Assembly: GCA_001643675.2 (NCBI GenBank)
Contig: LSRY02000007.1
Span: 930,001-994,000 of the forward strand
DNA: 64,000 bases
Origin: Monocercomonoides exilis PA203
Lineage: Eukaryota; Protista; Preaxostyla
Direction: 5' to 3'
Shown: positions 1-64,000 of the stretch, piece by piece
Layout of the letters: every line of letters starts with the position of its first letter
Numbering within the stretch: position 1 is the first letter of the stretch
Program-made: the position numbers and the translations under genes
The notes under the pieces: generated by a model
Seen by the model: only the letters and a program-made list of their open reading frames with translations
What the model was told of the DNA's origin: nothing
Databases searched by the model: none

Positions 1-3000
1 CAGCTGCAGATGTGAATAGCATTCTTGTCAATCAACGATCTATTTGACCCATCGCTGATGTCGTCTGCGTAGAGCGGCTGGAGAAGCGTTAACATCAGCG
101 AGGCATGTGATGGTGAAGCTGAAAGATGAGGTGATAATGTGCGAAGCGGTGGAGATTGCGGAGAAGGGGCAGTCGGAGGCAGGGCTGAGGAGAAGGATAT
201 GGTTCTGTCTCCAGCAGCGATTGCGTTGGCAGTTCCAAACTGCGAGTTGATAGAGAGGAATGTGATGGGAATGAGGCCAAAGGCGTGTATCCAACGACAT
301 ACAGAGATTTTGTGGAAAGAATAAAACAAAACCAGATGAAGCTGGAAGAAGCAATTGCGCTGCTGATTGTGGAGGCGCTTGGGCTGAGTCGGCTGAGGTT
401 TGTGAAGGCGGAGACATGGATAGCGATTTTTTCAGAGAGTCGCCTGCAACAAATGCTGAATAATGCACTCACTTTGCGTGCCTGCTATGTAACATCGGAA
501 TTCGCGAGAAATAAGAATGTTACAGCAGGAAAAGAATATGAGTGTTTGATTATTTCTTTAATGAAAAGTCGAATTGAAATAACTGGAGATGTGGAGCAGT
601 TGTTAACATCAGTTGACCGTTTGACAATAATTGAGGAAAAAGACAAATTCGATGAAAAAGTTGAGGAAGAAACTTGCTATCTTTGCGCTGGGTGATAAGA
701 AGAATAGGAAGAGGAAGAAGAAGAGGAATGGGGAGGAGAGGTTGAGCGAAGGCAGAATAGCGGAGTGCTCGTTGTTGTTGAATCTGGTGGTGAGCTGAAG
801 AGAAGTGTTCTGGTTTAACAAGGCAGTCAACGAATGATGTGTGTGATTTGCAGATAAGCGGTTTGTGACTGTGCTGGACGAACTGAACATGCTGCTACCA
901 AGAAGTCTTACAGCTTCGTGAATCAACGAACGTTGATACAGCAGAAGCACAACACCGAAGAAGCAGTTGTTTCTGGAGCCGTGCGAGATTTTGGTTCTAT
1001 ATTCAACAGGAGGGTGGCATGGATGAAGCAGACCATTGAAGAAGACTTGGTAAACAAGTTTTGTGCGCTTTTTAGAACGTTTCAGGTACAAAGCAGAGGA
1101 GCGCGAGTTTGCTTGTCGTATCTGCATCGTCAGGAAGGAGCCGATTCAAACGCTTTGCATGCTTCTTGCAGCATATGCATATGCGATGCAATGACGTGGT
1201 AGCGCAGGTTGGAATGATACATGGATGATTGGGAAAATGCTATGTCAAAAACGGCGGAGTGTGTTGAAATGACATGGATACCAGAGAAGGAGCAGAAGCA
1301 GGTTATGAAAAGGAGATGCCGAGCAATTGCAAGTTGATAATGTGAGCTCATGCTTTTGTAAGTGTGTTTGATGACCCGTCTGATGCGTAGACGAAGATAA
1401 CACGGTTGCATGAGGGGAGGCAGGCAGAGATGCAGACATCAAAGGTGGAGTGGTCGTTCTTCAAGTTGGAAAAGAGGTTGGACACAGAAAAAGATAACTT
1501 CCATTTGTGGTTGAAGTCAGCAGCGTGGCTAAGGAATACAAAGGATTAAAAGTCTGTACTGATGCATCAGGTTGTGACGAAGAAGACTTGGAGGATTGAG
1601 GCAAGTTCAGATGCATGGGATACGATCTGTGTATGAGAAAGTGGAGGGATGATGGCAGACATGATGGAGAGAATAAGGAAGAAGATGATGATGAACATTG
1701 TGATAGGAGAGGGAACGGGAGCAGCGCCGAACTGGAGGAGAAGCGTTTCAGACTGGAAGAACATCAACTTTTAGGGGGTTTCAACAACAGTTGTGCTGAA
1801 CGAAGCACCAGGGGAATGGAAGAGGAGGCGTGTGGTTATTTCGACGTAAGTGATTGCAGGGAAGGGGCAGAGCATTACCGTAGTGACAACAGCCGATGAG
1901 AGCGAGGAAGCGAAGGTGATGGATGCGGATCAAGCTTGTGTCACGGAAGAAGGAAAATTGAGGGAAAAGAAGGAGGAGGAGGAGAAGGACGATTGAGTGA
2001 AATACGGCTGATGATTGTGTTTGACCCGAAGAAGCACGTTTTGCAGAAGATGCACTCGGCGCTGATTCTGCCAGAAAAAGTTCTGAGAAGCAGATGTTGG
2101 GAAGCAGAAGATGAGAAGGATGAAGAAAAGAAGGAAGAAAAGAAGGAACAGAAGGAGAAGGAGAAGGAGAAGGAGAAAATAAAATCATCGACATCAACAT
2201 CATCAAGATGTGAAAGTGAATGTTCCAGTTCAAATGGGAAGAAGACAGGAGGAGTGTCATTGAAGAAAGCATATCTTTCGAAATGTGTTGCGACGCGGAA
2301 GAAAAAAGATCTGTCGACATCTTCATATGAATGCTACAGTTGCTTTGGAGGAATTCTTCATCTGCTGAAGTGCGTGATGAAGGCGAAGACGAAGAAGAAT
2401 GAGGGAGATGAGGCAAAAGTGAGGGAATTTGATGTGTGGTGTAATGCGTTTGAGGAGCTGTACAAGTTGGTTGATGAGGATGAGGATGAAGATGAAGATG
2501 AAGATGAAGATGAAGATGAAGATGAAGATGAAGATGAAGATGAAGATGAAGATGAAGATGAAGATGAAGATGAAGATGAAGATGAAGATGAAGATGAAGA
2601 TGAAGATGAAGATGAAGATGAAGATGAAGATGAAGATGAAGATGAAGATGAAGATGAAGATGAAGATGAAGATGAAGATGAAGATGAAGATGAAGATGAA
2701 GATGAAGATGAAGATGAAGATGAAGATGAAGATGAAGATGAAGATGAAGATGAAGATGAAGATGAAGATGAAGATGAAGATGAAGAAGAAGATGAAGATG
2801 AAGATGAAGAAGAAATAGAAAGGGAAGAATGAGAAAGAGAAGGAGAAAACAATGGAGAAGAAGAGGAAGAAGAAGAATGTGCAGAAAATGTTGAAGATGA
2901 TCTATTTTCAAATTTTTGTATTTTTCTTTCATTTTTGTTGGACAAATTGGCAAAACAAGCATTTGAAAAATGAGAAGAAGAATTTTCAATGGAAGAAGGT

Positions 3001-5211
3001 TTGTTTGAGAGGAAGAGAGAAGAAGAAGAGAAAGAAGAAGGAGAAGAGAAGAAATTCCAAGAGTTTTGCGATCTAGACAGCGAATTTGCATATGAGCAGT
3101 TTCATGGTCTGATGTTCAAAAGTACATCGAAATACTTTGCGAAAGCGATTCGGCCTAGTTGAGCAAGCAAAAATAAGAAGATAATTAACCACTATTTTCA
3201 GGGCTCGTGCGATGTGGGGATGTTTGAGGAATACGCAGAGACAGCTTTGTGTGCTGGGCCGAATGCAGTGGAGCAAGTGCCTGTGCCGGCAAGACTGGTG
3301 GAGTTGGGGCAAAAGGCGAAGAAAAGAGGAGAAGGAAGAGGAGAAGGAAGAGGAGAAGAATTACTAAAGAGGAGTGTGAGGAAATGTGTGGCGCTTGTGG
3401 AGAATGTGAAAGTGAAGATGAAGAAGCAAGCGAGATATAAGAAAGAAGAGGAGAAGATGTTTGAGACAGTGCTTCGATCGGGATTGGATGTTGAGGGGTT
3501 GATTGAGGCAGAAGAAGAAGAAGAAAGAAGAAAGAGCAGTGTGAAAGGAGCATCGGCGCAAGCATTCAACGAAAGAGGGGTTTTGTCACAAGATAAAAGT
3601 ACATATCAGAACGATGGAAGTGAAGGTGATTTGAGTTTGCGTTTCGAATGAGACGGCAACGATAAAGCAAATGGAGCTTGTGCAGAATAAAGAAGGGATT
3701 CTGCCTGACATGCATAAGATTATTTTCAACGATGTGCAGCTGAGTGACATGCGCGCAATGGGCGGGTGAAACATTCGGAACAATGACGAGTTGAAGCTGA
3801 TGCTGTGTCTGCTTGGAGGTGCAACTGAAGCGAAATAGCAGATGAGGCAGACGAAGCAGATTGAAAGAGAGGTGAGGTTGAGTGGTAGAATGGCAATGTC
3901 GATGGTTGAGACGGCAGGAGCAGGTGCATTGGCAGTGCTGATGCTGAAAACGGTGATGCAATCGAATGCAATACAGAGAATGAGCAAGCAGGAGCGATGC
4001 CTCGAAAAGCATTTCAGATTGTCCACTCATTTTCAGCGGATGTACAGTTAAGTACTAAGATGTTATAGAATATGGAAGCAGAGAATGAGCGTTATGACTT
4101 TGCTTCTTCTTTTTGTGGCTCTTTTGCAGACGGTGGTGGAGGTGGTGTTGAGGAAGAAGAAGAGATAGCCAATTGTGAAGTTCCTGCAGGTGGAACATTC
4201 AAAGGAAGAGATGGAAAAATAATATTATCGCGCGAAGACTATTCTGACTGCTCCAATTGAGTGGAGACATTTCTATCTGGATAATGAGCGATATCTGCTT
4301 TGGGGAGTTGTAGAAGGGAAAGAATGTGATGTTTGAAGGTGCATGAAGGTTCTTCCTTTTGTGTCAGTGAATGTGATTGAAGGCACTGAAACGTTTACAT
4401 CAGCAGTGTTTGAAGCCGCACTGACAGATATTTGTGTGCGGCCGGTTTGTGTAGAAAAGGTATTTAAGACGATGAGATGAAGTGGAAGTTCTTCTATTTG
4501 AAGAATGAAAACAGCAGCTGTGCTGTTTGTGAAGGAGATGGAGTGGTTTGATGAAAAAAAGAAGTGAAAGAAAAGGAAAGAGAAAGAAAAGGATAAAGGC
4601 AATCGATAAAACACAGATCGATGTTGAACTTGCCAAGCAAATGCATGCACATGAAATCGGTAGTTGTGCAGGAGTTTGTATATGACGTGGGCTAAATGTG
4701 GGAAGTGAAAGAGGAAGGGTGGAAGGTGAGGAAGGATGTTGGATGGGAGAAGATGCGAGCAGGGTGTGTGTGTGTGCGATGCGGTTCTGACGAACACGAA
4801 GGAGGTGCAGAGGTCTGTGGAGGTGCTGATGCAAGTGCCAGGAGGGTCGTTTGTGCTGCAAAGGGGCAGTGCGACGAGGACACAGAGCGTTGTTCTGGGG
4901 GCGTATGGGACGCAGACGGTGTCGTATGTGTTCTATTTCCCGGAGGGTGGGGAGTTTGTGCACTATCCTTCACAAATGGCAATGCGAGGGCATTTGATGC
5001 ACTGCAGCCGAGAAGGACAAAGATACTTGTGGCAAAGCGCGCTACTGCACAGCCAGAGCGAAGAGATTGGGAGTATGTGTCGCAGGAGGCAGAGATAATA
5101 GTGTTGCTGGAGTTTCAGGAGAAGGAGAATCTCCTCAAAGCGGATGAAGAATTTTCAATGATAATGTTCCGGAGGGAGGAGAAGAGTATGTTTGAGAGTG
5201 TGATTGCGTGA
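1..5211 (+). pseudogene. Degenerate remnant of a large gene; the 3' part resembles the AbpF-like / large alpha-2-macroglobulin-like family (Dictyostelium AbpF, ciliate and Planctomycete homologues)
   Basis: The segment is GC-richer and purine-rich on +, with many short broken ORFs. Fragments in shifting frames (GVSLKKAYLSKCVA ~2250; PFVSVNVIEGTETFTSAVF ~4350; DAVLTNTKEVQRSVEVLMQVPGG..YGTQTVSYVFYFPEGGEFVHYP 4736-4970; DWEYVSQE ~5065) match my recollection of that family's C-terminal motifs in the right order. The 5' extent is uncertain. Confidence 0.5.
2473..2811 (+). repeat. (GATGAA)n hexamer tandem array, about 50 perfect copies, poly-(Asp-Glu) in one frame
   Basis: Directly visible in the sequence. 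Confidence 0.98.
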
Positions 5212-6474
5212 TGTTTCCTGCGTGTGAAAATGACTGTGACGAAAGCAGATGTGTGTGCACTACAGTGTTGCCCGTTCATCAATGTGCGGACTTTTGTGTT
5301 AGGGAAAGAGTGCCAAAAATGTGAATATGAAAAATCTTATATAAAATTAAATATAAAAGAAAAAAGTTTCAAACCATCGGTTATAATAATTATTATGTTT
5401 ATTTTAACTAGTAAAAGTCATATATGATTCCACAAAAATAGATATTCATTCTGAGTTTAAAGAAAATCCGAATGAATTCAAACATCTGCAATAGTCAGAA
5501 TTCTTGCTAATTCACAAAAAAGAATCGATGCACACTATGAAAATTTCATGAATCAGCAATTACAAAATAAACTGAAAAACGCTATCACATATTTATCATT
5601 AATTCTCAATTTTTAATTTTGATCAAAAAAGTTGATACATAATTTTTTGAAAAAAAAATATCTTCTCATAAAGAAGTTTGTTTTGAGCCTACTAACATCA
5701 CTGTGTAATTTTTATATTTTTATTTGTATTATGGAAACGGAGTGTTTTTTTTATTAACTTTCATGGGATTAATTTTTGATCTATAGCGACTTTTCAAAAA
5801 GAATTACCCATATCATTTAACAAAAAACATAACATCAAAAATTTCAACTTTTTCAATTTCAAAGTTTCTAAAAAAATTCAATTTTGAATATTATCTTTGA
5901 TATTTCAGCTCTTGGTGAATATTTTTTATTCAACGCAATTGAAACAAAAAAGGAAAATCACACCTTAACTCAAATGGGCATAATGAAACTTGAAGGACAT
6001 CAATGAAATTTTAAAATATTCATTTATTTTTATTATTCTGTTCTTTAAGTTAACAGTTTTATAAAGTATAGTTTATATGTCTGAAATAAATGGATTTATA
6101 GACAATGAAGGTTTTAAAAAAGTGAAAAAAATAGAAAACGATAAGAGAGTTGTAAACACACTTTATTTTTCATCCTCAAATTTTGTCTCTTTTTCGTAAT
6201 TCATACATGCACACGTTAGATGTCAATGCAGAAATACTATTTTAACATTCAGAAAAGCCTTATTTCGCGAGAATTATATATCTGAAAATTTCTGATCAAA
6301 GTGATCATAGGATCAATATTTTTTGTTTTTTAAATTAACTTACTCAATTTCAAGTTTTTTTGAAATTTTTTCATGCTTTCGTAACAAAGGGATTATAATT
6401 AACTTATATAACTTCTATTTTTTCTTAGAACGATTAAATTGTGAAAAATAACTGATGTGCTTTTAGTTGCAGTA

Positions 6475-8792
6475 TGCCCTCAAATGGTCATTGTCCGTCA
6501 ATTCCATTAAAAAAATTAAAGTTTCTTTTAAAAAAAATGAAAATATAGTTATTACCCAAAACTCAATTTTTTATCTTATCGTTTCTCTTTCCTTTTTTTA
6601 TGCAATGGAACAAAGGTTTTTCTTTGAATTTTTATTATTAAAACTTTAACTTTATTATGTGGTTATAGGCGTAGCTAGACATTTTCTTGATTCCGCTTTT
6701 AAAAATCTTTCAAATATTCTTCAATCCGTTTGTTCTTGTTTAAACAACGAATTAACTTATGAGAAATAGAAAGAAGAATCTTTAGAAAAAAAGAAAAACG
6801 AATTGTTGAATTCGTTAAGAATTCACGATAAGGAATCCATCGGATCAATAGTATATCAGTTTTTTATTGCTCGAAATCTTCAAATAAATGAACGAGTATA
6901 GGGAATTCATTATTTAGGTGAAAAGGAAGATTTCGAAAGGCATTTGATCGCATACTTGTATATTAAGAAGACTCTCGGCCTTATTGATAAATCAAACGAT
7001 AATGAAACAAGTCAAAACGAAATTAATGAATGCATTTACAAGTATGATTTGCTTGTAATTTCAAATATAACTCTTTCATTACCTTCTCAGGATTATTTTT
7101 ATTGCAAACTATCTGAACAATAAGTATTTAACTGTGTTTAAGAATCAAGCAATAAAACAATTCGGCGAAAGACAGATAAAAGCAATTGAAAATGGAGAAG
7201 AACATTTGGTTGGAAAAGATTTAAAATCTAAGTATTTTCAGTCAAATATAAACAAAGATACTTTAAATGAAGAAATAAACCGATTGTGCAATAAAGAAAA
7301 CATAATAAATCCTTTGAATTCAACTACAACAAATATTTCCAACCTGACAAATTCGACTGGGTTAGCAGCAATTTCTACGCCAACGCCATCACAAAATTCA
7401 TCACTTTTTGCATCAAAATCTTCATTGTCATTCTATCCAATCTCTCCTCTTTCATCGTCTCAAACCAGTCAGCTTTCTTCTGCTTCTCCTTCGGGCATTG
7501 AGGGGCAATTCTTGACACAAAAAATTTCGAAGCCAATAAATGTGTTGGAAAATGAGAAACCGCACGCATATGCAGATGCAAGACAAGCTTTGAATAATAT
7601 GCCAACCAGTTCATCTCCAGTACCTCACTTAAATTTATCTTCTTCATTTTCTCCTCAAAGTGTTCAACCACAGTACTATCCCATCCAGTCGCCTGTGCCT
7701 TCTAGTGGCTCGATTCCATTTCGTCAAATCACAAGGGAGCAATTCGAACAATTGTCACCTGAGGACAAGGCCAGATATGTATCCTCCTACCAACAATTGT
7801 GCGTGCAGCAAGCGAGCTGGTTTACTTGGCAACAGCAGCAATTTCAATTATATCCCCAAACGAATATATGGGGACAGCAAAATCCTTATGCTTCACAAAG
7901 TCCCGTTCCAATGAATTTTGCTGCGTCTTCAAGCGGCACAAATTCTTTGAGTAATTTTGATAATCAGGCTCATCCCCCTTTAAAAGGTCCAGATCGGTCT
8001 TCGCTTTTCACGGAGTACACAGGCATGCCTCACATTTTGCCTACGGACTATAAAGTTGTGCATACACAACAACAGAGCGGATCTCTTAATAGCAGAAATC
8101 TGCAAGAGCCACCATCTGCATTTTATCAAACACACAATGCTGTTATTGCTGCAAGTGCTCCGCCTCCAAAACTTCCAACTCAAAAAGACAACTCTCAAAC
8201 AAATTCATCGTCTTTTAAGTCATATCACACAGAAACGATATTTTCATCAGAAATCATGCCACAACCTGTTTACCACATCCCAGAGCCTTGTTTTGGTGCA
8301 CAGCCTGAAAAATACCTCGAACCATCACATTCAAAACCATCTCAACCCAATTATCAATTATCACCATCTGCTACCACTTCTGTTTCTCCTGCATCCCCAT
8401 CATCTTCACCATTACCGCAAGCAACCGCTTCGGTCCATCTTCAGTCATCTCCTCCGAATCTAACGCAAGGCCCGCCACCAACCGACCAGTTCAAGCCACT
8501 TTTTCCAAGCACATCTCCATTCACAATTGAATTCCACAAGCATAAAGATCTTCCGAAAGATGAAAAGTTAACTCAAAAGATGATTTATTTTTGGTACAAG
8601 ATATCAGAAATGTTTACCCCTGATTTGCTTGGTTCCTCCTTTTACCCTTCAATTTTTCAGAAATCTAAATTGCAAACGACAACTTCAGAAGATTCTGACA
8701 GAACTCCGAGACGTTATGAAAATATCTTTTTTAACGTTATAAAATTGCCGCGTGATGACATACCCGTAAATAAGGAAGATGACTCTATTTAA
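6475..8792 (+). CDS. Multi-exon protein with a helical N-terminal domain (possibly Vta1/LIP5-like) and a long Pro/Ser/Gln-rich tail
   Basis: Exons 6669-6727, 6770-6850, 6902-7041 and 7091-8792 join in frame through GT-AG introns. FFYAMEQ(G) at ~6600 and QIKAIENGE recall the Vta1 motifs RLYAMERG and KAIKEGE. The 5' exons need homopolymer indels to join, so the start is uncertain. No C-terminal VSL motif was recognised. Confidence 0.45.
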
Positions 8793-9015
8793 CTTCAGTG
8801 TTTTCCCAGTTAACTCAATGTTTTTTGTGAATTTTTTTTAGTAGAAAGATTCGTCTCATTTTATAATTTATTAGCATCTTATCATCGACAAGATATTTAT
8901 CCTTTTTGAGAATTTTTTCGTAACAATTATTTTGATCAGTCAGTTCCACAATTTGTCAAATTAATAAATAAAATCTTGAAAAACCTATTAATTTATCAAC
9001 AAATAACAAACATTT

Positions 9016-12000
9016 ATGCCCAATGAAATTCAAAATTCTTTGTTGGAAATCGCTTCAAAGAATATCAATCTTGGAACAATGCTATCGGAACTGAAATTGT
9101 TATTCGAAAGTAAAGATACTTTTCACCTTTCACAAAATTTATCACAATTTATAACTGAAGAAATTGCATCAAATGAAAAAGAAATAGCCTTTACATTTTT
9201 TCTTCTCTCATTGTACAAAGAATCTCCTTTGGAGCAGCATCCATTTTATCATGTTTTGAAAAATATTATTGAGTGCGATGCCAAGAACGAAAAAATGATC
9301 CCAGAATCACCAATATCTCGTTTCATTTTGTATGTTAATTACTTTGGCCTGGGAAGGGTGTGCATTTTTAATATATACACATAATTAACACAAAAATGCC
9401 TTATTCATATTAACTCATTAGGTTTCTCAATTAACCCCAAATGAAACTCTTCAGATGCTTGCAAATGACGACGTCATAATACCTAACTTTTCATTTATTC
9501 CAAATTCGCAAAAGAAAATTTGTAAGTCAAATGTCGTTGGACTTGATTTGTCTGAAAAGAAAATATCATCTCAAAGGGAAATCAACAGAAGGGAGTGGAT
9601 AAATTTGCGTTCTTCTAAAAAAATTTTAAAAGAGAGTTCTTTTCTCAATAGAAAAGAGGAACCGCTTTTCAATTCAACTTATTCTTCAGAAAATCAAAAA
9701 TCAAATAGCACTTCAACTCCTTATCATGAGAATAGACAAAATTCTTTTTGCTTTCAGGAGAAAAACTCTTTCCTACCAAAGGAAATGAACGACAGAATTC
9801 AAAAACATGATACGGCTACTATGTATTTCCCACTATTAACTCCCATTTCCGACGAAAGAATGGAAGAAAACAGTAAACTGAATATTTTACCAAGAGACTA
9901 CGATCTTAAAAGGAGATGCAAAAAATATCTTTTACAAAGGAGAAAAAGAATACATTCTCTGCATTCAGCAATTGATGAATATCAGAACGAGAAGTCTGAT
10001 GAAATCGATGATGAAGAAGATGATGAACTTGAGGAAGAAGAGGAAAAAGAAGCTGAAATTTATAAATTCAAACATATGCAAATGGAAGATGGGCATGATG
10101 CAAAAGAAGTTAAACAAAATGCATGCGAATGCAAAGGAAATAACAAAGAAATACAAGGAAAAATTGAAAAAGCAAATCAGATTTGCGAATTTCAAGAAGA
10201 CAAAAGCGGAAAAATGAGGACAGAGTATTTTAAATGTGACTCACAATCAGAAGATGAAAGAAAAGCAAACAGCATTTCAAGAAAAAATGAAAAAATTGAG
10301 GTATATTGCAGTGATTATACGGGTAATGTGGAAAGGGAAAAGGAACTTCGAGAATTAAATGAAAGTTCATTTTATTGTTCAGCTTTTAATCCTTCTCAGA
10401 AGGAGGATTCATTTCCTCCATTTCCTTGCGATAATTCATTTTACAATTTAAAGGTTTGCTTTTTTTCCTTTTTTCCTTTTTTTCACCCCAATCTCATTTT
10501 TGCATTTTGTTCTCTTTATTGCAATCTTCTTATGATTTTATCCATATAATGCCTAATTTTTAATTTTGATAAATTCTTCTGTCAATTTTCAAAATCAACA
10601 GGAGCGACAGTTGGGGTTAACAATTCAAGACAATCTATTTGGTTATGAAGGAAGTAATGATATTCAAAGCGATAAAAAAGCAAAGTCAGATATTCACAGA
10701 AATATTCTCAGCATTGATGCTCAGCCACTCAACACTTACAAATCGATCCAATCACCTCCTTCTTCAAAAGAATATGATTATTCTTCTTCCATTTTGTCTT
10801 CTTCTGCATCTGCATCTGCATCTTCATCTTCATCTACATCTTCATCTGCTTCCACCTATGCATCTTTCCCTGCATACTCTTCTTTTGTAGCAGAAACTCA
10901 ACACACACATAATGCTTACGTTCCATCCTTAATTTCACAACAGCAGAATCCAGCACATATCGTTTCAAATAGTTCACTTCCTTTTCCCTCTTATTCTACA
11001 AGTAAGACAACAACTGATCATCATTTCTGGGCATCTTCAAATCAACAACCGTCCATTGCATCTCAGCCTCCGTCGTTGCTCTTCCCTTCAAATGATTTTC
11101 CTCACCATGCAGAATCACATACTCAATTCACACTATTGCCCAAAGCAGCAAGCTCAAATGTGAGTTCTGCATTTTCATTTAATCTTTCACAAAATCCAAC
11201 TTCAGTGCCATTTCAGCTAACCCACAGTTCGCCTTTCCTCAAACAAAGCGTTGCATACCCCAAACTTGGTGAATCATCTCGACAATTTACAAATGTTTCT
11301 TCAAATACACAAATTCCATACAAACCATCACTTCCTACGACAAATGCGTTTGCTTTATCTCCTCAAGCGTTATCATCGCAGCAAAGTCCTTTGGACGGTT
11401 CATCTTCTTGTCAGCAAACAGGAATATCAGCGGATGGAAAAACTGCCGCTGGTTCGATACAACAGCAGCTACAAGAGATAATCAATGCTGCCTTCGAAAG
11501 ACCCCTTCCTCTTCGAGCTCTTCATCCTCTTCTAAACTTCTTTGCAGAAGGATCGCTTCTGAAAGATCTGCAATCACAACCCCAAAACTTACATGCACAT
11601 AACATTCCAAAGTCTGCCTCTTCTCCAACGCTGTCATTATCTTCTGAAGAGACCTGCTTTGCACCTTCGTCGTCATCGTCTCCATCATCATCATCTCCTT
11701 CTTCGATTTCTTCGACTCCTTCTTCTTCAGCTTTGAGCATCATGCCTTCAACAAGAGAACCCCTCAAAGCAGAGCCAGAAGGCGAGAAAGAGCGAGCCTT
11801 ATTGAATATACACGAGGCAGCAGTGGTTTGTGTCTGCTCGCTGTCGTGTGAAGAATACCAGAAACTGATTGCGCACAATCCACGTGTTGCACAAGGATCA
11901 GTGGATGTGTTGTTTAGTGATCTGAACATATACAAGTTGAGATTGAAGCATTGGGTATATTCAGGGCAGGACGAGGACAAGAAGCAAATGATTGAAAAAC

Positions 12001-12695
12001 TTAGGAATCATCACATTGGGCTTTCTTCACATGAGCACGTGTTAACAGTGGCAGACTGCTTACAGCAGACGATGAAGTGCTTTTTAACAGCAAATGTGCT
12101 CGATTTCGTGTTTGAGCTGTGCACGAGGCATCCTCTCCCATGCGATTACATTCAGAGTTTTCTGATTCACTGTGTCAATAGCGTGGCAGAATACGAAGAA
12201 CAAGAAGCTTCAGAAGCACAGGATTGGGAGCAAAGTCAGGAGCAACCAAAAAGCATCAACCTATCTTCAGTGCATATTTCTGGAAGTGGTACATCATCTT
12301 TTCCAGCTTCTTCTTCTTCTTCTTCTTCCTTTTCCTCATCAGCTCGGCAAGCATCTCTTCATCATTCGTTTGCTTCATCTTCCAAACCTCTTCGGATGGA
12401 TGTAGCTGGCGTTGTGCGTAGTATTTCTTTGTTTATTGGAGCTTTGCTGTCAAAAAAAATTATTGTGCTGTCGCCTAAATCCTCCTTGCATTCGCCAGAG
12501 GATGAACTGATTACAAGAATGGTGGGAGAGTGGTTCTTTGATGAAGGGAATCTGCTTGTGATGCTGGAGAAGTTTTCGTTGGAGCATGCATCAATTGATA
12601 CAACAAATCTGTATCAGACAATAAAGACGCTTCAAAGGAGCATTCATAATGAAAAGAAGAACTTAGTTGACGAAGTCAATACGCAAGCAGGCTGA
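9016..12695 (+). CDS. CNOT11: CCR4-NOT complex subunit 11 homologue, 3 exons (9016-9357, 9422-10453, 10602-12695), about 1155 aa
   Basis: Both introns are phase-0 GT-AG. N-terminal FFLLSLYKESPLEQHPF matches the CNOT11 LWEMYRTEPLAANPF motif. C-terminal blocks LIAHNPRVA, LPCDYIQSFLIHCV, VVRSISLFIGALLSKKII and LEKFSLEHASI..LYQTIKTL are collinear with the DUF2363 domain. Confidence 0.85.
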
Positions 12696-13329
12696 AGTGG
12701 AATATGATTTTTCATTATAATATTTTGCATTTTTTGTTTAAGAGCATTTCTATTTTTGGGAATAAAAAATAAATCGACAATTGATATTTTTTAAAAAGAA
12801 AGCATGTTGTTCAAATGTATATTTAGAAGATTCCTTAATGGAAAAAGAATATTTTCTAAAACAAATAAATTCAAATGAAAGCTGAGAATGTAAAAAAATC
12901 TCAAAAAGATGAAATAAAAAATAATAATTATAAATAAAGAACCTTTGAAGAAATGACTAGTTCAAAAGGTAAATGAAAAACAAGAAGAGAAATATGAAAA
13001 ATAATCAAATAAAAAATTTTGAAACTTTTATTTTAGCGATTATGAAAGAATTTTCTATTTTCACGTTATAAAAAAAATTAATTAATTAATTAATTGATAA
13101 AATAAAATAACATTAAATAAAAAAAATGAATCGGAAACAATAGCTATAATTGAAACAATAAATAATCCAGAAAAGGATTTTAAAAAATATATGATTAAAT
13201 AAAATATAACTAGTTCTCACGTTCAAAAAGAAGCAAAAAATTGTGATAGATTCCAGGAAGATTTCTTTGAAAAATAGAGGAGATTTGTAATTATTGGATA
13301 GCCTAAATTTCGTTCCATGGCCATTTCAA

Positions 13330-14469
13330 TCATTCTTTAATGTTTACATCAACAGCAAATCCTTGATGCATTGTCAATTCCTGATTTTCCTCAGGGGGCA
13401 GCGAAGTTTTATTGTCATTTGAATCCGCGTAAGCACTCTGAACTATACTTCCTTCATTTGGCTGATATGTGCTTTCTGTTGGAACAGGAATTGGAGGTTG
13501 AAATCCAAGGGGCTGAAATTGTGGTGACTGGAAGCTTTGTTGCGGCGTTATTGCAGGTGCTGCGGGATAGCTTGCTGGAAACGCTGTCGGATATTGGGAA
13601 GCCGGAAGCTGCGACGGAGGCGCAATTGTATCTGAAGGTAAACCAGTTGCAGGCTGCATTGGATAGATAGAATTAAAAGCACCATTATTTGGATAGTTTG
13701 GTAATTGGAATTGATTCGATATCTGCTTTGTTAAAAAACATGTTGATTAAACAAAAAAATTTGAATATTAACAAAGCAAAAGTGTAAATAGAAATAATTT
13801 TTAATATGAAAGCCTATCAAATAGACAACAAACATTTAGCTGTTGAAGATATGTGAAAACATAATGGATCATTGATTGAATATGATCAGAATCGTACGAG
13901 ACACTTGGAGAAATTGTACTTCCATCTCTCAAAAAAATCGTAAAATAATGGCAATATGTTATGCGCTCTCGTCCATTATTTGTTATTTGACTAACTCCTA
14001 GTGATGCCTCAATATTAACTATGTCGTTCATTTTAATAGTTTTTTCGCTTTTTTTTGCACAAACAAGTTTCCCGATGCATGATGGTTGACTTTTTAAAGT
14101 AAGAATTCCTTCTTCTGGGTCCAATATTATATAATGATGAAAACTATCTCTTGCTGTACAAATAAACACGCCAGCTCCAATTACAACAAAAATAACTATA
14201 ATCTAATAAACAACTTTCAAATAGTAAGCAGAAAAAAAAAGGATAATACAATTATAGGAAATGAAGGCCCAGCCAATACAATAACCACAATCAGCATTCC
14301 AACACATACTGCAGTCCAAAGAGAAATAAAAACCAAGCCAATATATGATGGCGATTCTTCAAGCATAATACAAAAACATGCACAATTTTCATTTATTTAA
14401 AGAATGAAGAACCAAACCATGAAACTTCTTTTTTTCGAGATGAACAGCTGTTGGAGCCTGCGGAATCAT
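13330..14469 (-). CDS. Hypothetical membrane protein: two TM helices, a small beta-rich domain and a Pro/Gln/Tyr-rich tail; about 4 exons
   Basis: ATG at 14469; intron 14417-14357 (GTTTGG..AAG); hydrophobic exon IGLVFISLWTAVCVGMLIVVIVLAG. Further GT-AG introns link ORFs 13801-14169 and 13330-13659. Confidence 0.65.
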
Positions 14470-15191
14470 AAGTAAAAAACAACAATCTTAAATATTTAAA
14501 AAGGTTATTTGATCAAAGTGAAAAAAAATGTATAAACAATCCAGTTGAGATAAAAATTATTCTTTATCACTTATATATTTTGTTGATGATGAAATGAGAA
14601 GAAATAATTTTTTATTGAACAAAAAACAGAAATATTTAAATTCAAACATCTATCGAAAATTTTCAAAATATGTGTTTTGTTTTGTATGTGCCGCCTAATA
14701 TATTATATAATTTTGTAATTAATATATATCTTTTCCCCTTGAGAAAGAAAGACTTATATTGATATAAAAGCAGAAAAAGTTTTAAATATATCCTTGTGTT
14801 TTTCCATTGATGAAAGTATTTTGTACCACATCACAAAAATTCAATAAGGACTTATCAAACACACGAATAATTTAAATTTCATTACTAAATTTTGTTTACT
14901 CCAGTTAAAATCAACTTTATCTCTTGTTAAAAATCAAACAGAATTTTACTTTACGAAAAGCTAACGAAAATAATAAAAGAACAGATATTTAAGAGTTTTC
15001 ATTTTCATTCATAAAAACCAATAAAATAAATAAGAAATAGTATCAAAAAGCCAATTGAAGTTGTAGCAAGCACGCCACAAACAGAAAACAACAAATGATG
15101 CATTTTTGAATAAAAAAAACTTCACTTCATTTTCAGATTAAAAAAAACTTTTCACACAACATTAATTCCAAATTTCTCCATCTCTTCTTCT

Positions 15192-18100
15192 TCATTTGTT
15201 CATGCTTTCGACCAGCTTTCTTGCCTCTGCTGACACACTCAATTCCTCTTCCTCTGACAACTCGTTGTATCCAATTGCATCGGACATCGTCACCATCACT
15301 GTGCCTGCAGGAAAGTGCTGGATGAACTCTCTCTTCAGCACATTCAGCTCCACACGCTCGCACCCTCTCTCCGACACGCAGCTCTTCACAACTGCCTCAA
15401 ATGTGTTCCCTGAAACCCCCTTCATGTCTGGTCTCTCACCATTCACTATCTTCTGCCCAGCAACCACTGCCTCATACTCCCCAAATGGGATCTGCAGGGT
15501 CAGGCACTCCCACAGCATCATCCCAATCGAGAATGAAACTGACTCCTTTGTTGCTCCCATCTTCTTCTTCATCTGCAGCTCAGGCGCCTTCCACCTCAGA
15601 CACTCCTTTCTGTTGTCATCCTCATCCTCAAAGGCTGATGAAGGTGGTGGTGAACCTCGACCATTCCTGTTGGCAGATGAGAAGTCAGAGGAAGATGTGA
15701 TGATGGTGGAGGTGGAGGAGATAGATGAGGAATCTGAATCATCTGAAGAGAAGTCTGAGTGCTTGGCAATGCAGATGATCATGTGCTCTGAGAACAACAC
15801 AATGTGAGGACTCAGATTTGCAAGAGATGACAGCTCGTCTTCTTCATTTTCAAATGAGTGGAGTGCCCCATTCGCCACCCAGAACAACACCTGGGCAGCG
15901 GTGTGTTCTCTCTCCTTCAGAGTGCCAATCGCCATCTCTTTCTTCTCATTCCTCCCATGAAGCAGCATGAACAGCGAATCTCGCAGATCCACAATCAGCT
16001 TTTCAAACACTGATGAACAGGCAATTGCATCCACCAAATTCGACATGGATGAGGTGGTTGGACACAGATCCTCTCCTCGAACAAATGTTGAATCTGAATC
16101 AGTTGTTGAAGTGGATGAGATGGATGGCGATGGCGATCTCTTTCTTGTCTCTTCCTCGACTTCCTTCTCATCAACTTTCTCTAATGCCCATTCTGGAATA
16201 TTATCTGAATCCCTTCCAAGGATGTATTCAGTGGAGCCACTCTCAGAAAGAAGATGCTCAGATGACTCAGAATGCCCCAAGCTATTCTCATACACCCTCT
16301 TCTTGATTCTCTCTTCATTCTTCTTCTCTGCCTCCCTTTCTGCTCTCCTCCACTGTCCTTCAGGTGACATCTCCATCGTTACCATCTCAAATGCCTTCGG
16401 ATCTTTCTTCACTGTATCATTCACAATCTCTTCCAGTTCTTCAGTTCTCCTCTTTTGCTTTCTCCACCGAGCAGCAAGAATAATTGAAACAATCAGAACA
16501 ATCATTAATACAATTCCCATTATAATAACAATTAATGACCATATCGAACTTTCTTTCTTTCCTCCTTCCGAAAGAATTCCATCCCCACTTGCCTGATGCT
16601 GGCTCCTGTTCTTCACCACAAAGCATTCTGTATGCTGTCGCGCTCCACTTTCCCCAATCTCTCCAAACTCTATCCCAATCCGCACTTCTGCAAAATCATC
16701 TTCACCTCCAAGATTCTGCCATCTAACTTTGCCTCGCACTTCTCTCTCTGACACATAACCACTTTCTTCAATCACTTCATGCCAGATTGCAGCATCGTTG
16801 GTTCCAATCCATTTCTCCACTCTCATCCACAGGTTGCATGGCATCAGAACTTGTCCTCTTACTATTGCTTCTCTTTCCTCTCCTTTATCTCCTGCCCAGG
16901 CATCTGCTTTTATTTCCACACTTTCCACAACAGGAATGAACAGAGCAGACATCCGTTCGTCTGCAACCCCCTGCAGGGAGCATCCACTGTTTGCAATCCA
17001 CAGCGAGCTGTTTTCCTTTGCACCATCCCCCCCTTTCAAGCTCTCAACAAACAAAACACCATTTCCGCTGCATGCAATGTTTTTCCGAGCAGATGGATAT
17101 TTTTCCGCTCCAGCACCGTTGTTAATAAATTCACTCTTTGAAATCCACACGTCTCCCTTTTCGATATTCACTCCTCCTTTTTCAGAATCCTTGATAATTA
17201 AATCCTTCATCTTTACAGTGCTATTTACCAATTCAACAATTGATTCATTCCATTGACATAGTTCTTTGATTCTGCTATTTTGGAACAATTTTTCTTTCTC
17301 ACTCTTTGAAAAGAGATTTCCTTCAAACAAGCCCGATTCAATTTTTGTGTCCATACAATTTATGGCAGTTAGAAGGAAAAGGACAGAATCATCAGTTAAT
17401 GAACAGTTTTCAACAATAAATCTCGGACTTGTTGTAACAGATATTATTGAGTTGATGTCATCATTTTTAACCAACACATTGCTAATCCTTGTTGAAGAAA
17501 TAGTCACCAATGCTAAATAAGATTCAATTGGAGATTGTTTTGAAGTTACATTTTGAATATAGCAGGCATTCATTATCAAAGACGTTTCTGAATCTGCCAT
17601 TAATAGTTGATATTTAAATTCCAAATTTTCAATAGAACAGTTGTTCATGATGCAATCGCCTGTTTTCAGAATAATCACTGGAAAGGGAAAAATAATATTG
17701 CTCTTCGGTTCATTTCCTTTTCCAACAAATGAACAGCAAAATAGTTCCACTTTTCCATTTTCAGGTGAAATAAGTGAATTATGTGTTGCATTCAATGAAT
17801 TACAAATAATAAACTTTATGTATTCAATCGATACACTATTGATTGTTCTAATAATATTTTCCTTTTCACACAATGTTATTGGAACTATTTGAACTTCAGC
17901 TTGATTTTTTGTTTTAGATGAAAGAGTCATTTCTTCGAGAGATATTTCTCCGTTTATAAAAGATTTCGTATCCACAATCATGCGACTCAAATAATCATTT
18001 GTCAGATGATTTATACCATAATCGATCGACAAGCATGGCAAAGAGTGGCTTCCGCATTGCCTTGTGTTACTCCCATTATTGGTCTCAAATGAACTAACGA

Positions 18101-21100
18101 TGATTGTATCTGCTTGAAAGATTGTTATAAAATCCAGCAAATCAACAACATTAATATATTCTGTGATATCCTTACCAAAAATTGCATTTTGCCGAATAAA
18201 ATGGTCTTCTCGCAAATCAAACATAAAATGAGACTCATTGACCTGATTAGCAATATTCACACAGCTAACGAATACGTCTCTCCCAAAACCACCAGTATTT
18301 CCGCTGAATATCATTTTATAAAATAAAAAGTTCAGTTTATCTGTTAATTGACTTTCCAGATAAACTCCTCCTCCATATCCCGTATCTGAGCAGCAGCTCC
18401 TTGTAATTGTACTGTTCTCCATTCTGAAAAGTCCTCCGGAATTCAATCTAAAATAAACAACTCCACCTTCTTGACTATTAATAGCCTTTGCATCTTCAAT
18501 CACAGACCCATTCATCTTCAATTCAACTCCATAAGGAGTGTTTGTGCTTAGCACGCATGCTTCATTATCCTTTTCAATCACATTCGATATCAAACAATTT
18601 CCAATCTCTAACTTTACAGTTCCAATATTATTTGATTTGCGAATTCCATCCATTTCATCAGAATTGCGGAATTCGACCAAACTTGAAGAAGAAACATTCA
18701 AAGAAAGCAATCGAGTGCCATCTATTAGGCATCCAAATGAGGAACTATCAACAATAATTAGCCCTTTTCCAACATTCATCGATTCAACAGTGAAATCACA
18801 AATATTTGCATATCCTCCATAAATGCAGCAAAATGAGCAATAAAAAATTGTATAGAATTCGATAAAGCAACCTAATGAGCAGCTTTCAACAACTAATTCT
18901 CCGTTTTTGTTTGTGATTAATGAAGAAGCAACACTATCCACCTCTTGAGATATCTCAAATTTTATTAATACAAAATTTGAGCTGCCATAATTCAATAAAT
19001 ATGATTCAATCCCTTCTTGCAGAAATCCAAAACTCAGTTTTCCGATTTTCTCTGTTTTTGAGAATGCATCGGATGATTCAATTGTTATGTTTCTCAAATC
19101 AAAAGAATTCTCAACTTTTGTTTCCCCTTCAATCACAATCTTTTTCTGATTTGTTGATTCTTTCAATTGATAATAGCCTTTCCAGAAACTTCTGCACGGA
19201 AAATTATCATCTCCGCATCTCATCACATCATATCCACCAGAAGATATTCTGATGCACTCATTTTGAAATTTATCTAAAAACAAAAACAAGTCAACTTCCT
19301 CATGAACTTTATCACTGCCAACAAACAGATTATTTTCTCCTTTTAACGAATTCCAGTCAAATGCAAATGAATTTGACATCACTGATGTATTTAAATCAAA
19401 GCTTAAAATAAACACATTCATTCCAATAAATGCACAGTTGCTATCGAAAAATGAAGAATTGAAATAAAATGGCAATGAAAATTCTGATTCGTTGCATCGA
19501 ATGAATGCAGCTCCTCCTTTTCCGAAAATTGTAGAACATTGACAATTTGTAAAATATGTTTTATTTAATGAAGCAGTTTGGCTTTGTGATAAATTAATGT
19601 GTAATACTCCTCCATCTTGACATGTTGGAGACTCCACTTCATCAACGTGGCACTCATTTAGAATCACAGATGAGCTAAAAACAAACGGAGTAGATTCAAA
19701 GCATAAGCAAGAAATATTGCACATTTTCATTTTTATTTCTCCATTTATTTTTCTCACCAATCCATATTTTATACAATCTTTTGCGTGACAGGCAAACGAA
19801 CAATTTGTAAATCCAATAAAATTATCAGTTGACTGTAATAAAAATGTTGGATTTGAAGCAAACATCGAAGGAATATTTATCATTAATCTTTCCATTTCAA
19901 ATCTTTGCTTTGTATTTATTATGCTTTCTCGTGCTTCTGTTGGTAATGTATCATCTACCGAAATTTCGCATATAGAATCTTCATCTTCTTTTTCACCGAT
20001 AATGGAAATTTTTTTCTGGAGATCATAGCATTCTTTTACAATTCCAAAATCCAATAATACTACCTTAGGATTTTCCTCTGTTACGCTATCACTGAGATGA
20101 TCAATACCACTCCAGATAGTGGAACAAGGGGTTAATAACTCTCCACATCCTTGGACATCAATCCCATTTATTTGTGACACATACACACAATCAGATACCC
20201 TTTTAACCAAAAGCATATATAAATCAACTGGGCTTTCTGAATAACTCGCTTTGTCCATTCCGGCCATGCTAATTATTTGCGATCCAAACTCATCAAACAG
20301 TTCAAGGAGAAATCTTTCAGAAATGATTGTGGAATTGAGATCATTACATGAAACAAACAAATCTCCCCCAAAACTGGCAGAATTATTTGCAAATGTTACA
20401 TTTGAGAATTGAAAACAATTATTGTAATCATCATCCAGAATTAGAAAGGCCCCACCTCCTTTACAATTTTCACCATCTAATTTAAAATTTTCCACGCTTG
20501 TATTTTTTAGAAACATTTTATTTTGACTTTTCCCTTCAAACCTCAGCATTCCTCCATCTCTTGAAGTCTTTTCAAAACCTGAAAAACCGGAAGAATTCGT
20601 AATTTCAATATTTCCTTTTCCAACTGAGCAAATGCTTCCTTTTATTAGCTTGCATTCATCAAGATCAACCATTTTCAGAGTAATAATTGATTCAACATAT
20701 CCAGCAATTAAACTGTCACTCTCAGAAGTAATATTTCTAAAAGATGTTAGTTCAATTAGCATATTTGCATTTTCAACGAAAAGTGCTCCTTTCTTTGCTG
20801 TAAATGATATTCCATGAATTAATGTATCTGTCATGTGTAATTCTCCTCCTTTCACAGATGCAATTTGCACATTTGTGGAAGAATAGCTACGTGCAAGTAT
20901 CAAAAACTCACAATTTGTGATAGAAGCCAACCCAATGCATACAGCAAGAAGCTCAGATTCCTTTGAGTTTTCTGGCACTCCAACTTGTAGCTTGCTCAGG
21001 GTTAGTCCCGTATTCAAAGTTCCATTTGTTAGCTCCAAATGCCCGTTTTGGTCTATTTCCATTCTAACTTTTGTCTGATTTCCTCTAATTGTCAAGGAAG

Positions 21101-24100
21101 AACCATTTCGGTGAATTATTCCATTTAACTCTGCCTCTCTCTGAATTTGAATTGTCAATTTCTCTTCATTCATTTTTTTCAGCCCCAGTTCCACGTTTAT
21201 ACAGGGCGTATCCTCGAATCCACAGTTCTCTTCAGCCGAACCACTTTTATCAACGAACAGTGTCTCATCTGTTGTTGGATAAAGATAATAAAACAGTGAT
21301 CTGTCGATCAATAAAGCAGGTTCGTCATCAACAACCCACAAGCGCCTCCTTGCGTCTTCATCTTCAGTTTCTGAACTTGTGCCATTCCACAGCAAAGGAT
21401 TAATTACTATTCGTGGAGCTGCACAAACAACAAAAATATCCTTTCCTCTCCATGCAACATTTTCTCTAAAACTTAAGTTCTTCATCGAATAGTTTTTAAG
21501 CATTACATCAAATCTAACGTAAATTCCACCTCCATATCCACTTTCAGAGGGTGTAAAGCACCAGTTAATATCGTTTCTGTTGAACAAAAACGAACTGCTT
21601 TCCTTGATATTAAGAAATAAGCCTCCCCCTCTTTCTCCAGAACCTGTGCTACCATTTGAAAATGTGCAGTTCTCGATTCTAACTGTTTTACCATTTCCAA
21701 CAACACAGTTCACAACTCCTCCATTTCCTCTATCCCGTTTCATTTGCGAAAAAGTATTGTTTTCCATTTCAACAGAACAGCCTTCTTCGATAGTCACTCC
21801 ATTATCATCTTGCTGAATCGACTTTTGCATTGTGCAATTAGTTAAATTAACAATTCCATTTCTCATCCATACCAAGGAGTTACCTTCAATTATCTGAACC
21901 TCTTTAAAATCCATTTCAGTCATGTTTCCGTTGGATTCTGTTCCTTCAAAAACAATTACACTGCTTGACTTAAACACAATGGGGCCAATCTCAAATTTTC
22001 TGATTGTCAAAATTCCTCCCATTACTTTAATAAAGCAATACATCACATTTTCATCTTTTGTCGAAACAAAACTATTTTCTAGTGTCAAAGTTGAGGTTTC
22101 ACACAAAAAAATTGTGTTTATTGATGGCTTGTTGAATTGCGATGGCAAAGAAAATCCAATTTCAGATACAGCAACTGGAATATTAATCTCCAAAAGTCCA
22201 TTTCCTATTCCTTCAATAGTACCCATTACTTCTATTTCTAATCCTTCATTTTCTCCATTAATATATATGGGCTTTGAATCAAAATTTATGCAATCCTTAA
22301 ATTTAAATTGCTTCAGCAAAGTCAGATCAGCTCTTTCATTACCAAACCTTGTTGAAACTGCATATTGTATGCTTGAGCATGGATAAAAATAGAAACCGCA
22401 CGTTGGGTAATCAAACTCCTCCGTCCCTCCGACAAATGCAGGCTTGCACCACTCATGCATGAATGATACAATTGGTACAATTTGCATTCTGCTTCTATCT
22501 TTTCCAATGTATTTTGAATGATCTTCAGGATTTGTACTAACATTTAATTTTATCCATTGATCTATTGACAGCTTTGTTAAATCCTCTCCTAATAAAAATA
22601 TATTTTCCCCATTATTTGTTGCAATATTTCCCTCTTCTCCAACGCCAAATTCAATACTTGTCATTTTCACTGTGCAAGTCTCGCTATTTATTGAAATCCA
22701 AATACCTCCCCCATTTCCACCTATCAAATTCTTTTCTCGTGACGCACATTTCTGAATATTTGTTGTTGTGTCAATTCTTCCGCAAGCAAAAGTACTTCCT
22801 TCTTGAAGCTCAGCAGCAATCACTCCTCCATTTCCTTCATCTGTTTCGCAAGAACTTGCATTAATGGAAGAAAAAATAGCACTTGCTTCATTGCCAACAG
22901 AGCATTTTATCACGGATCCATCACCTTTTCTCGTTTCCACGAAAGAAAAATTGCATCCTTCTATGGCAATTTCCTTTCCGAAAGAAAATTCAATAATTCC
23001 TTTTTCAGTTGATGTGTATTCTTGAATGGAAGATGAATTCATCAAAAATGTTCCATCATTCTCAATTATGAAACCAGATGCCCCATTAAAATTTATTCCA
23101 TCAATAACAAAATTTTCGAGTGAAGAAATACCGCTTTGAACAATAAGAAATGAACTGTGCACATCCATTTCTCTCTCTGAACAAAAAATTCGACAGTCAA
23201 TCAATGATAGTGAAGATTCAACGCACAAAATCAATGATGCATAATTTTCTAAAGTTGATGAAACCTGAAAATGAAGATTTTTCATGGTTGTTTTTACTGA
23301 GGTTTCAATAATTCCTTGTTGGCGAACTTCTTCATTACGCATCACGCAAATCCTTTTCTCTTCATCAGAGATTGATATTTTCCATGGATATCGATCTAAC
23401 TTTAGCTCGTGATCAAACGAAAAAGGGTGATGTAATTCAATGTCCCGAGATTCTTCTCCACATCTCAACAACACTGCATGCTCTATTGTTGAGCATGGAA
23501 CCTCATAATGTCCACATTTGCTAAAATCTCCACTTGCGCTTCCACCAACATGAACAGGAAAAGAGAAATTGTTCCACAAAAACACAAGAAGAGGAATAGC
23601 AAATATATCTCCTGTTGTTGCATTTTCAAAGCCTTCTACAGAATGAAAGCCTAAAGTATTCAGCTGAAATTTCAATGTCATGTTATTTATCTTTTCTGAC
23701 AGATTTTGAGCAGAGACAAACACGTTGCTTCCATGCCTTGCATTGCAACTGTCAAACAATAGTTTATCAAAAGAAAACAGTCCAGAACCTTCTTTTATAT
23801 CAAGGTATATCCCACCTCCAAGCCCAAATGCTTCTTGATTATCTTCACTTGCTTCACAATTTATCATTTGCCCATTGTTTTTATTTGAAGATGAATTACC
23901 TATTTCAAGAGATGAACCCTCCAATAGATTAACCCATATTCCACCACCGTTTCCACGATTGCTTGCGCAAAATGAAAATGTGCATTCATCAATACAAAGA
24001 GAGCTTCTGTCAATTATGCTAACACATATTGCACCTCCATTGCAATCTGACCTTGAAATGTTGCTCAACGTATTGTTCACGAGCTCAATTGAAGATGAAG

Positions 24101-27100
24101 ATTCACAAAAAAGAACACAACTGTTCACAGCCTCCAAAGGGGAAGAAAATATTGAATTTTTAATATGGAGGGATGCTTTGTCAGAAACTTCAATAATCCC
24201 ATTGCAATTTATTGTCGATACATTTGTGAGTAACATTTGATCAGCTTCATATCTTGCATCATTTCCTTCAAGAAAAATAAGTGGATTTCCTTCAATTCTT
24301 ATGGAAGAAGCTTCAAATTCATACATTTTCATTGAACCTGAAGTTACAGCAAATACACGACAGTTGAGACATTCTTGTTCATTGCTCATCTTCAGACCAC
24401 AATAACTCATCAAGAAAGTTCCAGCCTCAATAGATATCATGCAGTTAACATTTTCAGACTTTGTTAATGGAACAGAAAAAATTATATTTGTCAGTTGACA
24501 ATCAATTTTGCATGTTATTAATGTAGAACAATTCAACTCTTCAAATGGCAGCAAGTTAATTGTTGATTTTTTATCACATCTTATATCCCAGTTATAATCA
24601 TTCAATTCAATATCTTTCGAAAACACATACTCCTCAAAAAGAGAAATAAACCTTCTTGATGCAGGAAATCTAAGTCTCACGGTCATTTCAATTGTTGAAC
24701 ATGGATAATTATTAAATCCACAAGCTGTGAAGTCTCTACTTTTCGTTCCTCCAACATATGCAGGAGATGAAAAAGTTAGTAAATATGGAATCAATGGAAT
24801 TGCTTCACCATAATATCCATCTTCAAATCCCTCAAGATCTTGGTCACTCATTCCACTATAATTAAAATCTATTCTTTCCTTAATTAGCGCGTCTCTCATC
24901 TTCTTTGCTTCAACAAATATACAATTTCCACCTTTTGTTGCAGTGCAAGATTGAAACTTCATCTCACAAAACTTGAAATCACAAACTCCATCTCTTATGT
25001 CCATAAACACTCCACCTCCGAATCCATGATTATTCTCTGTTCCCTCTGCGTAACATGATGACATTTCCATGTTATGTAATCCAAGCGTAACTTGACCTCC
25101 AAGCATCATCCTAAAGAAGCAACATCCTCCACTTCCACCAGAACATGAACAATTTGAGAAGTTACATCCCGTTAATAGAATCTGTGATGAGCTTCCAACC
25201 ACTGAATTGATAATGCTTCCATTTCCTTTCTTGCAATTTGTATTTTTAAATACAGAGTCATTAGCAGATAATGATACGCATGAAGATTCCATTTTTATGA
25301 TCGAATGGTCTTGCGTTGTCAAAGTGTCAATTACAACAGATTCACAAATAACTATACCACTCAGAAGAATAAAAACTGAATTTTCCAGTGATGATGACTG
25401 CTGTATAACTGTAATATTTTGAATATCTAGAATCGCATCTCCATCGGCATTTGTTCGAAACAGAGTGGATGAAAATGGTGGATGTGGGATTTTAAATACG
25501 ATACGACGCACACGTAGTTTATCTGAATAAATCTCGAAAAGGCTCCCTCCTGACCGAGTTGTCGATTCAAAAACAGTATTTTGCATATTTAACGTGTTAA
25601 GGTTTCCTTCAAATTCATATGTTTTCCCTTCAACTTGAATGTTTTGAGCTGAAAAAGAATTTGGAGATAGAATAAACAACTGATTTTCCCACCTGTTCCA
25701 TTTATTTAATGAATAAACAATTGTTTTACATGGAATGGTTAGATTTCCACACAGATCATTATCGGTTCCTGACTGATTGATATGAATATTTGGAAAAGCA
25801 GCAAATGGAATCCACTCGTTTTGTGCAATTCCATCAAATATGATCACATGATTAAGTTCTGAAGATGAATAACAATGATTAAAACAATCTTTTGTAATTG
25901 TTGATTTCCATTCGCTCCCTACACTAACATCATTTCCTCCATTAATCCCACTATTGTTTTTAAAAAAACAAAAACTGAGGATTGGACTTTGTTCACCATT
26001 CTCCCCAGAAGCAGGATACGATAGCCCAATTCCTCCTCCTATGCTATTTGTTGCCAAGCATTGGTAGCAGCAGCATTCAATTATCTTTGTACCATTTGTT
26101 TCTCCAATCCACATTCCTCCACCTCCAGCATTTCCACCACCTCCTTTGTTTGTGCAATTAAAGAAATAACATCTAATGATTACATCATTTGGTGATGATG
26201 GACCAGTTCTATGATGCAATCCTCCTCCATTTGTTGTTTTCGTTGAACAATTTGTATAGTTGTTGTCTTGCATATTAGATATAGTTCCTCCATTCATCAG
26301 AGTTCCTCCACCGAATGCGTTAGCAGAACAATTTGTTGCTGTACATCTCAACAAATGACTTTCCGCAGAACCCCAGGAACCAAATGCTCCGCAATGATCC
26401 CCAAGACAATTTACAGCATCACAATCTGTCACATTAAAAATTCCAGATCCAGAATATTGCACTGCTGCACCACTTGTTCCAGATCGTAGATCTTTAAATA
26501 AACAATTATGAACGAAACAATTGGAGTTTCCATTTATAGAAATCTTCTGAGATAAGTTTTTCGTGTTTTGTGCCGAAAGAAACGAACAATTATCTGAGGT
26601 CAATGAATGCTCGTTGCAAAGAGTCAATACAATCCCGCCATAAAACGGAATGTCAACTTTCGTAAACATGCTGTTAAAAAGAAATGTGTGTGAAGGTTGT
26701 GGTTCTTGTTGTGAACAATGCATTTTCTTCACTTCTGAAGAGATATTTTGAAAAATACATTGGTTAACAATTACTCTATCTGCGTCAGAAGAAGCCAAAA
26801 ATGGATTTTCGCTCAAGTGCAGAAAAGATGAAAAAATTGAATTCTCAACAGAAAGCGAGCAATGCTTCTTTATTTCCAGTACAGTTGATTTTGACGAATG
26901 GTGTATCGCATCCTGTGATGATGCAAATGTCACGAGTGATTCTCTAAGTCCACTGGCTTCGAATGCTATCACAGAAATATTATTAAAATACAAAGAGCTC
27001 TCATTGCATATAAAAATGTTCTTGTATTCATTTGATGCGAAAACAGTTTTTACAGTTCGTAATTCCAGAAATGAACTAGACTCTACGATTGCAGCGTGCG

Positions 27101-27437
27101 CTTTCTCAGCAGAAATAAAGTTCAATTTCTCCATCTTCAATGAAGCATTTAATGCTTTGAAACTAGTAACAACAGAGCATTCAACCATATGAAAATTCAT
27201 TTTTTCAACATTTGATAATTTTTGAAAATTTCTTTCTGTCGATATTTGTTGATGTTTCTGTGAAAAGAACAGTTTCCTCCAGTAAAATTTTTCATTATCC
27301 ATTCGTAAATCATTAACTGGAACTTTGCAATTTTTTGAAAGATGAAACAGTGAAACTTTTGCACATGCTGAAGTTCCGCAATCGCACGTAATCCACAATA
27401 TGATGAAAAGTTTCAGACAGATAACCGTTGAATACAT
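15192..27437 (-). CDS. Giant (4081 aa) intronless type I membrane protein: repeated pectin-lyase-like beta-helix ectodomain, one TM helix, cytoplasmic kinase-like C-lobe remnant
   Basis: A 12.2 kb uninterrupted ORF with a hydrophobic N-terminus, eight D/N-xxx-CG-xxxx-PC-xSI/TI-type modules and many GG(A/G)(I/V)(Y/F) beta-helix motifs. TM is IWSLIVIIMGIVLMIVLIVSIILAA followed by RWRKQKRR. The tail contains LRWKAPE..SFSIGMMLWECLTLQIPF..IVNGERP. Confidence 0.9.
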   Translation of the reverse strand: MYSTVICLKLFIILWITCDCGTSACAKVSLFHLSKNCKVPVNDLRMDNEKFYWRKLFFSQKHQQISTERNFQKLSNVEKMNFHMVECSVVTSFKALNASLKMEKLNFISAEKAHAAIVESSSFLELRTVKTVFASNEYKNIFICNESSLYFNNISVIAFEASGLRESLVTFASSQDAIHHSSKSTVLEIKKHCSLSVENSIFSSFLHLSENPFLASSDADRVIVNQCIFQNISSEVKKMHCSQQEPQPSHTFLFNSMFTKVDIPFYGGIVLTLCNEHSLTSDNCSFLSAQNTKNLSQKISINGNSNCFVHNCLFKDLRSGTSGAAVQYSGSGIFNVTDCDAVNCLGDHCGAFGSWGSAESHLLRCTATNCSANAFGGGTLMNGGTISNMQDNNYTNCSTKTTNGGGLHHRTGPSSPNDVIIRCYFFNCTNKGGGGNAGGGGMWIGETNGTKIIECCCYQCLATNSIGGGIGLSYPASGENGEQSPILSFCFFKNNSGINGGNDVSVGSEWKSTITKDCFNHCYSSSELNHVIIFDGIAQNEWIPFAAFPNIHINQSGTDNDLCGNLTIPCKTIVYSLNKWNRWENQLFILSPNSFSAQNIQVEGKTYEFEGNLNTLNMQNTVFESTTRSGGSLFEIYSDKLRVRRIVFKIPHPPFSSTLFRTNADGDAILDIQNITVIQQSSSLENSVFILLSGIVICESVVIDTLTTQDHSIIKMESSCVSLSANDSVFKNTNCKKGNGSIINSVVGSSSQILLTGCNFSNCSCSGGSGGCCFFRMMLGGQVTLGLHNMEMSSCYAEGTENNHGFGGGVFMDIRDGVCDFKFCEMKFQSCTATKGGNCIFVEAKKMRDALIKERIDFNYSGMSDQDLEGFEDGYYGEAIPLIPYLLTFSSPAYVGGTKSRDFTACGFNNYPCSTIEMTVRLRFPASRRFISLFEEYVFSKDIELNDYNWDIRCDKKSTINLLPFEELNCSTLITCKIDCQLTNIIFSVPLTKSENVNCMISIEAGTFLMSYCGLKMSNEQECLNCRVFAVTSGSMKMYEFEASSIRIEGNPLIFLEGNDARYEADQMLLTNVSTINCNGIIEVSDKASLHIKNSIFSSPLEAVNSCVLFCESSSSIELVNNTLSNISRSDCNGGAICVSIIDRSSLCIDECTFSFCASNRGNGGGIWVNLLEGSSLEIGNSSSNKNNGQMINCEASEDNQEAFGLGGGIYLDIKEGSGLFSFDKLLFDSCNARHGSNVFVSAQNLSEKINNMTLKFQLNTLGFHSVEGFENATTGDIFAIPLLVFLWNNFSFPVHVGGSASGDFSKCGHYEVPCSTIEHAVLLRCGEESRDIELHHPFSFDHELKLDRYPWKISISDEEKRICVMRNEEVRQQGIIETSVKTTMKNLHFQVSSTLENYASLILCVESSLSLIDCRIFCSEREMDVHSSFLIVQSGISSLENFVIDGINFNGASGFIIENDGTFLMNSSSIQEYTSTEKGIIEFSFGKEIAIEGCNFSFVETRKGDGSVIKCSVGNEASAIFSSINASSCETDEGNGGVIAAELQEGSTFACGRIDTTTNIQKCASREKNLIGGNGGGIWISINSETCTVKMTSIEFGVGEEGNIATNNGENIFLLGEDLTKLSIDQWIKLNVSTNPEDHSKYIGKDRSRMQIVPIVSFMHEWCKPAFVGGTEEFDYPTCGFYFYPCSSIQYAVSTRFGNERADLTLLKQFKFKDCINFDSKPIYINGENEGLEIEVMGTIEGIGNGLLEINIPVAVSEIGFSLPSQFNKPSINTIFLCETSTLTLENSFVSTKDENVMYCFIKVMGGILTIRKFEIGPIVFKSSSVIVFEGTESNGNMTEMDFKEVQIIEGNSLVWMRNGIVNLTNCTMQKSIQQDDNGVTIEEGCSVEMENNTFSQMKRDRGNGGVVNCVVGNGKTVRIENCTFSNGSTGSGERGGGLFLNIKESSSFLFNRNDINWCFTPSESGYGGGIYVRFDVMLKNYSMKNLSFRENVAWRGKDIFVVCAAPRIVINPLLWNGTSSETEDEDARRRLWVVDDEPALLIDRSLFYYLYPTTDETLFVDKSGSAEENCGFEDTPCINVELGLKKMNEEKLTIQIQREAELNGIIHRNGSSLTIRGNQTKVRMEIDQNGHLELTNGTLNTGLTLSKLQVGVPENSKESELLAVCIGLASITNCEFLILARSYSSTNVQIASVKGGELHMTDTLIHGISFTAKKGALFVENANMLIELTSFRNITSESDSLIAGYVESIITLKMVDLDECKLIKGSICSVGKGNIEITNSSGFSGFEKTSRDGGMLRFEGKSQNKMFLKNTSVENFKLDGENCKGGGAFLILDDDYNNCFQFSNVTFANNSASFGGDLFVSCNDLNSTIISERFLLELFDEFGSQIISMAGMDKASYSESPVDLYMLLVKRVSDCVYVSQINGIDVQGCGELLTPCSTIWSGIDHLSDSVTEENPKVVLLDFGIVKECYDLQKKISIIGEKEDEDSICEISVDDTLPTEARESIINTKQRFEMERLMINIPSMFASNPTFLLQSTDNFIGFTNCSFACHAKDCIKYGLVRKINGEIKMKMCNISCLCFESTPFVFSSSVILNECHVDEVESPTCQDGGVLHINLSQSQTASLNKTYFTNCQCSTIFGKGGAAFIRCNESEFSLPFYFNSSFFDSNCAFIGMNVFILSFDLNTSVMSNSFAFDWNSLKGENNLFVGSDKVHEEVDLFLFLDKFQNECIRISSGGYDVMRCGDDNFPCRSFWKGYYQLKESTNQKKIVIEGETKVENSFDLRNITIESSDAFSKTEKIGKLSFGFLQEGIESYLLNYGSSNFVLIKFEISQEVDSVASSLITNKNGELVVESCSLGCFIEFYTIFYCSFCCIYGGYANICDFTVESMNVGKGLIIVDSSSFGCLIDGTRLLSLNVSSSSLVEFRNSDEMDGIRKSNNIGTVKLEIGNCLISNVIEKDNEACVLSTNTPYGVELKMNGSVIEDAKAINSQEGGVVYFRLNSGGLFRMENSTITRSCCSDTGYGGGVYLESQLTDKLNFLFYKMIFSGNTGGFGRDVFVSCVNIANQVNESHFMFDLREDHFIRQNAIFGKDITEYINVVDLLDFITIFQADTIIVSSFETNNGSNTRQCGSHSLPCLSIDYGINHLTNDYLSRMIVDTKSFINGEISLEEMTLSSKTKNQAEVQIVPITLCEKENIIRTINSVSIEYIKFIICNSLNATHNSLISPENGKVELFCCSFVGKGNEPKSNIIFPFPVIILKTGDCIMNNCSIENLEFKYQLLMADSETSLIMNACYIQNVTSKQSPIESYLALVTISSTRISNVLVKNDDINSIISVTTSPRFIVENCSLTDDSVLFLLTAINCMDTKIESGLFEGNLFSKSEKEKLFQNSRIKELCQWNESIVELVNSTVKMKDLIIKDSEKGGVNIEKGDVWISKSEFINNGAGAEKYPSARKNIACSGNGVLFVESLKGGDGAKENSSLWIANSGCSLQGVADERMSALFIPVVESVEIKADAWAGDKGEEREAIVRGQVLMPCNLWMRVEKWIGTNDAAIWHEVIEESGYVSEREVRGKVRWQNLGGEDDFAEVRIGIEFGEIGESGARQHTECFVVKNRSQHQASGDGILSEGGKKESSIWSLIVIIMGIVLMIVLIVSIILAARWRKQKRRTEELEEIVNDTVKKDPKAFEMVTMEMSPEGQWRRAEREAEKKNEERIKKRVYENSLGHSESSEHLLSESGSTEYILGRDSDNIPEWALEKVDEKEVEEETRKRSPSPSISSTSTTDSDSTFVRGEDLCPTTSSMSNLVDAIACSSVFEKLIVDLRDSLFMLLHGRNEKKEMAIGTLKEREHTAAQVLFWVANGALHSFENEEDELSSLANLSPHIVLFSEHMIICIAKHSDFSSDDSDSSSISSTSTIITSSSDFSSANRNGRGSPPPSSAFEDEDDNRKECLRWKAPELQMKKKMGATKESVSFSIGMMLWECLTLQIPFGEYEAVVAGQKIVNGERPDMKGVSGNTFEAVVKSCVSERGCERVELNVLKREFIQHFPAGTVMVTMSDAIGYNELSEEEELSVSAEARKLVESMNK

Positions 27438-28064
27438 CTTATGGGAAGCATAGGCATAACTTTCAGTAGCGTCTTTCTTTCATGCAAGTGTTTGTTCTCA
27501 GAATAATCCAAGTTTCATCATTTCCTCATTGCAGCATTTACAATAAAATTAAACACGATAAAATATTTGGTAAATATGATAAAGTGAAACATAGAAATTA
27601 TTTTTTTGAAAAAAAAAAAAAAAAGAAAGAAAATTCAAAATAAATGCTTGTTTTATTGTATTTTCATTTCATTTTCATTTCTTTAAATCATTTAAAGTTT
27701 TTTAAAACACAAGCAAATTGAAATTATGAAAAATAAAAAATATCAAAAAAAAAGATCACTTAACGTTTTAATCTTCTCGTATAATATGTAACATACTTTC
27801 AATTGCGAAGGGTGATTCGTTTCTAACACTTCATAAAATTTTATGCAGTTTTTTAATGTAGACTTTTTAAAAAAAAATATCGGCTTATTCCATTCAATGC
27901 TCTAAATATTTTTGGAAAGTTGAGAAAAAGTAGCAGATTCTTTTGTAATACGTTCCTAAGTTCAGCGAGCATTAACTTTTCTTTCATTTCCTAATGTAAA
28001 CAATCTTTTTGACTTCAATGGAAAAAGTTGCTGCTCATTTAAGGATTCTCATAAAATTATTTTG

Positions 28065-30550
28065 TCAATCAAAATGAATCTTTTTATCTGTTTTTGATAA
28101 TTCATCATCCGCATTTTCATTGAAATTCGACTTTTTGCAGTAATTGTTCGCAAATTCGTGTCTTTGAAAATGCTTATTCCTTATATTTTCATCTTTAATT
28201 TCACAGCAGATCGCTCCTGCGCATATTGCAATGAAGAAGCTCGCTACAATTAAAAGCATTAAAACAAGAACAAGCAATTGATGATTGCGAATCCAACTCT
28301 GTAGTCGCTGTTCAGAAGAGTCTTGGTTATTTATCAAAAACGATTCATTTCTTTCAAATATTACAGAATTCAAAAAAAAGGCAAGATGTCTATCAAAATC
28401 GAAAGTCGCAGAACTCTCATTGATAATGTCTTTTAAAGAATGGTGGTCATTTTCTTCACCATTTTCTTTCTCAACACTGTTCTTTAGATGATGATCCCAA
28501 CTTGTGCAAAATAAATTATCCATCTTCCACAATTGATGTGTTGTAACATTATATAGATAAATGAATGCACAATAGCTTTTATGAAATTTTCCAGATGAAA
28601 TTCTTAAAGAGCTGGCTGGAATATATTTGAAAAAGCTTGGTAACTGTCTATCATTTCTGTTCAGAACAGAAAAAACCAGAGATGAAGAAATTTCTTTCAA
28701 TCCTTTAATTTCATCATATTTATTAATAATTATTGCACTATTCGGCAAAGGTGTATATGGATATGAAATTTGCATAGAAGCTCTTTTGAATAACTCTATT
28801 TCTTTCTCGCAATTTAACACTTTAAATTTCCCCGTTGAAGAGCATTCAGAATGCAAATTCGATGAACTACAAGATAAGTCATAGTCACTTTTGTGATCTT
28901 TGGTGCACGAAAAAAGAACAATGTGTTTATTCCGAGCTTCCGCCCATTCTTCAACTGAATATGTGAAAGGTGCAGCTGGAGGATATAAAAACGTAAAAAC
29001 AAATACGGATATCAACTCACTTAATATCGGTTTCATTTGTTCAATCTGCCATCCTGATGTTGTCCCTTCAAAAATAGATTGAAAAAGAGAAGATGCCTCT
29101 GGTACGTAAAATTGTTCATGCTCTTTTGTTTCATTTGTAACAATAAAATCATGACCAACTCTTTCTTTAAGAAAAATGCATTTCTTTGAATTGTTGTTCG
29201 CTAGAGCAATTAAATTTTCCTTCAGTGGCAATGCAGGCGAAGTTGAGGTTCTAAAATAACGCGTATGAGCTCGCTTCGAAGTTGTGTCTGTAAAATGTTG
29301 TAAGTTACTCATTAAACGGGATAGTTGATTGTAAAAATTGCAGTAAGATTCAAATTGCTGAATATTTTTAGTTTCTTCAACTGTGCCTTTTCTTTTTGAT
29401 TCATTTCCTTTGTTTTGCTCATTTTGATCGGCTTCATTATTTTTTCCATTGAAATCAATGCTAGAGCCATTTTTCAATTTTGGTAGATTTTTGAATGAAT
29501 TAATTGGGAAAATATGAACGTATTCGAAATCGCTTGTTGCAGCAAACAGAAGAAAACTTTCCGTTTCGTTCACCCAACGAGTTACATCTGAAAGGTTGAA
29601 TGAAGTGTTGAATATGTTTCCTTCGTCGACTTGGCAGCTTCTGCATTTTTGAATTATTAATTCCATGAAAAAATTGATTTTTGAAATTGATGATGAATCA
29701 GAAGAATTGCTTCCTAGCTCCGTTGTGTTAACAACAATAAAACGAGAAGGAGAAAATCTGTAATGTTTCGCAACGATAGAAAAAGCATCGATTGCTAAAT
29801 TTTTGTGAGATAAATCTTTGATTGTCGAATTGTTTTCATTTGCAAAAGCTTTTCCTGCTCTGTTTTCCTCATTTTTCATAAGAAATTCCAACGAGTAATT
29901 GAAAGAAGCTGGATTCTGTAAAAGGAAAAAGTTGTTGTAACGAAGAGAATTTAATTTTTCATCGTTATGATTTAGTTGGTCAATAAGCTTTGAAAAACAT
30001 AGATTTGATTGAACGGAAGGTTCAATTATTTTCATTATGAATTCATTAAATGCTTCGAATGTGCGTGCTTCTGTGTATTCCACAAGTGGTTGCCCATTTT
30101 CGATGATCAAAAACGTTGGAATCGCTTTTATGCCATATTTCTTTTGAAGTTTTTTCTCTTTTGCACAGTCCACAAATCCAAATTTTATTTCCGAACCATA
30201 TGTATCACTAATGTTGCTCATTAATATGTGTGAATATTCACATCCCTTGCATCTATTTTTCATAAGAGTCAATTATTTAACAATAATCAGATAGCAAACC
30301 TTCTTGAAGAAAAATTCTCAAATTCCCAAATAAAGATTACAAAACCAATAAAATAGGAAAAATGACAAAATATGGTCAAACAATTCTTTTGAAAAAGGAT
30401 CAAAATTATATGTTTAATACAATAATTGAAATCAAACATCCACAGATCTGAAATCACCAGAGTATTAAAATTGTTATACGTTAAATTTATAACTTCAGAG
30501 CAACACGTATAAACAAGTGTCATAGCAAAAATCAATTTCAATACTCTCAT
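28065..30550 (-). CDS. Membrane-anchored thioredoxin/PDI-family (TMX-like) protein with a CKGC active site; exons 30550-30438, 30385-30382, 30316-30300, 30252-28065
   Basis: Signal peptide, then EVINLTYNNFN, spliced DLWIINFSSRRCKGC, and FGFVDCAKEKKLQKKYGIKAIPTF..EYTEARTFEAFNEFI (thioredoxin fold with cis-Pro motif). C-terminal TM helix and a tail ending KIHFD. Confidence 0.85.
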
Positions 30551-30730
30551 TTCAAAGGGTAGCTAATAAAATTTAAAGATTTCTTTTAACAATTATTTAA
30601 AAATGGGCAAATATCAAAAAAATAATATAAAACAGTTAAAATCGTTTGATAACTTATTAACATAAATAAAAGAGGTAGTCAAGTAATGCACCCATAAGTT
30701 TACATTTTTAGGGGAAAAGAGCAATTTTTC
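30551..30730. promoter_or_regulatory. Putative bidirectional promoter between divergent genes
   Basis: 180-bp AT-rich gap between ATG 30550 (-) and ATG 30731 (+). Confidence 0.5.
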
Positions 30731-31694
30731 ATGGAATCAGCTTCGTACACGAATAGCCAGCCCATCGCCTCTAGCGGCTATAGTATGAGCTATTCTCAAC
30801 CTATTGTCGCTGGTCAGACTCCTCAAATGTATACACAAGCTCCACCTCAAACTTCAAATCCAAAGAGCAACGGGGCATCTGCTCTTGGAAATGTTGTTCG
30901 ATTCCTTGCAATGATAACAGGACCTCTTTTAATGGCTTTTGGAATTTTGAGGATTGTTTATGTTACAGATTTTCGTCTGACCAGTCTATTGATGTCGATA
31001 TACATATTGTTTGAACTAAATTGATAATTTCTCAGTTATAAATTTCGCATATTTTTAACGAATGTTTATTAGTTTTTTTGGAGGATTAGTGTTTTTCGCA
31101 GAATTTAAATGGAACAAATTTCTCGTGAAGTTTCCATTTATGATGACAAGGAGATCTCGATCACTTTTTATTGCATTGTTTGCACATTTAGTTAATATGC
31201 ATAAATATATTCATTTTTTCAATTTTCTCGCTTATAAGTTCCGGAACTTTTTGTCTTGGTTGGAAAATCGGGAATGAATCGTGGCCTGGATATGCAAGTG
31301 GAATTTGGTGCATTGTTGTGGGAATAATGTACTTCTTGTTACCATGCTTTGTTGACGATCCTGATGAAGAAGAATTGAAGGAAGTTAGTGATTTTCCATT
31401 TTTTCAAGAAATACTGGAATTATTTCTCATTATTAATGTTTTTTATTTAAAATTTTAAATTTCAATTTTGTTTTGTGTTAGCAATATTCAACATCGTTTG
31501 AAAATGGGCAAACCGCATATCCTCCTGTTGTGAGTGGGGCTGGATATGGAAATTCCTATGCGTATGCTGGAGTTGGAAGTTCAGCATACGATGGATCAGC
31601 TTTAAATTATGCACAGGTCAGTAGTACAAATGATTATGGAAATGGAACTTATCCAAGTTCTTCGGTCAATGGAAGCTATACAACACTTCAATGA
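30731..31694 (+). CDS. TVP15 / COPI-associated Golgi membrane protein; exons 30731-31008, 31073-31177, 31239-31383, 31482-31694
   Basis: Three GT-AG introns restore the frame. SIYIFFFGGLVFFAEFKW..FPFMMTRRSRSLFIAFSGTFCL follows the COPI_assoc pattern, with about four hydrophobic helices. Confidence 0.75.
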
Positions 31695-32049
31695 GAGTAT
31701 TTTTTTTTTACTAAAATAGAAATTTTTTTGTCCAATTTTTGTAATAATGATGAGCACATCACTTTTCTTTGATGCTTATTTTTTTACTTTGTTTCTATTG
31801 ATTTTATTCAATGAAATAATATTATTCTTTCTATAATTTTGATCGTTTCCAATATTAAACTTTGTTGGTAAGACGCTTTCTTTGAAAGTCTCTTTCTTTG
31901 TCTACTATTTTTAGTATTTAATCGGCATTGTCTTAAAGTGAATTGAAATATAAAATTACAATTATTAAGACAATTTTTATAGAGTAGGTTTGCAAGATTT
32001 AAATTTAAAAAAAAATCAGTAATCTAATGTTTTGCTTCAGAAACAAAAA

Positions 32050-35000
32050 ATGAATAATAATTTTGTTGATGCTCCATACGCATATGAAGATATTGATCTT
32101 GGAGAGCAGTTTATTCTTTTTGATTCAAAGCCACTTCTTCAATTTTCTCCAATCCAACCAGAAACTAATCTGCATAAGCCTCCTTCGCATTGGCTTCAAA
32201 TAAATAAAAGACAAGAGAGTAAAATACTTGTAAATGATGCAAGCGCGGAGCCATCTGAAGTGAATTTGTCTCATGGGGACCAATCATTTTTAATTAGGCA
32301 GTCACATCAACTTGCCCTTCAAAGTGTCCCTTTGTCGTTGCTATCAAGGATCTACAATCCATTTGTTAATGTATCTTCTGACATTAACACTGTTTCTTTC
32401 ATATCAGCTTTATTCTCGAAGTCTTCGATGTTTTTACCAATTTTTTCTGCTCTTTCTTCGTTGAAAACTGACTCATCCTCATCTGCAATTTCTTTGACGT
32501 CATCGACAATAATTTCGGCCATTTGTTCTCTTATTCCGTGCAATGATTTTAATCAAGATTCTCGAAGTGGAAATCCATTTATTGACTGCAATTCAGCTTC
32601 ATCTGCAAAAACTTTGCATACTGTTCTATCTCATGTTGACCTAATTGCTTCTGCGACTGCAATAAAGCAACTGTTTTTCTTTCCATTTCTTTCAGCAACT
32701 GGGTCTGTTATTGTGGTGAGGATCGGATCGCTTCTGTTTGTATGCGATGTGCCGTTTGAGGTGAGCGTGATTGAATATATCCAAAAGACGCTTCAGAAAC
32801 GGAGGGAAGAACGCATACGGCGACGAATAGAGAGGCGGCAGGAATGGAACGAGCAGCGAGATAATCGAGAGAAGATGAAGCGAGAAAGGGAAAACGATGC
32901 AGAGCGAGAGAAAGACAAAGACAAAGACAAAGACAAAGCCAGTGACGAGGAAGGAAGCAGCGGAATTTCTAATGGAAGAGCGAAAGATTCAATGGGAAAG
33001 GAGCAAGAACAAGAGCAACAACAAGAATGGAGTATAAATCAGAGTCAGAGTCAGAGCCGGAGCCAGAGCTGGAAGCAGAAGCGCAAAGACCGAAAGCGGA
33101 GGAGCCGGTTCAGCAAGCGAGAAGAGCGGCAGGACGAAGCGCAGCTGGTGGCAGGGCTGGAGCCCGGGGCGAAGATGATGGTGATGTGGTGGATGGAGCG
33201 GGAGAGGAAGCGGAGGAAGCAGGTGAAGGCAGGGCGAAGGCACTTGCGGAGGAAGAAGGAGAGGTGCTTGATTCGGATGGAGACGGAGAAGAGAAAGAAG
33301 GAGAATGAGGATGAGAAGGAGAAGGAGAAGGAGAAGGAGAAGGAGAAGGAGGAGAAAGAGAAAGAGGAGAAGGAGAAGGAGATGAAAGGGATTGGAAGTG
33401 TGGTTGCTGAAACAGATAAAGAAGGAAATGAAGATGAAGACATAGATGCCAAAACAAAGCAGAAAGATAGCAGAGATGCACAAAAGAAGCGGAAACTGAG
33501 TAATTCTTCCAGTAATCACACACCAAAATGGAGGATGATGAACCATCTTGCGTGGAAGTGGAAGCGGAGAGAAGAAGAAAAGCAGAAAAGGAGAGCAAAA
33601 GAAGAAAAAATTCGAAGGGCGAAATTGAAAGCTGAGGAAGACAGGCTCAGAGACGGGGGAAGCCGAGCAAAAATCGGAGAGAAAGGAGGAGAAGACGAAG
33701 AAGACGAGTCATTTTCTTCGTCTTCGTCTTCTTCCTCTGCTTTTCTGGTATCGTCTTCTTCATCCAGCACTTCTCCAGACGCCTCTTCTGTTTCTGTCTC
33801 TTCCTCTCTGTTTCCTGAGCCTTCTTCCTCTTCTGTTGACTCGTCCTCTTTGTTCGACGACCCTGACTTCATTTCTGTCTGCTCTCGCGCCTCGTCGTCA
33901 CCAGCTAGCAGCCCTTATGCGAATTACTCGGCTTCTTCTGCTTTTCCTTCTCCTTCTTCGATGCCTTCCTCTTCCTTTAGACCTGGTCCAAGATCTTATG
34001 TTACATCGTCATCTTTATCTCCATCATTATCTCCTTCTTCCTCCTCTTTCTCCTCTTTCCCTTCTTCCTCTTCCTCTTCCTCTTCCTCTTCCTCTTCTCA
34101 TCCACCTTCATCGTATTTATCCCCCTATTCCCCACTCGCCCCACTTCCTGTCTCTTTCCCCAGAAGAAGCCGGAGGCAGCCGAGATTCCAGGCAGATGAC
34201 AAAGGAGAAGTGCATATACTGACAAAAGGGAGAATACAAGATATGAGAGAAAACATAAAAAACTCTATGTTTGAGGATGGATGTGAAGCAAATAGAAGAA
34301 AGATGTATTTCAATGGGCAAAGATGTGATGATGAGTTTGAAAGGAATGTTGATTCGTTTGCATTCAGTTCTGAAGGAAGTGGAAAAGGAAAGATTGTTTC
34401 GAATGCTTCAAATTCTTCTTCTGCTGCTGCTGCTTCTTCAACTTCTTCTTCAACTTCTTCTTCTTCTGATATAAGCAAACCTTCTCATAGAAATGTATTG
34501 AAGAGTCCAAAACAAAGTGAGAAAATGAATGGCTCATTGACTTTTCCTGCAACAATCGTTCGGACTGCTGCTTCCATTGTAGATTCATCATCGTCTTCCT
34601 CTTCTTCTTCTTCTTCTTCCTCTTCTTCTCTTCATTCTTCTTCATTATCATCATCATCCTCTTCTTCTTCTTCAGATACATCAGAGCCCTTGCTCTTACC
34701 CTCTCGTATCGACACTCCTGTCTCACCATTCACATCTCCTCTGAATCTTCTGCCTTCTTCCAATCCTTCTTCTTCCTCCTCCTCCTCCTCTTCCTCTTCT
34801 CCTTCTATTTCTTCTTCAGCTTATCATCAGTTCGAAACCGTCCCCTCTCAAATGCTTCCTCCACGTGGAAGATTCATTCCAATATCATCTTCTATTTCTT
34901 CTTCTATTTCTTCTTCTTCTTCTTCTTCTTCTTCTGCCAACACAACTCCTTCACAAACACATTTGCGTTTTCCAAATCAATCATCAATTGCATCTCCTTC

Positions 35001-38000
35001 TAATTCTAACTCCTCCAATTCTTATTCGAATTCTGTTATATCTTCACCATCACCACCACCATCATCATCATCATCAACTTCTTCTTCTTCTTCTTCTTCT
35101 TCTTTCTCTTCTACAACAACGCCAACATGTTCCTCTTCTTCCTCTTCTCATTCTGATTCTTCTTCTCTGTACTTCTCTCCAATCCAAACACCAACATCAA
35201 CCAGAACACTCACAAAGAATGAAACTTCACTTCCATTTTTGTCTTCTTCTGCTCTTCAAACAACATTTACCAGATCTCCAATATCATCATTAAGAGAAGG
35301 AGGAGAAGAAAAAGAAGAAGGAAGAGAAGGAAAAGAAGGAAGAGAAGGAAAAGAAGAAGAAGATATAAACAAAGGAAAAGCAAAAATTCAAACAGAAATA
35401 AAAGAAGAAGAAGATATACTTTCATCACATTCTTCTTCTTCTTCTTTGAATGGAGAAGTTAAAACACCTTCATTGAATCAAGGACAGAACAGAAGGTTTG
35501 TGTTGTTGGAAGATGGCTCGTTAACACCCATTCAGAAGGAAAATGATGACAAATGTGATGATAAAGGAAAGGTGAATTCTTCTTCCTCTTCTTCTTCTTC
35601 CTCTCAAAAAGATTCTTCTTCAAAGAAAAAGAATTCAAATGCTAAGACTGAGCTGAATGCAATGGCATCAAAGAAAGCTTCTTCTTCTTCTCCTCCTTCC
35701 TCTTCTTCCTCTTCTTCCTCTTCTTCCTCTTCCTCTTCCTCCCCATCAACCATCTCTTCCTCCAAGCTTTCCATCAAAGCCAAACCTTTTTCCTTGAAAG
35801 CAAAGCCATTTGTCCCAAAATTTGCAGTGGGTTCTGCTCAAAAACAGCATCAAAACAAATCAGAAAGCCAGCAAATGCAAATGCAGATGCAAATGAATCC
35901 TGCTATTCTTCAAACAACATTACCTTCACAAAATACACTAAACACACAAAATACACAAAACTTGCAAAATTCATCGAGTTCTCAAAATTCTGTTAACTCT
36001 GCTTCTGCTTCTTCTGCTTCTTCTTCTTCTTCTTCTTCTTCTTTGTCAACAGCTGTACCGCTTCATCCATCTGCTCCGCCTCTCATTCAGATGTCTCCTT
36101 CTTCCTCTTCCTCTTCCTCCTCTTCCTCATCCTCATCCTCTTCTTCTTCCAATCCCTCAAATACTTCCTCTTCCTCCTCCTCTTCCAAATTATCTCTTCT
36201 CCACTCTCGTCCTCCTCTCCCCAAGCGTATTCCTTCCTCCCAGTCAAAATTCCCCCACACCCGCCCTCTCCCAATGACCATCCCTTCGTCCACTCTTGTT
36301 CCTCCTCCGACAAACCCTTCTCTTTTGCTTCATTCTTCTCCGCAGACTCAAATTCAGTCACAAATGCAAAATCAAATACAAACAATAATGCAAATACAAA
36401 ATCAAATGCAAAATCAAATGCAAAATCAAATGCAAATACAACCTCAGATTCAGATTCCTATTCAGAATCAATCTCAATCTCAGAGTCAAAATCAAAATCA
36501 AAATCAAACACAAGTTCAAAATCAAATGCATTCTCGATCTAATCAGAAGAGTGATGATAACTTGTCATCGAGCAGTAGTGGTTCGCAAGCAGTGACAACT
36601 CATTCTTCTGATTTGAAGAATGAATTGGGTGATAATTCTTCATCTTCTGCTTCTTCTTCTTCTATTGCTTCTTCTAATGAGGATAATAATAATAATGCTA
36701 ATAATAAATCATCTGATTCAGTTTTAGATACTTCATTGAATCAAACTTCACCAGCAGCTCATTCATCACCAACTCATAATGCCGCTTCTGATACAAACAC
36801 TAATACAACTTCTTCTTCCTCTTCCTCTTCTTCTTCTTCCTCTTCCAATCCACCCTCAGCTCCTCGCTCTCTCCTTCCCAAGCCCTCTGACTATCACTCC
36901 ATCCCTTCCTGTGTGCCCATCCTCCCTCGCCTCCACCTCCCCTCTCAAAATCACCCTCATTCTGCTCCGTCCTTCGCTCCTCCTCCAATTTCGGCTTCTC
37001 ATTCATTGTCTTCATCATCTTCTTCTTCTTCTAATTCTTCTTCTTCAGATGAAAGTCAAATGAGTAACCAGAATGAAACTGATAGAGACAATACAACTGT
37101 TGGATTACCAGTACATCAGCACATGCCTCTTCCTCATATCATCCCTTCTTCTTCTTCTTCTTCTTCTTCTGATTATAAACAGCATTCTGCTCCAATTCTG
37201 AATTCTTCTTCTTCTTCTTCTCTGCCTTTTTCTTTGACTTCTTCTAATTCTTCTTCAAATTCACAGCCTTCTTCTTCTGCTTCTGCTTCTTCAAATTTTG
37301 ATGCCTTTTCTCCTCTTCTGTTTCCTTACACCCCCAAAATGCATCCCATTTCCTCTTCTTCTATTTCTCCTTCATCCTCTTCACCTTCTCCTTCCCCATC
37401 TCCTTCATCATCATCATCATCTTCTTCTTCTTCTTCTTCTTCTTATCTTTACAATGAACAAGATGCAAATATCACTCAATCTGATATTCCGGCACCCTTA
37501 TCAATGCAATCACACCCACCAATCATGCCTATTACATCATCCCAATATAATCAGCGATTAAATCAAGCCAATTGGTTCAATCAGTCCAATGAACAACAAA
37601 TGCAACAACAACAACTGCTTCTAAACTCCTCTCAAATACAACTACAGCCACAAACACAGTCTCCTTTCATTCAACAGCCCATCCCACAATTCCCCCCTTC
37701 GGCCGCACTTTTTCCGGCACCAATTAATTCCGCTGCCGGCAATTATAATTCTATTATTAATTATTCCGGCGCACCTGCCATAACCGGAAATGTTGGGTCT
37801 TCTCAACTTCCTGTTTATTTTCCTCCTTCGTTGTTGCCTTCTCAGCAGTTTCCTCAAATCTCTTCTTCCTCTTCATCATCTTCTTCCTCTTCTTCCTCTT
37901 ATTCCCAGTTCCCTTCTTCTCTCCCTTCTTTCTCCTCCTCCTCTTCCTCTTCCTCTTCCTCTACTTCCCATTCTTCACCCATTTCCACTGCTTTTTCTCC

Positions 38001-38781
38001 TTCCACTTCTCAGTCGCTGGCCAATCTGCCTCGTCAACCTTCTCTCACTCCTCAATTTCAGTTCCCTGCTGCCTCTCTCTCTTTGACTAATCTTGCTCTT
38101 CCTTCTGATGCTAATCCTTCTAATTCTTCTAATATGCCTACGAATTTTTATGATTCATCATTGAATTCTTCTTCCTCTTCCTCTTCTTCTTCTTCTTCTT
38201 TATATCCTTCTTATCCCTCTTCTTCTTCTTCCTATTCTTCTTCTTCTTCCTCTTCCTCTTCCTCTTCCTTTTCTCCTTCTGTTTATGCCTCAAACACTGC
38301 CTCAGCTTCTTCTTCTGCCTCTTCCTCCAATGCCTCATCTTCCTTCTCTTCTCTCTATTCTTCCCCTTATTTCTCCTCTGACAACTCTTCTTCTTCTTCT
38401 TCCCCTTCTCAATCTCCTCCTTCTTCCTCTGCTTATTCTCAGTCTTCAGGCACTTCTTCTGCGTCTTCCACAACCTCCCCTACCCCTCTTTCTTCTTCTC
38501 TTTCTTCTTCTCCTTCTCTCTCTCTTTCTTCTCATTCTTCTATTTCTTCCTCTTCCTCTTCCTCTTCTTCTTCTTCTTCTTCTTCTCCATCTTCTTCTCC
38601 CACTCTTGATTCAAGTTCTTCTATTTCTCCTATTTCTCGCACTTCTTCTTCTTCTATGTCTTCTTCTTCCTCCTCCTCCTCCTCTGCTTCTTCCATTTCT
38701 GCCAAATTTTCTTCTTCCTCCTCTTCTTCTTCTTTTGTTCCTGATTTATCTCATTCCTTAACTGCTTCTTCTTCTCCATCA

Positions 38782-38812
<31 letters not shown>

Positions 38813-39480
38813 CTTCTTCTTCTTCTTCTTCTTCTTCTTCTTCTTCTTCTTCTATCCAACCTCCCCTCAACAACAGCAACAATAACAACATTCTCCCTCA
38901 GTCTCTTTCTCCTCCTGCTTATCTCAGCTCAAATCTTGTCTCTTCTCAGCAGCTGAGCCATTCTTTGCCTTCTTATCATTCAGAATTGATGGAAAGAAAG
39001 GGAAACAGAAGAAGCAATGCTGGAACTGCTTCTGGCAATGAAAATGGTTCTTCTCGATTGTCTAATGAACCTTTATCTTCTTCCTCTTCATCTTCATCGT
39101 CTTCTTCTTCTGCTTTAACTTCATCTTCATCGTCTTCTTCTTCTTCTTCTGCTTCAACTACATCATCATCACCTTCTTCTTCTTCTTCCTCTTCCTCTTC
39201 CTCTTCCTCTTCCTCTTCCTCTCACCCCTTCTTCTCAGACAACTACAAATTCCCTGATCTTCTCTCTGATTCCCCCTTCGTCACGCTCACTTTATCACCT
39301 CCCCCTTCTTCTTCTTCTTCTTCTTCTTCTCTTCCCTTTCCTCCTCCTCCTTCCTCATCTCAATCCGCTCAATCTGCTCAATCTAATCAGTCAATTCTGC
39401 CATTTGTGTTAACTCCAACAAGAAATATGCAACAAGAACAGATTAATAGTGATGCTACATTGATGATGACACCTCTTTCT

Positions 39481-39512
<32 letters not shown>

Positions 39513-42401
39513 TTCTTCTTCTTCTTCTTCTTCTTCTAATCCTTCTTCTTCTTTCTCCTCTTCCTCTTCCTCTCCTTCTCCTTCCTCCTCCCTCACTTAT
39601 CCAACCAATCTCATCCCAATCACTCCTCCTTCTTCTGTCTTCTCGTCTTCCACTCTGTGGCCTCTTGCTGCCTCTTCTCCTATTGCTCCTGTTGCTCCTC
39701 TGAATAACCTCAGAAATGTTGAAGAGAATCCATACAGTTCTGTGATAAATGTAGATACTTTGTCTTCTTCTTCCTCTTTTGATTCTTCTTCTCTTTCTGC
39801 TTCATCATCATCATCTTCTTCTTCTTCTTCTTCAAAATCTTCCTTTTCTCAAATGAATTCTGATTCAAATACAAATTTAGAATCGAATTTGAAATTAGAT
39901 TTGAAATTATTGAATCAAATGCATCATTTCTTCAATAGCCTCTTCATAATAATCTTCATCATCAACAGCATATTCATCGTCATCACAATCATTTACTTTC
40001 TTCTTCTTCACATAAACTGCAGAAGTACAGACGCCATCGCCACCTCAACGAAAACGAGGAAGAAGAGCATTCAATGACACAATTGAGTGAATGGAACAAG
40101 AAGAAGGAGGAAGAAGAGAAAGAGAAAGAGGAGGAAAAGGAGAAAGAGGAGAAGGAAAAAGAGAAGGAGAAAGAGAAAGAAAATGAGAAAGAAAATGAGA
40201 AAGAAAATGATAACGACAATGAAACTGAGAAGAAGAAATCAAACAAGAAGAATAAGAGAAGGAGGAATAAAAAGAACAAGAACAAGAATAAAAGCAAGAA
40301 CAATAACAAAAGCAATAATAATAACGATAACAAGATAACTGACAATAACGACCTCTCTATCAACAATATCCCATCCAATCTTCCCTTTGAAGATTCCCAT
40401 CCATCCGCTGATCTCATAGCCAAGCCCTCAAAACACCATCTTTTTGACACATTCGATCCATTTCTGTTTGATCCCTTTGCCATTGACTCCATTCAGAGCT
40501 ATCCGCCACTCTCGTTTATGCCAGCAGATGATGATGAGATTAATAACGAGTATAATAATAATAATAATAATAATAATGAATATGGATTTGGATTTGGATA
40601 TGGATATGGATATAGAAAAGGATATGGAATTGGTGAGAGAGAGGGAAATGAAGGTGATGATATATTCTCTCTCTATCGCTCGCATGTGGATAACTCTGGA
40701 TATTCTGAGCAATTCCAGCAACAACAACAACAACTTCAACCTCCTCGCTTTCTTTCTCCCTTTTCTGCTATTGATGCATCTTCATCTGCTTCATCATTAT
40801 CTTCTTCTTCTTCCTCCTCCTCTTCTGCAATGTCTTTCTCTTCCTATCTTCAATCCGCTGCTCCTTCCTTAGCTCATTCTTCTCCTTTCTCTTTTAATTC
40901 TTCTTCTTCCTCTTCCTCTTCCTCCTCCTCCTCCTCTTATCCTTTTTCTTCTTCTTCCTCTTCCTCCTCCTCTTCTTCTTATCCTTCTTCTTCTTCTTCC
41001 TCTGCCCCTTCCTCATCATCCACCATCTCTTCTGCCTCCCTCTCTCTTTCCTCTCCCTCCCTCTCTCCTTTCACATACGAGTCGTTCTCTTCCCCTTCTA
41101 CTGGCTATTACACCACCACCGCCACCACCACCACCACCCCTCCTTCTTCCTCCAGCCCTATGCGTTCTTCTTCTTCTCCTTCTCTTCCTTCCCTTCCTTC
41201 CCTTCCCCCTCTTCCTCCTCCGATCTCTTCTTCTTCTTCTCCTTTCCCTTCTTCCTCCTCCTCTTCTTCTTCTTCTTCCTCTGCCTTCATCACTAAAGGC
41301 TCTCTTCATAATCAACATCTTCCTCATCTTCCTCATCTCCCTCCTCCTCCTCCTCTCCATCGCATATCTCCAAATGAACAGCCTCTTTCTCTTCTTCCTC
41401 TTTATGAAGAAGAATTAAATGACAAATTGTTAGAGGCAAAATTCTACTTCCATGCAACCAGACCGATCTTATCTCCTCCTCTTCCTCCTCTTCCTTTGGA
41501 TTCTTCTTCTTCTTCTTCTTCTCTTTCTGCTTCTTCTTCTTCTTCATTTGCTCATTCTCTTCCTCCTCCACCACCTTCTCATCTGTCTCTTCCTCTTCCA
41601 CTTTCATCCCCTTCTCTATCATCATCTTCTCCTTCTTCCTCCTCCTCCTCTTTTCCTTCTTCTTCTTCTTCTTCTTCTTCTTCTTCTTCTTCTTCTTCTT
41701 CTCTTTCTCCATCACCTCTGAATCTAATCTCTCCTTCTTTCGCTCAAACTCCACAAAAACCAGATAAAAACTCTTCTCAACTTGCTCATTCGCCTTTCTC
41801 TTTGGATGTTTCAGATGCAAATGATAAAAATGAAGCATTAAAATTAGAAGAGAATAAAAACATGACTCAAATGAATGAGTTTAATTTATCTCCATTGCAA
41901 TCAACAAATTGTGTGCAAGATACATTCTCTGCTTTATCGTCAGCTTCTTCTTCGAATTCTTCTTCTCTTTCTTCTTCTTCCATTTCCTCTTCTTCTTCCT
42001 CTTCCTCTTCATCAACATCATCACATTCAGATAAGATAGACAAAATTGACACAGAAAATGATACCAGAAATGACAATGATAAATGCATAAGTCAAAATAT
42101 CTACAAAATAAATGAAGAGTCTGTTGAACCGCCTGTTCCTTTGGCTTTTGATCAGATGAATAATGATGCTTCTTCTTCTGCTTCTGCTTCTGCTTCTGCT
42201 TCTTCTCAGAAAAAAGAAAATTCTTCTTCTTCCTCTTCCTCTTCTTCCTCTTCTTCCTCTTCTTCCTCTTCTCCATTTACAACTCCTACAAAATCAACTC
42301 CAACTTCAATTCCATCTGATGATAATCTGTCTTCTCCTCAGACATCAACTAGTATTCCTTCTAATGCTTCATCTTCTGCTTCATCTTCAAATGCTGCTTC
42401 C

Positions 42402-42432
<31 letters not shown>

Positions 42433-42606
42433 TCCCTTTTGCTTCTCTTCCTTCATCATCATCATCTTCTTCTTCTTCTTCTTCTTCTTCTTCTTCATTT
42501 CCCTTCCGCCGTATCACTCTCTGGCGCTTCCATGGCTTAAACATCCTTCTCAGCACAGACAAAGTACTCACAACAGAACCTGTTGGAATGAGACAGCATA
42601 CGAATA

Positions 42607-42637
<31 letters not shown>

Positions 42638-43862
42638 TCAAGCAAATGGAGAAGAGAAGGAAGAGAAGGAAAAGAAAGATGAAAAAGAAGAAAATGTGAA
42701 AGATGATAAAACAAAGCACAAACAAAGTGATGCTGCGAATAGAAAGAATTCATTGGATGGCTCGTCGGCTGCAATGGTTGTATCATCGCCAGCATCTTCA
42801 ACAACAACAACAACTTCTTCTTCTTCTTCTTCCACTTCCTCTTCTCATGTTAATTCTTCTTCTTCCTCTTCTTCCTCTTCCTCTTCCTCTTCTTCTCTCA
42901 TCCCCTCCATCCTCCTGCAGCTCCTAGACATCACCAAGCCTTTGTCCACCCATTCTCTCCTCAATCTCTTTCTCGATGCTGTTCTGTCTAATGCTCAGCA
43001 TACTGCCTTGTTTATGCATCAGTTTGGAGTGCTGAAGCATGTGAGAGTGTTGTCAACAGGAGAAATGAAAGGGGTGGTGGAGTCTTTGCCGATTCCGGGG
43101 AGAGGGAGAGGAAGGAGAGAAGGGAAAGAAGGAGAAAGAGGAGAAAAAGAAAGAGGAGAAGAAGAAGAAAATCCAGTGCAACATCTTTCTCTCTCTCTGT
43201 TTCTGTCGACAGGGGCGTCAGTGATGAGATGGCTGGTGTCTGTGTGCAGCCAGAGGAAGACGCATTCGCAGGCACATGTGGAGAATATGAGGAATACTCA
43301 CTTGCTGACACCTCCAGAAGAGAAAGAGAAAGAGAAAGAGAAGAAGGAGGAGGAGGAGAGGAAAGAGGAGAAGGAAAGGGGGAAAGAAGTGGAGGGAAAA
43401 GAGAAAGGGGATGGGGTTGAGGTGAAAACTGGAGAAGAGGTTTTTTCTTCTTCCTCTTCTGTTAATGATACTTTTAGTGCAAATGCAAAAGAATCTTCTG
43501 CTTCTTCTACTTCTGCTTCATCTGATAACAGCAACCCCACTCAAAATAATTCATCATCATCATCATCGTCATCTGCATCAGATAGCATAGCAGTCTTCTG
43601 GGTGTTAAAGTCCTCAGGCTCGAGAGAAGTCGAAGTTTATGATGTGTTTGATATTGTTCTGTGGATGGAGGCGCAAAGGAGGAGGAAAGCAGAAGTGATG
43701 AAGAGGAAGCAGGAGATGAGGAAGAGGAGGATGGAGAGGAGAATGAGGCAGCATTACAGAAGGACATGGCATGGGAATGGGAATAGACTTAATCCACCAG
43801 AGGAGAAGAGAGGGAGAGAAGGAGGAGGAGGAGAAGGAAAAGGAGAAGAAAGAGGAGCATAA
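32050..43862 (+). CDS. EDRF1: EDRF1 (erythroid differentiation-related factor 1) N-terminal-domain homologue, massively expanded with poly-Ser/Glu/Gln/Asn; two ORFs separated by one frameshift or intron near 39940
   Basis: Seven collinear blocks match recalled EDRF1 motifs: TNLHKPPSHWL; VDLIASATAIKQLF..VRIGSLLF; LLEAKFYFH; FRRITLWRFHGLNILLS; LLDITKPLS..LFLDAVLSN..MHQFGV; GASVMRWLVSVCS; FWVLKSSGSREVEVYD. Confidence 0.8.
33715..42895 (+). repeat. Dense (TCT/TCC/TCA)n microsatellite tracts (poly-Ser) interspersed with (GAA/GAG)n and (AAT)n tracts within the EDRF1-like CDS
   Basis: Directly visible, for example a near-pure (TCT)n run at ~38785-38853 and (AAT)n at ~40553 and ~42612. Confidence 0.95.
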
Positions 43863-44740
43863 GGATTAGAGGAAAGAAGGGGAAGGGAAGAGAGAAAGAG
43901 AAAGGAGAAAGAGAAAAAAAAAAAAAAAAAAAAAAGAGAGAGAGAGAGAGAGGAAAGAGAGGAAATAATGTGAAAGGAAATTAAATGAAAGAGAGAGAGA
44001 ATATGACTTCTGTTCAGAAAGTGGTGAGTGAATCTGAAATTATTTATTGGGAAGCTATGGAGGAAATTGAGATGATATAGCTGCATATATAGTAATAATA
44101 ATGATTACTATTACTATTATTATTATTTCTTTTTTCTAATATTTTCTATTATATTTCGTAATTACAATTCCCATTGACTCAATAATGGCAAAAAAAGAAG
44201 AAAACGCCTAACAGTCTTTGCGTGTCTGTATTTTTTTGGATCATTTTTGAGATTGCTTATAATTTTTTTGTAGCTTATTTCATTTTATTTATTTATTTAT
44301 TTTAAATTTTTTATTTTGATGAAACATTCGATTAATCTACATCTGAATTTTGTCGTTTTTGAAGTTTCTTTTCAAATATACATATGTATATACCATCTTT
44401 TCATTGTTCATTTTAAAATTAAATTATTATTCATCTCATTTTTGATTATCCATTCGTCTTTATATTTTCAAAGCATCCATTTTATTTTCAATATTTAAAA
44501 AAATAGTTATTTTAAGTTTGAGATTATCCTTCATTTCAATAATTAATCATTCGCAACTTTTATTTTAATTTTTTATTTTATCATATCCGAAGGTTTATTT
44601 TCATTTTTAAATCTTTTCACAAAAATACTTTTAAAATTTTTGATCATAAAATTATTTGCACTAAAGATTATTTAAGATGTTACGAACACATAAACTAAAC
44701 CTCAAGTTCATTAGTGAATCCTCGGTCCTTTTACCCTATT

Positions 44741-45412
44741 ATGTCGAATCGTTTGTTTGTCGGAAACCTTAGCTTCAACACCACCGCTGAATCTCTTGGA
44801 AAATTGTTCGAAACTGCTGGTGAGGTTCTCGAAGCAGTTATTATTTCTCGAGGGACAAGATCTCTTGGATATGGCTTCGTTAACATGAAGGACAATGCCA
44901 CAGCCGTTGCAGCAATTGAAAAATTGAACAACACCGATCTTGATGGAAGACAAATTAGAATTGAGTTGTCAAAGTCCGAACCAAGAGCTCCAAGATCCAG
45001 AGGAACTGATGCTCCAAGAGGATCATTCGGCGCAAGAGGACGTGGTGCAAGAAGATTTGGTGGCAGAGGCTTTGGTTTCGGTGGCCCACGCAGACCCCGT
45101 GCCCCTCGCGCTCCACGTGCCCCACGTGACCCAAATGCACCAGTTTCAAAAACTCGTGTGTACATCAACTCATTGCCATACAGACTCGATGAAGAAGGTT
45201 TGAAGAAAGCCTTCGAGGGGTATGCAGTGAAGGAAGCAATGATTATCCGCAACAGCTACGGCTCATCCCGCGGATATGGATTTGTTGAATTCGAAAATCA
45301 TGCTGAACAGGAAAGAGCTCTCAGAGAGAAAGCTTCCTTTGATCTTGATGGAAGAACCGTCTCCATTCAGGCCGCAATGGATCGTCCCGCTCCAGCTGAG
45401 CAGAAACAGTAG
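44741..45412 (+). CDS. RNA-binding protein with two RRM domains and an RG/RGG + (RAP)n linker, intronless
   Basis: RNP2 motifs LFVGNL and VYINSL; RNP1 motifs LGYGFVNM and RGYGFVEF. First ATG at 44741. Confidence 0.93.
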   Translation: MSNRLFVGNLSFNTTAESLGKLFETAGEVLEAVIISRGTRSLGYGFVNMKDNATAVAAIEKLNNTDLDGRQIRIELSKSEPRAPRSRGTDAPRGSFGARGRGARRFGGRGFGFGGPRRPRAPRAPRAPRDPNAPVSKTRVYINSLPYRLDEEGLKKAFEGYAVKEAMIIRNSYGSSRGYGFVEFENHAEQERALREKASFDLDGRTVSIQAAMDRPAPAEQKQ

Positions 45413-46192
45413 AGAAATTTTTAGAAACGATCTTTCTAAATCTTAATCTATTTTTTCTCTTAAATTAAATATTATCATTTCTTTTAAAAGGATATCGCAC
45501 AATTCAGTTTTTGGAGTACCAAGTATTTCATTCATCACTTCTGCTTAACTTCAAAAATAATATCCTCAAGAATCAGAATATTTTTTTTTCCTTCAAATAG
45601 ATCTTCTTGTTAATCATTTTTTGAAATTCAAAATTCTTATGAAATAAAAGGAAACATCAATGATAAGTTGTGTTATATCGAATTGTTATTTAAATGGTTG
45701 CAAGATAAGTTGAATTTTGAGCATTTGATGTTTAAGTTCAAGAATTTGTTGATCTTATTAGGATTTTTTTTCTCAATTAGAATTGTCCTTCAGTTATTTT
45801 TTGTGTTGCAAAACAAAATGAATTTCTTAAAAGGAATAATTTTCAAATTGATGAATAAAATGTGATTCTTCACCAATCGTCCAGCATTGAAAGAGAAAAC
45901 TCTGATATTCGAAAAAGAAAATCCTTTGAATAAAAAAAGTTCATATGTTGATTAAACACCGCGTTGTAATAAAGAAAAAGAGTGGTAAATCACTCAAATT
46001 CTGTCAAAAATTTTCGTAATTTGATAGAAAAAAAGACAATAAATAAATGGAAAAATATATTAACAAAATTCTAAAATACTAATAATATCATTCTTATATT
46101 TTCCTATTCCTCTTCTCGGTCTGTTTTGATTGCATATTTTTATTTATTCGATATTCTCTCTTTGAATATTTTTTCTTTTCTTCAATCAGCAA

Positions 46193-48475
46193 TTATTTCG
46201 ATCCATCATATTCCTCGTAGATTCGTCTTCTGTCATCAGTGATTTCCTTCAAATAAAACACCCCCTTTGAAAAGTATTTGTTCCAATTTGGTTCAAAACA
46301 GACATTTGCCACATTCGCATCTTGCGAAGTTGTGCTCCACCCAACTTTGTTGTAATACTTCTCACGTGAAGCCACAGCTGCTTTGAAGTCTACAAGCTCC
46401 ATCTCTTTCCTGTTTGCCAGAAGTTCATCGATGTGCGCCATTGACTGCAATAAAGAGTGAATAGTAAATGAATGGTTGCATTCTGGAAATGAATCAACAT
46501 AAGATGAGAGGGAAGGCGTTGATGGTTGAACAGAAGATGATGATGATGACGAAGGCAAGTCTGCATTCACTGAACAATGTGAAGCAGATTCTGAAGTTGA
46601 GATCGACGGCTTCCCAGACAGTTCAGCCTTCTCATTTACACGAATTGTCCACAGAGCGCTGACAAAGCCAGAGCCATACGAATAGCAGAGAACCCTCTTC
46701 ATCCTCCTCTTTTCAAGCTCAATTTCCTTTTTATTATCATCGTTTGTTCTGCTTTCCTTTGAAGTATCTTCTCTCAGCTTTGCAAGAGGATTCTCAATCT
46801 CCATCTGATTGTGCAGAAGCGAGGCAAGTGCAAAGAACACTGATGCAGTGTATGAGTTTCCAGTCTTTTTCGGAAGAAACGCAGATGGCATCACTTTCTC
46901 TTCAAATTCTGCGTCTTTCCGCTTCAGCATAGCGCTTGCAGCAACTTTGTATTCGTTGCTTTTTAATGTGTCGCTGAGACTCATTCCATCACAGCAGGAA
47001 AACTGAGGAATATGAAATGTGACAAAATGATTTAGAAAATAAATAGAATAAGCAAAGCAAAGAATAGTCATTTGCAGTTAAACAAAAAATATCATTTAAA
47101 CATTTTCAACTGAGATAAATCAAAGAGATTCATACTTCATCCCATTTGAGCTCTTTGCTGAAAGGCATTCCAGAATCAACCGAATCGCCAGATTGCGTCT
47201 GAAGCTGTATTTGAGAGTGCCTCTCCAAGAAAAGCAACCTTGAATAAGCTTTCTTCACCATCCCATGATACGGACTGTGGAATAAGAAATGACTGAATTG
47301 AGACAAGCTAAAAGGTGGTGGCTAAGAATAGTATTAAAGTTAAAACAAGTGAAATTTATGAGTTTGAAGCATGCACAAAATGCATGAAATACGACGAAAA
47401 TATTTTTTTTTTTCTTTAATTGATTAAGAATTTCTGTAAGTGCATCACACCTCTTTTTCACCTATTTTCTTGCAATGCATCCTCAATTCTTGAGTCTTCT
47501 GCTGCATGTTCTCGAAGCACAGGTCCAAGCCACGAAGATAACAGTTTAGAGAAAGAGGACCATTCACGACAGGATATTCATGAGAAGAGTCCGGCTTCCA
47601 AAAATCAAATTCGTCATCACATGCAAATGATCTTAATCCTTATATAAAATGTAGCGCCATCAAAAAAATTCAGATTTTTGCTTATTTGCAATCGTCTTTT
47701 CAAAATATTCCAAATAGCACACTCTCAATAACAAGTGGAGCATTTGGAGTGATTAGCATAGCTACAGCTCCTGCTCCTCCAGTTGGCTGCGCGGATTCAG
47801 ACTATTTTGCAATGTTTCAAAGCGAATTATATTCACATATTCAAAAAGAGAAAAGTCACAGACTGGTCCTCCATACAAAGCAACATCTGTTGCCACTGCA
47901 ATTGCATAGCCTCCGTGGATTGTAACATGGTCAACAGCGTTAAAAAGTGTTTCTGTTCCTCCGAAGCATGCGTTTGTTGAGTCCAGCCCCCTGATGTTCG
48001 GATTTCCATCAAATAATCTCATCAAAAAAGTTTTTATTGATTTTGAATGATCCACTCCCTGAATTTTTCTTATTAATAAATGCTCCAAAAGAAACTTCAT
48101 ACGCTTTCCGTGCCCACTCCTAAATAACTTATTGCTTTCGGATCCACTTTTGTCTTTTGCAGGAGTCGTTTTGTAACAGTTAATGCGAAAGACACTGCAT
48201 CTTCTTTTTCATCTGATTTTTGCAATGTTACAAAGCGTAAAATGTTTTATTGGTATGGTAAGTTTAATAACGAAAATCAATTATATGAATCAAGAGAAAT
48301 TTTATTATTAATTCAAAAAACCTGTAAAGCACATTCGTTCTTGACCTAAACCTTTTGTAAACTTGCCCTTATCTTCGGGAATTATTTCAAATTTCTGCAT
48401 ATCAATACATCGCTGGGGAAAATATAATTCTAGTGCAGAAATTCCAACATTTGGAAAGAATGAATAATCAATCAT
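46193..48475 (-). CDS. HMGCS: Hydroxymethylglutaryl-CoA synthase (mevalonate pathway), multi-exon
   Basis: Motifs NVGISALELYFP, GKFTKGLGQERM, VGTES..DHSKSIKT, NACFGGT (catalytic Cys), PTGGAGAVAML, FHSPY (catalytic His), GNSYTAS and SYGSG. First intron is 48321-48213; several more GT-AG introns were not all mapped. Confidence 0.95.
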
Positions 48476-49125
48476 TTCTTGTTGGGAAAGATCAAAATTT
48501 TTTGTAAATACACAATTTTTCGAATTTTTCGGAAAAATAATGAAAATAAGATAACATAAAGGAGTTCATTATAAAAATATTACAAATGAAGTTTTCCTCT
48601 TTTCTTCGTGAATACACAAATATTCTTTTGTTTGGTCAAGCAAAATAATTTGGTTTATGTGTTAAAAACTGGTACATATAGTGTTCAAAAGAACAAGCTA
48701 TGAAAAAAAAAAAAACTTCTGAGTAATCTCTAAAAAAGTGACTGTTTATTCATTTTTTGGATTATCTATGAATAATTTGTCTTTTTTTTCGATCCTTCAA
48801 AGTATTTTTGTTTTTTCATAATGGAATCATTCGTTTGTTTGAATAAAAACAATTAAAAAGTTTAACGAATCGAAATCTTATTCCTTACAAATGTTTGTGT
48901 TTGTTAATATTTCATGATTTAAAACAAGAAATTTTAATAAAAAATTTTATTCTTAAGTCAATGATTGCAGACACTTTCAAAAACAGAAAATAGCGTTGTG
49001 TTTTTTATTCAAAACGATTCAATAATTCATTATGACCTTATTCGATCATTTATTTAGTGAAATAATTTATTTTATTCTTTTTTCCATTTCTCTTTTTTGA
49101 AGTGAAAAAATAAAACTTGGACTTG

Positions 49126-50479
49126 TTAACCATTTATAGGATCTTCAAATTCTCCTGTCCTAATCCCATCTGGATACTTAGAGTCTTCTGTATCATCAGA
49201 AACATACGGATTTGAAATCAAGATTTCTGGATTGATTGTGAACAATCCTGTTGTCCTGAATGCGTTCTCCTTGTTAAGTAATGATGTTGCCGTCTTTTCT
49301 GCATCAATTGCACACTCAACGATTAATTTTCTTCTGTCAGCGGCTTTCATTTTTTGTCCATCATTGTGCTCCTCCGCTCACTTAATTTTCCTTCTCCTCA
49401 TCAGCTTCCTGAATGCGTTTCGAAGAGGGCAAGCAATTCCAACATCAAAAGGTTGCATTATGTGAGTCAAATTACCAGGTAGCGTGAAAACGAATATAAA
49501 ATATTTTGCAAATAAAACCAAAGCTGAAGAGCAAAGACGAGATGGATGACCATCAAGAATTAACAATACAAGAGAATTATATGGAATAACTTCAAGTGAC
49601 CTCCAAATTGTTATCCATGAGCAGAAATAAACAACATAACTGTAGAAAGCATTCCTGTCCATCCATCCTGATGCATTGACGTGGATTTCACATGAGCCTG
49701 CTTTTTTGTCCTCCAAAAGTTCAGGAGGAACAGTTTTCAAGGCAGAAATGATGATAAATGGTGGAGGTGCTATGCAAGATGGTCAGACGGTGGTCACTAT
49801 TGATAATTGATTATTTGAGTAATCTTCTGTGGAAGCATGTGCTCGTTTAGCTTCGGCTGGCACGATTAATTTTTGTTCTGAACAAATATAAGCATTCCAT
49901 TCATCTTCGTAAAATATATCACGCTTGTTAACTGCTGGCTTGAAATCTTTATTGCGCATAAAATTGAACAATGCCCTGATGTTTGACTTGAATGTTGAGT
50001 TCAATTTGGCTGGGATGATATAAAAGTGAGAGAGAACTTTCAGCTTGTGCTTAGAAATAAATCCTGACACATATGCTGGAGAAGGTGGCACAAGTTGTTT
50101 ATCAAAATGCTTGATAACAGGACCAAGTCCAAAGTGAAGAGCCATCCCAAGTGATTTCAGATATTGCCTTTGCATTTCCGAATAAATGATTTCACTTAAC
50201 TCATGTGTTGTTATTCCATCACGTTGTTGATATTTTTTATGAAAAAATATTCGGTGCCTTTTCTTTTCCCTTTTTATTCAGCAAAAAAGGTCTTTGGTGA
50301 GTGCCCTTAACGTTCCAAATAAGTCCGAAGCAATAACATCTGATTGCACTAGAAAAATATTGGGTCATGATGTTTAACACTTCTGATTTATAACAAACCT
50401 TCTATGCAAAAGCATCAAGAGCAGCAATAACTTTTTCGGATAAAGAATTCACATTTATAACTTCAAACGAAAGTTCCAT
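49126..50479 (-). mobile_element. Pseudogenised pogo/Tigger-type (DDE_1) transposase
   Basis: Motifs IFYEDE, NASGWMD, LLILDGHPSR and LPGNLTHIMQPFDVG. An in-frame TGA at 49783-49785 separates two same-frame ORFs; there is a frameshift near 49380 and further disruptions in the 5' part. Confidence 0.85.
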
Positions 50480-50987
50480 GTCTCGTTGTTATTTGTATTG
50501 CGATATTTTTGAAATCGTTGTATTTCTTCAACGTAATGTTTTGAACTGTCAGAAGTGGATGTTTGAAAAAAATATGTTAAAATGGATTAAAAAAACGATT
50601 TGGAAAAAAAAACACTTAAACATCATTTATTATTCAAATTTGGCAAACTTATTTAAACATCTGCGTCATGTTAAAATAAGTTAGCTTGTGTCAGTCAGTG
50701 ACCGATAGTGATGTCAGTGTCGTGGTATTTGAACCACAAAAAATGAACACGACACAATACATTATTCATTTCAAAATAAAAAATGAACATTCAAAAAATA
50801 GATTATTCTGTAAAAACTATTTCGATAATATTGAATGAATCACAAAAACATATCAATTTTTCTTTGGATTTCCTGTTTTTTATTTTTTTATTATATTTTT
50901 CATATGTGTGTATGAAAAAATTTTCTGTCACATCACATCACTCCAATAATGTTCAATTCCGAAGGAATGTGACACAGATGTTTACAC

Positions 50988-51868
50988 TTATTATTTGAAA
51001 TTTGTCAACTAATAATTCAAAACTTACAAACGAATTTTTTGATTATGACAAACTATTTATTCGAAATTGTTGAACTTTTTATTTGAAATAAATCAATTAG
51101 AGTATTTTTTTAAAAAATTTATATTTATTTTTTTTTTTTTTTTTTTTTGTGAAAATTTTCTTTTGGCTGAATGTTGAAATTGACGAAAATATTAAATTTT
51201 GTAATTATTCATGAAACGGATGAAATTGAACCTCGGTTTTATTATTTGTCAATAAACATGAAAAATTTTGATTTTTCAGAAAAATCATTGTTTGGAAATC
51301 AGATAGTTTTCAATTATTTCACCTCACATTGTTAGATTACACATTATTCAATCAATAAACATTATAAATATTTGCATCTAAACAAAATGATGAAAACTTA
51401 AATTAATTTTAATAAAATAGATTGATTAATGAACTGTCAATATATCCATTTGTTTTAATTGATCTTAATAACATATTTTAATATTTATAATGTTTATTGA
51501 TTGAATAATGTGTAATCTAACAATGTGAGGTGAAATAATTGAAAAACTATCTGATTTCCAAACAATGATTTTTTCTGAAAAATCAAAATTTTTCATGTTT
51601 ATTGACAAATAATAAAAACCGAGGTTCAATTTCTCATCCGTTTCATGAATAATTACAAAATTTAATATTTTCGTCAATTTCTAACATTCAGCCAAAAAGA
51701 AAATTTTCACAAAAAAAAAAAAAAAAATAAATATAAATTTTTTAAAAAAATACTCTAATTGATTTATTTCAAATAAAAAGTTCAACAATTTCGAATAAAT
51801 AGTTTGTCATAATCAAATAATTCGTTTTTTATTTTTAAATAATTAGTTGACAAAATTTGAATAATAAA
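50988..51868. repeat. Long inverted repeat: arms ~50988-51373 and ~51479-51868, spacer about 105 bp; foldback/MITE-like
   Basis: The arms are reverse complements along their length (cacctcacattgttagattacac / gtgtaatctaacaatgtgaggtg; poly-T versus poly-A tract). They differ mainly by 1-2 nt indels and diverge at the outer ends. Confidence 0.95.
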
Positions 51869-52215
51869 TGGTGCATACATTCATTTCTCTCTCTCTCTCT
51901 CTTTTCTTTGATGAATAAATTAATGATGCTTCACAATCAGGGATAATTCTTTAACAATCTTCAAATCATATTGAAACATTATTTTTTTCATCAAACGAAA
52001 CCACATGCTTCTTCCAAAAAAATTTAAAATAATTTTCTTATCTGAAAAATGTAAGAAAATCAAAATGCTAATATATTTATCGAGTTGTACAATTCAAAAT
52101 GAAGATATTGTTCATAACTTTTTTCATTAATCCATCTTCTTCTGTGTGATCTTAAACATAATGTATTATTTGATTATTCACCATCTCAGATTTTGCTAAT
52201 CTGAGAACAAGAAAA

Positions 52216-55200
52216 ATGAAGCTTTCGACTGGAAGCATTTTAGAAATTCATGGCGAGGTATTATTGCTTTATTTAACAAGAGAAAATTTGTTTTATTCAT
52301 TCAATTGTTATATGTTGATCGTGACTTGTCATGGTCCAATTTTAGGTCATACCATCTTCTGTTGAAGTTTTAGACCTTTCTAATAAAAATTTTACAGAAT
52401 CTGACACACTTTCCGAATTTCATTCTTTAAGAATATTGAACTTAAGGTTGAAAAAGATAATTTATATTTTATAAATAACAAATGTTTATTTTGAAAATTC
52501 AAATAAAAGCGGAAATGCTTTTCCAAATATAAAATCAATAGAAGGAATTTTTGATGCACAAAATCTTGAAGAATTAGATTTACGTGGCTCTCCTGTCTCA
52601 AAAATGTATATTTATCGAAAGAAACTTCCTGAGCGTCTACCAAAACTTTATTTGCTAGACGGACAGTTATGCCAAGAATTATGTTTTTATTCTATTAAAA
52701 TTATTTTTTACGAAAAATTATCTTTTAAGACAAATTCCTGGACGAACTGTTCCCGTTCACAAAGAAAAACAAGTTGTCCCAACAGAAAACCCACAAATTG
52801 ATAAATGCTCCTCAGTTTCTGCTGCTATTGAGAAATTTAGTGAAAAGCAATCAAGCTCTTCTTCTGCTTCTTCTCCCGCTTCTTCGACGACTTCATCATC
52901 TTCTCCACATATTCCGCTTTGGAGGCAGCGCGAGATAGAAAAGAAGAAAGCAGCTGAAGAACAAAAACGCTTGGAAGAAGAACGAATTAAAAGAGAAAGA
53001 GAAGAAGAGGAAGAAAACGAAAGAAAGAAAAAAGAGGAGGAAGAAGAAAAAGAAAGAAAAATGAGAGAAGAAGAAGAACGTAGAAAGAAAGAAAAAGAAG
53101 AAGAAGAGGAGAAGGAGAAAAAGAAGAAGGAAGCAGAAGCAGCAGCGGCAGCTGCAGCAGAAGAAGAACGAAGAAAAAAAGAAGCAGAGAAAATCAAGCT
53201 CCAAGAAGAAGCAGCACAAGATGCATCACTCATTGAGGCATGTGCTCGTTTTGGGATTCACATAGAAGACGCTGTGAAGCCAACGAGCAAGTCATCTACA
53301 GCCACATCTTCAGCAGACAAAGACAATAACCACTCGTCAAACAGCCTGCCATCGTGGAGAGCGCGGGAGTTTGAAAAGAAGAAAGAAGAGGCAGCAGCAA
53401 CAGCAGCAGTAACAGCATCGGCTAAGAGTGCGAATGAAACAACAAAATCGCTACGACCGGGTGATGTTGTGAAGGCGAATGAAACGACGAAAGCGCCTTC
53501 GAATATTCCTGCGTGGCGGCTGAGGGAGATGGAGAAGAAGAAAGCGGAAGAGGAGAGGAAGAGGAAAGAGGAGGAAGAGAAGAAAGAGAAGATTCGAAAG
53601 GAAATAGAAGAGATGGAGAAGGCAAAAAGGGAATATGAAGAGAAAATGCGAAGGATGGAAGGAGGAAATAGTGAGGAAGAAGATAAAAAGAAAGAGGAAG
53701 AGGAACAGGAAAGGAAGAAAAGAGAAGAAGAAGCAGAAAAGCTGAGATTAATTGAAGAAGAGAAGAAGAAGAAGAAGGAAGAAGAAGAGAGAAAGAAGAG
53801 AGAAGAAGAAGAACGATTGAGAAAAGAGGAGGAAGAGAGAAAACGCAAAGAGGAGGAAGAACGGAAGAAGAAAGAAGAAGAAGAAAGAAAACGTCAGGAA
53901 GAAGAGAGAAAGAGGAAAGAAGAAGAAGAGAAGAAGAAAAGAGAAGAAGAAGAGCGAAAGAAGAAGGAAGCTGAAGCCAAAGCAGAGGCAGAGGCAGAAG
54001 CAGAAAGAAAACGAAAAGAAGAGATTGAAAAGGCAAAGTTAGACAAGCCAGCCAAGTCTTCATATGGATCATCGAGTGTTAGCTCATCGACAACATTCAC
54101 CGCCACCTCCTCCCCGTCTGCCTTGTCTTTGTGGAAGCAAAGAGAACTTGAGCGCAAGAATGCAAGCGCCGATCAGAGAGGAGAAGAGAAGAAGCCTGCG
54201 CAGAATGTGAATACGTCTTCTTCTTCTTCCTCTTCCTCTTCTTTATCATCATTAACTTCTTCTTCAACACAAGGCGAATCAACAGTTTCTGCTGCGTTTG
54301 CTCGGTTTGGGGTTCGAAAGTCGTCAACATCAACTGCAAAAGCAATAATCAACACAAAAACAGCTTCAAGTATATCTTCATCTTCATCTCCATCTTCGTC
54401 TCCACCTTCATCTTCATCTCCATCTTCAATTTCTGGTTCACATTCTACAACATCTTTCCATTCTTTTGGTGCTGACAAAAGTGAATCCGATCAAAACAAG
54501 AAAGAAGAAGCAGAAGCAAAAGCTAAAGCAGATGACGATGCAAATGAAGAAAAGAACAGCAACGCGAATGAGAAAGAGGGAGCAGTCACAGAGAAAGAGG
54601 CAGAAATCAAGAAGAAAGAACAGGAGGTGCTGGAGATGTATGAAGATCTGAAAAGGAAAGAGGAGGAGATGAAGAAGAAAGAGGAAGTTCTCAAAAGGAA
54701 GATGGAGGAACTCAAAGAGAAGGAGAAGGTGAAAGAAGAGAAAGAGAAGGAAGAGAAAGAGAAGGAAGAGAAAGAGAAAGAACACACTCAACAAGAAGCA
54801 GTCACCACAAACAAGCCAACCATTGAGCCAAATGCTAACAAAGCTGCTGAAAGCGCCGAGGGAGAAAAGCCACTGCGTTCAGTCTGCAGCCGATTTGGAG
54901 TCAGAATTGGGTCGTCGCCACTTCAGAAAACGAATCATTTGGGTGATGTGGAGGCTCATCCACTGCAACATTCAGGTTCGGCACAGCTGGAGAAGAAAGA
55001 AGAGGCAAAAGAACAAGAAGAAGAGAAGGAGAAGGAAAGAAGAGAAAAGACAGGAGCAGAAGCTAAATATGAGTCTGTAAATGTTCTGTCTGAAAGCTCA
55101 GCGCCTGCGTCTTTTGTTGTGTCAGAGGCTTCTCCGCACACAGCATCCAATCAACACTCCCCTCCCACTCCTCCTCCTCCTTCGACTTCTTCTTCGTCTT

Positions 55201-56207
55201 CATCGTCATCGCCATTATCATCATCATCAGTATCATCATCATCATCTTCTTCTTCTTCACTCCACACTCACAGCTCTCCCCTCTCTTCCAGTGACTCAGC
55301 CACTTCTCCCACAAACACCACAAACAGCTTCAATTCTTCCACATTCCCTCATTCAACAAGACCTCGCGAGACGCTTTCTTCCACCAGCAGCAACTCGCTC
55401 CCGTCGCGTGCCCTTCTGCGGCCAACAGGAGCTGCCTGTGGAAGGACAGACAAACAACCACAAACAGGCAGTGACTATGCCAGTGGAGGAGGGCTGAGGC
55501 CGACTTTCGGCTCGTCTTCGGGTTCAGGTGCGAATGAGCAGTCAGCAGGCGAATCAACAACACATCCACAGAAGTTTAGTCCCGCAGTGCTGTCGAACGA
55601 TCCGTCAGGCAGCTTCGACAGGCCCTTCAGAACTTCACACACCCAGCTGCAACGCACACAGTCTGAGACTCCACAGTCGAGTGTGTCTTCTTTACTCTCA
55701 CAGTACTCTGCACCGTCTGCTATTTCTCCGAAGACAACGAGCACACACCAATCAACATCTCCTGCGCCTGTGCCTGCCCCACCGCCTCCGCTGGCTGGTC
55801 AGCATGCGCCCGATAGCGAGTCGCCTATCGCACGCATTGTGGGCCAAGGGCGGCAGGTGATGCCGATGCTTCCCTTCAACGTGAAGCTGAGGAAGACAGG
55901 TGCTGCCATTGCAAGCAGCTTGCCCAGCGAAGGATTTTCTAGCACCCCAGCTGCTCCGAATCCGCTGGTGAATCCACAGGGCAGTTATCCCCCGAATCCG
56001 TATGGCTCCTCGCAGAGAAGGATGCCGATGGGGTCAGCATCGTTCTCAGCGCCGTCGAGTGTGATGTCTGTGGTTGAGGCTCCGGATGAAGCGTCACATA
56101 AGAGGCTGTTCACAGAAGAGGACGATAGATCTGCGTGGTGCCCGAAGAAAAGGCTACCGTCGCAGCCGAAGCACAGGCCGTCGCTGGCTTCGAGGAGGAT
56201 GAAGTAG
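52216..56207 (+). CDS. N-terminal leucine-rich repeat + LRRcap protein with a long E/R/K charged helix and Ser/Pro-rich tail; exons 52216-52257, 52346-52446, 52510-52665, 52730-56207 (about 1258 aa)
   Basis: Spliced N-terminus reads VEVLDLSNKNF..LRILNLSGNAF..LEELDLRGSPV..YRKKLPERLPKLYLLDG. All three GT-AG introns are phase-consistent with ORF 52971-56207. Confidence 0.85.
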
Positions 56208-57104
56208 AGGGACGGGAGGAAGAAGAAGAAGAAGAAGGAGGAGGAGTGAGTGAGTGAGATGAATGTGAGTGTGTTTGGGAGAGTGTGAGATGGAGAGAAA
56301 GAAAGAAAGAAAGTGAGAGTGAGGAAGGAAGAAGAAGAAAAAAAAAGAGAAAGAAAGAATGCGCATGTGTGTATATGTTTTGTTGTTCACATGCTATTTA
56401 TGTTTACTTGTTTCAAAATTGCATCACTTTTATGATGGAGATATTTATAATAGTTTTGTTTGAATTTGCTTGTTATCTTGTTTATGCCTTTATAATCTCT
56501 TGCATGAATTTTGAATGAGTAATAATCATGTTTTGTGAGGCTCTTTCTAATTTTTATCGATTTGATATTCTATTTCTATCAATTTCTTTTCTTTTCTTTT
56601 TTTTCTTTTTATATTTTAGTTTCGCCCCTCTCCTTTCACACAATTTGTTTTTTCCAAAAATATTTGAATATGTTTTATTGTCTTTGAATTCAGTGCTGAT
56701 ATTTTTGAATTGTTGCTTTGCGATCTTTGTAAAGCAAAATTTTCTCGAATCCGATAAATTCAATCACAGGATCTTTTTTTAATTTTATTTTACTATTCAT
56801 AATGTTCATATGCAAACACTTCAAAATGTTTTTGTTCAACAATTGAAAATAATACAGATAATGAAATTTTTTTTGTGTCAATTTTAAAAAGGTAAACTTT
56901 AAAAATTATTAAAAAACAAAAGAAAAACAATTTTCTTTTTATTACTTATTGAAGAAATGCATTTGATGCTATTTGTGCTCATTTTTTTATTTTGGTCAAT
57001 CAAAGCGAACAACCCATCATATTAATTAAAAAACAATATTATTCTTAAATCCATATTTTCTTGAAATTTTTGGACAATAAAACGACAATACATCAATTTT
57101 CGAT

Positions 57105-59950
57105 ATGTCTATTGATACGGGATATCATGTAGAAAATGATTATCCTCGTATAATTGTAGCACTTGAAATTTCAGAGTTTTATACTCAAATTGAAGAATTG
57201 AAAAATCAAGATTTAAAGCTAATACCATTGTGCGTTAAACAAATTGGAAAAAAAGAATATTTCGCAAGAAATTGGACTGCAATGTTGAATAATGCTCCAG
57301 AGCAAGGCTTAGTTGAGAAATTTAAAGAGCTACCTAATTCAACAATACTTTTGGCAAATCCAAAATTATCGCGTTCTGTATCGCTGGATTTTTTTAACTG
57401 CATTATATTTTTCTTGGAAAAATTGGCAAATCATTTAACTGAACAATTTTTTAAAAAAAGTCACGATTCGTTTCAAAAACCTCTTGAGCCAGCATTTGTA
57501 TTAGAGCAGCAGTCGCAACAGCTAATTTTTATCGACCTCTCAAATATCATTGTTACAATGATGAATGTTCTTCAGTTAAATGAAACAAAACAAGATATCA
57601 AGGATATTGAATGGAAAGGGTTTGTGTTCTGCCATCCATCAGACTCGTTTGAAGTTCAATCATCATCAATCACCAGTCCTTCTGGCTTTGTTCCTGTATC
57701 AAAACTTCAAAAAATATCGCAGTCTTATTATCGTAAAGCAAGCTCTAGTAAAAATGACGAAGAATTATTAATAAATCATTTAATGAAATATCTGAGCTTT
57801 GAGACTTCAGATTCATTTCTCTCTTCTTCTCTTATCAGAGACAACAAACACCTGCTTCTTGCTTCTATAATAATTAAATCATTACTTTCTATACTATCAC
57901 ATCAAGAACCTTTGCTTCAAGATTTAAATAAATTGTGCTCTTTAAATTCTGATATAATACCAACTCGTCTTCTTGGATACCCTTTGAGGTGCAATTGCGG
58001 AATCGCGTCAAACAAACTTCTGGCAATGGTTGCACTCGAAGAAAGCAAACACAGGATGGAGGAAAAAGTTCGATTAAACAACAATCTTATTCAAGAATTC
58101 GTGGAGTATGAAATATCAAGCATTCCACATTCTTCTATTTCTGCTAAGGAAGCCATGAGAAACGTTCCACTATCCGTGCTCGGATGGTTTGAACCTTCTC
58201 TCAAAGAAATCATTGTTTCTGCAAAACCCGGAATCGAGTGTGCCCCACATTATTTTAAGTGTATTAATATTTTTTCTGTTTCTCGTTATTGTTTGTCGAA
58301 AATTTATCATTCAGAAATTGTGAAGTTTTACTTGGTAAAACAAATGATGATCTTTGCGATCTATTTTCGGTGTATGTTATTCCTCGAAAAGGGACACTAC
58401 TCAGAAACTTAGCACTGGGAATAGATTTTTCAGCGATCTTACCTCATTATGTAGCATCTTCTTCTTCATTGAGCGCAAACTCATCCAATTCTGATTCATC
58501 TGATTCAGCTCATTTTGGCTCAAATGTTGATTCACCACAGTCTTCAATACCTGCCACATCTCAATCACCGACTTCAAATCAAACACAACTTCCTTCTTTC
58601 TGGTCTCAGGCTACCACTCAACAGAACCAAATAGAAGCCAATTCTTCAAGTAGATATTCATCATCTGCTTTTTCCATAGTGCATTCTTTTAAAGATAATC
58701 TGACTGTTCAGAAAAGCACACAAGGAAACATTCAGCCATTTTTATCTAATCGACACGAGCTACTTACTGAACTAAGCTCGCAAGCAGAGGAAGCAGTGGA
58801 ACTTATTCGAAGAGAGCACTCACTTTTTCAGAGGATGCCCCAGTTCGTTTCTGTGAAAATGATGATTCGTGGATGGTGGCAAACACTCAGAGGAACTTGG
58901 CGTCTATCTGATCCTTCTTTGTTTTGGAGTCATCTTTCTCTCACGACTTGGTTTGACACAAAAAAAGACTTGAACAAAGAAGTATCAGGTGATAAAGATA
59001 TTATTAGTGAAAAAGATGAACATTCTTCTGCAAAAAACGATCCATTTGTGAAATCATTTGGACAGTTGTTGAAAGATAGTCATTTGGATGAATATGAAAT
59101 TGAAAAAAAAGAAAACAAAGATACTCAAAAGAAATATGACACAACAACACCAAAAACAAATCTTCCAACAACATCTTGTTCTTCCAATCCATTTTCATTA
59201 GAAGCCCCACTTTCGAAAACACAAGCAAAGCCTCAGTCATCTTTTTCGTCTTTCTCATCCCTTCCTTCGTTTCAATCAAAACAGTCACATTCGTTAAACG
59301 AAGGAGCATTGCCGTATCCACCATTGTATCCAGCTGTACTGTTATACAACCAAGCTTTACGGCATATTGATTCTTTTTTCTCAAAGTTGCCTCCTGAGCA
59401 AAGTAAATTTCCAGTTATACACATTTCATTTATTTTGGATTCATTTGTTCCTTGCAATTCTAAAAGCAAGCTTTCTCCTAGGCCAACTTTATTCATGTCA
59501 GAAAATTCAGCATTGAACGCGAAATCCTCAGACATTAATTTTTTCTTGCCTGGAACATTTTCTCAAATACTTAAGAAAGCCTCCACACAAAATTTAAGCA
59601 AGCCAATAATATTATCCAGTAGTTCTGTTCAAGAACAATCATCAAAAGTTGTTCATAAAATCCCTTCTTGGAAATGTACACGTGGCAACTGTTGTTTTGC
59701 ACTTCCTCCAATTGTTATAACAAATCGAAGTGAATCATTTCAGAGTAACCTTCGTCCACTACTTCTTACATATAAAGAACTAAGTGCCGCTGTCAGCGAA
59801 GCAGTGTATCGAAGGGCGAATGAAATTCAAACGCATAGAGACAGTCACCTTGCAGATGATTTATCAAGACAAGAAAGACTAAGACAGATAGCTTTTCATG
59901 TAAAAGAGCCACAAATAACAGAAACAATAAATTCGTTTATTCAAACATAA
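57105..59950 (+). CDS. Divergent Y-family DNA polymerase (eta/iota-like), predicted catalytically impaired; exons 57105-58237 and 58315-59950 (about 922 aa)
   Basis: RIIVALEISEFYTQIEELKNQDLKLIPLCVKQ matches motif I (recalled iota [32 protein letters not shown]). CNCGIASNKLLAMVA matches motif IV, and LRNLALGID matches the thumb end. A 77-nt GT-AG intron joins the two ORFs in phase 2. Confidence 0.8.
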
Positions 59951-60318
59951 TGTTGATGACTCTTGATAAACTTTCAAGAAAATAAATGAAATGTTTCACT
60001 CCAAATATATGAAAAATTTTATTTTTTAAAATATTTATTTTTCAAAAAATTAAAAATCGAATTCATTCAAAAACTCAATATTTTTATTTTTTGAATAATT
60101 CTTATAAATTCTAAAAATATTTTGAAATTACAAAAATAAAATATTCAATAAAACTTTCAAATTTCATTTAACAAACATCTTCTTTGAAAAAAATCCCAAT
60201 CAAAAACAAAAAACTGTTTACTAAACTTCACTTAGCGTTTGAAATTTGTATAAAAAATATAAAATACAAAAACTATCAAACTCTAATGATTTCTGTTTTG
60301 TAATGAAATAAAGTTTGT

Positions 60319-63300
60319 TCATTCTTCCATCCAAGGTTCTTGACTGTCAAAAGGAATGCGAAATTCATTTGTGGTTGTTGCTGTCATTGAATTCATCGTA
60401 TTTAGTGAATAATCAGATTTGTAGATCAATGGCTCAGTTTCGCTGAGTTGAGTTTTCAGAGTTTTGATCTTTTTTGTGTAGAATATAACGATTGTTAAAG
60501 TTAAAGCAACTAATAACACACAAACGCCTGCGATCAAAATTATTGCCCACAAGGGCATTTTCGTATCAGATTTTTGCTTATTAGAAATGTATGGCACGAA
60601 TATCTGAATGCGTTCTTGCTGTTCCTCTGTCTTCCAATACAATAGTGTGACTGAAAGTGAAGTGCCTTTATCCATATCATCCAAAATTTGCATAGAAATC
60701 ACTCCTTCAGCATATGTTTCATTAACATGCTTTGAAAACTCATAAACCTGATTATGAATATAGCCATTTGAAGTGTAGTTAACTTCAAATGTCAAATTAC
60801 ATGCAATTAATTTCTCACCTGAAAAGAAAAAAGTTGGAGTATTGTCAGTTATTTCAAAACCAACCGAATTTAAGGTTGGCTTGAACAAAAGAGGAAACTC
60901 ATCTTTGATTGCTGATCCGCCAACAGTGCAGTTTTCACGCTGCATCCAAAGAGAGGAGCCTGTTTCCACACCATCACCACTCTTTAACTTCTCCACAGAA
61001 AGATCACTATCAATGCAACGGATATTGTGCAAAGCAGAAGGGAAACCTTCAAACTTTGGTGAATTAAGACTAAAAGAGCAGTCATCAATAATCGTATTCG
61101 TTTCAAGAATGTACAGTCCCCCAACAGAACATGTTTGGAAAGATACATTTGTTAGCTTCAGATTTTGCGAATAAGATGCAAATATTGCTCCAGTTTTCCA
61201 CTTACAAGGAGTGGGCGGGTCTCCATTGAATATCTTTTTTGAATGCTTTGAGAATGAGTTTGAAAGAATGTCGTAGGTTAACAGTGACATGGAAGGAGAA
61301 ACGAGATATCCGTCTGAATTACTCAAAGATAATTTCCCCATGTAATCTGTTTCATAATTATCAACGGTTCGATGCTGAATACCCGAAAATTCACATTGAT
61401 CAAATGTTATAGAACAATTTTCAACATTGACAGCACAGCCGAGGCAGAAGCTAACGAGACACTCCTTCATGACCATATCAATAATTCGTATAGGATTTTT
61501 AAGTTTTTGCAAAATAACAAGCCCTTCGGAATGAGGTCCAGCATCAATTTTATTGAAGGAAAACGAAGTCAAGTCAATGCTGCTTTCATTTTCATTCGTA
61601 GGATCAGCTTGCTCACTCGATTCTGGACTATCACCCGAAAAACTTGAAGAAGAATAAGGATTAACAATTTTCAGCACAACTCCATCATTCAGTTTGACAT
61701 TGGTAACTTCAAAATGATCAATAATTAGTTTTTTATGTTCGACAGGATCGTATTCAAAACGAACGATTTTTATCATATCCGTCTTTGTTAACGTCGTTTT
61801 TTGATTAACCTCAAATATACGAGTGGATGTTAGATTAACATTCACAATTATGTCAACTGTCATTAGTTCTCTTTCCAAATCGAGATGGTGGATCTGAGTA
61901 TTGATTGCTACTAGTTTTCCTCTTTCTATGCTAATTAAAATAGGAGATATTGCTACGTTACCACCTTCCTCGGATTTGAACCCACATGAATCAAAACTAA
62001 GATTTCCATCCTTCATGTGAATAAATATTTCATGAATCGTTTCAAACTGTGATGTGAACGAGAAGGCTAACCGTTGCATCTGTGACATTTCAGCACATTC
62101 AATAACAGCTTGATTAACAGAAGCCGATAAAATTGAGCTATTAATAAGCACCTTTGCAGTTGAGCCAATCACTTGTTGAGATAGACCAGAATTTGTCAGT
62201 CGGATGTCGCTGATGAGAGTAGTTCTATCGATAACGAACAGAATTCCATATTGTGTGAAAGAGAGATGACTTACACCTTTTGCGAGAGAATAGCATGGAT
62301 TTGACTGCTCACCACAAGTGGGAGTATCCTTGCTGGAATCTGAAACATAAACATTTGTAAAGCGAGTTGAAGCATACACCTTTATAACATCAATAAAATT
62401 CGTATCTCCCTCACTCATAGCTGCAATTGCTTCATGCTCTTTGATTTTTGAGGTATCAAGATGAAAAAGAATATCGTTCAGTTGAGTATTTTCGTCCTTA
62501 CAATATAAAAATGCCAATGGTCCTACATTTGCCCTATTCGAAGAGCTTTGAACGAGGTTGAATGTTATTGAGGCTAACTTTGATATGGAAGCGCCATGCA
62601 ACGAAATATCAATATACACAGCTCCTCCTTTACCATAATTCGCACAGAAGCAATTTGTAAAATTTGTTTCAATAAAAAAGCATCCCAGAACATCGTCAGC
62701 CACTGTACAAATAACACCACCTTTAGCTGATTTCTCATTTCCACAATCAGAAAAAGAACAATTGGTAAAACACATTCCCACAGAACTTTTAGTTGTTTTC
62801 AATTCGCTGAGATCTGAAACAAGTGCCGCTGCATGATCTGAAGTACCAGCATCCGTACGCTGAAGTTTTACTACACGAGTTGCTTCAAGATGAATAGAGC
62901 CAGTTTGATCGGAGCGAGCATAAAAAGAAGCTCCTTCAAAAGTTAGGTGAGATATATCACATGAATAAAGTTCAACTTCAGCTTCACTACCAGTAACAAA
63001 AAGAGGTCGTGAAATTGAAAATTTTGAATTTGAACTCGAGTGCGAAAAGAAACTGGATTCAAATATTGTGGGATACTCTGTTGTGAAAAGAATATTAAAC
63101 AGCATTAACGATATCTGAGGCTTTGATTCTATCACTTCAAAAAGAGTCATCGAGGTACTTTCACACGACGATTCATTTATAAAAAATGTGATGTCACGAA
63201 TTTGTGTTGTGATTTTATCTGCAATCACGAAGAGTGAAGAGGATGACTGATAATCAGATATAATTCCTTGCGTTGTATCAATAACAGTTCTAGTTTTTTC

Positions 63301-64000
63301 CTTGCCATAAATAACTACGTTCGAATGTTGTAGCACAATTGAGTGAGTTTCCTTTGTCAGCACATCTGCAATTATTTGAAACGTTGATTGAATTAACGGA
63401 AACTTTTGCTGAACAGCAAAATAAATGGTTTCGCAAGGTTCCGCACCTAGAGACCCGCAAGTATCATCATTATCTTCACCATCAGTTCCCGCAATTGTTC
63501 GTCTTTGGACTCTGGTAAGAGTGTAACTTATATCATCCATTTTCGAATCAGCTTTGACGAGAATAGCTGATTGTTGACGGCAGCTCGTGAAACAGTGCAA
63601 AAATATATTTTCAGGTTCACGGATAATACCATGAGAATCAACAATCATTATATCAGAAGCAACATCGACTTCAATTTTCATGATAATATTAAGCTCAAAA
63701 TTACAATCAATAAACAGAGGTGAATTAGCGTTCTTTAAATGACCATATCCACATGCCCAATAGCCTCCACTAGCAGAATCTGAACGGCACTGAATAAAGT
63801 CACATTCTGATGCAACAGGTTGTTGACTTGAATTTGCATTATCAACATAACACCCGCCTCCGGATCCTTTCACAGACCTTGCGCAATGACATGAGTCAAA
63901 TACACAACTAGTCATAAGGTAAAATCGTGGATCATTAGAGTTTGAAGAAGTGAAAGAATGTTCCATTTCAATAGAATCTCCATGAACATTTCCAATATAT
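60319..64000 (-). CDS. Type I membrane beta-helix repeat protein, 5'-partial, paralogue of the 4081-aa protein but with a short tail and no kinase remnant
   Basis: Two CG-xxxx-PC modules, GGxxY motifs, shared juxtamembrane domain (FPSALHNIRC..LKSGDG..SSLWM) and TM LWAIILIAGVCVLLVALTLTIVIFY. The frame stays open to the window edge. Confidence 0.85.
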   Translation of the reverse strand, partial: YIGNVHGDSIEMEHSFTSSNSNDPRFYLMTSCVFDSCHCARSVKGSGGGCYVDNANSSQQPVASECDFIQCRSDSASGGYWACGYGHLKNANSPLFIDCNFELNIIMKIEVDVASDIMIVDSHGIIREPENIFLHCFTSCRQQSAILVKADSKMDDISYTLTRVQRRTIAGTDGEDNDDTCGSLGAEPCETIYFAVQQKFPLIQSTFQIIADVLTKETHSIVLQHSNVVIYGKEKTRTVIDTTQGIISDYQSSSSLFVIADKITTQIRDITFFINESSCESTSMTLFEVIESKPQISLMLFNILFTTEYPTIFESSFFSHSSSNSKFSISRPLFVTGSEAEVELYSCDISHLTFEGASFYARSDQTGSIHLEATRVVKLQRTDAGTSDHAAALVSDLSELKTTKSSVGMCFTNCSFSDCGNEKSAKGGVICTVADDVLGCFFIETNFTNCFCANYGKGGAVYIDISLHGASISKLASITFNLVQSSSNRANVGPLAFLYCKDENTQLNDILFHLDTSKIKEHEAIAAMSEGDTNFIDVIKVYASTRFTNVYVSDSSKDTPTCGEQSNPCYSLAKGVSHLSFTQYGILFVIDRTTLISDIRLTNSGLSQQVIGSTAKVLINSSILSASVNQAVIECAEMSQMQRLAFSFTSQFETIHEIFIHMKDGNLSFDSCGFKSEEGGNVAISPILISIERGKLVAINTQIHHLDLERELMTVDIIVNVNLTSTRIFEVNQKTTLTKTDMIKIVRFEYDPVEHKKLIIDHFEVTNVKLNDGVVLKIVNPYSSSSFSGDSPESSEQADPTNENESSIDLTSFSFNKIDAGPHSEGLVILQKLKNPIRIIDMVMKECLVSFCLGCAVNVENCSITFDQCEFSGIQHRTVDNYETDYMGKLSLSNSDGYLVSPSMSLLTYDILSNSFSKHSKKIFNGDPPTPCKWKTGAIFASYSQNLKLTNVSFQTCSVGGLYILETNTIIDDCSFSLNSPKFEGFPSALHNIRCIDSDLSVEKLKSGDGVETGSSLWMQRENCTVGGSAIKDEFPLLFKPTLNSVGFEITDNTPTFFFSGEKLIACNLTFEVNYTSNGYIHNQVYEFSKHVNETYAEGVISMQILDDMDKGTSLSVTLLYWKTEEQQERIQIFVPYISNKQKSDTKMPLWAIILIAGVCVLLVALTLTIVIFYTKKIKTLKTQLSETEPLIYKSDYSLNTMNSMTATTTNEFRIPFDSQEPWMEE

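Follow-up and report, generated by a model that had tools for sequence, protein, structure and literature searches.

A conserved, apparently catalytically dead Y-family relative in oxymonads as a candidate adaptor in DNA-damage tolerance

Introduction

Among the Y-family proteins, REV1 serves mainly as a scaffold, and this non-catalytic role, like that of human Pol eta, is known from mutants. Pol iota is catalytically active and carries UBM-type ubiquitin-binding motifs and no Cys/His module. The UBZ of Pol eta (Rad30/POLH) generally has a Cys-to-His spacing of 10-12 residues. Human Pol eta also has a non-catalytic role, the recruitment of Rad18 (PMC3597682). ImuB, of the bacterial ImuA-ImuB-DnaE2 mutasome, is a naturally dead member of the family that is kept by selection; its presumed role is to bind the clamp and serve another polymerase as an adaptor (PMC11791113, PMC6511836, PMC10421592). 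The literature searched yielded no eukaryotic Y-family protein that is naturally dead in catalysis and conserved in this state.

Here, we describe MONOS_7190, a gene within a 64,000-nucleotide stretch of the Monocercomonoides exilis PA203 genome (contig LSRY02000007.1, positions 930,001 to 994,000; referred to as the window). Its product resembles Pol eta in several respects: the palm and fingers at the N-terminus are homologous, with motifs I to V in collinear order; a C-terminal Cys/His module contains a helix, H-x-D-x-H-x-A-x-x-L-S, that fits the UBZ of Candida Pol eta; a PIP-like tail lies at the extreme C-terminus; and a second PIP-like motif just past the core is placed like human PIP1. 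In contrast to Pol eta, all three catalytic acids (Asp, Asp, and Glu) are replaced, as are the Tyr and Arg of the fingers, and the Cys knuckle, C-x4-C in form, precedes the His pair by 47 residues. MONOS_7190 also has a 91-aa Ser-rich insertion in the putative linker from thumb to little finger, and a further stretch of ~150 residues within the putative little finger. Similarity is too low to assign a subfamily, and Pol iota scores above Pol eta. Pol iota is the best-scoring solved relative (E of 1.2e-5), with a small margin over the other subfamilies.

MONOS_7190 resembles REV1 in being a Y-family relative with a possible scaffold role. However, its match to the IMS domain is in the range of 1e-4, all of its catalytic acids are lost, and the family profile matches no REV1 chain in the PDB. 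ImuB is bacterial, combines a beta-clamp motif with a RecA-NT motif, and is encoded in an SOS cassette next to imuA and dnaE2, whereas MONOS_7190 belongs to a eukaryotic nuclear genome, contains a spliceosomal intron, and has unrelated neighboring genes. Loss of the catalytic residues was evidently independent in the two, and the likeness would be functional only, with the partners of MONOS_7190 being hypothetical.

Results

Reading of the window and its list of open reading frames yielded a spliced MONOS_7190 frame of 922 codons in two exons, which is open throughout. All features described here lie on the + strand, and positions are those of the window. Exon 1 (57105..58237) carries codons 1-377 and the first 2 nt of codon 378. 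Based on the reading frame and a Pfam IMS match at aa 23-103, it covers the palm and fingers, both degenerate, and the first part of the putative thumb. The intron (58238..58314) is 77 nt long, has GT..AG borders, and interrupts codon E378 in phase 2. Exon 2 (58315..59950) encodes aa 378-922 plus the stop codon, comprising the rest of the putative thumb, the linker insertion, the putative little finger, and the C-terminal extension. The public models of this gene, P0001 and P0006, have the same splice junction as the 922-aa model and start at M152 or M308. Both are missing the N-terminal 151 or 307 residues, and the diagnostic N-terminus is thus absent from them. The 922-aa model corrects public models that omit the residues revealing the identity of the protein. 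MONOS_7190 is present as a single copy in the M. exilis genome, and each of the sequence strings quoted in the initial annotation of this locus was found at its position.

To establish kinship, we relied on profile comparisons. Alignment to the Pfam IMS profile (PF00817), a check named in the initial annotation, gave a match to aa 23-103 of exon 1 with an E-value of 1.8e-4 and 21.9 bits, slightly below the cutoff of 23.2. IMS is the top Pfam match in three orthologous proteins (1.8e-4 in M. exilis, 1.4e-3 in Streblomastix, and 0.025 in Blattamonas). When a profile of the family was compared with the PDB, 58 of the 59 matches were Y-family polymerases. Pol iota was the best of these, with an E-value of 1.2e-5 over aa 11-101, followed by Dpo4 (1e-3), Pol eta (0.011), and Pol kappa (0.07). 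A language-model search agreed, with IMS carried by all of the best 10 family-bearing matches (scores of 0.84-0.87). HMMER alignments further placed motifs I, II, and III and the GIAxNK motif collinear with those of Pol iota. A word-based protein search with exon 1 returned only its own sequence, and an AF2 model of exon 1 built from a four-sequence alignment had a mean pLDDT of 39.9 and did not confirm the fold. The claim of Y-family homology is borne out by the IMS matches in three orthologues and by the profile match to the PDB, and these comparisons indicate that the first ~160 residues share ancestry with the palm and fingers of Y-family polymerases.

Past the palm, the sequence keeps collinear motifs (GIASNK, GID..) as well as conserved blocks, from which we infer putative thumb and little-finger domains. 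The motif at the palm/thumb border, CGIASNKLLAMVA (57996..58034; aa 298-310), resembles the canonical GIAxNKxLAK and is collinear with AGVASNKLLA of Pol iota, an alignment that is not significant alone. This motif is kept in Blattamonas and Streblomastix. The first half of the putative little finger (58709..58867; aa 510-562) is the best-conserved block of the family, with 46% identity to Blattamonas and 31% to Streblomastix, and had no match in the PDB or to Pfam IMS_C. The presumptive second half (59330..59446), consisting of a helix (aa 717-726) and a strand (aa 745-755), is conserved with Blattamonas and has a tblastn match in the Streblomastix contig. Neither the profile of the putative thumb nor that of the putative little finger matched a Y-family structure in the PDB, and Pfam IMS_C gave no match in the gene or in a search of the genome.

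We then compared the catalytic motifs with those of Pol iota. The remnant of motif I, ALEISEFY (57159..57182; aa 19-26), is aligned by HMMER to HVDLDCFY, which places E21 at the first catalytic Asp and S23 at the second conserved Asp. The remnant of motif II in the fingers, NWTAML (57270..57287; aa 56-61), is aligned to NYEARK, with Trp in place of Tyr and Met in place of Arg, which puts W57 and M60 at the positions that bind the dNTP; the fingers motif of Blattamonas keeps the Tyr. The remnant of motif III, EQQSQQLIFIDLS (57504..57542; aa 134-146), is aligned to the Pol iota segment ERLGFDENFVDLT with Q139 and L140 at the catalytic Asp-Glu pair, although this alignment scores 0.7 bits alone and its register relies on the conserved ER...(Y/F)xDL(S/T) frame. 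In the alignments to Pol iota, E21, Q139, and L140 stand at the positions of the three catalytic carboxylates. In the orthologues, motif I reads LEIGHFY, IRIKDFL, or VQIRNFY, and motif III reads TQALLYLDLS or GLDLLYIDLS, such that no carboxylate is conserved across the orthologues at any of the three metal-binding positions. As initially proposed, then, the catalytic D, D, and E are all replaced and the fingers motif is degraded. Judging from these substitutions, the protein would be unable to polymerize DNA.

REV1 (contig C63), which has an IMS score of 1.6e-26 and keeps SCDE in motif III, is the sole canonical Y-family gene of the M. exilis assembly. A catalytically intact eta/iota paralogue, for which the initial annotation had suggested a search, is missing from the assembly, as is an intact kappa.

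An exhaustive phmmer search identified relatives of MONOS_7190 from oxymonads only. The orthologues are BLNAU_16516 of Blattamonas (1268 aa, intact), a multi-exon gene of Streblomastix, and one metagenome sequence, and all are without the catalytic acids. The three oxymonad proteins are all annotated as hypothetical. Exon 1 is 34% identical to BLNAU_16516 over aa 11-367, and exon 2 matches the Blattamonas protein with a BLASTP E-value of 2e-29. Islands of 31-46% identity fall on core elements. The Blattamonas gene contains a 32-nt phase-2 intron in the homologous codon, N407, and the intron thus has its position and phase in common with that of M. exilis. Further exons of the same gene are present in the Streblomastix contig. 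A metagenome scan with a two-sequence family alignment returned 133 pattern matches, none of which was confirmed. The M. exilis locus is without an RFC neighbor, whereas in Blattamonas an RFC subunit gene lies head-to-head with the orthologue. Because the dead state is conserved across oxymonad genera, the gene is best understood as a maintained pseudo-enzyme. Sequence comparison thus identifies it as a conserved pseudo-enzyme that at least three oxymonad genera keep intact, and not a pseudogene.

We next considered the short motifs that might connect this protein to PCNA. The Ser-rich linker insertion (58436..58708) spans 91 aa (aa 419-509), of which 28 are Ser, and contains QTQLPSFW (58580-58603; aa 467-474). 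QTQLPSFW fits the strict PIP pattern, for which shuffling of exon 2 gives an expectation of 0.03, a borderline result, and to this extent its designation as a canonical PIP box holds. However, it is not supported by conservation, as the motif sits in an M. exilis-specific low-complexity insertion that is mostly missing in Blattamonas, where the linker is ~66 aa shorter. QGNIQPFL (58721-58744; aa 514-521), initially taken as a second PIP box, fits the relaxed pattern (expected 0.13 times). We rejected this candidate: it begins a conserved block, and the residues aligned with it in Blattamonas and Streblomastix do not form a PIP. The block that it begins is the putative little finger.

Two other PIP-like strings were found by motif scan. 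SSDINFFL (59525..59548; aa 782-789) lies after the core and resembles PIP1 of human Pol eta, STDITSFL (PMC8784325). Near this position, Blattamonas has KRSLNLFF-LP, for which register and alignment are ambiguous. The C-terminal tail, TETINSFIQT (59918..59947; aa 913-922), is similar in position and form to the C-terminal PIPs of Pol eta, MQTLESFF and SKNILSFF (PMC8784325). The ETINSFI string noted initially is therefore present and PIP-like, but the Pol-eta-style non-Q pattern that TETINSFI fits is expected 1.85 times by chance in exon 2. The tail is also absent from Blattamonas, whose protein runs ~280 residues past its own His pair. None of the PIP-like motifs of M. exilis is positionally conserved in Blattamonas.

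The C-terminal extension also contains a possible zinc-binding module. The Cys knuckle SWKCTRGNCC (59666..59695; aa 829-838) is the sole C-x(2-4)-C of exon 2, with C-x4-C spacing, and is conserved in Blattamonas as PPWICDKPSC (local BLAST E of 2e-4). The UBZ-like helix THRDSHLADDL (59831..59863; aa 884-894) has the pattern H-x-D-x-H-x-A-x-x-L, which is expected ~1e-4 times in exon 2, and is identical to the UBZ helix of Candida Pol eta at 7 of 12 positions (PMC8784325). The Cys pair is 47 residues ahead of the His pair, compared with about 10 in the Candida UBZ. In Blattamonas, the ubiquitin-contacting Asp is Lys, and the His pair is not accompanied by the Asp, Ala, and Leu that mark a UBZ helix; the alignment of this pair to the M. 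exilis helix is ambiguous. Pfam zf_UBZ had no match in the M. exilis gene or in the orthologues searched. In the genome as a whole, the best zf_UBZ match is a C2H2 protein with a CID domain, which we read as PCF11-like and not as a polymerase. The UBZ-like end described in the initial annotation is thus upheld by its helix pattern, but not by the aberrant Cys spacing, the lack of a zf_UBZ match, or the Blattamonas sequence, which is without the key Asp.

To predict the structure of this region and its interaction with ubiquitin, we used AF2 and docking. AF2 modeled the C-terminal 104 aa as one long helix (pLDDT 65) with no zinc-finger hairpin; the UBZ-like helix itself had a pLDDT of 73-88. 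Docking with ubiquitin yielded an ipSAE of 0.40, compared with 0.00 for the best control, with a partner pLDDT of 71-73 and runs that agree in at least 81% of contacts. In the calibration of this approach, 51 of 78 solved complexes and 2 of 108 mismatched pairs attained this mark. Scores of 0.60 or below were obtained for 5 of the 78 solved complexes and for all 4 mismatches that passed. On this calibration, the support that docking lends to ubiquitin binding is weak.

Discussion

We propose, with moderate confidence, that MONOS_7190 is a single-copy, fast-evolving, oxymonad-wide Y-family pseudo-enzyme whose most likely function is to assist DNA-damage tolerance as an adaptor without catalytic activity. 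Because the Cys/His helix matches the UBZ, the tail is of the Pol eta style, and the genome has no other candidate for Pol eta, we infer an origin of the lineage from Pol eta, or at least from the branch that unites eta and iota. The short C-terminal motifs could bring the protein, or partners such as REV1 or Rad18-type factors, to PCNA or ubiquitin. Such a role would resemble that of ImuB and the non-catalytic role of human Pol eta, and loss of catalysis would be consistent with the life of an anaerobic gut symbiont unexposed to UV. The initial annotation had proposed a scaffold or reader of ubiquitinated PCNA. Catalytic loss and its conservation are supported, whereas the reading of ubiquitinated PCNA is still hypothetical.

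A less probable explanation, but one that deserves serious weight, is that the protein is a conserved pseudo-polymerase repurposed for a task that involves neither PCNA nor ubiquitin, such as the binding of DNA structures or chromatin via its retained core. The PIP- and UBZ-like strings would then be vestigial or coincidental. Conservation of the core blocks, but not of the short motifs in position, fits this explanation, as do the chance expectations for the relaxed and eta-style PIP patterns, the undetected zf_UBZ, and the weakness of the docking support. However, a UBZ helix matching that of Pol eta is improbable by chance, the Cys knuckle is conserved, a strict PIP is rarely expected in shuffled exon 2, and docking with ubiquitin scored above all controls.

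It is very unlikely that MONOS_7190 is a decaying pseudogene or a mis-annotated frame without function. Despite extreme sequence divergence and truncated public models, uninterrupted frames of 377 and 545 codons persist while the flanks are ~23% GC. Moreover, Blattamonas has an intact orthologue and Streblomastix a multi-exon one, the islands of identity coincide with core elements, and the intron is conserved. Even less credible is an active polymerase that uses E21, E24, and D144 as alternative acids. E21 is at the first catalytic Asp position in both M. exilis and Blattamonas, but this position is Arg or Gln in the other two orthologues, and position 24 is E, H, D, or N across the four. Where the catalytic Glu would be, each of the three sequences spanning this position has Leu. 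Although D144 is invariant, it is the Asp of the canonical (Y/F)xDL(T/S) frame and lies outside the catalytic D-E pair, and the Tyr and Arg that bind the triphosphate are lost too. Finally, a chance IMS signal with no Y-family kinship, as might be suspected from a Pfam score under the gathering threshold, an alignment of about 100-160 residues, and the unconfirmed fold of exon 1, is the most improbable reading given that three orthologues each have IMS on top, that the profile matches and the language-model neighbors point to the same family throughout, and that the motifs are collinear.

If MONOS_7190 is indeed an adaptor, a more far-reaching scenario can be considered, which we regard as speculative and rather unlikely in its full form. 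In oxymonads, a dead descendant may have taken the place of Pol eta. Comparable to ImuB but eukaryotic, it would serve as an obligatory non-catalytic reader of PCNA or ubiquitin and would hand lesions to REV1 (and Pol zeta) or recruit the machinery that ubiquitinates PCNA. If true, the non-catalytic function of Pol eta would have been isolated in nature. Should binding to PCNA or ubiquitin persist, the gene would represent a natural separation-of-function allele, showing which functions of Pol eta are still of use to a gut protist that lives anaerobically, shielded from UV, and has REV1 as its sole active Y-family enzyme.

As a separate observation, M. exilis has two PCNA genes, both of which are multi-exon.

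Gene model of MONOS_7190

A word search identified the protein encoded at window positions 57105-59950 (+) as MONOS_7190 of Monocercomonoides exilis. Two long plus-strand open reading frames (57105-58412 and 58289-59950) are joined across a 77-nt GT..AG intron (58238-58314, +; phase 2, within the codon for E378), bearing out the 922-codon spliced frame proposed in the initial annotation. The same junction is present in two database models, P0001 (615 aa, EukProt) and P0006 (771 aa, NCBI). These models start at the internal Met codons M308 and M152, respectively, omitting window positions 57105-58025 (aa 1-307) and 57105-57557 (aa 1-151), and both leave out the conserved N-terminal region with the Y-family motif remnants. 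Because the in-frame ORF upstream of the public starts is conserved with Blattamonas and Streblomastix, the public models are probably truncated at the N-terminus. We queried the exons separately and used P0001 and P0006 where the junction mattered.

MONOS_7190 is present in one copy in the genome, with a coding GC content of 34-37% compared with ~23% in the flanks. The 5' flanking gene (52971-56207, +) encodes a low-complexity, Glu/Lys/Ser-rich ORF of 1078 aa, and the 3' flanking gene (60319-63966, -) encodes a 1215-aa ORF with a hydrophobic stretch at its C-terminal end. Neither had a Pfam match at an E value of 0.01.

Homology to Y-family polymerases

Exon 1 matched the Pfam family IMS (PF00817) with an E value of 1.8e-4 and 21.9 bits, slightly below the 23.2-bit cutoff. 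Searched exhaustively with phmmer, 1.8 billion representatives yielded only four real relatives, including MONOS_7190 itself. Blattamonas nauphoetae BLNAU_16516 (1268 aa) shares 34% identity with it across aa 11-367; the remaining two are fragments, one of 163 aa from Streblomastix strix and one of 111 aa from a metagenome. Every named source is an oxymonad, and each protein is annotated as hypothetical. IMS was also the top Pfam match for the Blattamonas (E = 0.025) and Streblomastix (1.4e-3) proteins. When a profile of the four N-termini was searched against solved structures, 58 of the 59 matches were Y-family chains, with Pol iota scoring best (1.2e-5), followed by Dpo4 (~1e-3), Pol eta (0.011), and Pol kappa (0.07). 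The ten best family-bearing matches in a protein-language-model search were all IMS-bearing clusters, with modest scores of 0.84-0.87. A chance match to the Y-family, to which the sub-cutoff Pfam score might point, is unlikely given this agreement, and for the first ~160 residues we regard homology as established.

The rest of the core is inferred to be Y-family as well, because two motifs are collinear, CGIASNK (aligned to AGVASNK of Pol iota) and GID.. at aa 410-422; because aa 510-600, 717-726, and 745-755 are strongly conserved; and because the core blocks recur as separate exons on a Streblomastix contig. Profiles of the post-palm core parts gave no Y-family matches among solved structures, Pfam IMS_C was undetected, and the AF2 model of exon 1 was unusable (pLDDT 39.9). 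A four-domain fold is thus no more than likely.

Loss of the catalytic residues

Residues were mapped using HMMER alignments to Pol iota. In motif I, HVDLDCFY of Pol iota corresponds to ALEISEFY, in which E21 replaces the first Asp and S23 the second; the other orthologues read LEIGHFY, IRIKDFL, and VQIRNFY. The fingers motif NYEARK is NWTAML in M. exilis (Tyr to Trp and Arg to Met), with the Tyr retained in Blattamonas. Motif III (ERLGFDENFVDLT in Pol iota) spans E134...S146, and its Asp-Glu pair is Q139-L140 in M. exilis, A-L in Blattamonas, and D-L in Streblomastix. The motif III stretch alone scores only 0.7 bits, its register being set by the conserved ER...(Y/F)xDL(S/T) frame.

None of the three metal-ligand positions has a conserved carboxylate across the orthologues, and the catalytic Glu is Leu in all sequences covering it. 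For this reason the central claim of the initial annotation, that the catalytic acids are lost, stands, with E21, Q139, and L140 at the three positions. Residual polymerase activity would call for alternative acidic residues, of which E21, E24, and D144 are at hand. It is unlikely, and such residues find no support: E21 and E24 are not conserved among orthologues, and D144 lines up with the frame Asp of canonical xDL(T/S), outside the catalytic pair.

Conservation of a predicted non-catalytic protein

Loss of catalysis might also mark a pseudogene. However, the long frames of MONOS_7190 are intact despite an AT-rich genome, the 1268-aa Blattamonas orthologue is intact, and the Streblomastix orthologue is multi-exon. 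Identity is highest in blocks of the core, reaching 35% at the N-terminus and, in the putative little finger, 46% to Blattamonas and 31% to Streblomastix. An intron lies at a homologous codon, in phase 2 in both species (E378 in M. exilis, N407 in Blattamonas), spanning merely 32 nt (GTATGT...TTAG) at 4221-4252 of the extracted Blattamonas locus L009 compared with 77 nt in M. exilis. Together, these features suggest that purifying selection maintains a non-catalytic function, and they make a pseudogene unlikely. We found no relative closer than these orthologues, at whose divergence dN/dS is not meaningful.

In Blattamonas, the orthologue (L009:3001-6839, +) lies head-to-head with an RFC small-subunit gene (L009:1327-2676, -) across a gap of ~325 bp, an arrangement absent at the M. 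exilis locus.

Candidate ubiquitin- and PCNA-binding elements

Evidence on the UBZ-like end described in the initial annotation is mixed. SWKCTRGNCC (aa 829-838) is conserved with PPWICDKPSC of Blattamonas. In the helix THRDSHLADDLS (aa 884-895), the residues H, D, H, A, D, L, and S are shared with the UBZ helix of Candida Pol eta, EHNDYHIAMDLS (PMC8784325); the core pattern H.D.H.A..L has a chance expectation of ~1e-4. Counting against a canonical UBZ, the Cys knuckle has C-x4-C spacing and is placed 47 residues upstream, MONOS_7190 gave no match to Pfam zf_UBZ, and AF2 predicts one long helix with no hairpin. The Blattamonas sequence reads HRKTH and then runs into a proline-containing stretch, and alignment of its His pair to that of M. 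exilis is ambiguous.

Docking of M. exilis ubiquitin (L013:1495-1722) with zinc to P0006 residues 672-771 gave a median ipSAE of 0.40 (best control, 0.00), which the docking tool rates as weak support: 51 of 78 solved complexes reach the mark used, as do 2 of 108 mismatched pairs, and values of 0.60 or below include only 5 of those 78 complexes and all 4 passing mismatches. Partner pLDDT was 71-73, with at least 81% contact agreement between runs. Because the helix match is independent, we read the docking as mild support for ubiquitin binding in M. exilis.

The proposed PIP boxes fared unevenly. QTQLPSFW (aa 467-474) is a strict match with 0.03 expected by chance; it sits within a 91-aa insertion containing 28 Ser that is largely missing in Blattamonas, and may have been gained in this lineage or be coincidental. 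At the extreme C-terminus, TETINSFI (aa 913-920) looks like the PIPs given in PMC8784325 for the C-termini of human and yeast Pol eta, but 1.85 such patterns are expected by chance. SSDINFFL (aa 782-789), missing from the initial annotation, is similar to PIP1 of human Pol eta (STDITSFL), a motif that also follows the catalytic core (PMC8784325); nearby, Blattamonas has KRSLNLFF-LP in a different register, with ambiguous alignment. QGNIQPFL (aa 514-521) is ruled out as a PIP box: it opens the best-conserved block, taken here to be the little finger's first strand, and aligns with KGNIYRPS in Blattamonas and HQNFNSTI in Streblomastix (the relaxed pattern is expected 0.13 times per shuffle).

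A motif scan found neither strict nor relaxed PIPs in the Blattamonas orthologue, which extends ~280 residues past its His pair. Repurposing for a role apart from PCNA or ubiquitin is the main rival explanation, set against the UBZ-like helix, the docking, and the strict PIP match.

Proposed function and precedents

Our comparisons show MONOS_7190 to be a conserved Y-family homologue, catalytically dead as judged from its residues. The layout of the C-terminus and the lack of any other candidate suggest that the protein derives from Pol eta or the eta/iota branch, and it would act as a non-catalytic adaptor in damage tolerance. As an anaerobic gut symbiont, M. exilis would hardly need UV-dimer bypass; selection on catalysis would then weaken, with other roles kept. 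Two precedents exist for the proposed role. In bacteria, the Y-family protein ImuB is catalytically dead, binds the clamp, and serves DnaE2 (PMC11791113, PMC6511836, PMC10421592), and human Pol eta brings Rad18 to PCNA independently of polymerase activity (PMC3597682). Our literature search for pseudo-polymerases and catalytically dead eukaryotic Y-family proteins returned nothing comparable, and the main text of the M. exilis genome paper does not mention translesion polymerases. We rate MONOS_7190 as a putative counterpart of ImuB in a eukaryote, with an independent origin.

Other Y-family and PCNA genes in M. exilis

The 82-Mb assembly, searched in six frames with IMS and a full-length Dpo4-type model, gave only one other locus, on contig C63 (395405-396428, -). 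Among solved structures this locus is closest to human REV1 (E = 5.9e-21), and it retains an intact SCDE in motif III. REV1 thus appears to be the only active Y-family enzyme of M. exilis, with canonical Pol eta, iota, and kappa absent. Its palm exon contains an acidic low-complexity insertion of ~120 aa.

The best zf_UBZ match in the genome, which is sub-threshold, is not a polymerase; it is a CID-domain C2H2 protein encoded by a 659-aa ORF on contig C24 (1118964-1120943; L016:1165-3144, -). We read it as PCF11-like, as it has a CID-type region at the N-terminus and two C2H2-like fingers. PCNA_N matched two separate multi-exon loci, C15:1455138-1455622 (L003/L004) and C39:367995-368472 (L005/L006). 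M. exilis may therefore have two PCNA paralogues, and a possible second PCNA bears on any clamp-binding hypothesis for MONOS_7190.
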